Of a DNA stretch of 64,000 nucleotides, positions 1-64,000 are shown piece by piece. Below the pieces are notes generated by a model that was given only the letters and a program-made list of their open reading frames with translations, ran no database searches and was not told the origin of the DNA. Numbering within the stretch: position 1 is the stretch's first letter; the number at the start of each line of letters is the position of its first letter. Made by a program: the position numbers and the translations under genes. The DNA is from an uncultured Chloroflexia bacterium. Lineage in GTDB: Bacteria; Chloroflexota; Limnocylindria; Limnocylindrales; CSP1-4. The stretch covers positions 277,306 to 341,305 of the forward strand of contig CAWJBJ010000004.1 of NCBI GenBank assembly GCA_963841135.1. The letters are read 5' to 3'.

Positions 1-1587
1 CAGCGCGGTCGGAACGAGCACGAGCAGCGGTGAGTGCGCCGAACGGCAGCGGCCCGCGGCGCAGCGCGAGCAGCGCGAACCCGGCCAGCAGCGCCGCCTG
101 GATCAGGATGCTCGCCGCACCGAGCCCCTCGCGCATCGCCGCGGCGCCGCCGATCCGGGATCGTGCCCTGGCTCGGGTAGAGGATCGAGCGGCCGTCGGG
201 CGACCAGGACGGTCCGTACCAGCCGTCCTCCACGCCGGGGTTGCGCGTCAGGTTCCGCTGATCGGAGCCATCGGCGGCCATCACGTAGACCTCGAGATCG
301 CCGTCGCGGTTCGTCGTGAACGCGATCGACGTGCCGTCGGGCGACCAGGCCGGCAGGCCGCTGCCGCCGTCGGAATCGGTGAGCCGTCGCGGGTCGCTCC
401 CGTCGACCGCGACCGACACGATGTCGACTCGGCATCGCCGTCGGCGCCCGGCGCGGCGTAGGCGATCCGCGTCCCGTCGGGCGACCAGGCCGGATCGGAG
501 CCGCCGTCGGCGGTGAGCCGCACGACCGCCGATCCGTCCACGTTCGCGATGTAGACCTGGGGCGAGCCGTCGCGATCGGTGGTGAAGGCGATCCGCGATC
601 CGTCCGGGGACCACGTCGGGCCGTACTCGGACGAGGGATCGGTCGTGACCGCCTGGACGTCGGTGCCGTCCGCCGCCATCGTGTAGATGTCCAGCGAGCC
701 GCTCGATCGGAGTGGAAGGCGATGCGGCTGCCGTCCGGCGACCACGCCGGCCGGGCGTTCGATGCCCTCGGTGGTGATCGTCGTGTGGTTCGAGCCGTCG
801 GGCTCGGTGACAACGATCTGCGCCGAGCCATCGATGCGAAGGCGCTGAACGCGAGGACGCGGCCGTCCGGCGAGAGCCTGGGGTTCCGCTCATCGGTGTC
901 CGTGACGGCGATCCGGTGCTGACCGGTCCCATCCGCGGCCATCGCGTAGAGCTGCGAGAGCGGCGGTCGGGCGGAGCCGTCGTCGCCGGCGGCGACCTCG
1001 GCCAGCGGATCGACGAACGGGTGGGCGTACTGCGTGAGCGCCGCGAACACCGACAGGATCGCGATGAGGCCGATGACCGCCGGCCCGTGCGTGCGCCAGG
1101 CCGGGAGCGAGACCGGTCGCGACCAGACCGAGCGGACCGGGCCGCTGAGCGCCACGACCCCGGTCACCGCGAGCGCCAGGTGCGGCGGCGAGAGCATGGC
1201 CGCCACGTCGACCTCGAACCCGAAGATCGAGTGCCAGACGAAGTCGAGCTGACCGGCGAACAGGAATCCGATCAGCCCGACCAGCGACGCCATGTACGGG
1301 CCGGGCAACGCGCGTCGCCATGGCGCGCCCCGGACCAGGTGTCGCACGGCCGGGACACCGAGCGTCAGGCCGAAGGTGACGGCGCCCGCGTACAGGATCG
1401 CGTGCCAGGGGGTCAGGAACGTGTCGTCGACCATGCCGTGGGCGTGGGCCCACAGGTCGAGGTAGAAGCCCGCGACCAGCCAGATCGACAGGATCGAGAT
1501 CGTCCAGTCGAAGCGAAGGCTGGCGCTCGCTGCCGCCTCGGGTGGCGTGGAACGTTCCTGTGGTGGCGCGACCGTCGCGTCGGCCAT
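1..1587 (-). CDS. Polytopic membrane protein with inserted TolB-like PD40 beta-propeller (frameshifted; runs off window start)
   Basis: N-terminal TM helices with DxxxH...P.H motifs, then repeated P.WSPDG.RIAF motifs spread over several frames (shifts near 830, 765, 705, 430), then hydrophobic helices again toward base 1. Confidence 0.75.
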
Positions 1588-1685
1588 CGATCCCGGACCT
1601 CGCTAGTGGGAGTGCGTCCGACCGAACTGGTCGCCGTCGGATCGATACACCGCCGGCGGCCTCGTGGTTCCGCTCTCCCGCAGCG

Positions 1686-2667
1686 TCAGCGGGCGTCCAC
1701 CTGGTCGGACGTCCGATGGATCTCGGGCGCCGGCGCTGCGCAGACGCGGGCGAGGACCTCGCTGAAGCGCGCGGTGGCGAGGCCGATGACCGTGTCGGCG
1801 GCCCCGTAGTAGAGGAACAGCTGGTCGGCCTCCGCATCGTGGACCCAGCCACAGGGGAACACGACGCGGCCGACATCGCCGGTGATCTCGTACGGCGCCT
1901 CGGGACCGAACACCCACTCGTCGGTCTGGTGGAGGACGATCCTCGGATCGGCGAGATCCGAGCAGGGCCAGACCCATCCGGTAGATCGGGCCATCCGAGG
2001 TCGTGTGGACGCCGTGGTACATCACGAGCCAGCCGTCGGCGGTCTCGATCGGCGGTGGACCGAGGCCGATCTTGCCGGCATCCCACCAGGCGCCGTCGCG
2101 GGCCTCGAGCAGCAGCGTGTGATCGCCCCAGTGGCGCAGGTCCGGCGAGAACGAGATCCACATGTGGGCTCCGCCGCGCAGCGGCGACGGGCGATGGATC
2201 ATCGCCCAGCGGCCGCCGAACCGGATCGGGAAGAGCGCCGCGTCCTTGTCCTCGGGCGGCATGGCCGGCCCGAGGCGGGTGACGGTCCGGAAGTCCCGGG
2301 TCATCGCCAGCGAGACGAGCGGCCCGCGGCGGCTGTAGGCGGTGTACGCGATCGCCCACTCCTCGCGCTCGGGGAGCCACGTGACGCGCGGATCCTCGCA
2401 GCCCCAGATCTCCTCGGGGTAGCGCTCGACATCGGAGCGCAGCAACGGCTCGGGGTCGAACCGCCAGTCCGTGGCGCCGTCCGCGCTCCGCGCGACATGC
2501 AGCTGCGAGATCCCGCGCATGTCCTCGACGCGCACGAGGAGGACCGTCTCGTCACCGACGCGCGCCGCGGCCGGGTTGAACACGGAGTTCGCGGGGTACG
2601 GCAGGTCCGCGGCCGTCAGGATCGGGTTGGCCTCGGACCGCCGGAAGACCTCGTCCGGTCGCGTCAC
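1686..2667 (-). CDS. GH130 family glycoside phosphorylase/hydrolase (frameshift near 1960)
   Basis: NPIL..., FNPAA, GCEDPR, EDKDAALFP, YHGV, VVFPCG, YYGAADT motifs; GTG at 2667 overlaps the upstream TGA (GTGA). Confidence 0.85.
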
Positions 2668-3794
2668 GCGATATTCGTCACGAACGAGCCCGCGGTCCGC
2701 TGTGATTCGGATCGACCGGTGCTCCGGGTGCGAACCGGTGTGCGCGCGACCTCGCTGCGGACGGCCCGGATGTGCTCCGCGGCGGTCAGCCACATCAGCG
2801 TGGACTCCGCGCCCTGGTTCGTGTTCACGCCGTGCGGCGTCAGGCCGTCGTAGCCGGCGCCACGGACCGGGTCCGCGACCTCGAGCCCGAGGTCGTTCAT
2901 CCCGAGGAACCACGCATACGACTGCTCCATCGCGTCGCGATGGCGCTCGTACCCGGTCGCCCGATGGGCCGCTTCGGCCGCGAGCAGGAGGGCGGTCGCC
3001 TCGATCGGCTGCTGATCGAAGCGGGCCTTCTGGCCGCCCCGCCGCCAGAACCCGTTGCCCACCGGGGACAGGTGGCCGTCGGTCGTGGTCTGCGCCTCGA
3101 TCAGCCAGTCGAGGACGCGCAGGCCGGTCTGGAGCATCGGCTTCGACTCGAAGAGGCCGCCGGCGACGATCAGCGCCCGGGCCGGCAGGGCGTTCTCGTA
3201 GGTCAGGCTCGGTTCCGGCCACGGCCACGCCGATCGGGAACCGGTCGGAAACCGCGCGAGGAAGCTGTCCGCGAGCGTGCGGCACGCAGCGGCGATCGAT
3301 GGATCCGGGGCGGTGCGCAACCGTGCCGCGCACCCCAGCAGCACGGACGCCTGGGCACGGAGCGCGCCCAGCGCGAGTGCCGCGGGCAGGGCTCGCTGGA
3401 ACAGCGCGATCGCCGATTCGACGAAGGGACCCGCCGGTGCCTCCGCGATCACATCGCCGATCGCGTGGAAGGCCCGCCCGTGGCAGTCCTCCGAGCCGAT
3501 CCCGTCGGTCCACGATCCGTCGACCGAGCGGAAGTTCCGGAACCGCCCGCTCTCGTCATCGAAGGCCTCGCCGAGGAACGCCAGGCTTCGGCCCGCACGA
3601 TCGGCGACCGCCGGCCAGCCAAGCACGCGCGCATGGAGCAGATCCACCTGGAGTGCCCGGGCGACATCGTCCACGCAGTAGCCGTGGGCTGGGTCCGGCC
3701 GGGACCCGATCGCGTGCTGCATGATCCCGACCTCGTCGGTCAGCTCGTCGAGATGCTGCCGGCTGACCGGGTGCAGGGGCGCCAGGTCAGGCAT
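2664..3794 (-). CDS. Glycosyltransferase-associated (alpha/alpha)6-barrel protein
   Basis: GIMQHA, GYCVDDVARAL, FRNF, SEDCHGRA, TYENA, FDQQPIE, NQGAESTL motifs typical of the domain often fused C-terminally to GT4 in GT4-GH130 clusters. Confidence 0.75.
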   Translation of the reverse strand: MPDLAPLHPVSRQHLDELTDEVGIMQHAIGSRPDPAHGYCVDDVARALQVDLLHARVLGWPAVADRAGRSLAFLGEAFDDESGRFRNFRSVDGSWTDGIGSEDCHGRAFHAIGDVIAEAPAGPFVESAIALFQRALPAALALGALRAQASVLLGCAARLRTAPDPSIAAACRTLADSFLARFPTGSRSAWPWPEPSLTYENALPARALIVAGGLFESKPMLQTGLRVLDWLIEAQTTTDGHLSPVGNGFWRRGGQKARFDQQPIEATALLLAAEAAHRATGYERHRDAMEQSYAWFLGMNDLGLEVADPVRGAGYDGLTPHGVNTNQGAESTLMWLTAAEHIRAVRSEVARTPVRTRSTGRSESQRTAGSFVTNIA

Positions 3795-4962
3795 TGACGG
3801 CCACGCGCGGCTCGGTTCGAACCGGCACGGTCACCGGCCTGACCGCGTCCGCCGCGACCCGGGCGAAGAGTCGGCCATAGGTCGCGCCGACCGCGGACCA
3901 GACCATGCCGCGGCTGAACGCATGCGCGCGACGCCCGATCTCGGCGCGCCCGACGTCGTCTCCGAGGACCTCGGTCAGCCCCTGTGCGAGACTCGCCGCG
4001 GAGCCAGGAGCGACAAGGACGCCGCGTCCGTCGGCCAGGAGCTCCTTGGCGTAGGCGTACGGCGTCGAGACGATCGCACGGCCAGCGCCCATCGCGTAGG
4101 AGAGCGTTCCCGAGACGATCTGGTCGAGGTTCGGGTACGGCGTGACGAAGACGTCGGCCGCCTGGAGCCATCGCGTCAGCTCGACACGACCGACGAACCG
4201 GTCGACGAACCGGACATGCCGCTCCATGCCGAGCCGGCGCACCTGGGCGACGAGCGTCTGGCGGTAGGCCTCGCCCTCGGTTCGCACGAGATCCGGGTGG
4301 GTCGCACCGACGATCACGTACAACGCGGTCGGGTGCTCGGCGACGACGGCCGGAAGCGCGTCGATCGCGGTCTCGAGGCCCTTGCCCGGCCCGAGCAGGC
4401 CGAAGCTGAGGATGACCGCGCGGCCTTCGACCTCGAGGCCGGACTTGACGATCTCGGGGGCGACGAGCGGCAGGTCGGGGACGCCGTGGGGGATGACCTC
4501 GATCCGGCTGGGGTCGACGTCATAGACGCTGGTCAGCAACGCGCCGGCGGACTCTGACATCACGACGGTGGCCGCGGTCTCGGCGACCATCTCGGAGAGG
4601 ACGGCGCGCTGGCCCGCCGTCGGGTCCCGCAGGACCGTGTGGAGGGTCGCGACGGCCGGAACGCGCAGGGCCCGGACGAAGTCGATGACCTTGTCGCCGT
4701 CCTGGCCGCCCCAGATCCCGTATTCGTGCTGGATCGAGACGATGTCGACGCAGCGGTCGAGCTCGCGAGCGGCCTGGAGGTAGTCGGCGCTCTCATCGCG
4801 TCGGATCCGGTGGTGGACCTCGATCGGATAGGGCGTGGCCTGCTCGGGCGGGTGGAGGGCGACGACTTCACGACTGCTCGTGACGCCGGCCAGGTCATGG
4901 GTGAAGGTGGCGATCCCGCAACGGCGGGGGGGATAGGTGGAGACGTATGCGATTCGAACGAT
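3787..4962 (-). CDS. GT4 family glycosyltransferase (probable non-canonical ATC start at 4962)
   Basis: Frame is open from 4962: VRIAYVSTYPPRRCGIATFT..., IQHEYGIWGG, TLHTV, IPHG, FGLLGPGKG, SGTLSYA. No in-frame ATG/GTG/TTG upstream of 4590; GAAAGGA lies 8 nt before the ATC. Confidence 0.85.
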   Translation of the reverse strand: MVRIAYVSTYPPRRCGIATFTHDLAGVTSSREVVALHPPEQATPYPIEVHHRIRRDESADYLQAARELDRCVDIVSIQHEYGIWGGQDGDKVIDFVRALRVPAVATLHTVLRDPTAGQRAVLSEMVAETAATVVMSESAGALLTSVYDVDPSRIEVIPHGVPDLPLVAPEIVKSGLEVEGRAVILSFGLLGPGKGLETAIDALPAVVAEHPTALYVIVGATHPDLVRTEGEAYRQTLVAQVRRLGMERHVRFVDRFVGRVELTRWLQAADVFVTPYPNLDQIVSGTLSYAMGAGRAIVSTPYAYAKELLADGRGVLVAPGSAASLAQGLTEVLGDDVGRAEIGRRAHAFSRGMVWSAVGATYGRLFARVAADAVRPVTVPVRTEPRVAVNA

Positions 4963-5087
4963 GGCAAGCGTCCTTTCGGAGGGTCCTCGCGCGCGGCCCG
5001 GAGGATGGGGGCACGCCGGCGCACGAGCGACCGAGACGGAGACAGACCAGGCGCGATCGAAGGATCGACGCGAGCCTGGCCTGACCG

Positions 5088-5118
5088 AAAACGAAGCGGC
5101 CCGCCTGGCGGCGGGCCG
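5088..5118 (-). terminator. Intrinsic terminator of the cold-shock gene
   Basis: CGGCCCGCC-GCCA-GGCGGGCCG hairpin followed by CTTCGTTTT on the minus strand. Confidence 0.75.
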
Positions 5119-5124
5119 TGGTGC

Positions 5125-5328
5125 CTAGGCGGACTTCACCTGGACGGCGCGCGGTCCCTTGGGACTCGCTTCGATCTCGAACTCGACCTTCTCTCCGCCG
5201 ACGAGGCGGTCGAAGTCGAGCGAGGAATCGAGGCCGCCACGATGGAAGAAGTATTCCTTCTCATCCTCGGCGGAGATGAAGCCAAAGCCGCGATCGGCGA
5301 TGACCTTCTTGACGGTACCGGTGGTCAT
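5125..5328 (-). CDS. Cold-shock domain protein (67 aa)
   Basis: MTTGTVK...RGFGFI...YFFH...GPRA; GGAGG RBS; TGnTATGAT promoter at about 5432-5440. Confidence 0.92.
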   Translation of the reverse strand: MTTGTVKKVIADRGFGFISAEDEKEYFFHRGGLDSSLDFDRLVGGEKVEFEIEASPKGPRAVQVKSA

Positions 5329-5512
5329 GAGGACCTCCAACACTTCCCGAACTCGGATTGCAGACGCACGGTCCGTTCGAAAAGGGGGTCGACCACGCGG
5401 AGCGACATCGCGGATTGCGACGAAGGCAAGCATCATACCACGAAATCAGGCTCTCGGGGCATCCGTCGAGCGTCGTATCCGTGGTCCCCGATGGCCGCTA
5501 TCATCCCCTGCG

Positions 5513-6313
5513 ATGACGCGGCACGAGTTCCTGCGCCGGCTCCACGCGCTCGTCCGCCCCCGGAACTACCTCGAGATCGGCGTCTTCGACGGCCACAGCC
5601 TCGCACTCTCGCGGGTGCCCAGCATCGCCATCGACCCCGCGTTCAAGGTGACGCAGCCGCTCAAGGCCGACGTCCATCTCGCGAAGCAGACCAGCGACGA
5701 ATTCTTCGCCCGGCAGGACCCGATCCTGCACCTGCGCAGTGGCCGCAACCCGCTGCGGAACCTTCGACGGGGTCGCGCTCCCTTCGCTCACTACCTCGGC
5801 GGCACGACGCTGGATCTCGCCTTCATCGACGGGATGCACCTGTTCGAGTTCGCGCTGCGCGATTTCATGAACGTCGAGCGCTTCAGCACCTGGTCCTCGG
5901 TCATCGTGTTCGACGACATGCTGCCGCGCAACATCCCGGAGGCGGCGCGCGAACGGGCGACGGCCCAGTGGACCGGCGACGTCTACAAGATCATCCCGGT
6001 CCTGCGCGAATACCGGCCGGACCTCACGCTCATCCCGGTCGACACCACCCCGACCGGCCTCCTGGTCGTGCTCGGCGCGGATCCCGCCGACGGGACCCTC
6101 ACGGCGAAGTACGACGAGATCGTCGGCCGCTGGGTCACGCCAGATCCGCAGGAGATCCCGGCCGACATCCTCGAGCGTCGCGATGCGCTCTCGCCGGAGG
6201 CGCTCCTGGGCGCCGGTTTCTGGCCCGACCTCGTCCGTGCCCGGAACCGCCGAGCGAAGCGCGGCCGCGGCTACGAGCAGGTCCGCGAGACCCTGCGCTC
6301 GCTCGCGCGCTGA
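5513..6313 (+). CDS. Class I SAM-dependent methyltransferase (Methyltransf_24-like)
   Basis: YLEIGV..G.SL, IDP, TSDEFF, DLAFIDGMH, FDD, WTGDVYK; TATCAT 7 nt before ATG (leaderless). Confidence 0.85.
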   Translation: MTRHEFLRRLHALVRPRNYLEIGVFDGHSLALSRVPSIAIDPAFKVTQPLKADVHLAKQTSDEFFARQDPILHLRSGRNPLRNLRRGRAPFAHYLGGTTLDLAFIDGMHLFEFALRDFMNVERFSTWSSVIVFDDMLPRNIPEAARERATAQWTGDVYKIIPVLREYRPDLTLIPVDTTPTGLLVVLGADPADGTLTAKYDEIVGRWVTPDPQEIPADILERRDALSPEALLGAGFWPDLVRARNRRAKRGRGYEQVRETLRSLAR

Positions 6314-6331
6314 CCGACGCCACAGGCCCGC

Positions 6332-8314
6332 TCAGCGCCTGACCAGCCCGCGCACGCGCGCCTTGACCGGCTCGGGCAACCGGCGGGCCGCGGCACGGAT
6401 GGATCGCTTGGCGAGCCACGCGCCGCTGGCGACGATCCCGACCCGTCTCGCGCCGACCATCCACGCTCGGCCGCTGCGGGTGACCCGAAGCGTCCCGAGC
6501 GCCAGTGGGGCGGCCCCTCCGGGGAGCTCGACCGAGAGCCGGTAGGCACCCGCGGGCAGCCGGCCGCGCACGATCCCGTGTTGCGCGGCCACCACGAGCG
6601 ACCCGCCCTGACCGACGAGCTGCGCCGGCCGCCGGTGCGTCCCGGGCCCGCCCTCGAGGGTGAGCCAGACGGGAACAGGGCCGGTCCGGGCATCGGCGGC
6701 AACCGCGAGGCCGATGGTCATGGAGCGGCCCCCGCTCGGTCGGGCGGTGACCGGCTGGCCGTCCAGGGCCGCGTGCAGGCCCTCGATGTCGCCCACGTCG
6801 AGGGCTAGCCCGTCGCCGTCGAGCCGTGGCGTGACCAGGCGGACCGGATCCCCGAGTAGGGCAGGCCGGAGCGACGCCGCGAGGCGGGTTGGATCCTCCG
6901 CCCCGAGACCGATCCGTCGGACCAGCCCGAACGCGGACACGCGCGCCCCGACGTCCCACATCCCCGGATCCAGCGGCTCGCCGCCCCCGGCCGACAACGG
7001 GTCGGCGGACAGCACGGCGTCCAGGATCCAGCGGGCGCGCGGTCGTCCCTCGGCGTCGGCGTGGATCGGTTCGAGGCGCAGGGTCGAGCTGCATCTGAGG
7101 TCCCAGCTCACGCCGCTCGCGCGGTCACGCACCGACGCCTTCGCGTCCGCACTGGCGGCATCCTCGGTGACATCGGGTGGATCGACGCCGAGACCGTCCA
7201 CGAGGGCCGGATCGAGGGTCAGCCGCTCCCCATCGCGGACCAGGGTGAGCGGCTCGTTCCCCTCGGCGGTGCTGCCGAACGCCTCGAACGACACCCGCAG
7301 CCTGCCGGCGGCCCACGCGGCCGACCGGACCCGGGCCGTCGCCCCGATCCGCGACGTGCGGCGAGCGAGCTCCTGCATGGCGACCGGGTCATCGGCGCGG
7401 AGGAGTCGCGCGCGGAGACGCGCTAGCGCGGGAAGTCCGGCTTCGACGGCCTCGTCCATCCGTTCGAGCGCCAGGTCGCGGATCGTGCGGAACAGGATCT
7501 CCTGGTAGGCCGGCTCCTGGGACAGGTACCACTCGTCGCTCAGGCGCCCCAGCATCTCGACGCGGTAGAAGCGTCGCAGGAGCCGGTCGCGGAATGGCCC
7601 TGGCTCGGTCTCCGCGACGACCACGTCGAGGACCTCGGCGAGGTTCGCGTAGTAGCCGGGCGGATCGAGCCGGGCGGAGCCGGCGTTGCCCTCGTCGTCG
7701 CGCTGCATGTAGAAGTAGCACGGGTACGTCGCCAGGACCGAGACGACCTTCGCCCGGAACAGCGCGCGGACCATGAAGAGCTGATCCTCCAGCCGCCGCC
7801 GACCCTCGGGGAACGCGATCCCGTGCTCCTGGAGGAACGCCCGCCGGAACATCTTGTGCGGCGTCAGGCTGTCGATGAGTGGTGCGTCGGCGATCGTGCA
7901 GGCCTCGCGGTCGCGGCGGAACAGCGACGAGGAGACGCCCCGGAAGTCGCTCGTGACCTTGCCGATCACGATGTCGGCGTCGTTGCGAACCCCCATCGCG
8001 TACAGGCGCTCGAGGGCCTCAGCACCCAGGTGGTCGTCCTGGTCCACGAACTGGACGTAGTCGCCGCGCGCCGCCTCGACCCCGACGTTCCTCGGCCGGC
8101 CCGGCCAGCCCGAGTTCGGGGTGTGGATCACCCGGAACGAGGGATGCGCCGCGGCCAGCTCGTCAAGACGGCGCGGCGAATCATCGGTGGAGCCGTCGTC
8201 GACGAAGACGGCCTCGAACTCGTCGGGCGGGAGCGACTGGGCGAGGAGGGAGTCGATACACGGGTCGAGATAGCGGCCCGCGTTCCAGACCGGGACGACG
8301 ACCGAGACCTTCAT
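6332..8314 (-). CDS. GT2 family glycosyltransferase (TarS/TarP-like), copy 2
   Basis: MKVSVVVPVWN, VDDGSTD, NSGWPGRPRN, FVDQDD, RLED motifs; ATGA overlap with copy 1. Confidence 0.88.
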   Translation of the reverse strand: MKVSVVVPVWNAGRYLDPCIDSLLAQSLPPDEFEAVFVDDGSTDDSPRRLDELAAAHPSFRVIHTPNSGWPGRPRNVGVEAARGDYVQFVDQDDHLGAEALERLYAMGVRNDADIVIGKVTSDFRGVSSSLFRRDREACTIADAPLIDSLTPHKMFRRAFLQEHGIAFPEGRRRLEDQLFMVRALFRAKVVSVLATYPCYFYMQRDDEGNAGSARLDPPGYYANLAEVLDVVVAETEPGPFRDRLLRRFYRVEMLGRLSDEWYLSQEPAYQEILFRTIRDLALERMDEAVEAGLPALARLRARLLRADDPVAMQELARRTSRIGATARVRSAAWAAGRLRVSFEAFGSTAEGNEPLTLVRDGERLTLDPALVDGLGVDPPDVTEDAASADAKASVRDRASGVSWDLRCSSTLRLEPIHADAEGRPRARWILDAVLSADPLSAGGGEPLDPGMWDVGARVSAFGLVRRIGLGAEDPTRLAASLRPALLGDPVRLVTPRLDGDGLALDVGDIEGLHAALDGQPVTARPSGGRSMTIGLAVAADARTGPVPVWLTLEGGPGTHRRPAQLVGQGGSLVVAAQHGIVRGRLPAGAYRLSVELPGGAAPLALGTLRVTRSGRAWMVGARRVGIVASGAWLAKRSIRAAARRLPEPVKARVRGLVRR

Positions 8315-10360
8315 CGGACCGACCGCGCCGCTCCTCGGAGCGTCCGTCGAACGGGTGCCGGCAGGCGCGCGTCGATTGCCCGTGCCAGATCGGCGAGGAT
8401 CCAGCGCAGGTTCGCGACCGGCGTGACGGTCGTCGGGCCGTCGGCCGTGAGCCGCCCGAACCGCCGGAGCCGGACGTTCCCCAGTGGCACCGCGGGAGAC
8501 GCCCGGCCCGTCGAACTCGGCCGCGAGCGCCCATGTCCCGCGCCGCACGCCCGCGAGCGAGCGACCGGCGGCCGCCCGTACCAGGGTCGTGCCGGCTCGC
8601 GGCTCGAGGCGGCCCGGGAGCGCCACGCGCTCCTCGCCCTGGTGCAACGTCAGGGTCACGTCGCGTGGCGCCGTCGCCGCGCCGGTCGCGATCGGGAGCC
8701 TGGCGACCAGCCGGCGCCCGTCGCGGACGATGCGGACGCGGTCGGCGGCCACCGTCCCGGCGACCGGGTGGGTCCGGGCGCCGACATCGAGCGAGAGGCC
8801 ACCCGCTTCGTCGACGAACGGCACGACCGGCGTCGAACGATCTCCGAGGATCGCGGGTCCGGCCGAGACCGCGGACCGAGCCTCAGCGGTGGCGCGGACC
8901 GTCCGGTCCAGGCCGAGCCCGACGACGCGAACCCAGAGGTCCCAGATGCCCTCGTCGAGCGGATGCTTCCCGGCCGCCGTGAGCGGATCGAGCGTCGCGG
9001 TGCCATGGAGGATCGGTCGCGTCGCCTGCCCGTCGGTCTCGCCATCGGCACCGCCCGCGCCCTCGAGCGCCGACTTCGTCGGGACGACCCATTGCGCCCC
9101 GGTCACGCGATCGCGCAGGAGCACGTCGGCGCGAAGGCCGCGGACCTCCTCGTCGCTCACCTCGAACGGCGATGGCAGCAAGCCGCTGGTCAGGGCCGGA
9201 TCGATGACCCATCGCCCGTCGTCGGCCGGCACGACGAGGTCACTGCCGGTCGCCGTGTCGAACGACGCCTCGAATCCGAGCTCGAGGCGGCCCCGCGTCC
9301 AGGCGAGGCGGTCGAGCGACCAGGAGGCGCGTGCCGGCGCCAACCGCCGCGCGAGTTCGACGAGGGCGTCCTGTCGATCGGCGCGCAGCAGGGCGGCCCG
9401 CAGTCGAAGGATCGGCGTGAACGTGGCGTCCACGTCAGGATCGATGAGGTCCATCGCGATCGAGCGGACCGCGCTGTAGATCCCGTCGCGGAATGCCGGC
9501 TCCAGCTGGTGGAAGGAGGGCTCGCTCAGGCGGCCGAGCATCTCCACGCGATAGAAGCGCCGCAGGAGCCTGGTCCGCGGCTCGCCCGGTTCGGTGTTCG
9601 CGATCACGATCTCCAGCACGGCCCGGAGGTCGCCGTAGTAGGCCGCGGGGTCGATCGTGACCGAGCCGGCGTTGCCGCCATCGGCGCGCTCCTGGTAGAG
9701 GTAGCAGACGTGGTCGCCGAGCACCGAGACCACCGATGCCGCGAAGTACGCCGGGACCACGAAGAGCTGGTCCTCGAGCCGCATTCGGCCCTCCGGGAAC
9801 CGCAGCTCGTGGTCGCGCAGGAACGCGGCCCGGAACATCTTGTGCGGCGTCAGGCTGTCGATCAGGGGCGCGTCGAAGATCGTGCACTGCTCGCGGTTCT
9901 GGCGGAACAGCACCTGCGGGACGCCCCGGATGGCGTGGTCCCCGACGGGTGCGTGCGAGCGGAAGCTGCCCGCGACCTTGCCGATGACGATGTCGGACCG
10001 GTTGCGGGTGCCCATCGCGTACAGCCGCTCGAGCGCGTCCGGCGCGAGCTGGTCGTCCTGATCGACGAACTGGATGTACTCGCCCCGGGCGGCCTCGATG
10101 CCCACGTTCCGCGGCCGCCCTGGCCACCCGGAATTGGGGATGTGGATCACGCGGATGATCGGGTACTCGGCGGCGATGGCGTCCAGTCGCTGGGCGGTGC
10201 CATCCGTGGAGCCGTCGTCGACGAGGAGCACCTCGAAGGCGTCCGGATCGAGTGTCTGGCCGAGCAGGGAGGCGATGCACGGGTCGATGTACGGCCCTGG
10301 GTTCCAGACCGGGACGACCACGCTCACCTTCACCGGTGCGGCGACACCGATGCTATCCAT
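8311..10360 (-). CDS. GT2 family glycosyltransferase (TarS/TarP-like), copy 1 (frameshift near 8490)
   Basis: Same GT-A motifs. A one-base shift near 8490 restores a C-terminus (VPLGNVRLRRFGRL...RLPAPVRRTLRGAARSVR*) homologous to copy 2 and ending at TGA 8311. Start could instead be GTG 10333. Confidence 0.82.
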
Positions 10361-10396
10361 CCCTCACGGTTCGGATACTACCGTCGAGAGGCGGAC

Positions 10397-10431
10397 AAAA
10401 AGCCGAGGCGGCTCCCGAAGGAGCCGCCTCG
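10397..10431 (-). terminator. Intrinsic terminator
   Basis: CGAGGCGGCTCC-TTCG-GGAGCCGCCTCG followed by GCTTTTT. Confidence 0.85.
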
Positions 10432-10570
10432 ATGCTGTCCCGGTGAAGGAGTCCGAATGAACGGACGCTTCTGCCACGCGCCAAAGGCATCTATCACGTC
10501 GGCTGCACCGACTACCCTGACCCTACCTACCCATGACCTTGACGCTGGGGCAGCGGCTGACTGAGCAGCA
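10397..10570 (-). ncRNA. Putative structured ncRNA or cis-regulatory leader (6S-like architecture)
   Basis: Bounded by a sigma70-like promoter and an intrinsic terminator; 5'/3' closing stem, internal stem and two small hairpins; no meaningful sense ORF. Confidence 0.6.
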
Positions 10571-10575
10571 CCGAT

Positions 10576-10604
10576 ATCCTACCCGTTCAGGGGCCGTTTT
10601 CCAA
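10576..10604 (-). promoter_or_regulatory. Sigma70-type promoter
   Basis: TTGGAA-17 nt-TAGGAT with an AT-rich stretch upstream. Confidence 0.6.
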
Positions 10605-10683
10605 GGGTTTTGGCAGGTCTGACGGTATAAATTCCTTAACCTTGCTTGCGTCACACCGCCTGCGCCCCGTTCCGGGTGGGGCT

Positions 10684-11178
10684 TCAGTCCCCCTCGTGGA
10701 CCGTAACTTTGGTCATGGCGACCGGCTCGTGGGGGAGGTCGCGACCGTCGCGCGGGGCGCTCACGATCTTGTCGACGACGTCGAGGCCGCGGGTCACCTG
10801 CCCGAACAGCGTGTAGCTCTTCGGCAGCTTGCCGGTCAGGTCCGCGTGGATGATGAAGAACTGGCTGCCGTTCGTGTTCGGACCGGCGTTGGCCATCGCC
10901 AGGGCGCCGCGCACGTAGTCGCCCTGGACCGGCTCGTCCTCGAACTTGTAGCCGGGGCCGCCGGTGCCGACGCGTGACTTCTCGAGGGCCGACTTCTTGC
11001 CGTACTGCCCGTCGCCGCCCTGGATGACGAAGCCCGGGATGACCCGATGGAAGATGACGTCGTCGTAGAAGCCCTTCTTGGCGAGGTCGATGAAGTTCTT
11101 CGCCGCCTTCGGGGCACTCTCGTCGTAGAGCTCGACTTCGATGTCGCCGACTTCCGTGGCGATCGTTGCTTTCGTCAT
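10684..11178 (-). CDS. Cyclophilin-type peptidyl-prolyl cis-trans isomerase
   Basis: FHRVIPGFVIQGGD, GPGY, AMANAGPNTNGSQFFI. Confidence 0.95.
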   Translation of the reverse strand: MTKATIATEVGDIEVELYDESAPKAAKNFIDLAKKGFYDDVIFHRVIPGFVIQGGDGQYGKKSALEKSRVGTGGPGYKFEDEPVQGDYVRGALAMANAGPNTNGSQFFIIHADLTGKLPKSYTLFGQVTRGLDVVDKIVSAPRDGRDLPHEPVAMTKVTVHEGD

Positions 11179-11200
11179 GGGCTGGGTTCCTCCTGTCGGG

Positions 11201-11863
11201 CTACGGGGTGGCGACGGTGACCGTGGTCATGGCGACCGGCTCGAGCGCCTCGTTGTTCGGCTCGCCGCTGTTCGGCATGGCCGCGATCGTGTCGACCGTC
11301 TCCATGCCGTCGGTCACGGTGCCGATGATCTGGTAGGTGTTGAACGACGCGAGGGGGCCGGCGGCCTTGTCGTCGAGCACGATGAAGAACTGCGAGCCGA
11401 CGGAGTCGGGATCAGCGGTCCGGGCCATCGCCACGGTGCCGCGCTTGTACAGCGCCGTGACCGGCTCGTCCTTGATCGTGTAGCCGGGGCCGCCGCCGCC
11501 GGTGCCGGTCGGGTCCCCGCCCTGGATGACGAACCCGGGGACCAGGCGATGGAAGACCACGCCCTCGTAGTAGCCGCAGCCCGCAAGAGCGGCGAAATTG
11601 CCCGTCGCGATCGGCGACAGGTCCGCCTCGAGCTTGATCACGATCGAGCCCTTCGCCGTCTCGATCGTCACGGTCCGCGTCTCGCCAGCCTCGAGAGCCG
11701 GCGGCTGCGCTGTGGGACAGGCGGTCGCCGCGTCGCTCGACGGGCTGGCCGCCGGCGTGGGGGTGGACCCGCCGGTCCCGGTCGCCGTGCACGCGCCGAG
11801 GATCGACGCCATCGCGAGGGCGGCGAGGACGCCCGCCAACGGGCGGGGGATGGGACGAGTCAT
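11201..11863 (-). CDS. Lipoprotein cyclophilin-type PPIase
   Basis: Signal peptide with ILGAC lipobox, S/T/P linker, FHRLVPGFVIQGGDP, AMART...SQFFI. Confidence 0.92.
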   Translation of the reverse strand: MTRPIPRPLAGVLAALAMASILGACTATGTGGSTPTPAASPSSDAATACPTAQPPALEAGETRTVTIETAKGSIVIKLEADLSPIATGNFAALAGCGYYEGVVFHRLVPGFVIQGGDPTGTGGGGPGYTIKDEPVTALYKRGTVAMARTADPDSVGSQFFIVLDDKAAGPLASFNTYQIIGTVTDGMETVDTIAAMPNSGEPNNEALEPVAMTTVTVATP

Positions 11864-12564
11864 GCGGCGGCCTCCAGGGCTGCAGGGAAGTCGATGGCCC
11901 CGGAGAGGAGCGCCTCCCCAAGGATCACGCCGGCGACTCCGGCGTCGCGGAGGCGTTGCAGGCCTCCGATGTCGCGGACCCCACCCGCCACGAGGATGTC
12001 GACATCGTACGACCGAATGAGCGACTGCATCCGCTCGAGGTCCGGCGCCGCGCCGCCATGGCTGAGGACGAAGCGGGCGACGCCGGCGCCGACCAGCTCG
12101 CCGACGAGCGCATCGACGGTCGGCGGCGTGGCGCGTCGCCATGGGAAGGCGGCCAGGCGCTCGGGTCGCGGATCGAGCCCGACCGCGAGCCAGTCGCCCG
12201 CGACCGCCAGGCAGTCGCGCAGCTCGTCGGGACGGTCCGCGATGTCCGTGGCCAGCACGACGCGCGTCGCCCCGGCCGCGAACGCGAGTCGGATGCCATC
12301 GGCCGATTCGAGCCCGCCGGCGACCTGGAGCGGCACCGCGATCCGTGCGGCGATGGCGCCGATCGTCCCGAGCTCGGCCGGGCTGCCATTCCTCGCCCCC
12401 GCGAAGTCGACCAGGTGGATGAGGCGGGCGCCCATCGCCACGAACGTCTCCGCGATCCGGTCCGGCCGGTCCGTCGGTGCGCCGATGCCGGCCGCCGCGC
12501 CGGGCCAGTAGACGATCCGCGAGCGCCCGCCCTCGAGGTCGATCGCCGGGATGACCTGCATCAC
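11860..12564 (-). CDS. HisA/HisF-family TIM-barrel protein (atypical HisA)
   Basis: VIPAIDL, HLVD, QVAGG, VAGGV, ILGEAL present; the TDIxRDG loop is absent. Confidence 0.8.
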   Translation of the reverse strand: MMQVIPAIDLEGGRSRIVYWPGAAAGIGAPTDRPDRIAETFVAMGARLIHLVDFAGARNGSPAELGTIGAIAARIAVPLQVAGGLESADGIRLAFAAGATRVVLATDIADRPDELRDCLAVAGDWLAVGLDPRPERLAAFPWRRATPPTVDALVGELVGAGVARFVLSHGGAAPDLERMQSLIRSYDVDILVAGGVRDIGGLQRLRDAGVAGVILGEALLSGAIDFPAALEAAA

Positions 12565-12580
12565 CCGGACGCCATGGCGC

Positions 12581-14269
12581 TCAGCGGCCCTCGCCGGCGA
12601 GGAGGCGGCGGTGGAAGCTGATCGGCAGGGAGCCGTTCCGCAGCAGCGTGTCGTGGAAGCCCTTGATCGAGAAGGCGTCGCCGAGCCGCCGTTGCTCGTC
12701 CGCGCGCAGGCTCAAGAGCAGGGTCCGGCCGAGCAGGTACGAGAGCGGGTAGCTGGGCCGGTAGGTGTACCAGTGAACCTCGGCGCGGGCGTTGCTGCGC
12801 TGGAAGCCGGTGTGCTCGACGAGGAAGTCGGTCGCCTCGTCCGCGGTCAGTTCGCCGCGGTGCATCCGGACGTCGAGGATGATCCGGCAGGCTCGCCAGA
12901 TGGCATCGGTGTGCATGATCACGCGGAAGCGTGCGTCGTCGTCGAAGCCGTGCTCGCGCATCATCAGCTCGCTGTACATGCCCCAGCCCTCGACGAACTC
13001 GGGTGCGTCGGCCATGAGGCGCGTGAGCGAGGGGTGCCGCCGCGCGACGTCGAGCTGGAGATGGTGGCCGGGATAGGCCTCGTGGATGCTCGTGTTGCTG
13101 ATCGAGGCGAAGTTGTGCTCGCGCATCGCCTCCGGGTCGCCGCCGACCGACGGCGTGACGATGTAGATCCCCTTGGCGTCCGCGTCGAAGACCGCCGGCT
13201 GGAAGTACGCGGCGAACGGGATCACGTTGCGCAGGTACTCGGGAGTCGGCACGACATCGATCCGCTCGTCTGACGGCACGGTCACCAGGTCGCGCTCGAT
13301 GAGGTGCTCGCGCGAGCGCAGCATCGCGGTGCGGTAGCCCTCGAGGGCCCCTTCGAAATCGGCCGGTCCGTCCTCCTTGATCGTCCCGAGGACCGTCGCC
13401 TCGCTCGCGTCAGGGTCGATCTCGCGGGCGGCCGCGACGCGTGCCGCCTTCTCGTCGGCGAGCTTCTGCCAGCCGAGCTCGAGGATCGCATCGGCATCGA
13501 GGCCGTCGAACGCCCGATGGGCGACGAGGGCGTCATGACGCTCGCGACCGATCGGCCAGTCGTCCGTGCCGTCGGCGAGGGTGCCCTCCAGCCAGGATCC
13601 GTACAGCTCGACCGCGACCTTGGCGGCCGACGACGCGCGCTCGAGGCGACGCTGCTCGGCCGGGGCCAGGGCCGTCGAGCCCGCGGTCACGAACTCGTCG
13701 AGGAGGGTCGGCAGCTCGCCCGCCGTCTCGATCTCGATCTGCTGCCAGAGCCGGACCTGCGGGACGGTCGCGCGGGTCTTCGACTGCTCGAGGTAGGCGG
13801 GCACGGCCTCGAGCCGCCCGGTGATCGCGGCCAGCCGCTCGGCGAGCGGGGCGTGGTCCCGGGCGAACAGGATGAAGAGCCCGTCCCCGATCCCGTCGAG
13901 GGCGAAGGAGCGTCGCTCCCAGATCCGGAGGACCTCGGGGTCGAAGATCGCCCGGCGCACGTTGTGGAGCTCGAGGTCGCGCTCGAAGGCCGCGGCCGGC
14001 GAGAGGGCGGCGGGATCGATCGCCTCGACCTGCGCCAGGTGTGCGCGATCGTCTGCGATCTCGGCGAGGACGGCGTCACGGCTGCCGTCGCCGAGCCGGT
14101 CGTCCGCGTCGTGGATGCCCAGGAACGTCCCGAGCACGGGTTCGCGCTCGACCATCCGTCGGAAGCGGGCCTCGACGAGGTCGTAGAGCTGCCGATCGGC
14201 GGGCCCGACGTCGGGCGCGTCTGCCGGGCGGGGGAGGTCTCGGTCTTCGAAGCGCGGGGAGTCGGTCAC
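12581..14269 (-). CDS. DUF885 family protein (HExxPGH metallopeptidase-like)
   Basis: HEAYPGHHLQ, EGWGMYSE, WRACRIILD, SYLLG, FHD.LL..GSLP. Confidence 0.88.
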   Translation of the reverse strand: MTDSPRFEDRDLPRPADAPDVGPADRQLYDLVEARFRRMVEREPVLGTFLGIHDADDRLGDGSRDAVLAEIADDRAHLAQVEAIDPAALSPAAAFERDLELHNVRRAIFDPEVLRIWERRSFALDGIGDGLFILFARDHAPLAERLAAITGRLEAVPAYLEQSKTRATVPQVRLWQQIEIETAGELPTLLDEFVTAGSTALAPAEQRRLERASSAAKVAVELYGSWLEGTLADGTDDWPIGRERHDALVAHRAFDGLDADAILELGWQKLADEKAARVAAAREIDPDASEATVLGTIKEDGPADFEGALEGYRTAMLRSREHLIERDLVTVPSDERIDVVPTPEYLRNVIPFAAYFQPAVFDADAKGIYIVTPSVGGDPEAMREHNFASISNTSIHEAYPGHHLQLDVARRHPSLTRLMADAPEFVEGWGMYSELMMREHGFDDDARFRVIMHTDAIWRACRIILDVRMHRGELTADEATDFLVEHTGFQRSNARAEVHWYTYRPSYPLSYLLGRTLLLSLRADEQRRLGDAFSIKGFHDTLLRNGSLPISFHRRLLAGEGR

Positions 14270-14369
14270 AGAAGTCCTCAGGTTGTGGCGGGACGACGGC
14301 TGTCGCCCGGCGTGTGGCTTCATCGCGGGTAGGGGTTCTTCCGGCTCGACGCGGTGGCCGGCGCGTGAG

Positions 14370-15503
14370 TCAGGCGGAGGCGCCGACGGGATCGGGCGCG
14401 ACCGGCTTCGGGTCGGTCTCGGCCAATGCCGCGCGCGTGGCGGCGATGGTCGACTCGATGTCCTCCGCGGTCACACCGTAATGCGTCACGGCGCGGACCT
14501 GTCCGTGCGGATACTCCACCATCACGACGTTCCGTGCTCGCAACGCGGCGAGGAAGGCTGCGCGGTCCCGCGCGACCTTGAAGACCACGAAGTTGGTTCG
14601 CACGCGCGCGGGGTCCAGCGGGCCGGGCGTCGGCTGCGTCGTCCCACCCGCGGACTCGATGCCGGGGAGCTCCGCGAGGGCCTCGGCGAGGCGACGGGCG
14701 TTCGCGTGATCCTCGGCCAGCCGATCGATCATCCCGTCGGGTCCGTCCGAGAGGGCCACGAGCCCCGCCGCCGCGAGGATCCCGACCTGGCGCATCCCGC
14801 CACCGACGAGCTTGCGCGCCCGGTGCGCTCGACGGATGAACTCCCGCGATCCCACCACGACCGATCCGACGGGGCAGGCGAGGCCCTTGGACAGGCAGAA
14901 CGTGACGCTGTCGGCCGGACCCGACAGGTCCGTGGCCGTGACGCCCGCCTCCCGCTGGCTGACGACGGCATCCCAGAACCGGGCGCCATCGACGTGGAAC
15001 GGGATCCCGTGCCGGTGCGCGATCTCTGCGACGTCGCGCGTGTACGCCGGGGTCAGTGGCTGGCCCATGGAGTGGGCATGCGTGTTCTCGATCGTGATGA
15101 GGCCGGTGATCGGCTCGTGGGCGTCGGTCGGATCGCGGAAGGCGTCCTCGATCGCCGCGAGGTCCATCGTGCCGTCTGGCCGATCCTCGAGCGAGCGGAT
15201 GCTCGTGCCGACGATGACCGCGTGTCCGGCCGCCTCGTCGATGACGATGTGGTGTTCCCGACCGGCGATGGTCTCGGCGCCGCGGGGCAGGTGCGCCATC
15301 TGGGCGACGAGGTTGCCCATCGTGCCGGACGCGACGAAGAGTCCGGCCTCCTTGCCAAGCAGCTCGGCGGCTCGCTCCTCGAGGGCGATGACCGTCGGGT
15401 CGTCGCCGAAGACGTCGTCGCCGACCTCGGCCTCGGACATCGCGCGGCGCATCGCCGGCGAGGGCTTGGTGACGGTGTCGCTGCGCAGATCGATCAGGGA
15501 CAT
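14370..15503 (-). CDS. ltaE: Low-specificity L-threonine aldolase
   Basis: IDLRSDTVT, GDDVFGDDPT, SGTMGN, ENTH, HVDGAR, CLSKGL, GGGMRQ. Confidence 0.93.
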   Translation of the reverse strand: MSLIDLRSDTVTKPSPAMRRAMSEAEVGDDVFGDDPTVIALEERAAELLGKEAGLFVASGTMGNLVAQMAHLPRGAETIAGREHHIVIDEAAGHAVIVGTSIRSLEDRPDGTMDLAAIEDAFRDPTDAHEPITGLITIENTHAHSMGQPLTPAYTRDVAEIAHRHGIPFHVDGARFWDAVVSQREAGVTATDLSGPADSVTFCLSKGLACPVGSVVVGSREFIRRAHRARKLVGGGMRQVGILAAAGLVALSDGPDGMIDRLAEDHANARRLAEALAELPGIESAGGTTQPTPGPLDPARVRTNFVVFKVARDRAAFLAALRARNVVMVEYPHGQVRAVTHYGVTAEDIESTIAATRAALAETDPKPVAPDPVGASA

Positions 15504-15539
15504 GGGCCGCGAGTATAGGTTCTGAGCGATGCCAGGACC

Positions 15540-15641
15540 CTAGTCGCGACGGAGCAGCCAGACCCCCAGGACGACGACCGCGACGACCACGCCTGCGATC
15601 ACGTAGAAGAGTGGCGGGGCCGGCACGATGTACAGATCCAT
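15540..15641 (-). CDS. Small single-TM protein (33 aa)
   Basis: MDLYIVPAPPLFYVIAGVVVAVVVLGVWLLRRD; one hydrophobic helix with a basic tail and GC-rich third positions. Confidence 0.5.
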   Translation of the reverse strand: MDLYIVPAPPLFYVIAGVVVAVVVLGVWLLRRD

Positions 15642-15712
15642 CGCCCCATCCTCGCATGCCGTTTTGGCGACAACCCCACGCTCACCTGCTATGCTCCGCC
15701 CTCGCCGCAACT

Positions 15713-15789
15713 GGACCCGTGGTGTAGCGGCCCAACATGCCAGCCTGTCACGCTGGAGATCGCCGGTTCGAATCCGGTCGGGTCCGCCA
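15713..15789 (+). tRNA. tRNA-Asp(GTC)
   Basis: GGACCCG/CGGGTCC acceptor stem, CCAGC-CTGTCAC-GCTGG anticodon arm, GGTTCGAATCC T-arm, encoded CCA. Confidence 0.97.
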
Positions 15790-15806
15790 ATCCCCCGCAT
15801 TTTCCT

Positions 15807-15842
15807 ACGCCCCGTCCGCCCGCCCGGACGGGGCGTTCCTTA
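15807..15842 (+). terminator. Terminator-like hairpin after tRNA
   Basis: ACGCCCCGTCCG / CGGACGGGGCGT stem followed by TCCTT. Confidence 0.65.
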
Positions 15843-15864
15843 TCTGCCGGGCGGCTGGCCCGCA

Positions 15865-15948
15865 CCAGGGCGGCGTTGTCGGCTGTGCGCGCTCGCTCAC
15901 GCGCCTTGGGGTGCGCTCGCTCTCGTGCTCACCTCCGCCTTGCCCTGG
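15865..15948. repeat. Structured intergenic repeat element, copy A
   Basis: GCGTTGTC.GCTG.GC.CGCTCGCTCACGC...CGCTCGCTCTCGTGCTCAC..CCGCCTT shared with 53287-53400. Confidence 0.7.
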
Positions 15949-16083
15949 CACGGCCCCGCCGCCCGGCGCGGGACGTGGCTCTTCGATAACCTCGGTGCGC
16001 GTGCGTCAGCACACCGTCGATGTGGCCGTTCACGCCTCCGCCTTGCACTGCGACCGGCCCCGCCGCCCGGCATGGGACGTGGC
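15932..16083. repeat. Imperfect direct repeat (48/49 bp; 15932-15979 and 16035-16083)
   Basis: CCTCCGCCTTGC...CGGCCCCGCCGCCCGGC..GGGACGTGGC occurs twice. Confidence 0.8.
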
Positions 16084-16158
16084 ATTTCCTTGGCGGCCGT
16101 TGTCGGCGCCTCAGAGGGCCGAGGCGCCCGATTTGGCGGCTCTGTCACAATCCGGCGC

Positions 16159-17796
16159 GTGAAGCGGGGTCCCACGCTCGTCGTCCTCGGTCTGCTCGCG
16201 CTGGCGGTCGCCTTGCCGGTGTCCGGTGGCCAGCTCGGGTTCGGCGCCGGCCCATCCGCGTCGCCGCGGGCGGTCGTCGTGCCGACGGCCGGCCCGAGCG
16301 GGTCCGGCGTCCCCCTCCCGACGACCGGTTCGGAGCCGACCCCGCCGCCCTCGACGGGTCCACCGTCGACCCCCACGCCGACGATCACCGACATTCCCAT
16401 CGTGCCGGTCACGAGCTTCCGCGCCGCGGTCACCTCGACCTCGAAGAAGGAGGTCGCCGCGGTCCTGGCTGGGACCAGCACCCGCTACGAGGCGCTCGAG
16501 CTCGTCAAGGGCGAGGCGGACGCGATCCTCGCTGCGCTCGGCGCCGAGCGCCCGAGCGACGCGGCCCGCCTCATCGAGGCCAAGGACGCCGCGAAGCTCG
16601 CCAAGGACCTCGGCAAGAACCGCAAGCGCCTGGCCTTCCTGCGAGCCGACGCGATCGGCCCAGGAGTGCGCGCCCTGGCCTGGGGCGGGAAGTCGCTGTT
16701 CGGCGTCGGACGGCTGACCGACACCGCCGACTGGACGCTCCGGGCGCAGCTGCCCGACGCGCCGGCCGGCGAGGCCTTTGACGCCTCGACGACGTGGACC
16801 CTGTTCGCCGGGGGCGACATCATGCTCGACCGCGGCGTCGCCCAGACGCTCAAGATCAAGGGCAAGGGCGCCGACTTCCCGTTCGACGGCGGGACCGCGG
16901 AGATCACGAGCCGCTACTGCTGCTCGTCGTTCGGCTGGAACCTGCCGCGGACCAAGCGGACCGGCGACAAGGGCGCATTCCGCGACCTGGTCGAAGGCGC
17001 GGACATCGCGATCGCGAACTTCGAGAACCCCGCCCCGAACAGCTTTCGCTACCACACGTCGGGGACGGTCTTCTCCGCCGATCCCGGCCTCCTCAAGGGC
17101 CTGGCCAACGCGGGCATCGACTGGGTCGGGCTGGCCAACAATCACATCGGCGACGCCGGCGGCGCGGGCATCACGCAGACCGTCAAGAACCTCAAGAAGA
17201 ACGGGATCCTCTCCGGCGGGGCCGGCAAGAACATCACGGCCGCGCGGACGCCGGCCCTCCTCGATGGCGGTGGGGCAAAGGTCGCGATCCTGGCCTACGA
17301 CACGATCGCCCGGTACTACACGGCCGATGCCGACAGCCCGGGGAGCGCCCGGCTGACCGCGAAGGTCGTCAAGGCGGACGTGAAGAAGGCCCGCGCGGCC
17401 GGCGCCGACGTGGTCATCGTGTTCCCGCACTGGGGGACCGAGTACGACCCGACCCCGTTCGCAGGGCAGCAGGCATTGGCCAGGGCGTCGATCGACGCCG
17501 GCGCCGACATGGTCATCGGCAACCACGCCCACTGGGCGGCCGCGATGGAGGTCTACGAGGGCAAGCCGATCTGGTACGCGCTCGGCAACTTCGTCTTCGA
17601 CCAGACGTGGTCGGAGTTGACGATGGAGGGCATCACCCTCGAGCTCACGTTCCGTGGCGCCGAGCTCGTCCAGGCCCGGATGCGGCCGCACATCATCCTC
17701 GACAAGGCCCAGCCCAACTTCATGGACCCGGCCGGCAGCGGCAAGGTGGTCATGGGCCAGATCTTCGGAGCGTCGAAGGGCATCCTGCCCTGGTAG
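16159..17796 (+). CDS. CapA (PGA_cap) family metallophosphatase-fold protein, exported
   Basis: Signal/TM plus Pro-rich linker; GDIML.R, NFE.P, LANNH, HWGTEY, GNHAH, YALGNFVFDQ. Confidence 0.88.
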   Translation: MKRGPTLVVLGLLALAVALPVSGGQLGFGAGPSASPRAVVVPTAGPSGSGVPLPTTGSEPTPPPSTGPPSTPTPTITDIPIVPVTSFRAAVTSTSKKEVAAVLAGTSTRYEALELVKGEADAILAALGAERPSDAARLIEAKDAAKLAKDLGKNRKRLAFLRADAIGPGVRALAWGGKSLFGVGRLTDTADWTLRAQLPDAPAGEAFDASTTWTLFAGGDIMLDRGVAQTLKIKGKGADFPFDGGTAEITSRYCCSSFGWNLPRTKRTGDKGAFRDLVEGADIAIANFENPAPNSFRYHTSGTVFSADPGLLKGLANAGIDWVGLANNHIGDAGGAGITQTVKNLKKNGILSGGAGKNITAARTPALLDGGGAKVAILAYDTIARYYTADADSPGSARLTAKVVKADVKKARAAGADVVIVFPHWGTEYDPTPFAGQQALARASIDAGADMVIGNHAHWAAAMEVYEGKPIWYALGNFVFDQTWSELTMEGITLELTFRGAELVQARMRPHIILDKAQPNFMDPAGSGKVVMGQIFGASKGILPW

Positions 17797-17803
17797 CGCG
17801 GAC

Positions 17804-18784
17804 CTAGACCACCCCGGCGAACAGGTCCGACTCGGGGATCGCGGACTCGACCGCGGACTCCTTCAGGATGTAGGCCTCGGTCGCCCAGAACTGCCGCCAG
17901 CCGTCGAGCCCGAACTTCATGAACGGGCTGTCGTCGGACATCTGGGTGACGTGCTCGTGGAGCGCCTTCCATTTGCGTTCGACGACGTCCGCGATGTCCA
18001 CCCGCGTCGTGATCGCCTCGTCGGGCACCAGCATCTTGGCCATCCACGCCTCGAACTCCTCGAGCTGCTCGGGCGTGCCGTCCTTCGGCGGCAGCCAGAA
18101 GCTCTCGAGGCCCAGTTCCTCCATCTTCTCGTTCATCGCCTTGCGCACGGACGCCGGGATGGCCTGCTCATAGAGCTTCGATGGCGCCCACGGCGCCAGA
18201 CCGCCCTCCTCGACCGACGGGCCGGTGCCGCCGTGCTCGGGCGCCAGCTGTTCCGGGTACCAGGCCGGGTCGCCGGCGCGCGGGAACGCCCGGACGGCGA
18301 CATCGTGTGTGCGGATGTGGTCGGGATGGCCGTAGCCGCCGAACTCGTTGTAGGTCGTGACGACGTCGGGCTGGTAGCGGCGCATCAGCCACACGAGACG
18401 ACGCGCAGCCTCGTCGAGGTCGGCCTGCCAGAACGCGCGCGGGTCGAGGTTGCCCGTCCGACCCATCATGTCCGAGTCCCGGTAGCCCAGGCTCTCCCAC
18501 TCGGTCACGCCGAGCATGCCCATGGCTCGTTCGAGTTCGCCGGCCCGGATCTCGGCGAGTCGACGGTGGTTGTCGGGCGTGTCCATCGCGGGGACCACGA
18601 TCTCGCCCTGCTCCCCGCGCGTGCAGGTGACCAGGACGACGCGATGCCCGGCGGCCACGGCCTTGGCCATCGTGCCGCCCGTCCCGATCGTCTCGTCATC
18701 GGGGTGGGCATGGACCGTCATCAGCGTCGGCCGATGGGGGGCGGGTGCGGTCGCGGTGGGCTCGGTGGCAGGCTGGTCGGTCAT
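17804..18784 (-). CDS. PIG-L family deacetylase (Mca/MshB-like)
   Basis: VHAHPDDE, TRGEQGE, LGYRDSDM, GGYGHPDHI, H.TQ. Confidence 0.88.
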   Translation of the reverse strand: MTDQPATEPTATAPAPHRPTLMTVHAHPDDETIGTGGTMAKAVAAGHRVVLVTCTRGEQGEIVVPAMDTPDNHRRLAEIRAGELERAMGMLGVTEWESLGYRDSDMMGRTGNLDPRAFWQADLDEAARRLVWLMRRYQPDVVTTYNEFGGYGHPDHIRTHDVAVRAFPRAGDPAWYPEQLAPEHGGTGPSVEEGGLAPWAPSKLYEQAIPASVRKAMNEKMEELGLESFWLPPKDGTPEQLEEFEAWMAKMLVPDEAITTRVDIADVVERKWKALHEHVTQMSDDSPFMKFGLDGWRQFWATEAYILKESAVESAIPESDLFAGVV

Positions 18785-18794
18785 GCCCCTGATG

Positions 18795-19230
18795 CTAGCG
18801 CGGCTCGAGGATGACGACCGGGATGGGCCTCGACGCGCGCTGCCGGTACTCGTCGTAGGTGGGGATGGCCGCCGCGAATCGCTCGTACAGCGGCTCGGCC
18901 TCCTGGGGCGTGGCCATGCCGCGCACGGACCGGACGCACCGACGAGCCGATCTCGACCTCGGCGTCGGGCTGCGCCTGCAGGTTGCGCCACCACTTGGGG
19001 TCCGCATCGTCGCCGCCGTTGGAGGCGACGACCACCAGGTTCGCGCCGTCTTCGAGGTAGTAGAGGCCGTTGCGCCGTGACTGGCCGGTCGTCCGCCCGA
19101 CCGTGTGCAGGAACAGCGTCCGAAGCCGGCCGCCCGACGGGTTCGGGACGGCGAGCCTGCCGCCGGACAGCCGCGAGACCGTGTTGTCGAGGGCCCAGAT
19201 CGCTCGGAAGAACCAGCGCGGCGGGATCAT
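18795..19230 (-). CDS. F420-dependent (Ddn-like) oxidoreductase (frameshift near 18918)
   Basis: L.TVGRTTG..R, VVVASNGG...P.WWRNL, Y..YR..R.IPVVILEP. Confidence 0.85.
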
Positions 19231-19263
19231 GCCGGGAGCATACGCGGCGCTACCATCCGGACG

Positions 19264-20559
19264 ATGTCTGCCCCTTCCGCCGCCGACGGACCGGTCGCCG
19301 GACCATCCTCGCCCGGCCCGCTGGCGGGCCTGCGGGTCGTCGACTGCTCGACGGTCCTCGCGGGCCCGTACTGCACGATGCTCCTCGCGGACCTCGGTGC
19401 CGATGTGGTCAAGGTCGAGCCTCCCGAGGGCGACTCCACGCGCGGCTGGGGGCCGCCCTGGGTCGGCGACGCGGCCGCCGGGACGCGGACCGCCGCGTAC
19501 TTCCTCGCGGTCAACCGCAACAAGCGCAGCATCCGGCTCGACCTCCGGCGAGCGGAGGGGACCGAGGTCCTGCGCCGGCTGCTCGCGCGCAGTGACGTCC
19601 TGGTCGAGAACTACCGGACTGGCGATCTCGCGCGATTCGGGTTCGACGACGCCGAGCTCGCGCGCGTCAATCCCGACCTCGTCCACCTTGCCATCTCGGG
19701 CTACGGGCCGGACGGGCCGTCCGCCGACCGGCCGGGCTACGACTTCGTCATCCAGGCGACGAGCGGGCTCATGTCGATCACCGGCGCGTCCGACGCCGAC
19801 GGGGGCGGCCCGATGAAGGTCGGTGTCGCGATCAGCGACGTCGTGTCCGGGATGCTCGGCGCGGTGAGCGTCCTCGCGGCACTCGTGGGCCGGGAGTGGA
19901 CTCGCGATGCGCCGCGATCCGACGATCCGGGCGGCGGACCGGGAACCGGCCAGAGGATCGACGTCTCGCTGCTCGGCTCCACGCTCGCGTCGCTCGTGAA
20001 CCAGGCACAGAACGCGTTCGTCGGCGGCGCCGCGCCGCGGCGGCGCGGCAACGCCCACCCGAACATCGTCCCGTACGAGACCTTCGCCACCGCCGACGGG
20101 GAGATCGCCATCGCGGTCGGCTCGGAGCGCCAGTGGCCGCGGTTCTGCGCGGCCATCGGGCTCCCGGCGCTCGCCGATGACGCCCGGTTCGCGACCAACG
20201 GCGATCGCGTCGAGCATCGCGCGGAGCTCCGTCACCTCCTCGCCGAGCGGCTGGGTCAGCGCTCCAGCGCGGACTGGCTGGGCGCCCTGGAGGCGGCCGA
20301 GATCCCGGCGGGGCCGATCCGAGACATCGTCGAGGCGTTCGCCTCACCGGAGGCGGTCGCGCGCGGGATGACGGTGGCGATGACGCATCCGGCCTGGGGC
20401 GTCATCCGGCAGGTGGGCGTGCCGTTCGAGCTGTCCCGGACTCCGGCCACCATCCGCACGCCGCCACCCGTGCTCGGCGAAGGGACAGACGCGATCCTCG
20501 CGGAGCTCGGCTACGACGCCCAGGCGATCGCGGTGCTGCGCGAGTCTGAGGTCGTCTGA
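19264..20559 (+). CDS. CaiB/BaiF family III CoA-transferase
   Basis: PLAGLRVVD, AGP...LADLGADVVKVE, NRNKRS, SGYG, PGYD. Confidence 0.93.
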   Translation: MSAPSAADGPVAGPSSPGPLAGLRVVDCSTVLAGPYCTMLLADLGADVVKVEPPEGDSTRGWGPPWVGDAAAGTRTAAYFLAVNRNKRSIRLDLRRAEGTEVLRRLLARSDVLVENYRTGDLARFGFDDAELARVNPDLVHLAISGYGPDGPSADRPGYDFVIQATSGLMSITGASDADGGGPMKVGVAISDVVSGMLGAVSVLAALVGREWTRDAPRSDDPGGGPGTGQRIDVSLLGSTLASLVNQAQNAFVGGAAPRRRGNAHPNIVPYETFATADGEIAIAVGSERQWPRFCAAIGLPALADDARFATNGDRVEHRAELRHLLAERLGQRSSADWLGALEAAEIPAGPIRDIVEAFASPEAVARGMTVAMTHPAWGVIRQVGVPFELSRTPATIRTPPPVLGEGTDAILAELGYDAQAIAVLRESEVV

Positions 20560-20578
20560 TCCTTGCCCTGCGGGGCAG

Positions 20579-21247
20579 TCAGGTGGAGCGCTTCTCCGGG
20601 TCCAGCTTCCACACCCGGTACGAGTAGGCGAAGACGGCGACGAGTCCGACCACCGCGGATCCGAGGACCGCGATGACGACCAGAACCTCGCGGACGCCGA
20701 GCACCCCGAGAACGACGAGCACGAGGCCCTCGACGACGAAGAGCCGGCCGCCGATCCGATGGGTCCGGGCCCAGGACAGGTCGCTCGCGAGGGTCCAGGG
20801 GGTTCGGATGCCCATGATGTAGTTGGGCCGGACCTTGGGCAGGTAGTTGCCGACCACGACGAGGAGCGCGCCGATGCCGATGAGGATGGGCTGCGTCACG
20901 TCGAACACCGCTCCCAGCGCGGCGGCGATGAACATGACGTGCACGGCGCCCATCAGGAGGATCGCGGCGATCCACACGGCGCCGTATGCCTTGGAAGAGC
21001 GCTCGAGATTGGCCCGTCGCGGCTCGTATCGCGGGATGACCGCAAGGATGGCCGCCAGCACGGCCGTCAAGACCGGCAGGAAGAAGAGGCCGGTCTCCTT
21101 CGGGGCGTAGGCATCGATCTGGCCGTCGATCCCCCAATGCACCGGGACCTGCGCGCCGGCCGGGAGCTGCGTGAAGGTCCAGGCGGAGACCAGGAGCATC
21201 GCGGCGATCACGCCGGCGCTGAACAGGATCATCGGTCGGCGGTTCAT
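20579..21247 (-). CDS. SdpI family immunity membrane protein
   Basis: VPVHWG..G..D, GNYLPKV.PN..MGIRTPWTL...W..THR.GG. Confidence 0.9.
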   Translation of the reverse strand: MNRRPMILFSAGVIAAMLLVSAWTFTQLPAGAQVPVHWGIDGQIDAYAPKETGLFFLPVLTAVLAAILAVIPRYEPRRANLERSSKAYGAVWIAAILLMGAVHVMFIAAALGAVFDVTQPILIGIGALLVVVGNYLPKVRPNYIMGIRTPWTLASDLSWARTHRIGGRLFVVEGLVLVVLGVLGVREVLVVIAVLGSAVVGLVAVFAYSYRVWKLDPEKRST

Positions 21248-21519
21248 CGCGGCTCCTTGCGTTCGATCTGGAAGACGTCCATGAGGGCAGCCAGCGCCTC
21301 CTCGAGCACGGAGACGTTCAGGTGATAGGTGATCGTCGAGCCGTTCCGGTCGGAGTCGATGAGGTCCGCGTCGCGAAGCACGGCGAAGTGGCCGGACATG
21401 GTCGGCCAGGAGAGGTCGAACTGGGCGGCGAGCTCACCCGCGGTCATGTCGCGGTCCCGCAGGAGGGCCAGCACCCGACGCCGGGTCGGGTCGGCGAGGG
21501 CCTTGTAGACACGGTTTAT
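21244..21519 (-). CDS. ArsR family repressor, SdpR-like (probable ATA start at 21519)
   Basis: (M)NRVYKALADPTRRRVLALL...MTAGELA..F..S.PT.S.HF..L; AGGAG lies 9 nt before the ATA. Confidence 0.88.
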   Translation of the reverse strand: MNRVYKALADPTRRRVLALLRDRDMTAGELAAQFDLSWPTMSGHFAVLRDADLIDSDRNGSTITYHLNVSVLEEALAALMDVFQIERKEPR

Positions 21520-21526
21520 TTCGTCA

Positions 21527-21577
21527 TTCTCCTAATTAGGTGATTGCCAAGATAGCGATGCCACCCGCCGGCGTCAA
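21527..21577 (-). promoter_or_regulatory. Promoter and palindromic operator of the sdpR-sdpI-like operon
   Basis: TTGACG-17-TATCTT; near-perfect palindrome TCACCTAATTAGGAGA covering the predicted TSS and RBS. Confidence 0.75.
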
Positions 21578-21695
21578 GTGCTCGAGTGCACGTGCAGGGA
21601 TGCATCGACCGTCGGTCTGATCGCCACGGGCCCCCTGCTAGACTCGGCCCGCTCGAACGGACCCCTTGACCGCTCGATCCTGGAGGCGCAACCCG

Positions 21696-22517
21696 ATGAC
21701 CGACGACCGCGAGCGCTGGGCCCTGATCCTCGGTGGCTCGTCGGGCATGGGCGAGGCGACCGCGATCACGCTCGCGAAGGCCGGCTACAAGATCATCGGC
21801 ATCCATCTCGACTTCCGGGCGGCCCTTGCCCACGTCGGCGAGGTCAAGGCGGCGATCGAGGCGGCCGGCTCCGAGGCCCTCTACATCAACATGAACGCGG
21901 CCGACGACGAGAAGCGGGCCGCCGCGCTGACCGCCATTCGCGAGCGGTTCGACCGGTCGGTCGCCGAGGGACGGCATCCCTACGTCCGCGTCGTCATGCA
22001 CTCGCTCGCCTTCGGTTCGCTCGTGCCGTTCCTCGCCGAGGACCCGAAGGCGGCGGTCGACCGCAAGAAGATGGAGATGACCCAGGACGTGATGGCCAAC
22101 AGCCTCGTCTACTGGGTCCAGGACCTGTGGCACGGAGGGTTCCTCGAGTCCGGCTCGAAGATCTACGCGATGACCTCCGAGGGCTCGACGCGGGTCGTCC
22201 CGTCGTACGGGGTCGTGTCGTCGGCGAAGGCGGCGCTCGAGGCGCACATCCGCCAACTGGCCATGGAGCTCGCCCGCCACGGCACGGGCGCCACCGCGAA
22301 CTGCATCCGGGCGGGCGTGACGGTCACCCCCGCGCTGCTCAAGATCCCCGAGTCGCAGACGATGATCGACATCACGATGAAGCGGAACCCGACGGGGCGC
22401 ATGACGACGCCGCAGGACGTCGCAAACGCGATCCTCGCGCTCTCGGGCGAGGGGACGGAGTTCATCAACGGCGACATCATCAGCGTCGACGGCGGCGAAT
22501 TCATCACGGGCTCGTAG
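21696..22517 (+). CDS. SDR oxidoreductase (enoyl-ACP reductase FabL-like)
   Basis: LILGGSSGMG, YGVVSSAKAALE, ISVDGG. Confidence 0.85.
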   Translation: MTDDRERWALILGGSSGMGEATAITLAKAGYKIIGIHLDFRAALAHVGEVKAAIEAAGSEALYINMNAADDEKRAAALTAIRERFDRSVAEGRHPYVRVVMHSLAFGSLVPFLAEDPKAAVDRKKMEMTQDVMANSLVYWVQDLWHGGFLESGSKIYAMTSEGSTRVVPSYGVVSSAKAALEAHIRQLAMELARHGTGATANCIRAGVTVTPALLKIPESQTMIDITMKRNPTGRMTTPQDVANAILALSGEGTEFINGDIISVDGGEFITGS

Positions 22518-22524
22518 GCGCCCG

Positions 22525-23445
22525 ATGGCCGGACGCGTCATCGTCGTCGGCTCGGTCAACGTCGACCAGGTCGTCACCCTCGACCAGATGCCTGCGGCGG
22601 GTGAGACCGTCATCGGCGGTCGATACGAACGGCATCCAGGGGGGAAGGGCGGGAACCAGGCGGTCGCGGCCGCGCGCCTCGGCGCCACGGTCGTGTTCAT
22701 CGGCGCGATCGGTGACGACGATCTCGGGCAGACCGCGCGCGAGGCGCTCGCGACCGAGGGCATCGACCTGACGCGGCTGGTCGTGCTCGACGGGGAACCG
22801 ACCGGCGTCGCGCTCATCATGGTCGACCGCACCGGTGAGAACCGGATCGCCGTCGCGGGCGGCGCGAACATGGCGCTCGACTCGGTCCAGGTCCGCGACG
22901 CGCTCAAGCGGCTGGCCCTGACCAAGGACGATGTCGTCCTGGTCGGCCACGAGATCCGGACCGGCGCCACCCACGAGGCGCTCCGGCTCGGTCGGATCGC
23001 GGGCGCGACGACGATCCTCAACCCGGCGCCAGCCGGCGGGCTCGCTCGCCCGACCCTCGACCTGGCCGACATCCTCACGCCGAACCGGGGCGAGCTCGTG
23101 ACCCTGGCCGGCGGCGAGGGCAAGCCGGGCAAGCTCGCGAAGCGCCTGCTCGACACGCCCGCGGGCGAACGTGCGGTGCTCGTCAGCCTCGGAGCGGAGG
23201 GAGCCCTGCTGGTCCGGAAGGCTGGCACGACCGCGATCCCGGCACTCCCCGTCGAAGCGGTGGACACCGTGGGCGCCGGCGATGCGCTCAACGGCGCCCT
23301 CGCCGCGGGGCTGGCCGCAGGACAGGATCTCGAGGCTGCCACGCGCCGGGCCGTGGCCGCTGCGAGTCTGGCGGTCACGAAGGCCGGGGCACGCGCAGGG
23401 ATGCCGACGGCGCCGGAGTTGAAGCGCGCGCTGGCCAAGGCCTGA
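22525..23445 (+). CDS. rbsK: Ribokinase (PfkB family)
   Basis: VGSVNVD, GGKGGNQA, LNPAPA, PN.GE, VDTVGAGD. Confidence 0.88.
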   Translation: MAGRVIVVGSVNVDQVVTLDQMPAAGETVIGGRYERHPGGKGGNQAVAAARLGATVVFIGAIGDDDLGQTAREALATEGIDLTRLVVLDGEPTGVALIMVDRTGENRIAVAGGANMALDSVQVRDALKRLALTKDDVVLVGHEIRTGATHEALRLGRIAGATTILNPAPAGGLARPTLDLADILTPNRGELVTLAGGEGKPGKLAKRLLDTPAGERAVLVSLGAEGALLVRKAGTTAIPALPVEAVDTVGAGDALNGALAAGLAAGQDLEAATRRAVAAASLAVTKAGARAGMPTAPELKRALAKA

Positions 23446-23472
23446 CGGGCAGTCGCCCGGACCGGACTCCGG

Positions 23473-24324
23473 TCAGCCGACGGCGGACGGTGCTCGTCGC
23501 GCGGCGAGGAAGCCGTTGCGTGGCGACAGCAGCAGGGCGACCCCGAAGAGCACGGTCTCGATGAGCACGATCGCCGCGCCGGACGCGACGTTCATGTAGA
23601 AGCTGACGTAGAGGCCCACGATCGTGGACACGACCGCGATCCCGACCGCCAGGAGCACGAGCCGGTCGAATCGGATGACCAGCAGCTGGGCGGTCGCGGC
23701 CGGCGTGCAGAGCATGGCCACGACGAGGATGATCCCGACGGCCTGGATGCTCACGACGATCGTCACGCCGAGCATGGCCAGGAGCAGGTACTCGAGTCGC
23801 GTCACCGGCAGACCGGACGCGGCGGCCCCGGCCGGGTCGAACGTCGCGTAGAGCAGCTCCTTGCGCAGGACCAGCACGACCACGAGCACGACCGCCCCGA
23901 GCACCCCGACCTGGACCAGGTCCGCCTCGCTGATCCCGAGCACGTTGCCGAGGAGATAGCCGAAGAGGTCGGTGACGTAGCCGCGAATCGTGCTGAACAG
24001 CAGCACGCCGAGCGCGAAGGTCCCGGCGAAGAGCACGCCGACCGCGGTGTCGAAGCGCAGGTTGCCGCGCCGCGACACCACGCCGATCGCCAGCGCTGTC
24101 GATACCGCGGCGACCGCCCCGCCGATGTACAGCGGGATCCCGGTGAGATAGGCGATGACGAGCCCCGGGAACGCGGCGTGGCTGACCGCATCGCCGATGA
24201 ACGCGAGGCCCTTGAGCACGACGAAGGCGCCCATCACCGCGCAGACGATGCCGACGATCAGCGCCGCTACGAGGCCCCGCTGCATGAAGCCGTAGGTCAG
24301 CGGATCCACGAGCAGCTCGATCAT
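23473..24324 (-). CDS. Zn/Mn ABC transporter permease
   Basis: GDAVSHAAFPG, YLLGNVL, TFDP..A, VGIILV.AML..PA.TA. Confidence 0.92.
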   Translation of the reverse strand: MIELLVDPLTYGFMQRGLVAALIVGIVCAVMGAFVVLKGLAFIGDAVSHAAFPGLVIAYLTGIPLYIGGAVAAVSTALAIGVVSRRGNLRFDTAVGVLFAGTFALGVLLFSTIRGYVTDLFGYLLGNVLGISEADLVQVGVLGAVVLVVVLVLRKELLYATFDPAGAAASGLPVTRLEYLLLAMLGVTIVVSIQAVGIILVVAMLCTPAATAQLLVIRFDRLVLLAVGIAVVSTIVGLYVSFYMNVASGAAIVLIETVLFGVALLLSPRNGFLAARRAPSAVG

Positions 24325-25148
24325 CGTCGGGCCTCCTCGTGGTAGTGAGGCTCCTTGCCGGACGCCTGGTCGTGGTGGTGGGCGTCATCGAGGATAAGCG
24401 TCGCCCCGGCGAGGTCGGGCAGGACGAGCACGTGACCGCCGTACGTCTCCGCGAGCAGGTGCTGGTCGAGGATCAGGTCCTTCGCCGGGCCGACCGCCAC
24501 GATCCGGCGGTTGACGAGCACGGCGTCCTGGAACCGGTGCGCCGCGCAGGCGAGGTCATGGGTCGTGGCCACGACCGTCTTGCCGGCGCGCGCCTCGGCC
24601 TCGAGGACGTCCATGAGCTCCTCCTGCGTCGTGGCGTCGACGCCGGTCACCGGCTCATCGAGGAGGTACAGGTCGGGCGCCGCCGCGAGCGCCCGGGCGA
24701 GGAAGACCCGCCGCCGCTGGCCGCCGGACAGCTCCCCGATCTGGCGGTCGCGCTCCGCGGTCATCGCCACGGTCTCCAGCGCGCTTGCCACGGCTGCGTG
24801 GTCGGTCTTGCCGGGCCCCCGTCCGATCCCGATCGCCGGATAGCGACCCATCATCACGACCTCCCCGACCGTGACCGGGAAGCTCCAGTCGACCAGCTCC
24901 GCCTGCGGCACGTACGCGATCCGTCGTGCCGCGACACCCGGCGGACCGCCGAGGACCTCGACGGTGCCGGCCCGCGGCTGCAGCAGCCCGGCGATGACCT
25001 TGAGGAGCGTGCTCTTGCCGGCCCCATTCGGACCGATGATCGCAAGGAGCGAGCCGCGATGGATGGACAGGCCGACGCCATCGAGCGCCGTCCGGTCGCC
25101 GTACCCGGCGGTGACGCCATCGAGCCGGACCGCGTCGTCGATCGCTAT
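24321..25148 (-). CDS. Zn/Mn ABC transporter ATP-binding protein (probable ATA start at 25148)
   Basis: Frame open from 25148 with GPNGAGKS Walker A upstream of the first GTG; YVPQ, LSGGQ, LLDEP; His-rich C-terminal tail. Confidence 0.9.
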   Translation of the reverse strand: MAIDDAVRLDGVTAGYGDRTALDGVGLSIHRGSLLAIIGPNGAGKSTLLKVIAGLLQPRAGTVEVLGGPPGVAARRIAYVPQAELVDWSFPVTVGEVVMMGRYPAIGIGRGPGKTDHAAVASALETVAMTAERDRQIGELSGGQRRRVFLARALAAAPDLYLLDEPVTGVDATTQEELMDVLEAEARAGKTVVATTHDLACAAHRFQDAVLVNRRIVAVGPAKDLILDQHLLAETYGGHVLVLPDLAGATLILDDAHHHDQASGKEPHYHEEARR

Positions 25149-26098
25149 CGCAGGGCCTCCACGATGCTCGTCACGTTCCAGCGCATCATCCCCAGGTACG
25201 TGTCGGCCGGGGCCGGGCCGAGGGCATCGTTATACAGGGTCGTGACGACCGTCGCGATGCCGGCCTCCCGAGCGAGCGTCTCGGCCAGCGCCGGACTGAA
25301 CTGGGCCTCGCTGAACACGGCCTTGACGCCCGCCGCCTTGACGGCGTCGATGAGGGCCGCGAGCTCGTGCGCGGACGGCTCCTGCCCGGGATTCGCGAGG
25401 ACCACCCCGACCAACTCGAAGCCGTAGTGGCGCGCGAAGTACGGGAACGCGTCGTGGAACGTCACGAGCTTTCGACTCGGCGGCGGGATCGTGTCGACCG
25501 CGGCCAGCGTTTCGCGGTCCATCGCCTCGATCGCGGCTCGGTAGGCCGCCGCGTTGTCACGGTAGGTCGCCGCCCCTGGCGGATCGATCGCCGCGAGCGC
25601 GGCTTCGATGGCCGGCAGATAGCCGGAGACGACCAGGCTCGGATCGAGCCAGAAGTGCGGGTTCGGCTCGCCGTCCACGACGATGGGCGGGATCTTCTCC
25701 CCGAGGATGAGTCGCGGCGCGTCATTGCCGTTCGCCTCGACGAGACCGTCGAGGAAGTCGTCGAGGCCCACCCCGTTGGACACGATGAGATCGGCACCGT
25801 CGAGCGCCCGGGCGTCGTCCGGCTTGGGCTCGTAGTCCTCGGGACCGACGCCGGCCGGGATGATCGAGCGGACGGCGACCCGGTCGCCACCGACGTTCGC
25901 GACGATGTCGGCGAAGACCGTCGTGGTCGCCACGACCTGGAGGGAGCTGTCGTCGGGCGACCGGGAGGGTCCGGTCGAGCAGGCCGCGACGACGAGGATC
26001 GCCACCGCGAGCATGGTCGCGATCGACCGCGGTCGGTCGGGCCGTGCATTGATATCGAGTCTCATCCCTCGTCGCGGTCGGATCGTCACGGCAGTCAT
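25145..26098 (-). CDS. Zn/Mn ABC substrate-binding lipoprotein (start uncertain)
   Basis: VAAC lipobox; DYEPKP, NG.GL, NPHFWLD, HDAFPYFA, EP.A. Confidence 0.9.
   Translation of the reverse strand: MTAVTIRPRRGMRLDINARPDRPRSIATMLAVAILVVAACSTGPSRSPDDSSLQVVATTTVFADIVANVGGDRVAVRSIIPAGVGPEDYEPKPDDARALDGADLIVSNGVGLDDFLDGLVEANGNDAPRLILGEKIPPIVVDGEPNPHFWLDPSLVVSGYLPAIEAALAAIDPPGAATYRDNAAAYRAAIEAMDRETLAAVDTIPPPSRKLVTFHDAFPYFARHYGFELVGVVLANPGQEPSAHELAALIDAVKAAGVKAVFSEAQFSPALAETLAREAGIATVVTTLYNDALGPAPADTYLGMMRWNVTSIVEALR
26049..26065. promoter_or_regulatory. Putative Fur/Zur-type operator
   Basis: Imperfect palindrome TTGATATCGAGTCTCAT; sister box at 26596-26612. Confidence 0.5.
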
Positions 26099-26112
26099 CG
26101 GTCGATCGAGGG

Positions 26113-26565
26113 TCAGGCGCTGCGCCGCGAGCCCGCGGCGGCGATCGCCTGGCAGGCCGGGCACACCCCGAAGAGCTCGAGACGGTGTTCGTCGACGCGG
26201 AACCCGGTCCGCCGGGCGACCTCGCGGACCACCGACCGAAGGCCGGCGTCCGGGATCTCGGCGGTCCGCCCGCATTCCGAGCACACGACGTGGTGGTGGT
26301 GGCTCGTCGCACACCCGACGTAGGCATGCTCGCCGCTCGGCAGGTCCAGGCGCTCGACGACGCCGAGCTCCGAGAGGACCTCGAGCGTGCGGAAGATGGT
26401 GGCCCGACCGATCGGCAGCCGGCGTGCTCGCGCGGCATCCACCAGCTCGGCGGCCGTGAAGTGCCCGGTCCGGTCGGCGATGAGCTGGGCGACGGCCCGA
26501 CGCGGCTCGGTCAGGCGGTACCCGGCGCGATCGAGTGCGAGGACCAGCGGCTCGGCATCTCCCAT
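26113..26565 (-). CDS. Fur family transcriptional regulator (Zur-like)
   Basis: RLT..R, HFTA, ATIFRTL, HHHHVVC..CG, H.LEL.G.C..C. Confidence 0.93.
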   Translation of the reverse strand: MGDAEPLVLALDRAGYRLTEPRRAVAQLIADRTGHFTAAELVDAARARRLPIGRATIFRTLEVLSELGVVERLDLPSGEHAYVGCATSHHHHVVCSECGRTAEIPDAGLRSVVREVARRTGFRVDEHRLELFGVCPACQAIAAAGSRRSA

Positions 26566-26595
26566 GCGATGGACGATAGCACGAATCGCGCCTTA

Positions 26596-26612
26596 TCGCG
26601 ACTGAGTCTCAA
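26596..26612. promoter_or_regulatory. Putative Fur/Zur-type operator
   Basis: TCGCGACTGAGTCTCAA overlapping the regulator's promoter region. Confidence 0.5.
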
Positions 26613-26736
26613 TAGAGGTCCATGCAGGACCAGCCAGGATCCACCGCTCCACCGCTCGATGCACCGAACGTACGTCGTCCCGCCGGGACCTTCGGCCCGG
26701 GGTGCGGCGGTGTCCCGGCGCGCCACACTCCGCTCG

Positions 26737-27573
26737 ATGGCCATGAATCCCCTGCGCGGTGCATCGGCGTCACTCCGACGGAGCTGGCGTGGGTTGCCGC
26801 GCCCGCAATTGCCGGGCGGCTCGAAGCCGCCGCGCACGCCGAGCTACGGCATCGGCGATCGCGACGCGCACGTCTTCAACTGCCCGGTCTGCGCGCGCCC
26901 GCTGCCCGATGGCACGTGGGAGTGCCCCGGCTGCAGCACCCACCTGATCTTCGGCGTCACGTTCCGGCGCGCGGGCGGCCTTCTCGCGTTCGGTGCGGTC
27001 GTCGGGATCCTGTTCGGTGGACTGGCGATGTCGGTCGCGATCGGCCTGGGCCTGCCGACCGGCACGACCGCGGGGAACGGCATCATCGGGAACCCGACGA
27101 ACCCCGGCGGCAGTCCGAAGGCGAGCCTCGCCCCCGGCGCCGCGCCGGTGGTCGTCGCGCCGAAGGCCGCGCTCGCGGCCATGCGCCAGATCGCGCTCCT
27201 CGACGAGCGGATGGCCGCCGACGGCGCGACGCTGAAGGCCGCCGTGAAGGCGAACCGCACGGGCGACATCGCACGCGCGCTGCGAGCCCTCGGTGCCGAC
27301 GCGTCGGTCGGTGCGAAATACCTTACCGGTCTCGGCACCTGGCCCGACGCCGCGGAGATCGCGGTCTCCCGTGAGGCCTTCTACGCATCGGTCGCCTCGA
27401 CGTCCCGAGCGGGCCTGGCGAAGTCCCTGTCGAACAAGAAGGGCTACAAGGCGTCGGGCAAGGCGGTGCTGACCGTGCTCAAGAAGATGCCCAAGCTCGA
27501 TGCCGCCGCGCGCGAGCTCGCCGTCACGGCCGGCGCTGACCTGCCGGTCGTCGACCTCAGCGCGATCAAGTAG
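26737..27573 (+). CDS. Hypothetical membrane protein with N-terminal zinc ribbon
   Basis: CPVC...CPGC, one TM helix, Ala/Lys-rich helical C-terminal domain. Confidence 0.7.
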   Translation: MAMNPLRGASASLRRSWRGLPRPQLPGGSKPPRTPSYGIGDRDAHVFNCPVCARPLPDGTWECPGCSTHLIFGVTFRRAGGLLAFGAVVGILFGGLAMSVAIGLGLPTGTTAGNGIIGNPTNPGGSPKASLAPGAAPVVVAPKAALAAMRQIALLDERMAADGATLKAAVKANRTGDIARALRALGADASVGAKYLTGLGTWPDAAEIAVSREAFYASVASTSRAGLAKSLSNKKGYKASGKAVLTVLKKMPKLDAAARELAVTAGADLPVVDLSAIK

Positions 27574-27580
27574 CGCTCGG

Positions 27581-28781
27581 TCAGGGCACGCCGGCCGGCG
27601 GGGCCGCCGAGACCGTCGCGTAGCCCGTCAGCTCCACGTAGGCCTCCCCCGCGACGTCGTCGCCATCGTGCGTGGCCGTCGACCCGCTGCGACCCCTCCC
27701 AGTAGATGACGCCCGTCGACGCGCGCGTATCGAGCTCCTGCGCGGCGACCGTCGGCGTGAGCCCGATGACGAGGTCCTCGGACGGGATCTCGATGCGCCA
27801 TCCGGCCGGATAGACGGCCCCTGACGTCGGGCTCCGCCACTCCTCGGTCACCGTGACCGAGAACGCGTCCCCCGCGAGGTGCGTGGCCTGCCCCTGGCCG
27901 TCGACCAGCGTCCCGTAGACGAGCGGATAGCTGCCGTCGGCGTCGCGGACGAGCGAGAGCGTGAGATCGGTCCCGTCCGCGAGGTTCACCGCAAACCAGT
28001 CCCAGCCGCCGCCGCCCACCGAGATGAAGTCGCCCCACTGGTGGTCGAACCACGCCTCGCCGTCGACGTCGAGCGATCGGCCGTCGAGGGCGAGGGTGCC
28101 CGAGGCCGTCATCGCCGTCCGCGAGTAGTAGTACGAGCCGCCGCCAGCCCCGAAGTCGATCCAGCCGTCGCGGTCGTGGAGTGCGGGCGGCTTGGTCGCC
28201 TGGAGCGCAAGGTCGAGAGCCAGGCCGCCGGGGACGCCCGCCGCCGCGGCCTCGTCGGGCGCGAGGGCCGCGGCAAGGTGGTCGGATCCGTTCGTGCCCC
28301 GCATCGACCAGGGCGGTCGGCCAGCGGTCTCCGGTCGCGTCGGGTCCAGCCCCGAGAGCGAGAGGTCGAAGCCGACGGGCTCGCCCGTCGTGCTGCCTGG
28401 CGAGCGGTCCACCTGCGGCCCGACCTCCAGGCGCTGCGCATACGCGAACCGGTCGCCAGTCTCGTCGGTCACGGCCAGGTGCGAGGCCCAGGAGGTCGGG
28501 AAGGCGCCCCGCTCGGCGCGGAAGATGACGTACTCGAAGCCGTAGCGACCGCCGCCCGCGTCGCGCAGGTGGCCCGTGTAGTACCACCACTCGGTCAGGC
28601 GATCGTGCGGCCCATCGTCCCGGGGCAGGACCACGGGGAGCGGATCGGCGACCACCACGGGCGACGCGGTCGGTGCCGGCGCGGACGGCCTCGGCGCGGT
28701 CGGATTCGCCAGGATCGGCGCACCAGCCGTGCATCCCGCGACCACCGCCGTGACGAGCACGAGCGCGAGCGGCCGCCTCAT
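27581..28781 (-). CDS. AttH/CrtC-like lipocalin-fold lipoprotein (frameshift near 27677)
   Basis: VAGC lipobox; EWWYYTGHL, SYYYS.T, AWFDHQW, GWDWF, YP..W, YWEG; shifted frame ends GEAYVELTGY...*. Confidence 0.82.
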
Positions 28782-31051
28782 CGGGCCGCCGCCTCCACTT
28801 CGGCCTCGGACGCTGGGAGCCGGTTCCCGACGAGCCGTTCCAGCGCCGCGGGCATCCACCAGTTCCAGCGCCCGAGGAGGCGCATCGTGGCCGGCACCAG
28901 CAGCGCCCGAACGATCGTGGCGTCGAGCGCGACCGCGATGGCCATCCCGATCCCCAGGGCCTTGATGAGCACGATGTCGGCGAAGGCGAACGACCCGGCG
29001 ACCAGCACGACGATGAGCGCCGCCGACGTCACGATCCGGCCGCTCCGCTCGAGGCCGCTCGCGACGGCTTCGGTGTTGTCACCGGTCCGGTCCCAGACCT
29101 CCTTCATCCGCGTGAGGAGGAAGACCTCGTAGTCCATCGAGAGCCCGAACAGGACGCAGAAGAGGATGACCGGCTGGGTGGTCTCGACGAACCCGAGTGG
29201 CTGGAAGCCGAGGAGGGCCGAGAGGTTGCCGTCCTGGAAGATCCAGACGAGGGCACCGAAGCTCGCCACGATCGAGAGCGTGTTCATGACGAGCGCCTTG
29301 GCCGGAAGGATGACCGAGCGCAGCAGCACGAACAGGATGAGATAGGTCGTGATGATGATGAACACGGCGGTCCGCGGGAAGTCCGCCGCGACACGGTCGA
29401 CGACGTCGGCGACGTCCGCCGCGCCGCCACCGACCAGCACGACTGTCCCGTTCGGCGGGGCGAGCAGGCCGGTGGGATCGCGGAGGTCCGCGACCAGCGA
29501 TCGACCCTCGTCGCGGTTCGGCCCGAATGGCGTGTAGAGCGTGAACGCGGTCACGGCCCCGTTCGTGGTGGCGGCCAGTGTCTGCGCCACGTACCGGTCG
29601 CGTGGCCCGTTCGGGTCGGCATAGAGGAGCTCGTATTGCGCCAGATTCAGGCGCGGGTCCACGTCGACCAGGCCCTCCACGCGCACGATCCGTGGATCCG
29701 CCGACAGGCGGCGCGAGTAGTCGAAGAGCGCGGCAAGTTGATCGGGCTCCGTCGCCGCGGCCGGCGTCCGGATCGCGAGGACCAGCGGCGCGAACTCGCC
29801 CTCCCCGAACTCGGCGCGGAGACGGTCGAACGCGGCGCGCGACGGGACTTCCGGCGGCAGGATCGAGGAATCCGGCGCGTTGAACCGGACGTGCAGGAAC
29901 GGCGACCCGAGGACCAGCAGGAAGGCCAGCGTCGGCACCAGCACCGCCACCGGGCGGCGCATGACCCGGCGAGCGAGCCTCGACCACGGTCCGTCGGCGG
30001 CGGCCTGGGCGCGGACACGACGGATGCTGAACCGGTCGATCCGCTCGCCGACGATGGCCAGGACCGCGGGCAGGAGGGTGAGCGCCGACATCACAGCAAG
30101 CCCGACGACGATCGCCCCTGCGATCCCGACCGAGCGCAGGATCATGAACTCGAACAGGACCAGCCCGAGCAGGCCGAGCAGGACGGTCAGCCCGCTGAAG
30201 AACACCGCCCGCCCGGCCGTCGCGACCGTCACGCGCACCGCGTCGGGCACGCGCGCGGGACCCGGCGGTCGGAGCGCCAGCTCCTCGCGGAAGCGGCTGG
30301 TCATGAGCAGCGAGTAGTCGACGCCGAGCCCGAGACCCAGCAACGTGGCGAGGTTGAGTACGAAGATGCTCATCGGGGTGGCCGAGGCGACCAGGAAGAT
30401 CGCCGCCAACGCGACGAGGACCGCGGTCCCCCCGACGATGAGCGGCACGCCCGCAGCGACCACCGAGCCGAACACCAGCAACAGCGCCAGCGCCGCCAAC
30501 GGCAGGGAGATGATCTCGCTGCGCTGGAGGTCGGACTCGGACACGGTCTGGACGTCTCCGTAGAACGCCGGGCCACCGGCGAGCTCGACGGTCAGGCCGG
30601 GAGCGTCGTGCAGGCGCTCGCGCAGGATCGGCAGGGCGTCCGGCGAGTCGTCGGGCGGGAGGTCGAGGAACACGATGTCGTAGGCGGTGTGCCGGTCGGC
30701 CGAGACCTGCCGCGGCGACAGGAGATGCGACACGACACGGGCCACGTGCGGGGCGTCATCGATGTCGGCGATTGCCGTCGCCGCGGCGGTCTCGAAGGCC
30801 TGCGAGCCGACCTCGAGGGTCGGGCTGCTGAAGACGACCACGAGCGCCGAGGGCGGGCTGCCGAGCTCGGCCTCGAGCAGGGACTTCGCCCGTGCCGACT
30901 CGAGGTCGTCGAGGATGAACCCGCCGGCGCTCAACTGCCCGGGGACCTGCGGCGCGAGCGGGAGCGCGGCGAGGACGACGAGGACCCATGCCCCGACGAC
31001 CCACCACGCGCGGCGCGCGACGAACCGGCCGAGTCGATCGAATGGGGTCAC
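28778..31051 (-). CDS. MMPL family (RND) transporter
   Basis: LGLGVDYSL...RFREE, TAGRAV.FSG, FGLSMDYEVFL, D ATIVR..LVPA.M. Confidence 0.93.
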   Translation of the reverse strand: MTPFDRLGRFVARRAWWVVGAWVLVVLAALPLAPQVPGQLSAGGFILDDLESARAKSLLEAELGSPPSALVVVFSSPTLEVGSQAFETAAATAIADIDDAPHVARVVSHLLSPRQVSADRHTAYDIVFLDLPPDDSPDALPILRERLHDAPGLTVELAGGPAFYGDVQTVSESDLQRSEIISLPLAALALLLVFGSVVAAGVPLIVGGTAVLVALAAIFLVASATPMSIFVLNLATLLGLGLGVDYSLLMTSRFREELALRPPGPARVPDAVRVTVATAGRAVFFSGLTVLLGLLGLVLFEFMILRSVGIAGAIVVGLAVMSALTLLPAVLAIVGERIDRFSIRRVRAQAAADGPWSRLARRVMRRPVAVLVPTLAFLLVLGSPFLHVRFNAPDSSILPPEVPSRAAFDRLRAEFGEGEFAPLVLAIRTPAAATEPDQLAALFDYSRRLSADPRIVRVEGLVDVDPRLNLAQYELLYADPNGPRDRYVAQTLAATTNGAVTAFTLYTPFGPNRDEGRSLVADLRDPTGLLAPPNGTVVLVGGGAADVADVVDRVAADFPRTAVFIIITTYLILFVLLRSVILPAKALVMNTLSIVASFGALVWIFQDGNLSALLGFQPLGFVETTQPVILFCVLFGLSMDYEVFLLTRMKEVWDRTGDNTEAVASGLERSGRIVTSAALIVVLVAGSFAFADIVLIKALGIGMAIAVALDATIVRALLVPATMRLLGRWNWWMPAALERLVGNRLPASEAEVEAAAR

Positions 31052-31164
31052 GGCGCCATCGTAGTCGCGGACGCCGGAATCGACGGGGGCCGGTCAGCCC
31101 CAGCGGCGGCACCCTCATCTGCTAGCATCGCGCTGTCCACCAGGGTCGACCGCGTGAGGGCTCC

Positions 31165-31485
31165 GTGCAGTTCTTCCTCGTCTGGTTCCAGGAGCCGATC
31201 CCCTTCGGCATCTCCGCCGGCATCGTGATCCTGATGCTCGGGATCGTGCTCAAGTCGGCCCTCTCGACGGAAGGCGGATCCCGCTGGGTCCGGGCTGTCA
31301 CCAACCCGAACGCGCGCTTCCTGTTCGGATTCCTGTTCGTCGCCTGGGCAGTCGTATTCGGGATCGGCCTGCAGCTGGTCCCGCACGAGGGAGCCGGTTC
31401 GCCCTACGGCGCGCTGGGGCTGATCGCGCTCTTCAGCGGCTTCTTCATCATGATGGGCTTCATCTGGGCCGTGATCGGCGAGTAG
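31165..31485 (+). CDS. Small hypothetical 3-TM membrane protein
   Basis: 106-aa hydrophobic ORF with high-GC third positions. Confidence 0.7.
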   Translation: MQFFLVWFQEPIPFGISAGIVILMLGIVLKSALSTEGGSRWVRAVTNPNARFLFGFLFVAWAVVFGIGLQLVPHEGAGSPYGALGLIALFSGFFIMMGFIWAVIGE

Positions 31486-31645
31486 CCCGCACGCCCGTCA
31501 CGAGGACGGCTGCCGCGCGCGACGCGCGCTGTTCTGACTGAGGCATGGACCCGGACCGGACCTTCGGGCTATCATCGGCCGACTTGCAGACTGCATAGAC
31601 TTTATGCGTCTCAGGTCTCGCTCGAACTTCCGGAGGCCAGCCCGC

Positions 31646-33238
31646 GTGGACGCCCACGAGATCAAGTCAGCCGTCGCGCACCAGGATGCGGCTCGCGCCG
31701 CAGCCGAGCTGCCGTTCGTCAACCTCGCCGACCCGGCCCGGGTGCTCGGCGCGGACGGCCTGCCCGCCGTGAGCCGACGCGCCTCGATCTGGGCCGACAT
31801 CCCCGATGAGCAGTGGAACGACTGGCGCTGGCAGCTCAGCCACCGGGTCAACGACCTCGAGGAGATCGCGGCGGTCCTGAACCTGACCGACGACGAGCGT
31901 GAGGGCCTCTCGGCGCCGGACAAGTTCCGCGTCGACATCACGCCGTACTTCATCAGCCTGATCGACCCCGACGACCCGAACGACCCGATCCGACGCCAGG
32001 TCATCCCGACCGGCCGCGAGCAGCAGGCCTTCACCGCGATGATGGAGGACTCGCTCGCCGAGGACCGCCACTCCCCGGTGCCGGGCCTCGTCCATCGCTA
32101 TCCGGACCGCGTGCTGATGCTCGTGACGACGCAGTGCGCCAGCTACTGCCGCTACTGCACGCGCTCGCGCATCGTCGGCGACCCCACCCAGAATTTCAAC
32201 AGCCGCGATCACGAGGCGCAGCTCGAGTACCTGCGCCGGACCCCGCAGGTCCGCGACGTGCTCATCTCCGGCGGAGACGGCCTGACCCTGGCCCCCAAGC
32301 TGTTCGAGAAGATCCTGCGCGGGCTCCGCGAGATCCCGCACATCGAGATCATCCGGATCGGGAGCCGCGTGCCGGTGTTCCTGCCCCAGCGCATCGACGA
32401 CGAGCTCTGCGAGATGCTCGCGAAGTACCACCCGCTGTGGATCAACCTGCACTTCAACCATCCCAACGAGATCACGCCCGAGGTCTCGCGCGCGGTCGAC
32501 AAGCTGACGCGGGCCGGCCTCCCGGTCGGCAACCAGAGCGTGCTCCTCGCGGGCGTCAACGACTGCGTCCACATCCAGCGCAGCCTGGTCCACAAGCTCG
32601 TCGCCAACCGGATCCGGCCGTACTACCTGTACCAGTGCGACCTCGTCGAGGGGTCCGGGCACTTCCGGACGCCGGTCGGCAAGGGCCTCGAGATCATGGA
32701 GGGCCTGCGCGGGCACACGTCGGGCTACGCGGTCCCGACCTTCGTGATCGATGCGCCCGGCGGCGGCGGAAAGATCCCGGTGATGCCGAACTACCTGATC
32801 TCGTACAGCGACCACAAGGTCGTGCTGCGCAACTACGAGGGCTACATCACGACCTACGAGGAGCCCGAGACGTACCAGCGCCACGACTCGTCGGCGTGCA
32901 CGTACTGCCAGCACGAGCGCCCCGAGGCGGGACAGTCCGGCGTCCTCGGCTTGCTCGAGGGCGAGCGGATGTGGATCGAGCCGAAGGGGTTCTCAGAGGT
33001 CCACACGCGCGGCAACACCGAGGCCCACAGGCTCCAGGATCCGTCGAAGTGGGTGCCGTTCGGCGTCGGCGCGATCGAGGGGACCGTGGGGTCGGCGCTG
33101 CCTGTCCTCGAGGCCGGGGACGTTGTCGCCGAGGGATCGGCGAATGGCGCCGGCGATGCCCCGTCGTACGGTCCCGGCGAGGAGCCTCGGCCGCGCGAGG
33201 GCGAGCCGACGGCGTCCGCCCACGGAGAGCTGCTCTAG
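31646..33238 (+). CDS. kamA: Lysine 2,3-aminomutase (KamA family radical SAM/PLP)
   Basis: W.DWRWQL, HRYPDR, CASYCRYCTR, ISGGD, HFNHP, NQSVLL.GVND, PYYLYQCD, IDAPGGGGKIP; GGAGG before GTG 31646. Confidence 0.9.
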   Translation: MDAHEIKSAVAHQDAARAAAELPFVNLADPARVLGADGLPAVSRRASIWADIPDEQWNDWRWQLSHRVNDLEEIAAVLNLTDDEREGLSAPDKFRVDITPYFISLIDPDDPNDPIRRQVIPTGREQQAFTAMMEDSLAEDRHSPVPGLVHRYPDRVLMLVTTQCASYCRYCTRSRIVGDPTQNFNSRDHEAQLEYLRRTPQVRDVLISGGDGLTLAPKLFEKILRGLREIPHIEIIRIGSRVPVFLPQRIDDELCEMLAKYHPLWINLHFNHPNEITPEVSRAVDKLTRAGLPVGNQSVLLAGVNDCVHIQRSLVHKLVANRIRPYYLYQCDLVEGSGHFRTPVGKGLEIMEGLRGHTSGYAVPTFVIDAPGGGGKIPVMPNYLISYSDHKVVLRNYEGYITTYEEPETYQRHDSSACTYCQHERPEAGQSGVLGLLEGERMWIEPKGFSEVHTRGNTEAHRLQDPSKWVPFGVGAIEGTVGSALPVLEAGDVVAEGSANGAGDAPSYGPGEEPRPREGEPTASAHGELL

Positions 33239-33289
33239 CCCTGGTCCGCGTCCCCATCGCGAGCGGCCGTCCTCCGGTAGTCTCCGGCC

Positions 33290-34537
33290 ATGCGACGCCC
33301 GATCTTCTTCGGCTGGGTCATCGTGGTGGTCACCGCGGTGGTCCTCCTCGCGACCGCCGGCGTCCGCGCCGCGCCCGGAGCGTTCCTGCTCTCGATGCAG
33401 GACGAGCCCGGTTGGTCGACGAGCGCCCTGAGCTTCGCGGCCGCGGTCGGGCTGCTCACCTACGGGCTCGCCGGGCCGGTCTCGGGCCGGCTGATGGCCT
33501 CGTTCGGCATCCGCGGCGTCACGATGCTGAGCCTCCTCGTGACCGCCGGCGGGCTGATCTTCTCGGGGTTCGCCCGCGAGATCTGGCAGGTGACGGTCTT
33601 CTTCGGGTTCCTCTCCGGGCTCGGCAGCGGCCTGGTCGCGAGCGTCCTCGGGCCGACGATCGCCAACCGCTGGTTCATCAAGGACCGTGGGCTCGTCGTC
33701 GGCGTGTTCGGCGCCAGCGTCAGCGCCGGTCAGCTCATCTTCTTCCCGTTCCTCACGACCCTGGCGGTCACGTCCGGCTGGCGGGCGGGGGCGATCGTCA
33801 TGGCGGCCATCGCGCTGCTCCTGCTGATCCCGGTCTTCCTCTGGCTCCGGGACGATCCGTCTGACGTCGGCGCGCTGCCACGCGGCGCCGAGGCGGGGAC
33901 CGCCGTCGCGCCGGCCCCCAGACCGGACCCGGGTGTCATGCGTCGAGCGGTCCGATCCTCCGACTTCTGGTTCCTGGCCTCCACGTTCTTCGTGTGCGGG
34001 GCGACCTCCAACGGCCTGATCGGCCAGCACTTCATCAGCCATGCCGTCGACCACGGGTTCACCGCCCCGGCCGCGGCGGGCGCCCTGGCGGTCATGGGCG
34101 CGTTCAACTTCGTCGGGACGATCGCCTCGGGATGGCTGACCGACCGTCGCGACCCGCGCAAGCTGCTGCTGATCTACTACGGCTTCCGCGGCGTCAGCCT
34201 GCTGTTCCTGCCGTTCGTCCACGACTCGGCCGGGATCATGGCGTTCAGCATCCTGTTCGGCCTCGACTACATCGCGACCGTCCCGCCGACCGTCGCCCTC
34301 GTCGCCGACGCGTTCGGCCGGCAGAACGTCGGGATCGTGTACGGCTGGGTCTTCGCGGCGCACCAGCTCGGCGCGGCCGTATCCGCGTTCGTCGCGGGGA
34401 TCGTCCGCGAGAACGTCGGCGACTACGCCGCGGCGTTCGTGGCCGCCGGATGGATCGCGATCATCGCCGGGTTCGCCGCGCTGGCGATCCGCCGGCGGGT
34501 GCCGTCGGTCGACCCAGCTCCGGCGGGCGTGATGTGA
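33290..34537 (+). CDS. MFS transporter (OFA-like)
   Basis: About 12 TM; RWF...RG, FFVCG, GWLTDR..PR, YGWVF..HQLG. Confidence 0.9.
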   Translation: MRRPIFFGWVIVVVTAVVLLATAGVRAAPGAFLLSMQDEPGWSTSALSFAAAVGLLTYGLAGPVSGRLMASFGIRGVTMLSLLVTAGGLIFSGFAREIWQVTVFFGFLSGLGSGLVASVLGPTIANRWFIKDRGLVVGVFGASVSAGQLIFFPFLTTLAVTSGWRAGAIVMAAIALLLLIPVFLWLRDDPSDVGALPRGAEAGTAVAPAPRPDPGVMRRAVRSSDFWFLASTFFVCGATSNGLIGQHFISHAVDHGFTAPAAAGALAVMGAFNFVGTIASGWLTDRRDPRKLLLIYYGFRGVSLLFLPFVHDSAGIMAFSILFGLDYIATVPPTVALVADAFGRQNVGIVYGWVFAAHQLGAAVSAFVAGIVRENVGDYAAAFVAAGWIAIIAGFAALAIRRRVPSVDPAPAGVM

Positions 34538-34815
34538 GCAAGCGCAAGCGCAAGTCGCTCGGCCGGGCCATGGGCGCGGCGATCGTCGGGTTCGACTACC
34601 AGGTCTTCCGCTCGACCAAGCCACCGCCCGAACTGGTCGAGCAGGGCAAGCCGATCGCCCCGGTCCCGGCCGCCGACGGTGGCCGGATCAGCATCGACCT
34701 GCCCGAGGCACGCGCGAACGTCGGCGAGGATGGCGAGGAACGCGAAGACGCACCGTCGGCCTCCGGCGACGACCCGACCGACTCGGACGCCGGCGACGAG
34801 CGACCCGATGCCTAG
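34534..34815 (+). CDS. Hypothetical protein (93 aa, acidic tail)
   Basis: GTGA overlap with MFS stop; MSKRKRKSLGRAMGAAIVGFDYQVFR... Confidence 0.6.
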   Translation: MSKRKRKSLGRAMGAAIVGFDYQVFRSTKPPPELVEQGKPIAPVPAADGGRISIDLPEARANVGEDGEEREDAPSASGDDPTDSDAGDERPDA

Positions 34816-36185
34816 CTCGCCGACGCCACCAGGCTGAGCGCGCGGGCCAGTTGCGGGTCGTCGATCGTGTCGATGGCGGCCGGGGTCAGGTCGCGGATCT
34901 GGTCGGGCGTCATCGGAACGACGTCGCTGGCGCGCTCGACGACGACGTCGGGCGCGATGCCCTCGTGCCAGATGCGCCGGCCCTTGGGCGTGAGCCACTC
35001 GACCGTCCCGATCCGGAGCGCCGAGCCGTCGCTCAACTCGAACTCCCCGAGCACCGTGCCGGTCCCGAACGTCCCGACGCCCTCGATCGTGGCACGGCCG
35101 GCATCCTGCAGCGCACCGGAGAGGATCTCGGCGGAGCTGGCGGTCCCCTGGTCGACGAGCACGACGAGCGGCAGGTCCAGCGCGACTCCGTCCGGTGAGA
35201 CGGGATGGTGCGTCTCCTTGCCGTCGGCATCGCGTTCGATATAGACCTCGCCCGATCCGATGAACTGGCTCGCGATCCCGACGGCCTCGTTGACGAAGCC
35301 CCCCGGATTCCCGCGCAGGTCGAGGACCAGGCGATCGGCGCCCGCCGCCTTGATCGCTTTGAGGGCGATGACGACATCGTCCGCGGAGCCGTTGGAGAAC
35401 GAGTCGAGGCGGAGCAGCGCCGTGCGGCTGCCGGGCACCATCGCCCACGACACCGACTCGATCGGCACGTCGGCTCGGGTGATCGTGTACGTCCGCTCCT
35501 TGCCCTCGATGCCGGCCTGGACCGTCAGCTCGACCGATGACCCGGCCTCGCCCCGGATCCAGCCCGCCACCTCGTCGAGGTCATGCCCGGTCGTGGCCTT
35601 GCCGTCGACGCGCTCGATGATGTCGCCCGTGAGCACGCCTGCCTTCTCGGCCGGGCTGTCCTTGAAGACCCCGACCACGAGTGGGCGGCCGTCCTCGGCC
35701 GGGTCGATGCGGATCCCGATCCCGACGTAGGAGCCGGACAGCTCGTCACTTCGGGCCTTGCGCTCCTCGGGTGTCAGGAACGAGGTGTGGCCGGTGTCGC
35801 CGACCGCCTCGGTCAGGCCGTCGATGGCGCCGTAGGCGAGGGCCCGGTCGTCGAGCTCCGAGCGCCCGACATACTCGCGATGGATCGTGTCCCACGCCTC
35901 GCGGATCAGTCCGAACTCCGCCGCGGCTGTTTCCGGGGAAGCATCCGAGCCGCTCGTGCCGGCTCCGGGGAGCGGCGCGAGACGCCCTACGCCGATCCCG
36001 ACGGTGAAGGTCGCGATGAGCGCGATCGCAACGACTGCCGATCTGACCCAGCCACGGCGGGAGCCGGATTGACTCGGTCGCGGCGTGGCGATCACGGGGC
36101 CCGTCGCCGGCGGTGCCAGCGCGGGCGCCACGGTTTCGGCGGTGGGATTCGGCGGGTCTTGATCAGGGTTGATGGGAGGCTGCAT
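34812..36185 (-). CDS. S41 family carboxy-terminal processing protease
   Basis: GIGI PDZ, DLRGNPGG, TASSAEI, GTFGTG, WLTP.G, GI.PD. Confidence 0.92.
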   Translation of the reverse strand: MQPPINPDQDPPNPTAETVAPALAPPATGPVIATPRPSQSGSRRGWVRSAVVAIALIATFTVGIGVGRLAPLPGAGTSGSDASPETAAAEFGLIREAWDTIHREYVGRSELDDRALAYGAIDGLTEAVGDTGHTSFLTPEERKARSDELSGSYVGIGIRIDPAEDGRPLVVGVFKDSPAEKAGVLTGDIIERVDGKATTGHDLDEVAGWIRGEAGSSVELTVQAGIEGKERTYTITRADVPIESVSWAMVPGSRTALLRLDSFSNGSADDVVIALKAIKAAGADRLVLDLRGNPGGFVNEAVGIASQFIGSGEVYIERDADGKETHHPVSPDGVALDLPLVVLVDQGTASSAEILSGALQDAGRATIEGVGTFGTGTVLGEFELSDGSALRIGTVEWLTPKGRRIWHEGIAPDVVVERASDVVPMTPDQIRDLTPAAIDTIDDPQLARALSLVASAS

Positions 36186-36341
36186 CGCGCAAGCATGACG
36201 CGAGACGGTGAGCACCGGGTATCGGGACGATGAAGGTTCGTTCGCCGGAGGCGACGGGGCACGCCGCGACCGATTCCGGCGGGGTCAGTGTGTGACGCAA
36301 TCCGACCGGCCTCGTGATAGTCTGCGGACCCCGATACCCCA

Positions 36342-36839
36342 GTGAACCAGTCGGAGATCCCCGGACCCGTGACCGACGCTCCCGTGACCGATCGTTCGAC
36401 GCCGTCTGTCGGCCTCGGACCGCTGCGCGCCGCGCCAGCCGGCCTGCCCGACCCGAACATCGTCCCGCCCGCGGTGGCGGAGGCCGGGGACCCGTTCACC
36501 TCCGTCCGCGTCATCGATCTCCTCGCACGGATCCCACGCGGGCAGCCGGTCCGCGTGGCGGACATCGCTGACCGCCTCAACGCGACGTATCTCGACTGGA
36601 TCTTCCCGTCGCCGGTCGTCGCGGCGGTCGTCGTCCAACTCGCCTCGAACTGGATGGCGGACTACCGGAACGGTGCCGGTTTCGAGATCGAGGACGGGCC
36701 CTATGGCGCGTCGCTCACCATCGAGGACTCCTCGAGGGTCGATCCGTGGATCGTCCGGCAGGCGCAGCGCGAGGCCGCGTCCTGTACCGAGCGGCTCGCG
36801 GAGTTCAGCCGGCGCGATCGACTCACCACCGGCGGCTGA
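36342..36839 (+). CDS. Hypothetical protein (possible winged-helix)
   Basis: 165-aa ORF with coding-like codon usage; no family recognised. Confidence 0.65.
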   Translation: MNQSEIPGPVTDAPVTDRSTPSVGLGPLRAAPAGLPDPNIVPPAVAEAGDPFTSVRVIDLLARIPRGQPVRVADIADRLNATYLDWIFPSPVVAAVVVQLASNWMADYRNGAGFEIEDGPYGASLTIEDSSRVDPWIVRQAQREAASCTERLAEFSRRDRLTTGG

Positions 36840-36882
36840 CCCGAGCCGCGACACCACTCACGACGTCATCGCAGAGATCGAT

Positions 36883-37197
36883 GCCCCCGGAGCGGGCCAA
36901 GCACAAGGGAGGGGAACGACCCACGACCGATCAGGGCTACGCCAGCGCCGCCCGCACAGCGGGCCGAAGCACTAAAGGCGTCTGAAGCTGCCGGAGACCG
37001 GGCCTAAAGGTCGATCGCGACGAAATCTGGGCACGTTCCAGATGTGGCGCGAAACGGCCCCGCGATAGTCTCGGTCGAGACCGGGGCGAACGGCAGGTTC
37101 TCATCGTCACCCGCCAGGGACGGACGCCCGCCCCCGGAGCGGGCCAAGCAACAGGAAGGGGAGAGACCCATGACCGACCAGGGCTATGCCAGCGCCG
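36883..37197 (+). repeat. 68-bp imperfect direct repeat (36883-36950 and 37130-37197) duplicating the rhodanese RBS and first codons
   Basis: GCCCCCGGAGCGGGCCAAGCA...GACCCA(C/T)GACCGA(T/C)CAGGGCTA(C/T)GCCAGCGCCG. Confidence 0.9.
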
Positions 37198-38036
37198 ACA
37201 CGCTGGTCGACGCGACCTGGGCGCAGTCCCATCTCGACGACCCGGCGGTGCGCTTCGTCGAGGTCGACGTGGACACCACCGCCTACGAGCAGAGCCACAT
37301 CCCGGGCGCGGTGGGCTGGGACTGGACCAGCCAGCTGGCCGACGGCATCCGCCGCGACATCGCCTCGCGCGAGGACTTCAGCGCGCTCCTCCAGCACTCG
37401 GGCATCGGCCCGGACACCACGATCGTCCTCTACGGCGACAACAACAACTGGTTCGCGGCGTGGGCCTACTGGCAGCTCAAGCTGTACGGCCACCGCGACG
37501 TGCGGATCCTCAACGGCGGGCGCAAGTACTGGCTCGACCAAGGCCTGCCCCTGACCGTCGACGCGCCCGGCCACGCCGCGACGAGCTACCAGCTGCCCGA
37601 GCCCGACTTCGCCCTGCGCGCCTACCGCGACGACATCCTGCCGCGCCTGGGCGACGAGGGCCTTGCCCTCGTCGACGTGCGCAGCCCGGCCGAGTTCGCG
37701 GGCGAGATCATCGCCCCGCCCGGCATGGCCGAGACCGCCCAGCGCCCCGGTCACATCCCGGGCGCGGCCTCGGTGCCCTGGGCCCAGACCGTGCGCGAGG
37801 ACGGCACCTTCAAGTCGGCCGACGAGCTGGCCGCTCTGTACGAGGCCAAGGGCGTGACCCCCGACAAGGACGTCATCGCCTACTGCCGCATCGGCGAGCG
37901 CTCGAGCCACACCTGGTTCGTGCTGCACGAGCTGCTGGGCTACAAGCGCGTGCGCAACTACGACGGCAGCTGGACCGAGTGGGGCAGCCTCATCGGGGTG
38001 CCCATCGAGAAGCCCGCCGCCGTCGCCGTGAGCTAG
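37170..38036 (+). CDS. Tandem-domain sulfurtransferase (rhodanese, CysA/SseA-like)
   Basis: HIPGA, YGDNNNWFAA, LNGG, DVRSP.EF, YCRIGERSS, YDGSWTEW. Confidence 0.95.
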   Translation: MTDQGYASADTLVDATWAQSHLDDPAVRFVEVDVDTTAYEQSHIPGAVGWDWTSQLADGIRRDIASREDFSALLQHSGIGPDTTIVLYGDNNNWFAAWAYWQLKLYGHRDVRILNGGRKYWLDQGLPLTVDAPGHAATSYQLPEPDFALRAYRDDILPRLGDEGLALVDVRSPAEFAGEIIAPPGMAETAQRPGHIPGAASVPWAQTVREDGTFKSADELAALYEAKGVTPDKDVIAYCRIGERSSHTWFVLHELLGYKRVRNYDGSWTEWGSLIGVPIEKPAAVAVS

Positions 38037-38875
38037 AGGAAGCCCGGGTTCGGTAGGAGCCGGAGCGGGTCGACGAGGTCCGGATCGCTGGCGCACCACT
38101 GGTCGCGATCGGCGATCCGGATCTTCGCGTCCAGGAGGACGGGCACGACCGGGTGTGGGCCCGGCACGCAGCCCATCAGCCGTTCGCCGCCAGGGGCTGC
38201 CGCGTGCCACGCCCCGATCGCCGCGCGCACCGGATCGCCGGCCGGGTCGATCGAGACGTGGTCGAGCCACCGCCCAGGCGCGCGCCGGGCCCGCCGAGCC
38301 CAGCCGGCTGCAACCACCGACCCATCGTCGCGCACGACGAACCCGGCGCCGTCCGGCAGGCTCGCGTAGTGCTCGAAGTCCACTGTTCGATCGACGCCGG
38401 TCCACTCGAGCGAGTGACGGACGGTCTCCTCGATCGAGGCCGGCTCCCACTCGATCCGGTCTGGCCTGCGGCCCAGCGAGGCCACGTCGCCGACGAGATA
38501 CAACAACGGCCACCACGGCCGCATCCCCGAGCGGATGTAGATTCCGAGCGCGCGCTCGTCGGCAGAGCTGAACGTCATGCGGGCGGACGCGCCGTCGAGG
38601 GCGGCGTCGAGCAACAGGCGCCCGGCGCCGCGCTCATGGCTCTTCGGATCGACGAAGAGGTCGGTCAGGAAGCGGGCCGGCCCGACGTCGACGGCGCCCG
38701 CGAACCCGACCACCTCGCCCGCGACCTCGGCCACCGGGACCCGCGCCCGCCGCACGAGGTGCTCGAGGTACGGCCAGCCTGGAAGGTCCGGCCAGTCGAT
38801 CGGCTCGTCGTTCGCCTGGAGGACCGCGGCGATCGCCGGGATGTCGGCCGCGACGGCCGCATGGATCGTGGTCAT
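38033..38875 (-). CDS. GNAT family acetyltransferase
   Basis: VVGF, LTDLFVDP...RGAGRLLL, ALGIY.R.GM.P. Confidence 0.8.
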   Translation of the reverse strand: MTTIHAAVAADIPAIAAVLQANDEPIDWPDLPGWPYLEHLVRRARVPVAEVAGEVVGFAGAVDVGPARFLTDLFVDPKSHERGAGRLLLDAALDGASARMTFSSADERALGIYIRSGMRPWWPLLYLVGDVASLGRRPDRIEWEPASIEETVRHSLEWTGVDRTVDFEHYASLPDGAGFVVRDDGSVVAAGWARRARRAPGRWLDHVSIDPAGDPVRAAIGAWHAAAPGGERLMGCVPGPHPVVPVLLDAKIRIADRDQWCASDPDLVDPLRLLPNPGFL

Positions 38876-40068
38876 CCGGTCGCGCGTGCCGGTCGACCGT
38901 GGCGGGCCATCGTCTCGAGCAGCCGGTCGTGCGGAAGGGCGTGCGCCGTCACCCCGTCGCGCCCGACCATCGTCGTGGCGGCCACGAGGGCGTTGACGAT
39001 CGCCTCCTCGGTCGCCTCGATCGTGGCATCGAACAGCGGATCGATCGCGCGGTCCGCGACCATCCGGAGCGCGATGGTCGGATCGCCACGCTCGGCCGAT
39101 GGCGCGGGCAGCCCCCGGTTGCCGGTCGCCCAGGCCAGGAACAGATCACCCGAGTAGTTGCCGCCGGTGCTCCCCACCCGTGCCAGGCCGAGGCCGGCGC
39201 GCTGGGCGAGACGCGTGCATTGGTGCGGCAGCAGCGGCGCGTCGGTGGCGACCAGGATGATGATCGAGCCGGTCTCGCGACGTGCGCCGCCCGGACTCCC
39301 GAGCACCGCCGGCACGGCGGTCGCAGCCGCGCTGGCACGCGCCGCGTCGATCGCATCGGACTGGTCGTGGGCGGACGGCAGGTCGGACTTGGGGATCGCC
39401 TCGCCCACCGGCACGCCGTCGACGCGCAGCCACTCCCTCCGCCCGTAGTTGGCCTGGACCAGGACACCGACCGTCCAGCCGCCTTCCTCTGGCTCGATCA
39501 CGCGCGACGCCGTCCCGATGCCGCCCTTGAACTCGTGGCAGATCATCCCAGTGCCGCCGCCGACGCCGCCCTCCGCGACCGGGCCGCCCGTGGCGCTCGC
39601 GATCGCGGAGTGGACGTGTTCCGGTCGCACGTGGAACCCGTTGACGTCGTTCAGGCCGCCGTCCCAGGTCTCGCCCACCACCGGCAGCGACCAGAACGTC
39701 AGGCCGTCCGACACGGCGCCGATCGCCTCGGCGATGAGCGCGTCGTGAACCACCCCGACGCTGTGCGTGTTCGTCAGCCCGACGACGCCGCCGAGCTGCC
39801 CCGACTCGCGGATCCACTCGAGCCCGGTGAGCTCGCCGTTGCCATTCAATCGATGACAGCCCGCGAACACCGGCTCCGACCAAGGGTTGCCGTCGTGCGG
39901 GACGACGACCGTGACGCCGGTCCGCACCGGCCCGCGACCGACGTCGAGCTGGCCCTCTCCCTCGATGAGGGTCGTGTGCCCGACGCGGACGCCCGCGACG
40001 TCCGTGATGGCGTTGTGGACGCCCGGACGTCCGCGTCCGATGACGATGCCGAGATCGCGCGTGCGCAT
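38872..40068 (-). CDS. P1/S58 family peptidase (DmpA-like aminopeptidase)
   Basis: NAITDV.GVRVGH.T, NGNGE.TG, ETWDG.LND, GGGTGM, KGGIGTASR, GSIII.VATDAP, SGD.F. Confidence 0.92.
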   Translation of the reverse strand: MRTRDLGIVIGRGRPGVHNAITDVAGVRVGHTTLIEGEGQLDVGRGPVRTGVTVVVPHDGNPWSEPVFAGCHRLNGNGELTGLEWIRESGQLGGVVGLTNTHSVGVVHDALIAEAIGAVSDGLTFWSLPVVGETWDGGLNDVNGFHVRPEHVHSAIASATGGPVAEGGVGGGTGMICHEFKGGIGTASRVIEPEEGGWTVGVLVQANYGRREWLRVDGVPVGEAIPKSDLPSAHDQSDAIDAARASAAATAVPAVLGSPGGARRETGSIIILVATDAPLLPHQCTRLAQRAGLGLARVGSTGGNYSGDLFLAWATGNRGLPAPSAERGDPTIALRMVADRAIDPLFDATIEATEEAIVNALVAATTMVGRDGVTAHALPHDRLLETMARHGRPARATG

Positions 40069-40136
40069 CCGGGGATGCTAGCCGCGTTCCCGGCACCCGG
40101 CGGTGACGTTCCCGCCAGCGGCCGTATCATCCCGCC

Positions 40137-41599
40137 GTGATCCCCACGCCCCGTGACAAGGCCTCGCTCCGGCTCCGGCGGCTGCCCGACCGGCTCGCGG
40201 CGATGCGCGCCATCGACGTGGCCGAATCGTTCGTCGACCTGCCCGGTCTGGCCCTGCTCGAGAGCGCACGGCCCGGTCGCAATGCACGTTGGACCTACCT
40301 CACCGCGGACCCGATCGCGGTTCTGGAGGCGCCCGCCGCAGGGCACGACCCGTTCGCCGTCGCCCGCAGGCTCGTGGCGCGGCTGGACCGGACCGTCGTC
40401 GTGCCGGCCGACGCCCCGCGGTTCACCGGCGGGCTCGTGGGCTTCCTCGGCTACGACCTCGGGCACGCGCTGGAGCGCCTGCCCGGCGATCGCCGTCGAC
40501 GACCAGGGTCTCCCGCTGCTGCGACTCGCGCTGCACGACTGGGTCGTCGCCTGGGATCGGCGGACCGGTCATGCCTGGCTCGGCGGTCGCGCGCTCGACG
40601 GCGACTCGCGCCGGCTGGCACGCCGGCTCGATGACGTCCACGCCCGCCTGACCGATGGCGGGCGGAGGGCCGCTTCGGGCGCGAGCGCGAACGCAGGGTC
40701 CGGGCGCTCGGGTCTCGAGGGCAACGCGCCCCACGGCGCTCCGCTCGTCTTCCGCTCGCACGTGTCGCGCGCCCGGTACGAGGCCGGCGTCGAGGCGGTC
40801 CGCGAGCACATCGCGCGCGGCGACATCTACCAGGCCAACCTGACCCGGCGCCTCGAGACGCCGTTCGACGACGAGCCGTGGGAGTGGTACCGGCGCCTGC
40901 GGACCGGTGACCCCTCGCTCTTCTCGGCCTACCTGGACCTAGGTGCGAGCCAGCTGACCGGGCGCCCGCGAGCGCTCCTGTCCGCGTCGCCCGAGCCGTT
41001 CCTCGCCGTCGACGCCGCCGGGAACGTGGCGAGCGATCCGATCAAGGGCACCCGACCGCGCGGCCGCACCCGCCACGAGGACCGCGCGCTGGCCCGGGAG
41101 CTCCTGGAGAGCGCCAAGGACCGCGCCGAGAACGTGATGATCGTCGACGTCCTCCGAAACGACCTGGGTCGGGTCTGCCGTCCCGGCACGGTGCGCGTCC
41201 CTCGGCTGTGCCGTCTCGAGCGCACGGCAACGGTCCAGCACCTCGTCTCGACCGTGACCGGGCGCCTGATGCCCGGCCTGGACGCCTTCGACCTCCTTGC
41301 GGCCTCCTTCCCGGGAGGGTCGATCACCGGGCGCGCCGAAGATCCGCGCGATGGAGATCCTCGAGGGACTCGAGCCCGTCCGTCGTGGGCCGTACACGGG
41401 CGCCATCGGCTGGATCGGCCCCGATGGCGCGATGCAGACGAGCATCGCGATCCGGACGTTCGTCGCCGACGGTCGCCGGCTCACGCTGCACGTGGGGGGC
41501 GGGATCACGTATCGGAGCGACCCGGCGGCCGAGTGGGACGAGACCGTGGCGAAGGCGCGCGGCCCGCTGTCCGCCATCGGCGCGATCGAGGTGGCCTAA
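40137..41599 (+). CDS. pabB: Aminodeoxychorismate synthase component I (frameshifts near 40486 and 41331)
   Basis: LLES, GG.VGFLGYD, GDIYQANL, SASPE.F, PIKGTRPR, AENVMIVD..RND, FPGGSITG|APKIRAM, RG.Y.G.IG. Confidence 0.85.
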
Positions 41600-41603
41600 G
41601 CCG

Positions 41604-42515
41604 ATGGCCGCTCCCCGCCACGTCTGGGTCGATGGGCGGGTCCTGCCCGCTGACGTCCCGCACCTGTCGGTCTTCGACCGCGGATTCCAGCTCGGCGACG
41701 GGATCTTCGAGACGCTCCGCGCCCGGGGCGGGCGTCCCACCGAGCTGCCCGACCACGTCGCCCGGCTCCGGCGGTCCGCGGATGGCCTCGGCTTCGCCCT
41801 GCCTGCCGGGTTGGACGCCCTCGTCGCCGGCGGCGTCGCCGACCTCCTCGCCGCCGAAGGGCTCGATGGACAGGATGGCGATGCGTCGATCCGCATCACG
41901 GTCTCGCGCGGGCCGTTCCGGGGTCGTGGCCTCCTCCCGCCCGACGAGGATGTCGCGCCCACGATCGCGATCCAGGCCTGGCCCGTCGTGCCGCCCCCGG
42001 CCGATCACCTCGAACGTGGCCTCCACCTCGTCGCATCGGCCGTCCGGCGCGATCCGTCGAACCCCCTGGTCGCGCTCAAGACGACCTCGCGCGCCGACTA
42101 CGTGTTCGCGCGGCTCGAGGCCCGGCGCGCGGGCGCGGACGATGCGCTGTTCCTGACGATCGACGGTCACCTCTCGGAGGGAACGACCGCGAACATCTTC
42201 CTCGTCCGCCGGGGCCCGGACGGGAGCGAGGAGCTCGCGACCCCGTCGCTCGCCTGCGCGATCCTGCCGGGCACGACCCGGTCGTGGCTGCTCGGCTGGG
42301 CGGCGCGTGCCGGCCTCCGGCCCGTCGAAGGGAGCCTGACGGTCGGCGACCTCGCTGCAGCGGACGAGGCGTTCCTGTCATCGAGCGTCGCGGGCGTCCT
42401 GCCGGTGACGCGCTTCGCGGGCGCAGCGATCGGCAACGGCCGACCGGGCCCCTGGACGCAGCGCGCCCGCGCGGATCGCGAGGCGATGATCCGCGACGGG
42501 GACGGCGCCGGATGA
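41604..42515 (+). CDS. Class IV aminotransferase / aminodeoxychorismate lyase
   Basis: DRGF.LGDGIFET, H..RL, LKT, EGT.ANIF, LPGTTR, EAFL.SS. Confidence 0.9.
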   Translation: MAAPRHVWVDGRVLPADVPHLSVFDRGFQLGDGIFETLRARGGRPTELPDHVARLRRSADGLGFALPAGLDALVAGGVADLLAAEGLDGQDGDASIRITVSRGPFRGRGLLPPDEDVAPTIAIQAWPVVPPPADHLERGLHLVASAVRRDPSNPLVALKTTSRADYVFARLEARRAGADDALFLTIDGHLSEGTTANIFLVRRGPDGSEELATPSLACAILPGTTRSWLLGWAARAGLRPVEGSLTVGDLAAADEAFLSSSVAGVLPVTRFAGAAIGNGRPGPWTQRARADREAMIRDGDGAG

Positions 42516-42859
42516 CGCGGGAGGAGCTCATCACCCGGACGAGGCAGCTCGTCGACGAGGGGGAGCGCCTCCTCGCGGACCCGTCGATGGGCTCGCTCCG
42601 GGTCTGGTTGCAGCGCTCGGACGACCTGCTCGCGACGGCATGGGGGACGATGGACCGCTACCACCTCTCGTGGCTCATGGTCGGCAAGCCCAAGGACATC
42701 GTCCGCGGCCGTCCCATGACCCCCGACGAGGAGGCCGCGTACGTCCGCGAGGTCGCCGATCAGAAGACCGCGGCGCTTCGGATGAGCCTCGACGCCGTCG
42801 AACGCCAGGGCATGCCGTTCGCCGGCGAGACCGGCGGCGTCGGTCCCGGCCGAGCCTGA
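42512..42859 (+). CDS. Hypothetical helical protein (115 aa)
   Basis: ATGA overlap with the upstream gene; coding-like codon usage. Confidence 0.65.
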   Translation: MTREELITRTRQLVDEGERLLADPSMGSLRVWLQRSDDLLATAWGTMDRYHLSWLMVGKPKDIVRGRPMTPDEEAAYVREVADQKTAALRMSLDAVERQGMPFAGETGGVGPGRA

Positions 42860-42862
42860 CCG

Positions 42863-43366
42863 CTACAGGTCCCGGATGAACAGGACGCGGTCCTCACCCT
42901 CGCCGTCGTAGTCCGGGTAGGACACGGTCCCGTAGAGCGGTTGCGTGCCAGGGCCGTCGTCGGGCCGGAACCCCATGGCCGTGTGGAACCGGACCGAGAT
43001 CTGGTTGGCCGGCCACGTCACCGCGCTGACGCGTCGTGCGCCCCTCGCGCGCGCGTCCTCGAAGAATCGCTCGTACAGCGCCCGTCCGAGGCCGCGCTTT
43101 CGGTGGTTCGGGTTCGTGCCGATCATGTGGACATAGGCCTCGGCCGGCCGATCGGGGCTGACGAAGCCGACGAGGAAGCCGAGGAGCCGTCCCTCGCCGG
43201 ACTCCACGATCCACGACGAGCCGGCGAAGTGGGTGAACCACAGGCGCGGGAGCATGGCCCGCATCCGGCGCCCGGCCCACCACTCGTCAACGACCGCTAC
43301 GACGGCCGGGTGGTCCGCCTCGGCCGGTCGACGGAAGCGCCAGTCGTCGGATCCGCCGGCGGTCAC
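42863..43366 (-). CDS. GNAT family acetyltransferase
   Basis: WW.GR...LP.LWF.HF, GFL.GF, YVH.IG..P..R.RGLGR.LY, FH..MGF. Confidence 0.88.
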   Translation of the reverse strand: MTAGGSDDWRFRRPAEADHPAVVAVVDEWWAGRRMRAMLPRLWFTHFAGSSWIVESGEGRLLGFLVGFVSPDRPAEAYVHMIGTNPNHRKRGLGRALYERFFEDARARGARRVSAVTWPANQISVRFHTAMGFRPDDGPGTQPLYGTVSYPDYDGEGEDRVLFIRDL

Positions 43367-43908
43367 CGGGCCGCGATCCACGCGACGGCGCCGGCGATGA
43401 CCGCCTGGATCGGGACGAGCGGCCCGAACACCTCGCCCAGGTAGTCGACGAGCGGCAGGACGCCGCCCTCGGTGCGTCCATAGAGCCACAGGCCGAGCTG
43501 CCCGAGAGCGACGCCGCCCAGGGCGATGGCCAGCGCGAGCCACGCCCGGCGGCGGGCGTCGATCGTCGTCCCCGCGCCGAACCGCAGCGCGATGGCCGTT
43601 GCCCATCCCAGGATCGCGGCGACCGCGAGCAGGCCGCCGGTCAGCGTCAGCACGCCCCCGAGGATCGTGATCGCCACGGCCCCGACGACCTCGACGACCG
43701 CGACGATCGCCAGCCCGCGTCGTGGCGAGACCGGTCGCATCGTCGGGACCGCCCGGGCCTCCGCCGCCCGGTACCGATCCGACGGCGGCCGCGACAGCCG
43801 GCGTTCGCCCGGGTCCGCGTCGGTCGCCCCGGGACCCGCCGGGACTGGCTCGGTCGTGGCAGGATCGGCCCCGGTGGGCTCGACGATGGGCGATCCTGGG
43901 TCGGTCAT
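43363..43908 (-). CDS. Hypothetical membrane protein
   Basis: Disordered N-terminus and 4 TM; TACGAT 7 nt before ATG. Confidence 0.7.
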   Translation of the reverse strand: MTDPGSPIVEPTGADPATTEPVPAGPGATDADPGERRLSRPPSDRYRAAEARAVPTMRPVSPRRGLAIVAVVEVVGAVAITILGGVLTLTGGLLAVAAILGWATAIALRFGAGTTIDARRRAWLALAIALGGVALGQLGLWLYGRTEGGVLPLVDYLGEVFGPLVPIQAVIAGAVAWIAAR

Positions 43909-43978
43909 GGCCGCCATCGTAGCCACGCTCGGCGCTCCCCGTGGCGGGCGACCACGTCCGCACGCTAGACTCCGAGGC

Positions 43979-44461
43979 GTGCCGCATCCAAGTCTCGGTC
44001 TGCCCCCGCTCGACCTGACTGCCGGGTTCCCTGCCGCCGCCGAGCGGATCCGGGGCGCAAGGTCGCGACTGGCGACGCGGGCACTGGAGGTCGCGCTGAC
44101 CGGGAGCCGGGACATGCGCGAGCGCCACGACGAGGCCGGGCTGCGCCAGCTGTTGCTCGACGCGTCGTTGCTGGCCGATCGCCTCGCCGTCGCCGTCGCC
44201 TCGAACACCCCGGACATCGGTCGTGAGTACGCGGAGTGGACGGCGCCCGTCTACCGTCGTCGCCGCGTTCCCATGGACGACCTCATCGCGCTCTGCGACG
44301 GTCTCCGCCAGGCGCTGCCCGACATCCTCACGTCCGACGAGATGGTGCCGGTCGACGCGACGCTGGATGAGGCCATCCGGGTGTACCGCTGGCACCGGCG
44401 GCTGGCCGGCGACGCGCGCAAGCGCAATCGCCTCCTCCAGCTGCTGTACAAGGGCGGCTGA
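43979..44461 (+). CDS. Hypothetical protein with phycobiliprotein/globin-like helical pattern
   Basis: GTG 7 nt after TAGACT; LLLDASLL...EYAEW...YRRRRVP.DDL pattern. Confidence 0.65.
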   Translation: MPHPSLGLPPLDLTAGFPAAAERIRGARSRLATRALEVALTGSRDMRERHDEAGLRQLLLDASLLADRLAVAVASNTPDIGREYAEWTAPVYRRRRVPMDDLIALCDGLRQALPDILTSDEMVPVDATLDEAIRVYRWHRRLAGDARKRNRLLQLLYKGG

Positions 44462-44468
44462 TCGCTCG

Positions 44469-44807
44469 ATGACGATCAAATGGGTCCAGCAGGATCCGCT
44501 CGTGATGAACGGTGAGCCTTTCTGCTATGGCTCGCGCCTGACGATCCGACAGCTCCTCGAGATGCGCGCGAGCGGCTACGACCTGACCCAGATCAAGACC
44601 GACCACCCGGAGCTGCGCACGCTGGGGATCGCCGCGGCCTTCGTGTTCGCGGCCGCCCATCGCGAGCGGTACGCCGACTTCTTCGAGCCGGACGGGACCC
44701 TCGCGGGTCCCGGCTACACGCCCGCCGAGGCTGCCGGGCTGCCCGCCCAGTACCGCGTCCCGGGGATCGTGGTCAAGAGCGACGAGGTCGGCTCGCCCGT
44801 CTCCTGA
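44469..44807 (+). CDS. DUF433 domain protein
   Basis: DP.VM.GEP...GSRL.I..LL...GY...I..DHP.L...I.AA..FA. Confidence 0.78.
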   Translation: MTIKWVQQDPLVMNGEPFCYGSRLTIRQLLEMRASGYDLTQIKTDHPELRTLGIAAAFVFAAAHRERYADFFEPDGTLAGPGYTPAEAAGLPAQYRVPGIVVKSDEVGSPVS

Positions 44808-44882
44808 CCGGTCCTCGCGCCGTGCGCGTTTCGAGGGCGGTGCTACGCTCTGGGTCCACGTTCCTGGAGAACCCGCACCACG

Positions 44883-45236
44883 ATGACCGACACGACCACC
44901 GACGCAACCCCCGAAGCGGCGCCCGACGCCACGGCGGCGGAGGCCGCCTTCGACCCCGAGCGACGGGCGACCGAGCTCGCGATCCTCGACGCCCTGCGCG
45001 GCGTCGTCGACCCCGAGATCGGCATGAACGTCGTCGAGCTCGCTCTGATCAAGCAGATCCTGCTGGGGCCGGATTCGACCGAGATCAAGATGATCCTGAC
45101 CACCCCCTTCTGCCCGTATGCCGGGTCGATGATCGCGCAGGTCAAGGAGCAGGCCGAGACCGTCGTCGAGCACGACGTCAAGGTCACGCTGCTGGCCGAG
45201 CGCTGGGACCCGCGCGACGCGGGCCTGATGTGGTGA
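44883..45236 (+). CDS. DUF59 / SufT-like metal-sulfur cluster assembly factor
   Basis: ALRGVVDPEIGMNVVEL.LI, LTTPFCP, WDP. Confidence 0.9.
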   Translation: MTDTTTDATPEAAPDATAAEAAFDPERRATELAILDALRGVVDPEIGMNVVELALIKQILLGPDSTEIKMILTTPFCPYAGSMIAQVKEQAETVVEHDVKVTLLAERWDPRDAGLMW

Positions 45237-45356
45237 CCGCGCGCACCTGACGCTCGCCACGTCACCCTCGGCCCGCGCGGGCCGCGAGATACCTTCTGCT
45301 ACCGTTATGTGCACGGATCGGCCGTTCCAACCGACCCACAAGGAGCCAACGCACCC

Positions 45357-46070
45357 ATGAGCGAGAACCGCATCCCCAACCAGACCTACGCGTCCCCGTC
45401 GGCGCTTGGTGTCAAGCCGGATGTGCGGCTCCAGGCCGCCTTCCTCACCCATGCCTTCGTCTGGATGTTCGTCGGGCTGCTCGTGTCGGCCGTGGTGGCC
45501 TACGCCGCCATCGGCGATGCGACGCTCAGGGACTTCGCCAGGGACAACATCCTGATCCTGTTCATCGCGCAGCTGGCGCTCGTGTTCGTCATCTCCGGCG
45601 CGATCAACCGGCTGAGCGCGACGATCGCGCTCCTGTTGTTCTTCGTCTACGCCGCCTCGCTGGGCCTCGTCATCGGCCTGATCGTGTCGTCCTACACCCA
45701 GTCGTCGGTCGTGACGGCGTTCCTGAGCGCATCGGCGATGTTCGGCGCGGCCGCGCTCTACGGCGCCGTGACGAAGCGCTCGCTCGCCGGCCTCGGCGGG
45801 ATCCTGTTCATGGGGCTCATCGGCCTGTTCGTGGCGATGCTCCTCAACTTCTTCCTGCAGAGCAGCGCGATCTCGTTCGTCATCTCGCTCATCGGCGTCG
45901 TGCTCTTCACGGCCCTGACCGCGTATGACGTCCAGCGCATCCAGGCCGGAGACCTGGCCGCCCAGACCGGCTCCCTCGAGAAGGCGGCCGTCATCGGCGC
46001 GCTGCATCTCTACCTGGACTTCATCAACCTGTTCCTGTTCGTCCTCCGCCTCGTCGGGGGCCGGAACTAG
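45357..46070 (+). CDS. Bax inhibitor-1/YccA family membrane protein
   Basis: 7 TM; LTAYDVQ, GAL.LYLDFINLFL. Confidence 0.93.
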   Translation: MSENRIPNQTYASPSALGVKPDVRLQAAFLTHAFVWMFVGLLVSAVVAYAAIGDATLRDFARDNILILFIAQLALVFVISGAINRLSATIALLLFFVYAASLGLVIGLIVSSYTQSSVVTAFLSASAMFGAAALYGAVTKRSLAGLGGILFMGLIGLFVAMLLNFFLQSSAISFVISLIGVVLFTALTAYDVQRIQAGDLAAQTGSLEKAAVIGALHLYLDFINLFLFVLRLVGGRN

Positions 46071-46289
46071 ACCGTCGGTCCGGCCCCGCCGGACTTCGTT
46101 CGTGGCAGCGGAGCTCGCCACGTTCGAGCGCGAGGCGCAGGTCGTTCTCATCGGCCTCGCCGTGAGGTAATCCCGTGCCACCGAGTCCGGCCCCGAAGGC
46201 GAGGCGCTGGCAAGCGTGTCGGTGAGGCCATCCGTGGTCCGGTGCGGTCCCGTGCGGTCGGATCCGAGCCTCCGCCGCGCGTCCCGCCG

Positions 46290-47009
46290 TCAGTCGCGCA
46301 GGAGGTCCGCCACGTTCGCGAGCACCTCGTCCGCGAGGGGTGCCAGGTCGGACCGTGTGCCGACGCCCGTGAGCACCCCATAGCACTTGGCGACGCCGGC
46401 GGCGCGACCCATGCCCAGATCCGCCTCCGAGTCGCCGACCACGACGGTCCGTCCGGGCGCGGTCCCGAGCTGGCTGCACAGCTGGACGACCATGTCGCCC
46501 GCCGGCTTGACAGGCCAGCCGTCGTCCGCACAGGCGAGAGCATCCACGGACCCCGAGAGGCCAAGGGCCGCCAGGGTGCGCACCGTCGGCTCACGGTCGT
46601 CGGTCGTCGCGACCGCGATCAGGCGGCCAGTGGCATGTAACGCGTCGAACAGGGCGACCAGGTCCGTGACCGGCCGAGCCGTCGCCACCGGGTCGGGCGG
46701 GTGCCACGCCGCCTCGAGAGCCGGTCCGATCGCCGCGTCCGGGACCCCGGCGTCCCGCAGCACGCCCTCGGTGGCCTCCCGGATCCGGGCCATCGGCGTT
46801 GCGGCCAGACGCCCACCCCCGACGGCTCGCCGGGTCGCGTCGTCGTAGCCGAGCATGGCGTACAGCGGGAGCCGGATCGGCACGCCGGTCGCCGTCTCGA
46901 GGTCATCGGCCAACCGGACCGCCCAGCCGCTCCACATCGCGTGGAACTCGATGAGCGTGCCGTCCTTGTCGAAGATGACGAGATCGATGCCGTCGAGCGG
47001 ACGGATCAC
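46290..47009 (-). CDS. HAD family hydrolase
   Basis: IFDKDGTL, ATTD, KP, VGDS..D, GVLTG. Confidence 0.9.
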   Translation of the reverse strand: MIRPLDGIDLVIFDKDGTLIEFHAMWSGWAVRLADDLETATGVPIRLPLYAMLGYDDATRRAVGGGRLAATPMARIREATEGVLRDAGVPDAAIGPALEAAWHPPDPVATARPVTDLVALFDALHATGRLIAVATTDDREPTVRTLAALGLSGSVDALACADDGWPVKPAGDMVVQLCSQLGTAPGRTVVVGDSEADLGMGRAAGVAKCYGVLTGVGTRSDLAPLADEVLANVADLLRD

Positions 47010-48124
47010 ACCGCGGCGCCGGCCTCCGCTCCCGGGCGCGTCTCGGCCACGGTGCCGAGGACGAAGCACGCCTCGGCGGGGAAGGACACCGTCACGTCGG
47101 ACCCCACCGCCGGGAGAGCGAGGTGCGGCTCGTTGAACGTGTCCAGCGCGATCGACGTCGTCCCGTTCGATCCATCGGCGAGGCCCAGCCGGATCCGCAC
47201 GATCGATCCGAGGAAGTTGATGTCCTCGACCGTGCCCTGCAGCCGATTGTCGGTCTCGTCGCCTCGTCCCAGGTCGATGCCCTCGGGTCGGAGCGCGAGG
47301 GTCACGCGATCGCCCGAGCGCGCCTCGGTCACGGCCTTGGAGGTCCGGATCTCCTGGCCGGCGACCGACAGGCGGCCGGTGCTCGCGTCCACGACTCCCG
47401 CGTCGACGAGGTTGAGCGTGCCCACGAACGACGCCACGAACGACGTGCTCGGGAAGTTGTAGATCTCGAACGGCGTGCCGATCTGCTCGATCCGGCCCTC
47501 GCTCATCACGACGACGCGATCGGACAGCGAGAGCGCCTCCTCCTGGTCGTGCGTCACGTAGACCGTCGTGATGCCGAGCTGTCGCTGGATCGAGCGGATC
47601 TCCTTGCGCAGGGCGATGCGGATCTTGGCATCGAGCGCCGAGAGGGGTTCGTCGAGGAGCAGGACCTGCGGTTCGATGGCGAGGGCCCTTGCCAGAGCGA
47701 CGCGCTGCTGCTGGCCACCGGACAGCTGATATGGATAGCGGTTGCCACGCTCGGGAAGGTTGATGAGTTCGAGCAGTTCTCCGACCCGCTTGCTGATCTC
47801 GGCCTTGGGGCGCCCACGCACCTTCATGCCGAAGCCGATGTTGTCGGCCACGTTCAGATTTGGGAAGAGCGCGTACGACTGGAAGACCATCCCGACGTTG
47901 CGCTGGTTCGGCGGCTTCCGGGTGATCTCGACCCCGTCGACGGTGATCGAGCCTGCAGTGGGCTGTTCGAACCCCGCGATCATGCGCAACGTCGTCGTCT
48001 TGCCGCAGCCGGACGGACCGAGGAAGGACACGAATTCGCCGCGCTCGGCGGACAGATCGAAGGAATGGACCGCAGCGACATCGCCGAATCGCTTCTGCAC
48101 TCCCGACAGGACGAGGAACGTCAT
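47006..48124 (-). CDS. PotA-like ABC ATP-binding protein
   Basis: GPSGCGKTT, FQSYALFP, LSGGQQQR, LLDEP, C-terminal TOBE. Confidence 0.93.
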   Translation of the reverse strand: MTFLVLSGVQKRFGDVAAVHSFDLSAERGEFVSFLGPSGCGKTTTLRMIAGFEQPTAGSITVDGVEITRKPPNQRNVGMVFQSYALFPNLNVADNIGFGMKVRGRPKAEISKRVGELLELINLPERGNRYPYQLSGGQQQRVALARALAIEPQVLLLDEPLSALDAKIRIALRKEIRSIQRQLGITTVYVTHDQEEALSLSDRVVVMSEGRIEQIGTPFEIYNFPSTSFVASFVGTLNLVDAGVVDASTGRLSVAGQEIRTSKAVTEARSGDRVTLALRPEGIDLGRGDETDNRLQGTVEDINFLGSIVRIRLGLADGSNGTTSIALDTFNEPHLALPAVGSDVTVSFPAEACFVLGTVAETRPGAEAGAAV

Positions 48125-48144
48125 CGACTGCAGGCCTCCATGGT

Positions 48145-49038
48145 TCAGCGCGCCCCGCCGATCTGGATCCTGCTGCGCGACCCGCGACCGAGCATCGCGA
48201 TGGCGATCATCGCGAGCCAGGTCAGGCCGAAGCTGATCAGGGACACGGCGGCCGGCTCGTAGGTGCGGTTGGCGCCCAGATTCTGCAGGTATGGCCCGAA
48301 GGCGGGCCGGGCCAGGTACGAGGCCATCGTGAACTCCCCGATGACGATGGCCAGGCTGAGGAATGCGCCGGACAGCAGGGCGACGCGCAGGTTCGGCAGG
48401 ATGATCCGGACCAGGATCGTGAACCATCCGGCGCCGAGGCTCTGGGCGGCCTCGGTCAGCGTCCGGATGTCGATGGCTCGCAGGCCCGAGTCGACCGCTC
48501 GGTACATGTACGGCAGGGACAGGACGATGTAGGCGAAGACGAGCAGGGCGCTGCTGCCGATGTCCGTGTTCGTGAGCGGCAGCGGCGGCCGGCTGAAGGC
48601 CTTGATGAGGCCGAAGACGAGGACGACCGGCGGGATGACGAAGGGCAGGAGCGTGATGAACTCCACGACCGGCCGCAGTCGAGGCGCGCGGAGCCGGACC
48701 CAGTAGGCGGTCGGCACGATGAGCGCGATGCTGAGCACCACGGTGATCGCGCCGATGACGAACGAGTAGGCCAGGCTCGAGAAGAAGCGCGGGTCGGCGA
48801 AGGCGTTCGTGTATGCCGACAGGAACGGCTTCGAGCGCATCGAGACCTCGAACGTCGCGATCAGCGGGATCGTGAAGTAGAGGACCCCGATGATGAAGAC
48901 GATCCAGGCCCACGGCGCGCCCCACGACCGTCGCGGGCGCTCGGCCGTCGCGGCGGATGACCCGATGGTCTCGAGTGCCCCCTGGGCGCGGAGCCCGATG
49001 GCAGGTCCGGTGCTGCCGACGCCGCTGTTGCCCGTCAT
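48145..49038 (-). CDS. ABC permease (PotC-like)
   Basis: EAA loop EAAQSLGA; TM pattern. Confidence 0.9.
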   Translation of the reverse strand: MTGNSGVGSTGPAIGLRAQGALETIGSSAATAERPRRSWGAPWAWIVFIIGVLYFTIPLIATFEVSMRSKPFLSAYTNAFADPRFFSSLAYSFVIGAITVVLSIALIVPTAYWVRLRAPRLRPVVEFITLLPFVIPPVVLVFGLIKAFSRPPLPLTNTDIGSSALLVFAYIVLSLPYMYRAVDSGLRAIDIRTLTEAAQSLGAGWFTILVRIILPNLRVALLSGAFLSLAIVIGEFTMASYLARPAFGPYLQNLGANRTYEPAAVSLISFGLTWLAMIAIAMLGRGSRSRIQIGGAR

Positions 49039-49946
49039 CGCTGCCACCTCTCGGCTCGTCGCTGGAGCCAGGTGTAGCCGATGATCGAGACGCCCATGAC
49101 GCCCACCATCCCCATGGCCATCGCATAGCCGAGTCCGACGTTGTGCAGCACGTCGCCGCTGATCTGGTTCCCGATGGCGAGCGGCACCAGGTTGACCTGT
49201 CCGGCGGTCAGCTGGTACGCCGTGGCCTGCGCCCCGAAGGAGTTCCCGAAGAGCAGGATCATGCTGCCAAGCAGCGTCGGCGTCAGGATCGGCAGCGCCA
49301 CGCGCCGCCAGTACTGGAGGCCGGTCGCACCCATGTTCTCGGCGGCCTCACGCCACTCCGGCTTCATGCCGTCGATGGCGGGCGCCATGATGAGCACCAT
49401 CAGCGGGAACTGGAAGTACAGGTACACGATCTCGAGCCCCAGCTTCGAGAAGATCGTGAAGTCGCCGGCGTAGATGTCGATGCCGATGCCCCTGAGCAGG
49501 ATCGTCACAGCGCCCTGCTGGGCGAGGGTGTAGGTGAAGGCGAGGGCCAGCGGGATCCCGGCGAAGTTCGAGGCGACGCCCGAGAAGGTCATCAGGGCGC
49601 TTCGGAAGATCCGGGGCAGACGGCCGAGGATGACCGCCAGGGCAAGTAGGAAGCCGAGGACGCCGCCGACGATCGCGGTCACGAGGCTGACCTCGATGCT
49701 GTTCCGGAACGCGTTGGCGACCAGGGGGGTCGAGAGGGCCGCGTAGTTTTGGACGGTGGGAGCCCCGGTCTCGTTGTCGGCGATGCTGCCGAGGGCCAGG
49801 AACGCGAGCGGCAGCCCGAGGAACAGCGAGCTGAACACGAAGAACGGCACGAGCCCGGCCCACGAGAAGGACCAGGTCCGGGCGCGACGAGCGGGACGCA
49901 CCGGTGGGGCGTCCCGCTCGATCTTGACCGTGGCGGCGTCGCTCAC
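49035..49946 (-). CDS. ABC permease (PotB-like)
   Basis: EAAENMGA; SNFAGIPLA; YFQFPLM. Confidence 0.9.
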   Translation of the reverse strand: MSDAATVKIERDAPPVRPARRARTWSFSWAGLVPFFVFSSLFLGLPLAFLALGSIADNETGAPTVQNYAALSTPLVANAFRNSIEVSLVTAIVGGVLGFLLALAVILGRLPRIFRSALMTFSGVASNFAGIPLALAFTYTLAQQGAVTILLRGIGIDIYAGDFTIFSKLGLEIVYLYFQFPLMVLIMAPAIDGMKPEWREAAENMGATGLQYWRRVALPILTPTLLGSMILLFGNSFGAQATAYQLTAGQVNLVPLAIGNQISGDVLHNVGLGYAMAMGMVGVMGVSIIGYTWLQRRAERWQR

Positions 49947-49968
49947 GATCGCCGATCTGGGTCTGGCG

Positions 49969-51111
49969 TTACTTGACGTCGGCCCCGACGACCGCATCCC
50001 ACTGGCCGGTGATGAGGTCCTTGGCCTTGGTCGCCTGCTCCGAGGTCGGATAGACGGCCCCGGCGATATCGGGGAGCTTGGCGATGAGGTCGCCGGACAC
50101 GCTGCGTGCCTTGAGGTCGTCAAGACGGGTCGTGTGGCAGTAGCCACCCAGCCAGCCGGCCTGGCCCTCGTCGGAGTAGAGGTACTCCATCCAGAGCTTG
50201 GCCGCGTTCGGGTGCGGGGCGTAGGCGCTGATCGCCTGAGCGTAGACGCCCAGGAACCGTCCGGCCTTCGGGACGACGACGTCGATCTCCGGATTGCCGG
50301 CGGCCAGGTCCTTATGGCCAAGGGCGTTATATGCCCAGCGGATCGTGACCGGCGTGGCGCCCGTGTCGATCGTGCCCGGCTTGGCGATCGTCGGGACGAA
50401 GTTCCCGGCGTCGTTGAGCTTCTTGAAGAAGTCGAGGCCCGGCTGGGCGTCGTCGAGCGAGCCGCCATTGGCCAGCGCGGCCGCATAGACGGCGTTGTAG
50501 GCCTGGCTGGACGCACGCGGATCGCCCGCGAGCGCGACCTTGTTCTTGTACTCGGTCGTGAGGAGGTCGGCCCAGTCGGCCGGCGACTTCGCGGCTGCCG
50601 TGTTGGTCTCGAAGGTCAGGATGCTGTAGTAGTCGCCGTACCAATACCCATCCGGGTCCTTGAGGTCGGGATCGATCGTGTCCCACGTCGCGACCTTGTA
50701 CGGCTGGATGAGCTTCTCGGCCTTGGCCGGGTCGCCGAAGGTGATGCCGACGTCGATGACGTCCGGCGCCTGCGGGCCGGGGTTGTCCTTGTTGGCCTTG
50801 ATGGCCTCGATCTCATCACCCGACCCGGCATCCGGGTTGAGCTCGTTGACGGCGAGACCGTACTTCGTCTTGAAGCCCTCGATGATGGCGCCGTAGTTGC
50901 ACCAGTCGTGCGGCAGGGCGATCGTCGAGAGCGTTCCCTCCGCCTTGGCCGCGTCGATCAGGGCCTGGCTCGGTCCGCCAGCGCCGGCCCCGGCACTTGC
51001 GCCGGCCGACGGAGCGCCGCTCGCGCCGGTCCCGGATGAGCACGCCGCGAACGCAAGGATCGCGACCGCCGCGAGACCCGCGAGGCGGGCAAACAGATGG
51101 TTCTTGGACAA
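49969..51111 (-). CDS. ABC substrate-binding lipoprotein (polyamine/2-AEP/iron class)
   Basis: GGAGGA RBS before TTG; FAAC lipobox; AAKAEG, APDVIDVG, APHPNAAKLW. Confidence 0.9.
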   Translation of the reverse strand: MSKNHLFARLAGLAAVAILAFAACSSGTGASGAPSAGASAGAGAGGPSQALIDAAKAEGTLSTIALPHDWCNYGAIIEGFKTKYGLAVNELNPDAGSGDEIEAIKANKDNPGPQAPDVIDVGITFGDPAKAEKLIQPYKVATWDTIDPDLKDPDGYWYGDYYSILTFETNTAAAKSPADWADLLTTEYKNKVALAGDPRASSQAYNAVYAAALANGGSLDDAQPGLDFFKKLNDAGNFVPTIAKPGTIDTGATPVTIRWAYNALGHKDLAAGNPEIDVVVPKAGRFLGVYAQAISAYAPHPNAAKLWMEYLYSDEGQAGWLGGYCHTTRLDDLKARSVSGDLIAKLPDIAGAVYPTSEQATKAKDLITGQWDAVVGADVK

Positions 51112-51264
51112 GGTCCGTCCTCCGATCTTCATGTGTTGAGGTATCCAAAGGGTCCAGGGTCATTGCCGATCGAGCCCTCCTCCGCTCGGCTCGGCGTCCG
51201 TGCGATCACCCCCTCATGGGCGGAACGCAGCGTCCGCCGGGGCATGATCTTCGTGCTGGTGCAT

Positions 51265-51314
51265 TTGACGTCGGGCATCAGCGCGCGTCAAGACCATGTG
51301 AGGGTTTTGTTAAC
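51265..51314. promoter_or_regulatory. Candidate regulatory sites in the divergent region
   Basis: TTGACG...CGTCAA inverted pair (51265-51291) and GTGAG-N6-GTTAAC (51298-51314), resembling a GlnR-type box. Confidence 0.35.
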
Positions 51315-51495
51315 GCCTCATGGTCCGCAAGTGTACGTTTCGTGCTTGCCTCGGATCGAGCCGGTCGGTGGCCGTATCGCAGGGCGAAGCGCGCGGGGAA
51401 CGAGGGCGTCCGCGGGGTGGGCCACCGACCTATACTCCCTTCCGATCGGCGTGCCGGCTCGCTCGGCCAGGCCGTTTCCGCGGGAGGATCGGTCG

Positions 51496-52323
51496 ATGGC
51501 CGTTGGCCCTGGCGAAACCGGCGAGGCGCGGACCCTGCAGGATCCGCTGGCGGAGTCGCTCCGCATCGTCGACCTCGCGGAGCAGCGCGGCCTCCTGGTG
51601 CGGCTCATGGGCGGCATGGCCATCCGCGCCCATGCCCCGGACTGGCCGGCCCGGACCCGACGCGTCGAGGTCGATCTCGACTTCGCGACCCGATCGCGCG
51701 ACCGCGGGGCCTTCTACGAGCTCCTGGCCAAGGAGGGCTACACGCCCGACAAGCGCCACAACGCCCTCTTCGGCGGCAAGCAGGCGTACTTCGTGGACGT
51801 GCCCCGTAACCGGCCGGTCGACGTGCTCGTGGATAGCCTCGAGATGTGTCACCGCTTCGAGTTCGGCGACCGCCTGGCGAAGTCCAGCCCGACGCTGCCG
51901 CTGGCGGAGCTGATCCTCTCGAAGCTCCAGGTCGTGAAGATCAACCGCAAGGACGTCCTGGACGCGCTGGTCCTCCTCTCGGAACACCCCCTGGGCCCGG
52001 ACGACGGTGCGCCGGACGCGCGTCACGGGCTCGGGACGATCAACGTGCCGCGGATCCTGTCCTTCACGTCGAACGACTGGGGGTGGTGGCGGACGGTCAC
52101 CGGCAACCTCGACACCCTGGACCAGTACCTCGCGACCGAGTTGAAGCCCGATGACCTCGACCTGAATAACGGGCGGGCGATCCTGTTCGATCCGGCGTCG
52201 CAGGTGGCCGAGCTGCGCAAGGCCATCGACGATGCGCCGAAATCCACGAAGTGGAAGCTGCGCGCCAGGGTCGGGGAGCGGCAGACCTGGTACCAGGAGC
52301 CCGAAGAGATGGGGCACGGCTGA
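51496..52323 (+). CDS. Pol-beta-superfamily nucleotidyltransferase-like protein
   Basis: RLMGGMAI...DLDF, VDVLVD, LSKLQ...KD..D; GGGAGG RBS; TATACT at 51431. Confidence 0.78.
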   Translation: MAVGPGETGEARTLQDPLAESLRIVDLAEQRGLLVRLMGGMAIRAHAPDWPARTRRVEVDLDFATRSRDRGAFYELLAKEGYTPDKRHNALFGGKQAYFVDVPRNRPVDVLVDSLEMCHRFEFGDRLAKSSPTLPLAELILSKLQVVKINRKDVLDALVLLSEHPLGPDDGAPDARHGLGTINVPRILSFTSNDWGWWRTVTGNLDTLDQYLATELKPDDLDLNNGRAILFDPASQVAELRKAIDDAPKSTKWKLRARVGERQTWYQEPEEMGHG

Positions 52324-53261
52324 TGCGGATCTTCTTCGCGACCGACATCCACGGTTCCGACATCTGCTGGCGCAAGTTCCTCAATGCCGGGAAGTTCCAC
52401 AAGGCGGATGTGCTGATCATGGGCGGCGACATGACCGGCAAGGCGATGGTGCCGATCGTCGCGAACGGCTCGAACTGGGACCTCGAGCTCCAGGGTCAGC
52501 AGCAGACGCTGCGGACCGAGGAGGAGCTCCAGGCGATGGAGAAGCGGATCAGCGACCGCGGCTACTACCCGGTGCGGCTGACCCGCGACGAGGTCGACGC
52601 CTGGACGGCCGACGCCACGCTCGTCGACACGCGGTTCAAGGCCGAGATGCTCGGCAACGTCGAGCGCTGGATGGCCCTCGGCGACGAGCGGCTGGCCGGG
52701 ACCGGGATCCGCTGCGTCGTGTCGCCGGCCAACGACGACATCTTCGAGATCGATCCGATCATCGACCGGGCCGAGCACATCGAGCTCGGCGAGGCCAACA
52801 CGATCGAGCTCGACGGGTTCACGCTCGTCTCGACCGGTTGGGCGAACCCGACGCCCTGGAACACCTTCCGGGAACTCCCGGAGCCCGAGCTGCGCGAGCG
52901 GATCGACGGCCTCGTCGCCCAGGTCGCGGACCCGAAGCGGGCGATCTTCAACTTCCACGCCCCGCCGTACGGCTCGAACCTGGACAACGCCCCGAAGATC
53001 GATTCCGAGATGCGCTACGTGTCGGCCGGCCAGGCCCTGATCCCGGTGGGATCGACCGCGGTCCGGGAGTCGATCCTCGCGTACGGCCCGCCGCTGTCCC
53101 TGCATGGCCACATCCACGAGGGCAAGGGCGCCGTCAAGCTCGGGCCCACGCTCGCGGTGAACCCCGGAAGCTCGTACGAGGATGGCGTCCTCCAGGCGGC
53201 GATCGTCGATCTCGACACAAAGAAGGGAACGGTGAAGCGCTATCTGCTGATCAACGGATAA
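52323..53261 (+). CDS. Calcineurin-like metallophosphoesterase (Icc-related)
   Basis: TDIHG, GGD, ANDD, FHAPP, HGHIHE, NPGS; TGATG overlap with the NTase. Confidence 0.9.
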   Translation: MRIFFATDIHGSDICWRKFLNAGKFHKADVLIMGGDMTGKAMVPIVANGSNWDLELQGQQQTLRTEEELQAMEKRISDRGYYPVRLTRDEVDAWTADATLVDTRFKAEMLGNVERWMALGDERLAGTGIRCVVSPANDDIFEIDPIIDRAEHIELGEANTIELDGFTLVSTGWANPTPWNTFRELPEPELRERIDGLVAQVADPKRAIFNFHAPPYGSNLDNAPKIDSEMRYVSAGQALIPVGSTAVRESILAYGPPLSLHGHIHEGKGAVKLGPTLAVNPGSSYEDGVLQAAIVDLDTKKGTVKRYLLING

Positions 53262-53286
53262 GCCCGCGTCTCGGACGCCCATCCGT

Positions 53287-53400
53287 GCGTTGTCCGCTGC
53301 GCCCGCTCGCTCACGCAGGAACCATCGGGCCGATGGCTAGCGCGGCGTCACCTCGGACCTCCGGGAGTGGTTCGCTCGCTCTCGTGCTCACGGCCGCCTT
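53287..53400. repeat. Structured intergenic repeat element, copy B
   Basis: Same conserved arms as 15865-15948 with a longer central insert (GAACCA...TGGTTC stem). Confidence 0.7.
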
Positions 53401-53446
53401 CGGCTGAACGCCGATCCATCGGGCTTGGGGGAGTAGGAGGGAAAAA

Positions 53447-55237
53447 ATGGCATCTGGCACTGCTCCGTCGCTGTTCCTCAGGAATGCGACGGGTCTGGTC
53501 AAGGGGTGGTCCGGCTTCGACGCGTTCACGTACTCGTTCATGTCGGTCAACCTGGTCACGCTGGGCATGTTCTACAGCCTGGCGATCTTCGCCTACGTCC
53601 CCGACGGATCGGCGATCGCTTCGATCCTGGTCACGGCCGTCGGCATGACCTTCGTGGTCATCGCCTACGCGAGCCTGATCGCGGTCATGCCGCGCGCCGG
53701 GGGCGACTACGTCTGGCAGACGCGAGTGCTCGATGGCATCCCCGGCGCCGTCACCGGCGGGGCCTTCGGCGCGATCGCGGTCTTCCTCGTGGGCACGGCG
53801 ACCGGCCTCGACTCGATCGTGACGCTCGTCGGATCGGTCCTCGGCGCCCTGGCCGGTGCGTCCATCGGCCTGAAGCGCGGTGGCGTCGGCTTCGTGCTGT
53901 CGGCCACCGGGTGGTGGTTCATCCTCGCCCTCTGGGCACCCATCTACGGCTTCATCCTGAAGATCGAGTTCGTCCAGCCGCTTGCGGCCCTGCTCGGCTG
54001 GACCGCCGGCGTCGACTTCTTCGGCACCTCAGACGGCACGTTCGCGGTCTCGATCGCCACGATCGTCATCACGTCCGCACTGGTCGCGCTGGGGATGGCC
54101 GGCTACGCGCGCATCCAGCGCTGGAGCCTGTGGATCGGGCTGGCGGCGCTCCTCGTGATGTTCGTCCTGATGCTCATCACGACCGTCGACACCTTCAAGC
54201 CTGCGTACGACCGCGCCGCCGAGAACATGTTCGGCGTCACGAACGCCTACCAGGCCACGATCGACCAGGCCGCGTCCGATCCGGCATCGGGCTATACGGG
54301 CTCCGAGCTCGACCCGGTCTCCTTCGGCCCCGGCACCATGCTGCTGGTCCCGTTCATGCTGTTCTTCCTGCTCTACCCCAACTGGGGCGCGACGCTGTAC
54401 GGCGAGGTCCGCGGCTCCGGTGACTTCCGAAAGGTGCTCCGGGGCATGCTCGGCGGCCTGTGGGTCACGGTCGCGCTCGCGATCGTGTTCCTGCTCCTGG
54501 CCGCTCGCTCGTTCGGCTGGACGTTCTTCAACGCCTCCAACGTCACGTACGTCAACTACGCCTACGCGTACTCGACGACACCGCCGCCGATGCCGATCTG
54601 GGGCTACCCGCCGATGCTCGCCGCGTTCGTCATCGACAGCAACATCGTCCAGGCCCTCATCGTGCTCGCCTTCGGCTTCTGGTGGATCGGGTGGACGGGA
54701 ACGCTGTTCCTGTCATCGACCCGGATGATCTTCGCCGCGGCGTTCGACCGGATGCTCCCCGAGTGGGCCGGTCGCGTGTCCGAAGGCCGGGGCGTGCCGT
54801 GGGCGGCGCTCACGCTGATCATGGTCCCGTCGATCGTGCTCAGCTGGCTCTACGCCTACAACAGCGACTTCTATGGGCTGACGCTCGACGCCACGCTCGT
54901 CATCGCGGTCACGTTCTTCGGGACGGCGATCGCCGCGACGATCCTGCCCTGGTGGAAGAAGGACCTCTACGAGGCCTCGCCCATCGCCAGCCACAGGCTC
55001 CTCGGCCTGCCGATCATCGCGGTCGCCGGCGCGATCTCGACCATCTTCCTGGGCTGGGTCATCTTCACGTGGCTGTCGAATGCGCTGTACGGGATCGGCA
55101 TCGGCAACGCCAACTCGATCCTGTTCCTCGCCATCCTCTATGGCGCCGCGGCCGTGCTGTACGTCGCGGCTCGCCTGTTCCGGCGCTCGCAGGGCATCGA
55201 TCTCGATGCCATCCATGCGGAGATCCCGGCCGAGTAG
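53447..55237 (+). CDS. APC family amino acid/amine permease
   Basis: FLRNATGLV, MPRAGGDYVW, GEVR, R.IFA.AFDR.LP; AGGAGG RBS. Confidence 0.88.
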   Translation: MASGTAPSLFLRNATGLVKGWSGFDAFTYSFMSVNLVTLGMFYSLAIFAYVPDGSAIASILVTAVGMTFVVIAYASLIAVMPRAGGDYVWQTRVLDGIPGAVTGGAFGAIAVFLVGTATGLDSIVTLVGSVLGALAGASIGLKRGGVGFVLSATGWWFILALWAPIYGFILKIEFVQPLAALLGWTAGVDFFGTSDGTFAVSIATIVITSALVALGMAGYARIQRWSLWIGLAALLVMFVLMLITTVDTFKPAYDRAAENMFGVTNAYQATIDQAASDPASGYTGSELDPVSFGPGTMLLVPFMLFFLLYPNWGATLYGEVRGSGDFRKVLRGMLGGLWVTVALAIVFLLLAARSFGWTFFNASNVTYVNYAYAYSTTPPPMPIWGYPPMLAAFVIDSNIVQALIVLAFGFWWIGWTGTLFLSSTRMIFAAAFDRMLPEWAGRVSEGRGVPWAALTLIMVPSIVLSWLYAYNSDFYGLTLDATLVIAVTFFGTAIAATILPWWKKDLYEASPIASHRLLGLPIIAVAGAISTIFLGWVIFTWLSNALYGIGIGNANSILFLAILYGAAAVLYVAARLFRRSQGIDLDAIHAEIPAE

Positions 55238-55264
55238 CCCGGGCTTCGCGATCGCGGACACGAC

Positions 55265-55293
55265 GAAGACGCCTCGGTCCCCGAGGCGTCTTC
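55265..55293. terminator. Hairpin between convergent genes (likely bidirectional terminator)
   Basis: GAAGACGCCTCGG-TCC-CCGAGGCGTCTTC. Confidence 0.7.
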
Positions 55294-55297
55294 CGAT

Positions 55298-56773
55298 TCA
55301 GCCGCCGAACCAGCCCGACGGTCCGGGTGACGTGTTCTGCCAGATGTGCTTGGCCTCGCGGTACTCGTCGAGCCCGCTCGGACCGAGCTCACGCCCGATG
55401 CCCGACTGCTTGAACCCGCCCCATTCCGCTTGCGGGACGTACGCGTTGTAGTCGTTGATCCACACGGTCCCGTGGCGGAGTCGGGCGGCCACCCGCTGCG
55501 CACGGCCCGCGTCGGCCGTCCAGACGGCACCGGCCAGGCCGTACGTGGTGTCGTTGCCGAGCTCGATCGCCTCGTCCTCGGTCGAGAACCGCTCGATCGT
55601 CAGGACCGGGCCGAAGACCTCCTCGCGGATGATCCGCATGTCGCGGCGGACGTCGGCGAAGACCGTCGGTCGGTAGAAGAAGCCGGCTTGGAGCTCCGGC
55701 TCATCGGGGCGACGGCCGCCCGCGACGAGGCGGGCGCCCTCCTCGACCGCCGACGCGACATAACCCTCCACCTTGTCGCGATGGGCCGCGCTGATGAGCG
55801 CGCCTGTCTCGGTCGCATCGTCGGTTCCGTGGCCGAGGCGGATCCGGTCGGCGCGCCGGCCGACCTCCTCGACGAATCGCTCGTAGATCTCGTCCTCGAC
55901 GATCGCCCGGCAGCCGGCCGAGCAGACCTGCCCCGAGTGGGCGAAGGCCGCCGTCAGGGCGTTGTCCACCGCGGTCTCGAAGTCGGCGTCGGCGAACACG
56001 ATGTTCGGGCTCTTGCCGCCGAGTTCCAGCGCGACCCTCTTGACGTTGACCGCGGCGCCCCTCATCAGCGCGCGACCCGCCTCCAAGCCGCCGGTCAGCG
56101 ACACGAGGTCGACGTCCGGGCTGTCGGCCAGGGCCTGTCCGACGCGCGTGCCCGGGCCGAGGACCAGGTTGACGACGCCCGCCGGGACCCCGGCCTCCTC
56201 GAAGAGGCGGGTCAGGTGGATCGTCGACAACGGCGTCACCTGGGCCGGCTTCATGACCGCGGTGTTCCCGGCCGCGAGGGCCGGCGCGATCTTCCAGCTC
56301 ATCTGGAGGAGCGGGTAGTTCCACGGCCCGATGAGCCCGCACACCCCGACCGGCTCGTACACGATCCGGCTGAGGACGTTGGGGTTGCTCGCATCGACGA
56401 TCCGGCCTGCCTCCTTGTCGGCGAGGTCCGCGTAGTAGCGGAAGACCCGGGCCACGTCCGCCATGTCCCAGCGGCTCTCGCGCATCGCCTTTCCGGTGTT
56501 CAGGGTCTCCTCGCGCGCCATCGACTCCTGGTCCCGGTCGATGAAGCCGGCGACCTCCTGGAGCAGCGCGGCGCGCTCGCCGGTCGGACGCCGCGACCAG
56601 TCGCCGGCATCGAAGGCTCGTCGCGCGGCGGCGATGGCCGCCTGCACCTGGTCATCCGTCGCGACGTCGACCTCGGTGACGACGGCGCCGTCGGACGGGT
56701 TGATCACCGGACTGCAGGCGCCATCGCCCGATGCAATCCACTGACCGTCGATGAAGAGGCTGGGCACGGTCAC
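55298..56773 (-). CDS. Aldehyde dehydrogenase (betaine/aminoaldehyde type)
   Basis: PWNYP, LELGGKSP, GQVCSAG, EEVFGP, WGGFKQSG.GRELG. Confidence 0.93.
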   Translation of the reverse strand: MTVPSLFIDGQWIASGDGACSPVINPSDGAVVTEVDVATDDQVQAAIAAARRAFDAGDWSRRPTGERAALLQEVAGFIDRDQESMAREETLNTGKAMRESRWDMADVARVFRYYADLADKEAGRIVDASNPNVLSRIVYEPVGVCGLIGPWNYPLLQMSWKIAPALAAGNTAVMKPAQVTPLSTIHLTRLFEEAGVPAGVVNLVLGPGTRVGQALADSPDVDLVSLTGGLEAGRALMRGAAVNVKRVALELGGKSPNIVFADADFETAVDNALTAAFAHSGQVCSAGCRAIVEDEIYERFVEEVGRRADRIRLGHGTDDATETGALISAAHRDKVEGYVASAVEEGARLVAGGRRPDEPELQAGFFYRPTVFADVRRDMRIIREEVFGPVLTIERFSTEDEAIELGNDTTYGLAGAVWTADAGRAQRVAARLRHGTVWINDYNAYVPQAEWGGFKQSGIGRELGPSGLDEYREAKHIWQNTSPGPSGWFGG

Positions 56774-56930
56774 CTCGGCGTGCTCGATCGGGGGCCAGCT
56801 TCGACCGGCCGGGTCCGCGCGTCAAGGCGACGATGCACCGGGCGGGCCGGCGCGTCGGCCGCCGAGCGGGCGGGTATCCTCACGGCTCGCGGTGACAGGG
56901 GTTCCCCGCTCACGGAGGGCGATTTTCGGC

Positions 56931-59448
56931 ATGAGCGCGTTTCCCGATCGGGCGGGTGTGGTCGTCATCGGCGCGGGGATCGTGGGCAACAGCATGGCCT
57001 ACCACCTGGCCCGGCTCGGCTGGCGCGACATCGTCCTGGTGGAGAAGGGGACGCTCCCGAACCCAGGCGGCTCGACCGGTCACGCGTCGAACTTCATCTT
57101 CACGACGGACCACTCCAAGGAGATGACCGCGCTGACGCTCGACAGCGTCAAGCAGTACCAGGAGCTGGGCGTCTTCACGCAGAGCGGCGGGATCGAGGTC
57201 GCCCGGACGCCCGAGCGGATGGAGGAGCTGAAGCGCCGACTCGCGGCCTCGAAGGCATGGGGGATCGAGTCCGAGCTCATCGATCCGGCGCGGGTCAGGG
57301 CCCTGGTCCCCTACATAGAGACATCGATCATCCTGGGCGGCTTCCACACGCCGGGGGTCGGGGTCGTGGACTCGCTGCGCGCCGGCACGATCATGCGCGA
57401 GCGCGCGACGGAGATGGGTGCGCTGACGATCGCGGCGGGCGCCGAGGTGACCGGGATCGACGTGGTCGACGGGCACGTTCGCGGCGTCCGGACGGACAAG
57501 GGCGACATCGCCGCCGACACGGTCCTTATCTGCTGCGGGGTCTGGAGCCCGCGGATCGCGCGCATGGCCGGCGCGTCCATCCCGCTCACGCCGGCCATCC
57601 ACCAGATGATCAGCGTCGGTCCCGTGCCGCTCTTTGCCGACACGGTCGGCGAGATCCGGTACCCGATCGTGCGCGACATGGACACGAACATGTACGAGCG
57701 TCAGCACGGCGGCGACCTCGAGGTCGGATCGTATGCGCACCGGCCGATCCTCATGGACCCCGACGACATCCCCTCGATCGCCGCGTCGAAGCTCTCGCCG
57801 ACCGAGCTGCCGTTCACCCAGGACGACTTCGAGCCGCAGCTCGAGCAGGCCCTCGAGCTCGTGCCGGACATCCTGGGCGACGAGCGCGTCGGCATCCGCC
57901 ACTCGATCAACGGGCTGCTCTCACTGACGCCTGACGGGATGCCGATCCTCGGCGAGACGCCCGAGGTCAAGGGCCTCTGGTCGGCCGCGGCCATCTGGAT
58001 CAAGGAGGCGCCAGGGATCGCGCGGACCGTCGCCGAGTGGATGACTCACGGCACGCCGGAGATCGATCCGCACTCGTCCGACATCGCACGCTTCTACGAC
58101 CATCACCGGACCGCGACGCACATCGCGGCGCGCAGCGCCGAGGGCTTCAACAAGACCTACGGCATCGTCCACCCGATGGAGCAGTGGGCGACGAATCGGG
58201 ACGTCCGGCTGAGCCCGGTCAACGCACGGCAGCAGCGGGCTGGGCGCCGTGTTCTTCGAGGCCGCTGGCTGGGAGCGGCCGTTCTGGTACGAGGCCAACG
58301 AGCGCCTCCTGGCCGAGTACGGGGACCGGGTCATGCCCCGCGAAGCCGAGTGGGAATCGCGATGGTGGTCGCCGATCGTCAACGCCGAGCATCTCGCGAT
58401 GCGCGAGCGCGTGGGCATGGTGGACCTCGCCGCGTTCGCGATCTTCGATGTGAGCGGCCCGGGCGCGATGGCCTATCTCCAGGGGCTCGCGGTCAACCAG
58501 GTCGATGTGGCGGTCGGGCGGGTCGTGTACACGCCGCTCCTCAACGAGGCCGGCGGCATCGTCGCGGACCTCACGATCATGCGCCTGCGCCACGACCTGT
58601 TCCGGGTCGTCACGGGCGGCGGCATGGGGATGCGCGACAAGAAGTGGTTCGTGGACCACCTGCCGGCCGACGGGTCTGCGCAGCTGTTCGATGCGACGTC
58701 GGCGCTGTACACGCTCGGCGTGTGGGGGCCACGGGCCCGGGACCTCCTCAGCGCCGCGACCGAGGACGACGTCTCGAACGAGGCCTTCCCGTTCGGGACC
58801 TGGCGGACGATCGATGTCGACGGCGTGCGGACGCTCGCCTCGCGGATCTCGTACGTGGGCGAGCTCGGCTGGGAGATCTACGCGCCGATGGAGCAGGGCG
58901 CCCGCCTGTGGGACCGGTTGTGGGATGCGGGCCAGGCGCCCGGTGTCGTCGCGGTCGGGATCGGCGTCTACGGCACGACCGGCCGGCTGGAGAAGGGCTA
59001 CCGCGCGCACGGCGCCGAGCTGGAGCTCGACTTCGACCTCGTCGAGGCGGGCATGGCCCGTCCAAAGGTCAAGGACGCCGACTTCGTCGGGAAGGCCGCG
59101 TATCTCGAGCAGCGGTCCCGGCCGCCCGCCGCGATCCTCTGCACGCTCACCGTCGACGATCCGACGTCGTCATCGGGCGTGGCGCGGTACATGCTCGGCA
59201 AGGAGCCGGTGATGACGCCGGACGGGCAGCCGCTCGTGGACGCCAAGGGTCGCCGCTCGTACGTGACGAGCGCCGGGTCTGGGCCCTCGGTCGGCCGGCA
59301 CATCCTGATGTCGTACCTGCCGCCCGAGTCGGCCATGGTCGGCACGAAGCTCGCGGTCGAGTACTTCGGCGAGCAGTACCCGGTGACCGTCGCCGTCGCG
59401 GGGAGCACCCCGCTGTTCGATCCGGACAACGACCGGATCCGCGGTTGA
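56931..59448 (+). CDS. GcvT-family FAD oxidoreductase (dimethylglycine oxidase/dehydrogenase-like; frameshift near 58238)
   Basis: VIGAGIVG, GSTGHAS, TPDG.P.LG, GWERP.WY, R.SYVGELGWE, RLEKGYR. Confidence 0.88.
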
Positions 59449-59461
59449 GGCGGCGTCCGTC

Positions 59462-60227
59462 GTGAACATCCTCGTCTGCGTCAAGCGCGTGCCGGCGACC
59501 GGGGGCCGGATGGTCCTGACCGCCGACGAGCGCGACATCGACACGCGGTTCCTCGGGTTCGTCGTCAGCCCGCACGAGGAGTGCGCGGTGGAGGAGTCGG
59601 TGCGCCTTGTCGAGGCAAACGGCGGGACGACGACGGTCCTGACTCTCGGGCCGGACGCGGCGGCGGACCAGCTGCGCGACGCGATGGCGATCGGCGTCGA
59701 CCGGGCGATCCTGCTCGAGACCGACGGCAGCGATTGGGACCCGATGGCCACGTCCGCGTCGCTGACCGCTGCGATCCGGGCGCTCGAGGACGCCGACGGG
59801 CCATTCGACCTGATCCTGTTCGGCAACGAATCCGCGGACTCCGGCGGGCTTCCAGGTGGGGATCCGGGTCGCGTACGAGCTCGATCGGCCGTGCGTCACC
59901 GGCGTGAAGTCCCTTGAGGTGGGCGACGGGACGGTCGCGGCGCGGCGCGAGGCGCCCGGCGGCTGGGAGGTGTTCGAGGTCCCGCTCCCGGCCATCGTCG
60001 CGGTCCGCGAGGGGATCAACCTGCCGCGCTATCCGTCGGTGCCGGGTCGGCTCCGGGCGAAGAAGAAGGAGATCGAGCGGTCGACGCCCGAGCGACGCCC
60101 GGGCGGTCCCGAGCTGATCCGCCTCGTGCTTCCCGCCGAGCAGGTCCGGACCGCGGAGATCCTCGGGACGGGACCCGACGCGGCGCCCCGGGTCGTCGAG
60201 GTCATCCGACAGCTGGGGCTCCTGTGA
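59462..60227 (+). CDS. etfB: Electron transfer flavoprotein beta subunit (frameshift near 59848)
   Basis: ILVCVKRVP, AVEE, G.DRA, FG.ESAD, N.PRYP. Confidence 0.87.
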
Positions 60228-61200
60228 CGCATCCTCGCGTTCGTCGAGCACGTGGAGGGTCGGGTCGACCGGCTCAGCCTCGAGATGCTCGCGCTCGGCC
60301 GACGACTGGCCGAGGCGACGGGTGCGACCCTCGAGGCGGCACTGAGCGGGGCCGGCGCCGAGCCCGCGGCGGCCGAGCTCGGCCGGCACGGCGTCACGAC
60401 GGCGCACCTCATCGCGCATCCAGGGCTCGACGCGTACGCGCCGGCCGCGCTGGCCGCGAGCCTGGAGCAGATCGCCTCGACGACCTCGGCGACGGCCGTG
60501 CTCGCTCCCGGCAGCGAACGCGGCACGGAGGTCCTGGCCCACCTCGGGGCGCGGACCGGCCAGCCGATGGCGGCCAACGTGACCGAGGTCGTCCCCGGCG
60601 AGCGCTGGCGCGTCACGCGGCAACGGTGGGCCGGCAGCCTCCTCGAGGAGGCGTGGCTCGACGGATCCCCGCACCTGCTGACGGTCGCCGCGCATGCGGT
60701 CGCCCCGGGTGAGCCTGACATGACCGCCGCACCGGCGGGCATCCGCGCGATGACGCCGACGCTCTCGGACCGGGACCTGCGGGTCCGCGTCACGGCACAC
60801 GTCCCATCCGCCAGCGACCGGATCTCGCTCACCGATGCCCGTGTCGTGGTCGGCGGTGGCCGGGGCATCGGCAGCGCCGAGGGCTTCGCGATGCTCGAGG
60901 ACGCTCGCGGACCTGCTCGGCGGCGCGGTCGGCGGCTCGCGCGTCGTGACGAGTGCGGGCTGGCGACCCCACGCGGACCAGATCGGTCAGACCGGCGTCC
61001 GGATCGCGCCGGAGCTGTACATCGCCTGCGGGATCAGCGGGGCGATCCAGCACATCGTCGGCTGCAAGGCCGCGAAACGGATCCTGGCCATCAACGTCGA
61101 CGCCGAGGCGCCGATCATGAGCCACGCCTCGTACGCGGTCATCGGCGACCTCCACGCGATCGTCCCGGCCATCACCGAGGAGATCCGTCGGGTCCGTTGA
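60224..61200 (+). CDS. etfA: Electron transfer flavoprotein alpha subunit (frameshifts near 60230 and 60902)
   Basis: VVVGGGRG, GGSR, QIGQTG, PELYIACGISGAIQH..G, AIN.D.EAPI. Confidence 0.87.
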
Positions 61201-61289
61201 CGGGCGTGCCGCTTCGGTTTCTTGCCCGGATGTGAGAAGGTGCGCGGAGCGGCCCCCATCCCGGGCGGTCGCATGATGCAGGAGAGCCC

Positions 61290-61613
61290 GTGCGAAAACG
61301 CAAGGTGACGTATCCCGTGGCCAAGACGGCCACCCGCTCCGCCCCGCCGGCCGGTGCCGGCCCCGAACCTCGCTTCGACCGCCCGACGGTCGCGACCATC
61401 GACCTCGACGCCGCCGCCGGCCGGCCGGGGATGAAAGTCGGTCTCCGCGTCCGCATCGGCGGGACCGGCCTCTACAGCGGTGAGGCCGCCGTCATCGAGC
61501 GGCTCTCAGGCGGCGTCGTCCCCGCCGCCCACGTCCGCACCGAGAGCGGCAAGACCCGCCAGGTCCGGACCATCGATCTCATGCCGCTCGACTCGGAGCC
61601 AAAGCCGGACTGA
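61290..61613 (+). CDS. Small hypothetical protein with KOW/SH3-like C-terminal domain
   Basis: AGGAG RBS; MKVGLRVRIGGTGLYSGEAAVIE pattern. Confidence 0.6.
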   Translation: MRKRKVTYPVAKTATRSAPPAGAGPEPRFDRPTVATIDLDAAAGRPGMKVGLRVRIGGTGLYSGEAAVIERLSGGVVPAAHVRTESGKTRQVRTIDLMPLDSEPKPD

Positions 61614-61734
61614 CCCGGGGGTCGGTCATCTCGCGACGAACGGTGGCCCGGCACACGCCGGGCCACATCCATGTCCAGAAGCGTGGGCGGCCGCGGACGC
61701 TGGGGAGACGCCCGCGGCCGCTGGGAGAGACTCG

Positions 61735-63135
61735 CTAGGCGGTGGCCTTGACGATCCAGCCCGGCTCGGGCTCGCCGAACTTCGACAACAGGTAGTCACG
61801 CGACGCTTCGACGCCCTTGCGCGGGGCGTCGAGCGGGGCCTTCAGCCGGAAGTCCTCCTTCAGCGTCTCGCCGGCCACCATGACCGTCTTGACGTTCGAC
61901 ACGTCCGCGGCGCAGACCACGGCACCGACCGGGTCGATGATCGGCGCGACGTTCACGGCGGAGCCGTCGATGATGACGATGTCCGCCTGCTTGCCCGGGG
62001 TCAGCGAGCCGGTCCGGTCCGCGATCCCGGCGACCTGCGCTCCACCGATGGTCGCCCACGAGAGGACCTGCCGCGACGTGATGAGGCCCGGCGAGGCCTC
62101 CAGCCCGTCGAGGTTCGCCTCCCAGGACTCCTGGTGCTTGCGGCCCCGCTCGGAGCCGAAGATCGAGCGCATCTGCGTGAACTGGTCGGACGGTGCCGTC
62201 GTCGCGACGTCGGACGACAGGCCGATCGGGAGGTTGTGCTCGAGCGCCGTCACCGCCGGCGCCCAGCCGTGGCCCATCTGGACCTCGATCTGCGGGGCGA
62301 ACGAGACATTCCCGCCCGAGTCGCTCGCGAGCTTCCACTCCTCCTCGGTGAAGTGCGAGGCGTGGACATAGGTCGTGTTCGGGTACAGCAGGTCCATGTC
62401 CCGGAGGGCCGTGATCTGCATCTTGGTGTAGCCGAACCGGTCCATCGCCACGTGCACGGTGATGTTGAGGCCCAGCTCCTTGGCGAGCTCCCAGTCGTGG
62501 CGCACGACGTCGGGCTTGCAGAAGTTCGGACCCCGGGTCGCGAGCGCCATCGTGATCCGGCCGTCGTCGGAGTTGAAGTACTGCTTCCGGATCCGCCGCG
62601 CATCGGGCCCATCGGAGGTCAGGACGCTGCCCGTGTAGTCCGGGCCGAACCACCAGTCGACGAGCGACGTGTTCCCGAACCCGTAGGCGAACACGGATCG
62701 GATCTTCGAGTCGCTGAGGCCACGGATCGCCTCATCCGCGTGGGCCGGCGTGTTCATGATGTGCGACCAGTCGACCAGCGTGGTGATGCCCGCGTTGATG
62801 CACTCGAGCGAGCCCCACAGGTTGGCGGCGTAGACGTCGTCGGGCCGGTAGTGCGGTGCGAACTTGTCGAGGATCGAGCTGAAGTAGGTGATCAGCGCGA
62901 AGTCGGGCGCGCAGGTCCGGATCGACGTCTCCCACGTGTGCCGGTGGGTGTCGATGAAGCCCGGGATCACGATGTCGCCGGCGGCGTCGATGGTCCGCGC
63001 GCCGTCCGCCGACAGGTTCCTGCCGACGGCCTCGATCGTGTCCCCGTCGACGAGGACATCGGCGTCGGCCAGTTCGCCAAGCTTCGGATCCTGCGTCAGC
63101 ACGATCCCGCCTTTGATGAGCACTCGGTCGGTCAT
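61735..63135 (-). CDS. Amidohydrolase family protein (SsnA/MtaD-like)
   Basis: PGFIDTHRH, AGITT, TVH, VHA, LSSD, GSLTPGK.AD. Confidence 0.9.
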   Translation of the reverse strand: MTDRVLIKGGIVLTQDPKLGELADADVLVDGDTIEAVGRNLSADGARTIDAAGDIVIPGFIDTHRHTWETSIRTCAPDFALITYFSSILDKFAPHYRPDDVYAANLWGSLECINAGITTLVDWSHIMNTPAHADEAIRGLSDSKIRSVFAYGFGNTSLVDWWFGPDYTGSVLTSDGPDARRIRKQYFNSDDGRITMALATRGPNFCKPDVVRHDWELAKELGLNITVHVAMDRFGYTKMQITALRDMDLLYPNTTYVHASHFTEEEWKLASDSGGNVSFAPQIEVQMGHGWAPAVTALEHNLPIGLSSDVATTAPSDQFTQMRSIFGSERGRKHQESWEANLDGLEASPGLITSRQVLSWATIGGAQVAGIADRTGSLTPGKQADIVIIDGSAVNVAPIIDPVGAVVCAADVSNVKTVMVAGETLKEDFRLKAPLDAPRKGVEASRDYLLSKFGEPEPGWIVKATA

Positions 63136-63219
63136 CGATCGTTCCCTCGTTCGATGGGTTGGGGGTGGTGGTGGCTGCGTCAGCGCTGTCCCGGTGGGCT
63201 CCTCCTCATGGCCGTTCGG

Positions 63220-64000
63220 TCATCGCCGGCCCTCCTCACGGAGATGGCTCGCGACCCGCGAGAAGTCCACGTCGTCGCCGACCGAACGCTCGGCGGCCCG
63301 GATCAGCTCGAGGTTCGTGGCGGCCTGGGGGAGCGCCAGGTTCGTGGCGCCGGCCTGCTCGTCGATGAGGCGCAGGTCCTTCTCAGCGAGCCGCAGCGAG
63401 AAGGCGACCGGCGTCGTCTCGGGATCGATGAACGCCGCCCGCTTGTAGGCGACGTACGGGGCCCCGACCGCGCTCGCGGCCAGCACGTCGTAGGCGAGCG
63501 TGCGGTCGATGCCGCTGCGCTCCGCGAGCACGAGGCCTTCGGCCAGCGCGCCATTCAGTCCGAAGATGACGGTGTTGACGGCGAGCTTCATCGCGGCGCC
63601 CGTCCCGAGCGCGCCGAGATGGAACACGCGCCGCGCGAGCGTCTCGAGCACGGGCCGCGCCACCTCCAGGTCCGCGGCGTCGCCCCCGGCCATGATCGTC
63701 AGCTCCCCCGCGACCGCCAGGCTCGACGCTGCCCGACACAGGCGCGTCGAGGATGCCGGCGCCCCGGCCGCGGACGGCCGCCTCGAGCGAACGGATCGTC
63801 GCCGGAAGGACCGTGCTCATGTCCACGGCCACCGCGCCGGACCGCAGCCCGGCCACGACGCCGTCCGGCCCGTCGTAGAGGGCCCGGACCGCGGCATCGT
63901 CGGCGACCATCGAGATCACCACGTCGGATCCGGCCGCCGCCTCGGCGGGTGTCGCCGCCACCGTCGCTCCGATCCGCGCAGCCAGCTCGGTCGCCCGTGA
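63220..64000 (-). CDS. 3-hydroxyisobutyrate dehydrogenase-family NAD(P) oxidoreductase (5' end outside window; frameshift near 63730)
   Basis: DVVISMV.D, VDMSTV, DAPVSGS, MAGGD, G.GAAMKL..N, F.L.LA.KD. Confidence 0.88.

Follow-up and report, generated by a model that had tools for sequence, protein, structure and literature searches.

Three adjacent genes of an uncultured Chloroflexia bacterium, encoding a Pol-beta-fold nucleotidyltransferase (N), a binuclear metallophosphoesterase (M) and a divergent APC-superfamily permease (T), constitute a conserved module. M and T diversify jointly by module type, and N groups by phylum. In two large soil phyla the three families are nearly always co-inherited, and our best reading, held with low confidence, is that N and M may be an add/remove nucleotidyl pair serving the permease itself.

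Gene layout and neighbours

The window, i.e. the whole stretch of 64,000 nucleotides that was analysed, carries the three genes on the plus strand at positions 51496-55237, with all catalytic motifs intact. The features discussed here are as follows.

51496..52323, plus strand: N, Pol-beta-fold nucleotidyltransferase, 275 aa (translation, fold, invariant residues)
52323..53261, plus strand: M, binuclear metallophosphoesterase, phosphodiesterase-like, 312 aa (Pfam, motifs, model)
53262..53446, plus strand: M-T spacer, 185 nt (sequence)
53447..55237, plus strand: T, divergent APC-superfamily permease, 596 aa (Pfam, motifs)
46290..51132, minus strand: divergent ABC importer (SBP, two BPD_transp_1 permeases, ABC_tran/TOBE_2 ATPase), then HAD hydrolase (Pfam)
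49969-51132, minus strand: SBP of the ABC importer (Pfam)
46290-47069, minus strand: HAD hydrolase (Pfam)
55298..56773, minus strand: aldehyde dehydrogenase (ALDH), best model betaine-aldehyde dehydrogenase (BADH) (Aldedh E 5.9e-170; TIGR01804 619 bits against a cut-off of 668.6)
56931..59448, plus strand: DAO/FAO_M/GcvT N-demethylase, dimethylglycine-oxidase-like, in two frames split near 58174-58244 (Pfam)
59462-59917 and 59856-60227, plus strand: ETF beta, in two frames (Pfam)
60252-61235, plus strand: ETF alpha (Pfam)

The ATG of N lies 7 nt after GGGAGGA. The TGATG junction of N and M, as originally noted, is borne out as a one-base overlap, in which the A of the N stop codon TGA (52321-52323) is the first base of the M start codon (52323-52325). 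Neither an Rfam match nor a site resembling a promoter or terminator is found in the M-T spacer; in relatives of the same gene order the corresponding spacers are mostly 29-150 nt, compared with 185 nt here.

The original prediction described the divergent ABC importer as Pot-like. The divergent importer is indeed present, but its top models are of the 2-aminoethylphosphonate type (PhnT2/PhnS) rather than Pot, with a best NCBIfam score of 429 bits for PhnT2 (cut-off 457.7) and weak PhnS-like and PhnX-like matches, all below the cut-offs. The ALDH, GcvT-family oxidoreductase and ETF that had been named as neighbours are all found, with the DAO-GcvT and ETF beta genes each split over two frames. 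Aligned to an intact 841-aa homologue of the DAO-GcvT enzyme, frame 3 extends to 58244 and frame 1 begins at 58174. A choline/glycine-betaine catabolic cluster would combine BADH, a choline dehydrogenase and a dimethylglycine demethylase. The candidate parts of one in the window are this DAO-GcvT enzyme and the BADH-like ALDH, which scores just below the cut-off; no GMC oxidoreductase gene is present within the 64 kb.

Catalytic and structural features of the proteins

The GG.A...DxD motif ascribed to N is confirmed as G39 G40 x A42 ... D60 x D62, and the G39-G40 turn, D60-x-D62 and the third carboxylate D109 together correspond to the sequence definition of the Pol-beta superfamily. The length of N agrees with that of its homologues, most of which have 275-278 aa at 100% coverage. 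Across 60 diverse homologues the invariant residues are G39, D60, D62, D109, H119, K143, Q145, D156, W195, G196, K249, W253, R256, G260 and W265, and the helical half of the protein holds invariant Asp and Trp residues. The Pol-beta fold of the catalytic core, on which the original prediction also depended, is recovered in the predicted structure (pLDDT 92.2). Its fold matches include ANT(2'')-Ia (Z 11.3, 154 residues aligned, rmsd 3.6), LnuA (Z 9.5) and the toxins MenT1 (Z 11.3), MenT3/TglT and MenT4 (Z 8.2-11.3 for the three). Profile comparison with solved structures likewise gives ANT(2'')-Ia (E 0.015) and LnuA (E 0.1). CdnE is matched by Foldseek with E 1.2e-3 but a TM of 0.27, and Rel and SpoT reach Z 4.4 and 3.6.

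Judged by its sequence, N belongs to an unnamed family near Pfam PF14907 (NTP_transf_5, an uncharacterised nucleotidyltransferase), the only Pfam family that it matches. The match spans residues 18-109 with 18.2 bits (E 0.002), below the gathering cut-off of 31.2 bits, and N is thus left outside PF14907 itself. Although 36 of 60 relatives match at E<=1e-3, only L047 (33.1 bits) exceeds the cut-off among the relatives that were Pfam-scanned at their loci; 1 of the 60 family members matches Aminoglyc_resit. The sole paper found to name PF14907 (PMC8942020) just lists it next to a PEP mutase. With a median pI of 5.65 and a net charge of -6, the N family is acidic; at 50% identity it forms about 1,950 clusters in public data, and many related metagenome sequences of N share 83-95% identity.

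M exceeds the cut-off of Pfam Metallophos (PF00149) with 30.7 against 21.5 bits (E 5.4e-7), in accordance with its proposed calcineurin-like nature, and carries the metal-binding motifs DxH, GD, GN[HD][DE], H and GHxH, with motif III reading GNDD instead of GNHD/E. In 43 homologues H10, D36, N137, D138, D139, H212, H261, H263 and H265 are invariant and D8 is found in at least 90%. A cap insert of about 90 residues lies between motifs II and III (residues about 40-130). The top fold matches of the predicted structure (pLDDT 95.4) are aq_1956 (2yvt, Z 24.3), TT1561 (1uf3, Z 23.8) and MPPED2 (3rl3, Z 20.7), and the phosphodiesterases MPPED2, Mre11, Rv0805, Lmo2642 and GpdQ stand at Z 17-21 (GpdQ 17.2). 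The 50 matches listed are diesterases, nucleases and nucleotidases, with no PPP protein phosphatase among them, an absence from the list that is not an exclusion. The model of M thus appears to resemble phosphodiesterases more closely than protein phosphatases, as would fit an eraser of a nucleotidyl diester.

The APC permease expected downstream is T, which scores 37.9 bits against AA_permease_2 (PF13520; cut-off 27) and whose nearest solved relative by profile is GkApcT (5oqt, E 2.9e-19). The APC motifs R..GL at the start of TM1, PR.GGDY, GE and R...D..P are retained, and a crude hydropathy scan puts the number of hydrophobic segments at about 14. Family members are 540-610 aa long, and 54 of 59 carry a C-terminal tail motif, ...GID..x[Y/H]xEIPxE, that is missing from one ordinary APC control. 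At the Y/H position the 59 members have Y in 28, H in 25 and N/F/Q in 6. The subtype in the window also contains a Gly-rich hydrophobic insert of about 48 residues. Neither Pfam nor the alignment reveals a recognisable nucleotide-binding domain in T.

Co-occurrence, module types and separate histories

In a sample of 401 Chloroflexota genomes, the N, M and T families are present in 85, 82 and 83 genomes, respectively; 312 genomes have none of them. The original prediction was staked on co-occurrence elsewhere, and all three families are found in 78 of the 89 genomes that have any. N is present in 80 of the 82 M-positive genomes. The N-positive genomes that are devoid of M or T (n = 7) consist of 70 to 710 contigs; for five of these, completeness is 58-91% and the contig count 350-720. 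Each family has exactly one member in the genome of the window itself, and the trio is also present in Actinomycetota. Among 100 loci, N+M+T were found in 68, N+M in 13 and N+T in 7, within the stretch retrieved per locus. Co-occurrence of the three families, both across genomes and at individual loci, places the N-M-T arrangement far from chance.

The gene order of the trio differs between loci, with M adjoining T in most arrangements, and N and M abut or overlap by 0-3 nt in many N-M-T loci. One genome contains five N and five M copies, arranged in pairs. The evidence for N-M fusions is weak: a few single-record proteins are long enough, one of them (P0397) carries PF00149, and one locus (L078) has a single fused open frame, although the apparent fusions may be frameshift errors of assembly.

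The type-1 module, i.e. the N-M-T order seen in the window, is accompanied by BADH-like ALDH, DAO-GcvT demethylase and GMC choline-dehydrogenase-like genes (25, 18 and 10 of 42 such loci), and a counterpart of the window's SBP stands beside 20 of the 42. Other forms adjoin arginase (agmatinase/arginase-family), CN-hydrolase, deacetylase or BtpA/DeoR genes. Since the catabolic neighbours vary while the trio is constant, we argue that N and M work for the permease and not for a single pathway.

Between the type-1 modules of the two phyla, mean identity is 57% for M and 53% for T, compared with 43% and 39% (M) and 21% and 22% (T) between module types within a phylum; overall, T identity between types is about 21-27%. 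For N the corresponding values are 41% between the phyla and 59% and 51% between types. The divergences of M and T show the tightest correlation among the three (Pearson 0.92). In AU tests, for which the groups were chosen after a first tree had been inspected, a single clade of type-1 N sequences is rejected (p 2.4e-7; 8.5e-7 under a mixture model), and a single Actinomycetota clade is rejected for M (p 1.1e-4) and T (p 4e-32). Since N groups by phylum while M and T follow module type, N seems to be interchangeable between cargo types.

Possible functions and relation to known systems

We tentatively propose that N, M and T would form one self-contained uptake module, in which T would import a nitrogenous compound; for the window's form, the neighbours suggest choline or a methylated amino alcohol related to it. 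N and M would be an opposing pair: most likely, N would add a nucleotidyl group from an NTP and M would hydrolyse the resulting phosphodiester. The pair would presumably act not on the variable cargo but on a conserved cytoplasmic part of the permease or of its cognate phosphodiesterase, and would thereby switch transport on and off. Such logic would be GlnD-like, combining a nucleotidyltransferase with a metal-dependent hydrolase, applied directly to a secondary transporter. Co-inheritance, linkage, the diesterase-like character of M and the failure of N to track cargo type all speak for a pair that serves the permease, the few apparent N-M fusions do so weakly, and the incongruence of the trees favours a target common to all module types. 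That an APC transporter has its own nucleotidylyl writer and eraser, so that nitrogen-rich uptake is switched post-translationally without a PII-type intermediary, strikes us as somewhat doubtful.

Several observations run against a permease-directed pair. T has no strictly conserved modifiable residue beyond the motifs common to all APC permeases; the nearest relatives of N by profile and fold are small-molecule O-nucleotidyltransferases; the invariant Trp and Asp residues of N are as expected for a cationic-amine pocket; and action of M on the cargo would account just as well for the joint diversification of M and T.

The main rival, itself rather unlikely in our estimation, is that N nucleotidylates a hydroxyl group of an imported amino alcohol such as choline and M cuts the diester, so that the cargo is trapped, activated or detoxified. 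The nearest solved relatives of N, ANT(2'')-Ia and LnuA, favour such a small-molecule acceptor, and the single Aminoglyc_resit match, the acidity of the family, which is shared with cationic-substrate enzymes, and the invariant Asp and Trp of the helical half point the same way. Joint diversification of M and T is also expected if both recognise cargo, and the type-1 neighbours are of the choline type. N would, however, need to recognise the cargo, yet it shows no diversification with module type, and the agmatinase/arginase-family, CN-hydrolase and deacetylase contexts imply cargo that lacks a hydroxyl. Adding and then removing the group would be futile cycling unless M cleaves the diester on its other side, in which case the pair would do a kinase's work at high cost; a choline/ethanolamine kinase is also encoded at one locus (L046).

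It is improbable, though conceivable, that the cargo is a phosphoester or phosphodiester amine (e.g. phosphocholine or glycerophosphocholine) from which M frees the amine on entry, with N as a generic regulator or in an unrelated side role. The tight pairing and adjacency of M and T, the likeness of M to the glycerophosphodiesterase GpdQ and other diesterases, and the phosphonate/phosphate-type ABC parts and HAD hydrolase next door would agree with this, and by our own reasoning zwitterionic phospho-amines are akin to the amino acids that APC permeases usually carry. Why N is nearly obligate would nevertheless be unexplained, our literature searches found no APC transporter for such cargo, and the contexts of the other module types do not suggest phosphoesters.

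We give a small chance to a permease gated by a small nucleotide that N makes and M degrades, in the manner of RelA/SpoT or cyclase/phosphodiesterase pairs. The layout is that of a synthase plus a hydrolase, the structural neighbours of M include the cyclic-nucleotide phosphodiesterases Rv0805, Lmo2642 and MPPED2, N weakly matches the folds of CdnE and the Rel/SpoT synthetase domains, and a four-CBS protein adjoins N at one locus. These CD-NTase/Rel matches, however, fall well short (Foldseek TM about 0.27; Z 3.6-4.4) of those to ANT and MenT (Z about 11), T lacks a recognisable nucleotide-binding domain, and a diffusible signal needs no N and M for each permease, yet one genome has five N/M pairs. 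It is very improbable that N and M are an anti-phage pair, or a MenT/AbiEii-like toxin and its enzymatic antitoxin, that merely stands beside the permease. MenT proteins are among the best fold matches of N, but the family is acidic, contrary to expectation for RNA-binding toxins, PADLOC matches neither N nor T and M only generically, the neighbours of N are a phosphoesterase and a permease, and N strictly accompanies one clade of permeases and catabolic genes in two phyla and is closely conserved among many related metagenome sequences.

Literature searches found no description of the trio's function and, as the original prediction had stated, no characterised system of this three-gene layout. 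Solving the N family would allow thousands of 'hypothetical' genes to be annotated, would show how abundant soil bacteria that are uncultured (Limnocylindria, Actinomycetota) acquire or regulate choline-like and other nitrogen compounds, and could uncover either a novel regulation of secondary transport or a novel nucleotidyl-dependent reaction of amine metabolism. If the permease does have its own writer and eraser, this would be a principle of regulation as yet undescribed among transporter families, with a wide distribution in uncultured soil bacteria.

With the antibiotic O-nucleotidyltransferases ANT(2'')-Ia and LnuA (PDB 4xje, 4wh5), N shares a minimal NTase core followed by a helical domain, at 13-15% identity over 140-154 aligned residues. 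Unlike them, N has about 100 extra C-terminal residues with the invariant motif PKS..WKLR..GER..WY..PEE, and is linked to a permease and a phosphodiesterase, not to resistance genes. M has the binuclear-metal motifs of aq_1956, TT1561 and MPPED2 (18-22% identity) and is set apart from them by its cap insert; no function appears in the PDB titles of aq_1956 and TT1561, so that these give no hint of the substrate. T shares the usual APC motifs with GkApcT (5oqt/6f34), a proton-coupled APC-superfamily amino-acid transporter, from which it differs in its length, its family-specific tail and the Gly-rich insert of the window's subtype.

GlnD is the PII uridylyltransferase/uridylyl-removing enzyme, in which a Pol-beta nucleotidyltransferase and a metal-dependent hydrolase serve nitrogen metabolism by attaching and detaching a nucleotidyl group, and GlnE acts with glutamine synthetase. 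The likeness to the trio is in logic only: GlnD and GlnE have an HD or a second NTase removing domain, whereas the putative removing enzyme here is a calcineurin-like metallophosphoesterase, and Pfam detects neither an HD domain nor the ACT domains of GlnD in N or M, so that the trio falls outside the GlnD/GlnE switches. General Pfam annotation of a set of loci brought no PII-like third protein to notice, and the transporter is an APC permease instead of an Amt channel. AmtB and GlnK are a transporter-linked, tightly co-inherited pair and GlnD is encoded elsewhere, an arrangement that resembles the joint diversification of M and T beside the separate history of N.

Gene arrangement and genomic setting

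The genes for the Pol-beta-fold nucleotidyltransferase (N), the calcineurin-like metallophosphoesterase (M) and the divergent APC permease (T) lie on one strand, and the features discussed here are the following.

46290-51132, minus strand: ABC importer, then HAD hydrolase, upstream of N and divergent from it
51496-52323, plus strand: N, 275 aa by translation
52323-53261, plus strand: M, 312 aa by translation; Pfam Metallophos above cut-off
53262-53446, plus strand: spacer between M and T, 185 nt
53447-55237, plus strand: T, 596 aa by translation; Pfam AA_permease_2 above cut-off
56931-59448, plus strand: DAO/FAO_M/GcvT demethylase, split over two frames with the change near 58174-58244
59462-60227, plus strand: ETF beta, in two overlapping frames, 59462-59917 and 59856-60227

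The start of N is preceded by a GGGAGGA box, and its size agrees with the 275-278 aa of most homologues; the G+C content of the window is about 67-75%. The coupling of N to M through TGATG, claimed in the original prediction, is borne out by the gene boundaries, the stop codon of N and the start codon of M having one base in common. In relatives that share this gene order, the spacer between M and T is mostly 29-150 nt long. A permissive Rfam search of 50900-55500, which includes this spacer, gave nothing beyond an sRNA match at chance level (E 0.55), and a promoter and terminator scan of the same region gave 0 sites. A 266-nt contig from the 'ice metagenome' metatranscriptome library corresponds to 53447-53704, the start of the T gene, with 2 differences, and other pieces from the same RNA library are less than 90% alike to the trio region. 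The contig shows that a very close relative of the window organism is present in that library; it is no proof of transcription.

All the neighbours claimed around the trio, i.e. a divergent ABC importer, an aldehyde dehydrogenase (ALDH), a GcvT-family enzyme and ETF, are found in the window: a BADH-like (betaine-aldehyde dehydrogenase-like) ALDH, the DAO/FAO_M/GcvT demethylase, ETF beta and ETF alpha follow downstream of the trio. The importer had been called Pot-like; it is an importer, but its best scores are with 2-aminoethylphosphonate transporter models and not with the Pot type (429 bits against PhnT2, cut-off 457.7). Its binding protein is PhnS-like and the HAD hydrolase weakly PhnX-like. 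Since importer and hydrolase score toward Phn models, the cluster may act on a phosphonate or phospho-amine and not on a polyamine.

The alignment of an intact 841-aa homologue with the demethylase gene runs in frame 3 as far as 58244 and resumes at 58174 in frame 1; the frame change is either an assembly indel or a mark of a pseudogene. The genome (3.46 Mb) is only 79% 'complete' despite its 5 contigs, which would fit an assembly with many indel errors. No gene of the choline-dehydrogenase-like GMC family lies within the 64-kb window.

Predicted folds and conserved residues

With 60 diverse homologues as input, AlphaFold models N confidently (pLDDT 92.2). The predicted Pol-beta fold is confirmed by a fold search independent of Foldseek, in which ANT(2'')-Ia and MenT1 (both Z 11.3) come first, followed by a fungal NTase-like protein (Z 10.8), LnuA (Z 9.5), TglT/MenT3 (Z 9.2) and JHP933 (Z 8.8); Foldseek points to the same superfamily. 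Among PDB sequences, the best matches to the N-family profile are ANT(2'')-Ia (E 0.015) and LnuA (E 0.1), and a search of the PDB sequences with N alone gave nothing meaningful. The Pfam match to PF14907 (NTP_transf_5) is sub-threshold only, and an NCBIfam search with N gave no match. One paper mentions PF14907 only in passing, as a neighbour of a PEP mutase (PMC8942020). In the full-text literature, mostly outside subscription journals, no paper was found on NTP_transf_5 or TT1561.

Since G39, D60, D62 and D109 are invariant in the 60 diverse homologues, N should be catalytically active. H119, K143, Q145, D156, W195, G196, K249, W253, R256, G260 and W265 are also invariant, marking out a predicted helical half that is specific to the N family. 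Among the few longer homologues on record, one carries a MarR-type HTH in its N-terminal extension and the others have no domain there; these extensions are possibly gene-calling artefacts.

The model of M (pLDDT 95.4) matches aq_1956 (Z 24.3), TT1561 (Z 23.8) and MPPED2 (Z 20.7) most closely, and then Mre11, Rv0805, Lmo2642 and GpdQ (Z 17-20). A sequence search with M returned close relatives only, 81-90% identical. Every metal-binding motif is kept in 43 M homologues, motif III being GNDD. Both N and M look enzymatically active; a profile-profile comparison finds the two unrelated, as expected.

T possesses the general APC motifs, with GkApcT as its nearest solved relative. A C-terminal tail, ...GID..x[Y/H]xEIPx[E/D], is conserved in 54 of 59 T-family members and is absent from one ordinary APC permease of a related genome, which served as a single control. 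The [Y/H] of this tail was considered as the modified residue and dropped, with N, F or Q standing there in 6 of the 59 members. The C-termini of N (52288-52320, WY.[E.]PEE) and T (55213-55234, [Y/H].EIP.E) are similarly acidic; the likeness may be due to chance, or may reflect a common docking or recognition element. T also bears an insert of about 48 residues (96-143; 53732-53875), hydrophobic and rich in Gly, after its PR.GGDY motif, with a weak glycine-zipper Pfam match and two extra hydrophobic segments, seen only in Limnocylindrales type-1 permeases among the alignment rows displayed.

Distribution, module forms and separate histories

The N family comprises 1,952 clusters at E ≤ 1e-3 among 1.8 billion cluster representatives. 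We searched one sample of 401 Chloroflexota genomes separately for N (single protein, E ≤ 1e-3), M (profile, E ≤ 1e-20) and T (profile, E ≤ 1e-30), finding them in 85, 82 and 83 genomes, respectively. The three genes do co-occur elsewhere: 78 of the 401 genomes carry the full set, 89 carry one or more of the genes and 312 carry no member of the trio. Seven N-positive genomes lack M or T; they consist of 70 to 710 contigs each, and five of them are 58-91% complete in 350-720 contigs. M and/or T without N occurs in 4 of the 401. The window's genome holds a single copy of each gene. The sample includes three genomes of its genus, and none of them has N, M or T, so that the module counts as accessory even between closely related genomes. 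A 2.3-Mb genome of the same class (G058) carries five N and five M copies arranged in pairs, the N copies being 34% to 59% identical to that of the window; N is thus not simply one enzyme per genome.

Gene neighbourhoods agree with the predicted linkage. M or T lies at most 1.5 kb from N in 19 of the 30 best N matches. We further compiled 100 longer loci, 20 hand-picked across families among the N places in the genome sample and 80 the best of 583 confirmed matches to a 12-row N alignment, with genes called by a simple custom script. The complete trio is present in 68 of these 100, N with M in 13, N with T in 7 and N alone in 8, counts that include two loci duplicating others and several that end at contig edges. 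Record titles name Actinomycetota in 26 of the 80 best loci, including Solirubrobacterales and Streptosporangiaceae; the N family extends beyond Chloroflexota. Possible N-M fusions are few: some single-record proteins are long enough, one with PF00149, and one locus (L078) has N and M in one fused open frame. Since the N and M genes overlap out of frame, such fusions could be frameshift errors. Two other proteins combine an N-family domain with a GMC 'choline dehydrogenase' (P0399, 868 aa, Streptosporangiaceae) or with an AMP-binding enzyme (P0396, 799 aa, in a cluster of 13 member sequences); they may be genuine fusions or may result from merged gene calls. In line with the original prediction, which knew of no characterised system with this layout, the N-M-T trio is not described in the full-text literature covered, mostly outside subscription journals, and a description elsewhere is possible.

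The module has two broad forms. In type 1, the window's own, N, M and T follow in this order on one strand, N and M often abutting or overlapping. We assigned 42 loci to type 1 by hand and compared them with 56 others by tblastn with single exemplars (E ≤ 1e-15, query coverage of 50% or more), which undercounts: ALDH is a neighbour in 25 type-1 loci and 2 others, DAO-GcvT in 18 and 2, a PhnS-like binding protein in 20 and 5, and GMC in 10 and 0. The other loci have arginase-family enzymes, CN-hydrolases, deacetylase-like proteins, amidases and M24 peptidases as neighbours; in some of them BtpA, DeoR regulators, an FGGY kinase, a class-II aldolase and xylose-isomerase-like barrels take their place. 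The adjoining pathway thus varies between loci, whereas the trio stays constant. In the window's case, the neighbouring genes suggest choline, or a methylated amino alcohol related to it, as a candidate cargo. In a locus of Chloroflexota family f10 (L046:3642-8870), N has as immediate neighbours a choline/ethanolamine kinase, a DAO-GcvT demethylase and a four-CBS-domain protein, and its other flank holds a DeoR regulator, M, T and another DAO-GcvT.

N and the M-T pair appear to have separate histories. Across 59 loci with one complete trio each, pairwise identities correlate at 0.92 for M-T, 0.67 for N-M and 0.51 for N-T; within type 1 all three co-vary (0.79-0.90). The T tree unites the type-1 permeases of the two phyla in a single clade (34 rows, support 99), and another module type likewise has members in both (support 100). 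The N tree gathers all 16 Actinomycetota sequences in one clade regardless of module type (support 99). Mean identities follow the same division, with type 1 across phyla compared with different types within each phylum: 41% versus 59% and 51% for N, 57% versus 43% and 39% for M, and 53% versus 21% and 22% for T. AU tests reject trees that unite the type-1 sequences of N in one clade (p 2.4e-7 under LG+G4; p 8.5e-7 under a mixture model with three long rows omitted), and likewise trees that unite the Actinomycetota sequences of M (p 1.1e-4) or of T (p 4e-32), the groups having been chosen after the FastTree result was seen and the rows being related genomes rather than independent samples. We take these patterns to mean that M is matched to its own permease, through contact or common cargo, whereas an exchange of N between module types took place on one occasion or more. 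Such exchange suggests that the job of N is independent of cargo type.

Proposed function and comparison with known systems

We tentatively favour a scheme in which N would form a nucleotidyl phosphodiester and M would hydrolyse such bonds, the two acting as a writer/eraser pair in service of T, because both enzymes go with one permease clade whatever the pathway beside them. Two findings count against it. Outside the generic APC motifs, T has no strictly conserved hydroxyl-bearing residue, and the closest solved relatives of N have small molecules as substrates. For the same reasons, the main rival is that N nucleotidylates the imported amino alcohol, an account that we regard as possible if somewhat doubtful. 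It is unlikely that the module instead centres on M as a cargo phosphoesterase matched to T, since N would then be left unexplained.

Two further readings fit poorly. That N and M make and degrade a signalling nucleotide seems very improbable, as the fold matches of N to signal synthases are weak. We give hardly any credence to a toxin or defence role, since PADLOC matches neither N nor T to a defence model and gives M one generic metallophosphoesterase match, the N family is acidic and the metabolic linkage is strict.

The favoured writer/eraser scheme has a counterpart in GlnD, which joins a nucleotidyltransferase with a metal-dependent hydrolase in nitrogen control; the same logic is proposed here for N and M. 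The division between the M-T pair and N likewise resembles the tight pairing of AmtB with GlnK, beside which GlnD is inherited separately.
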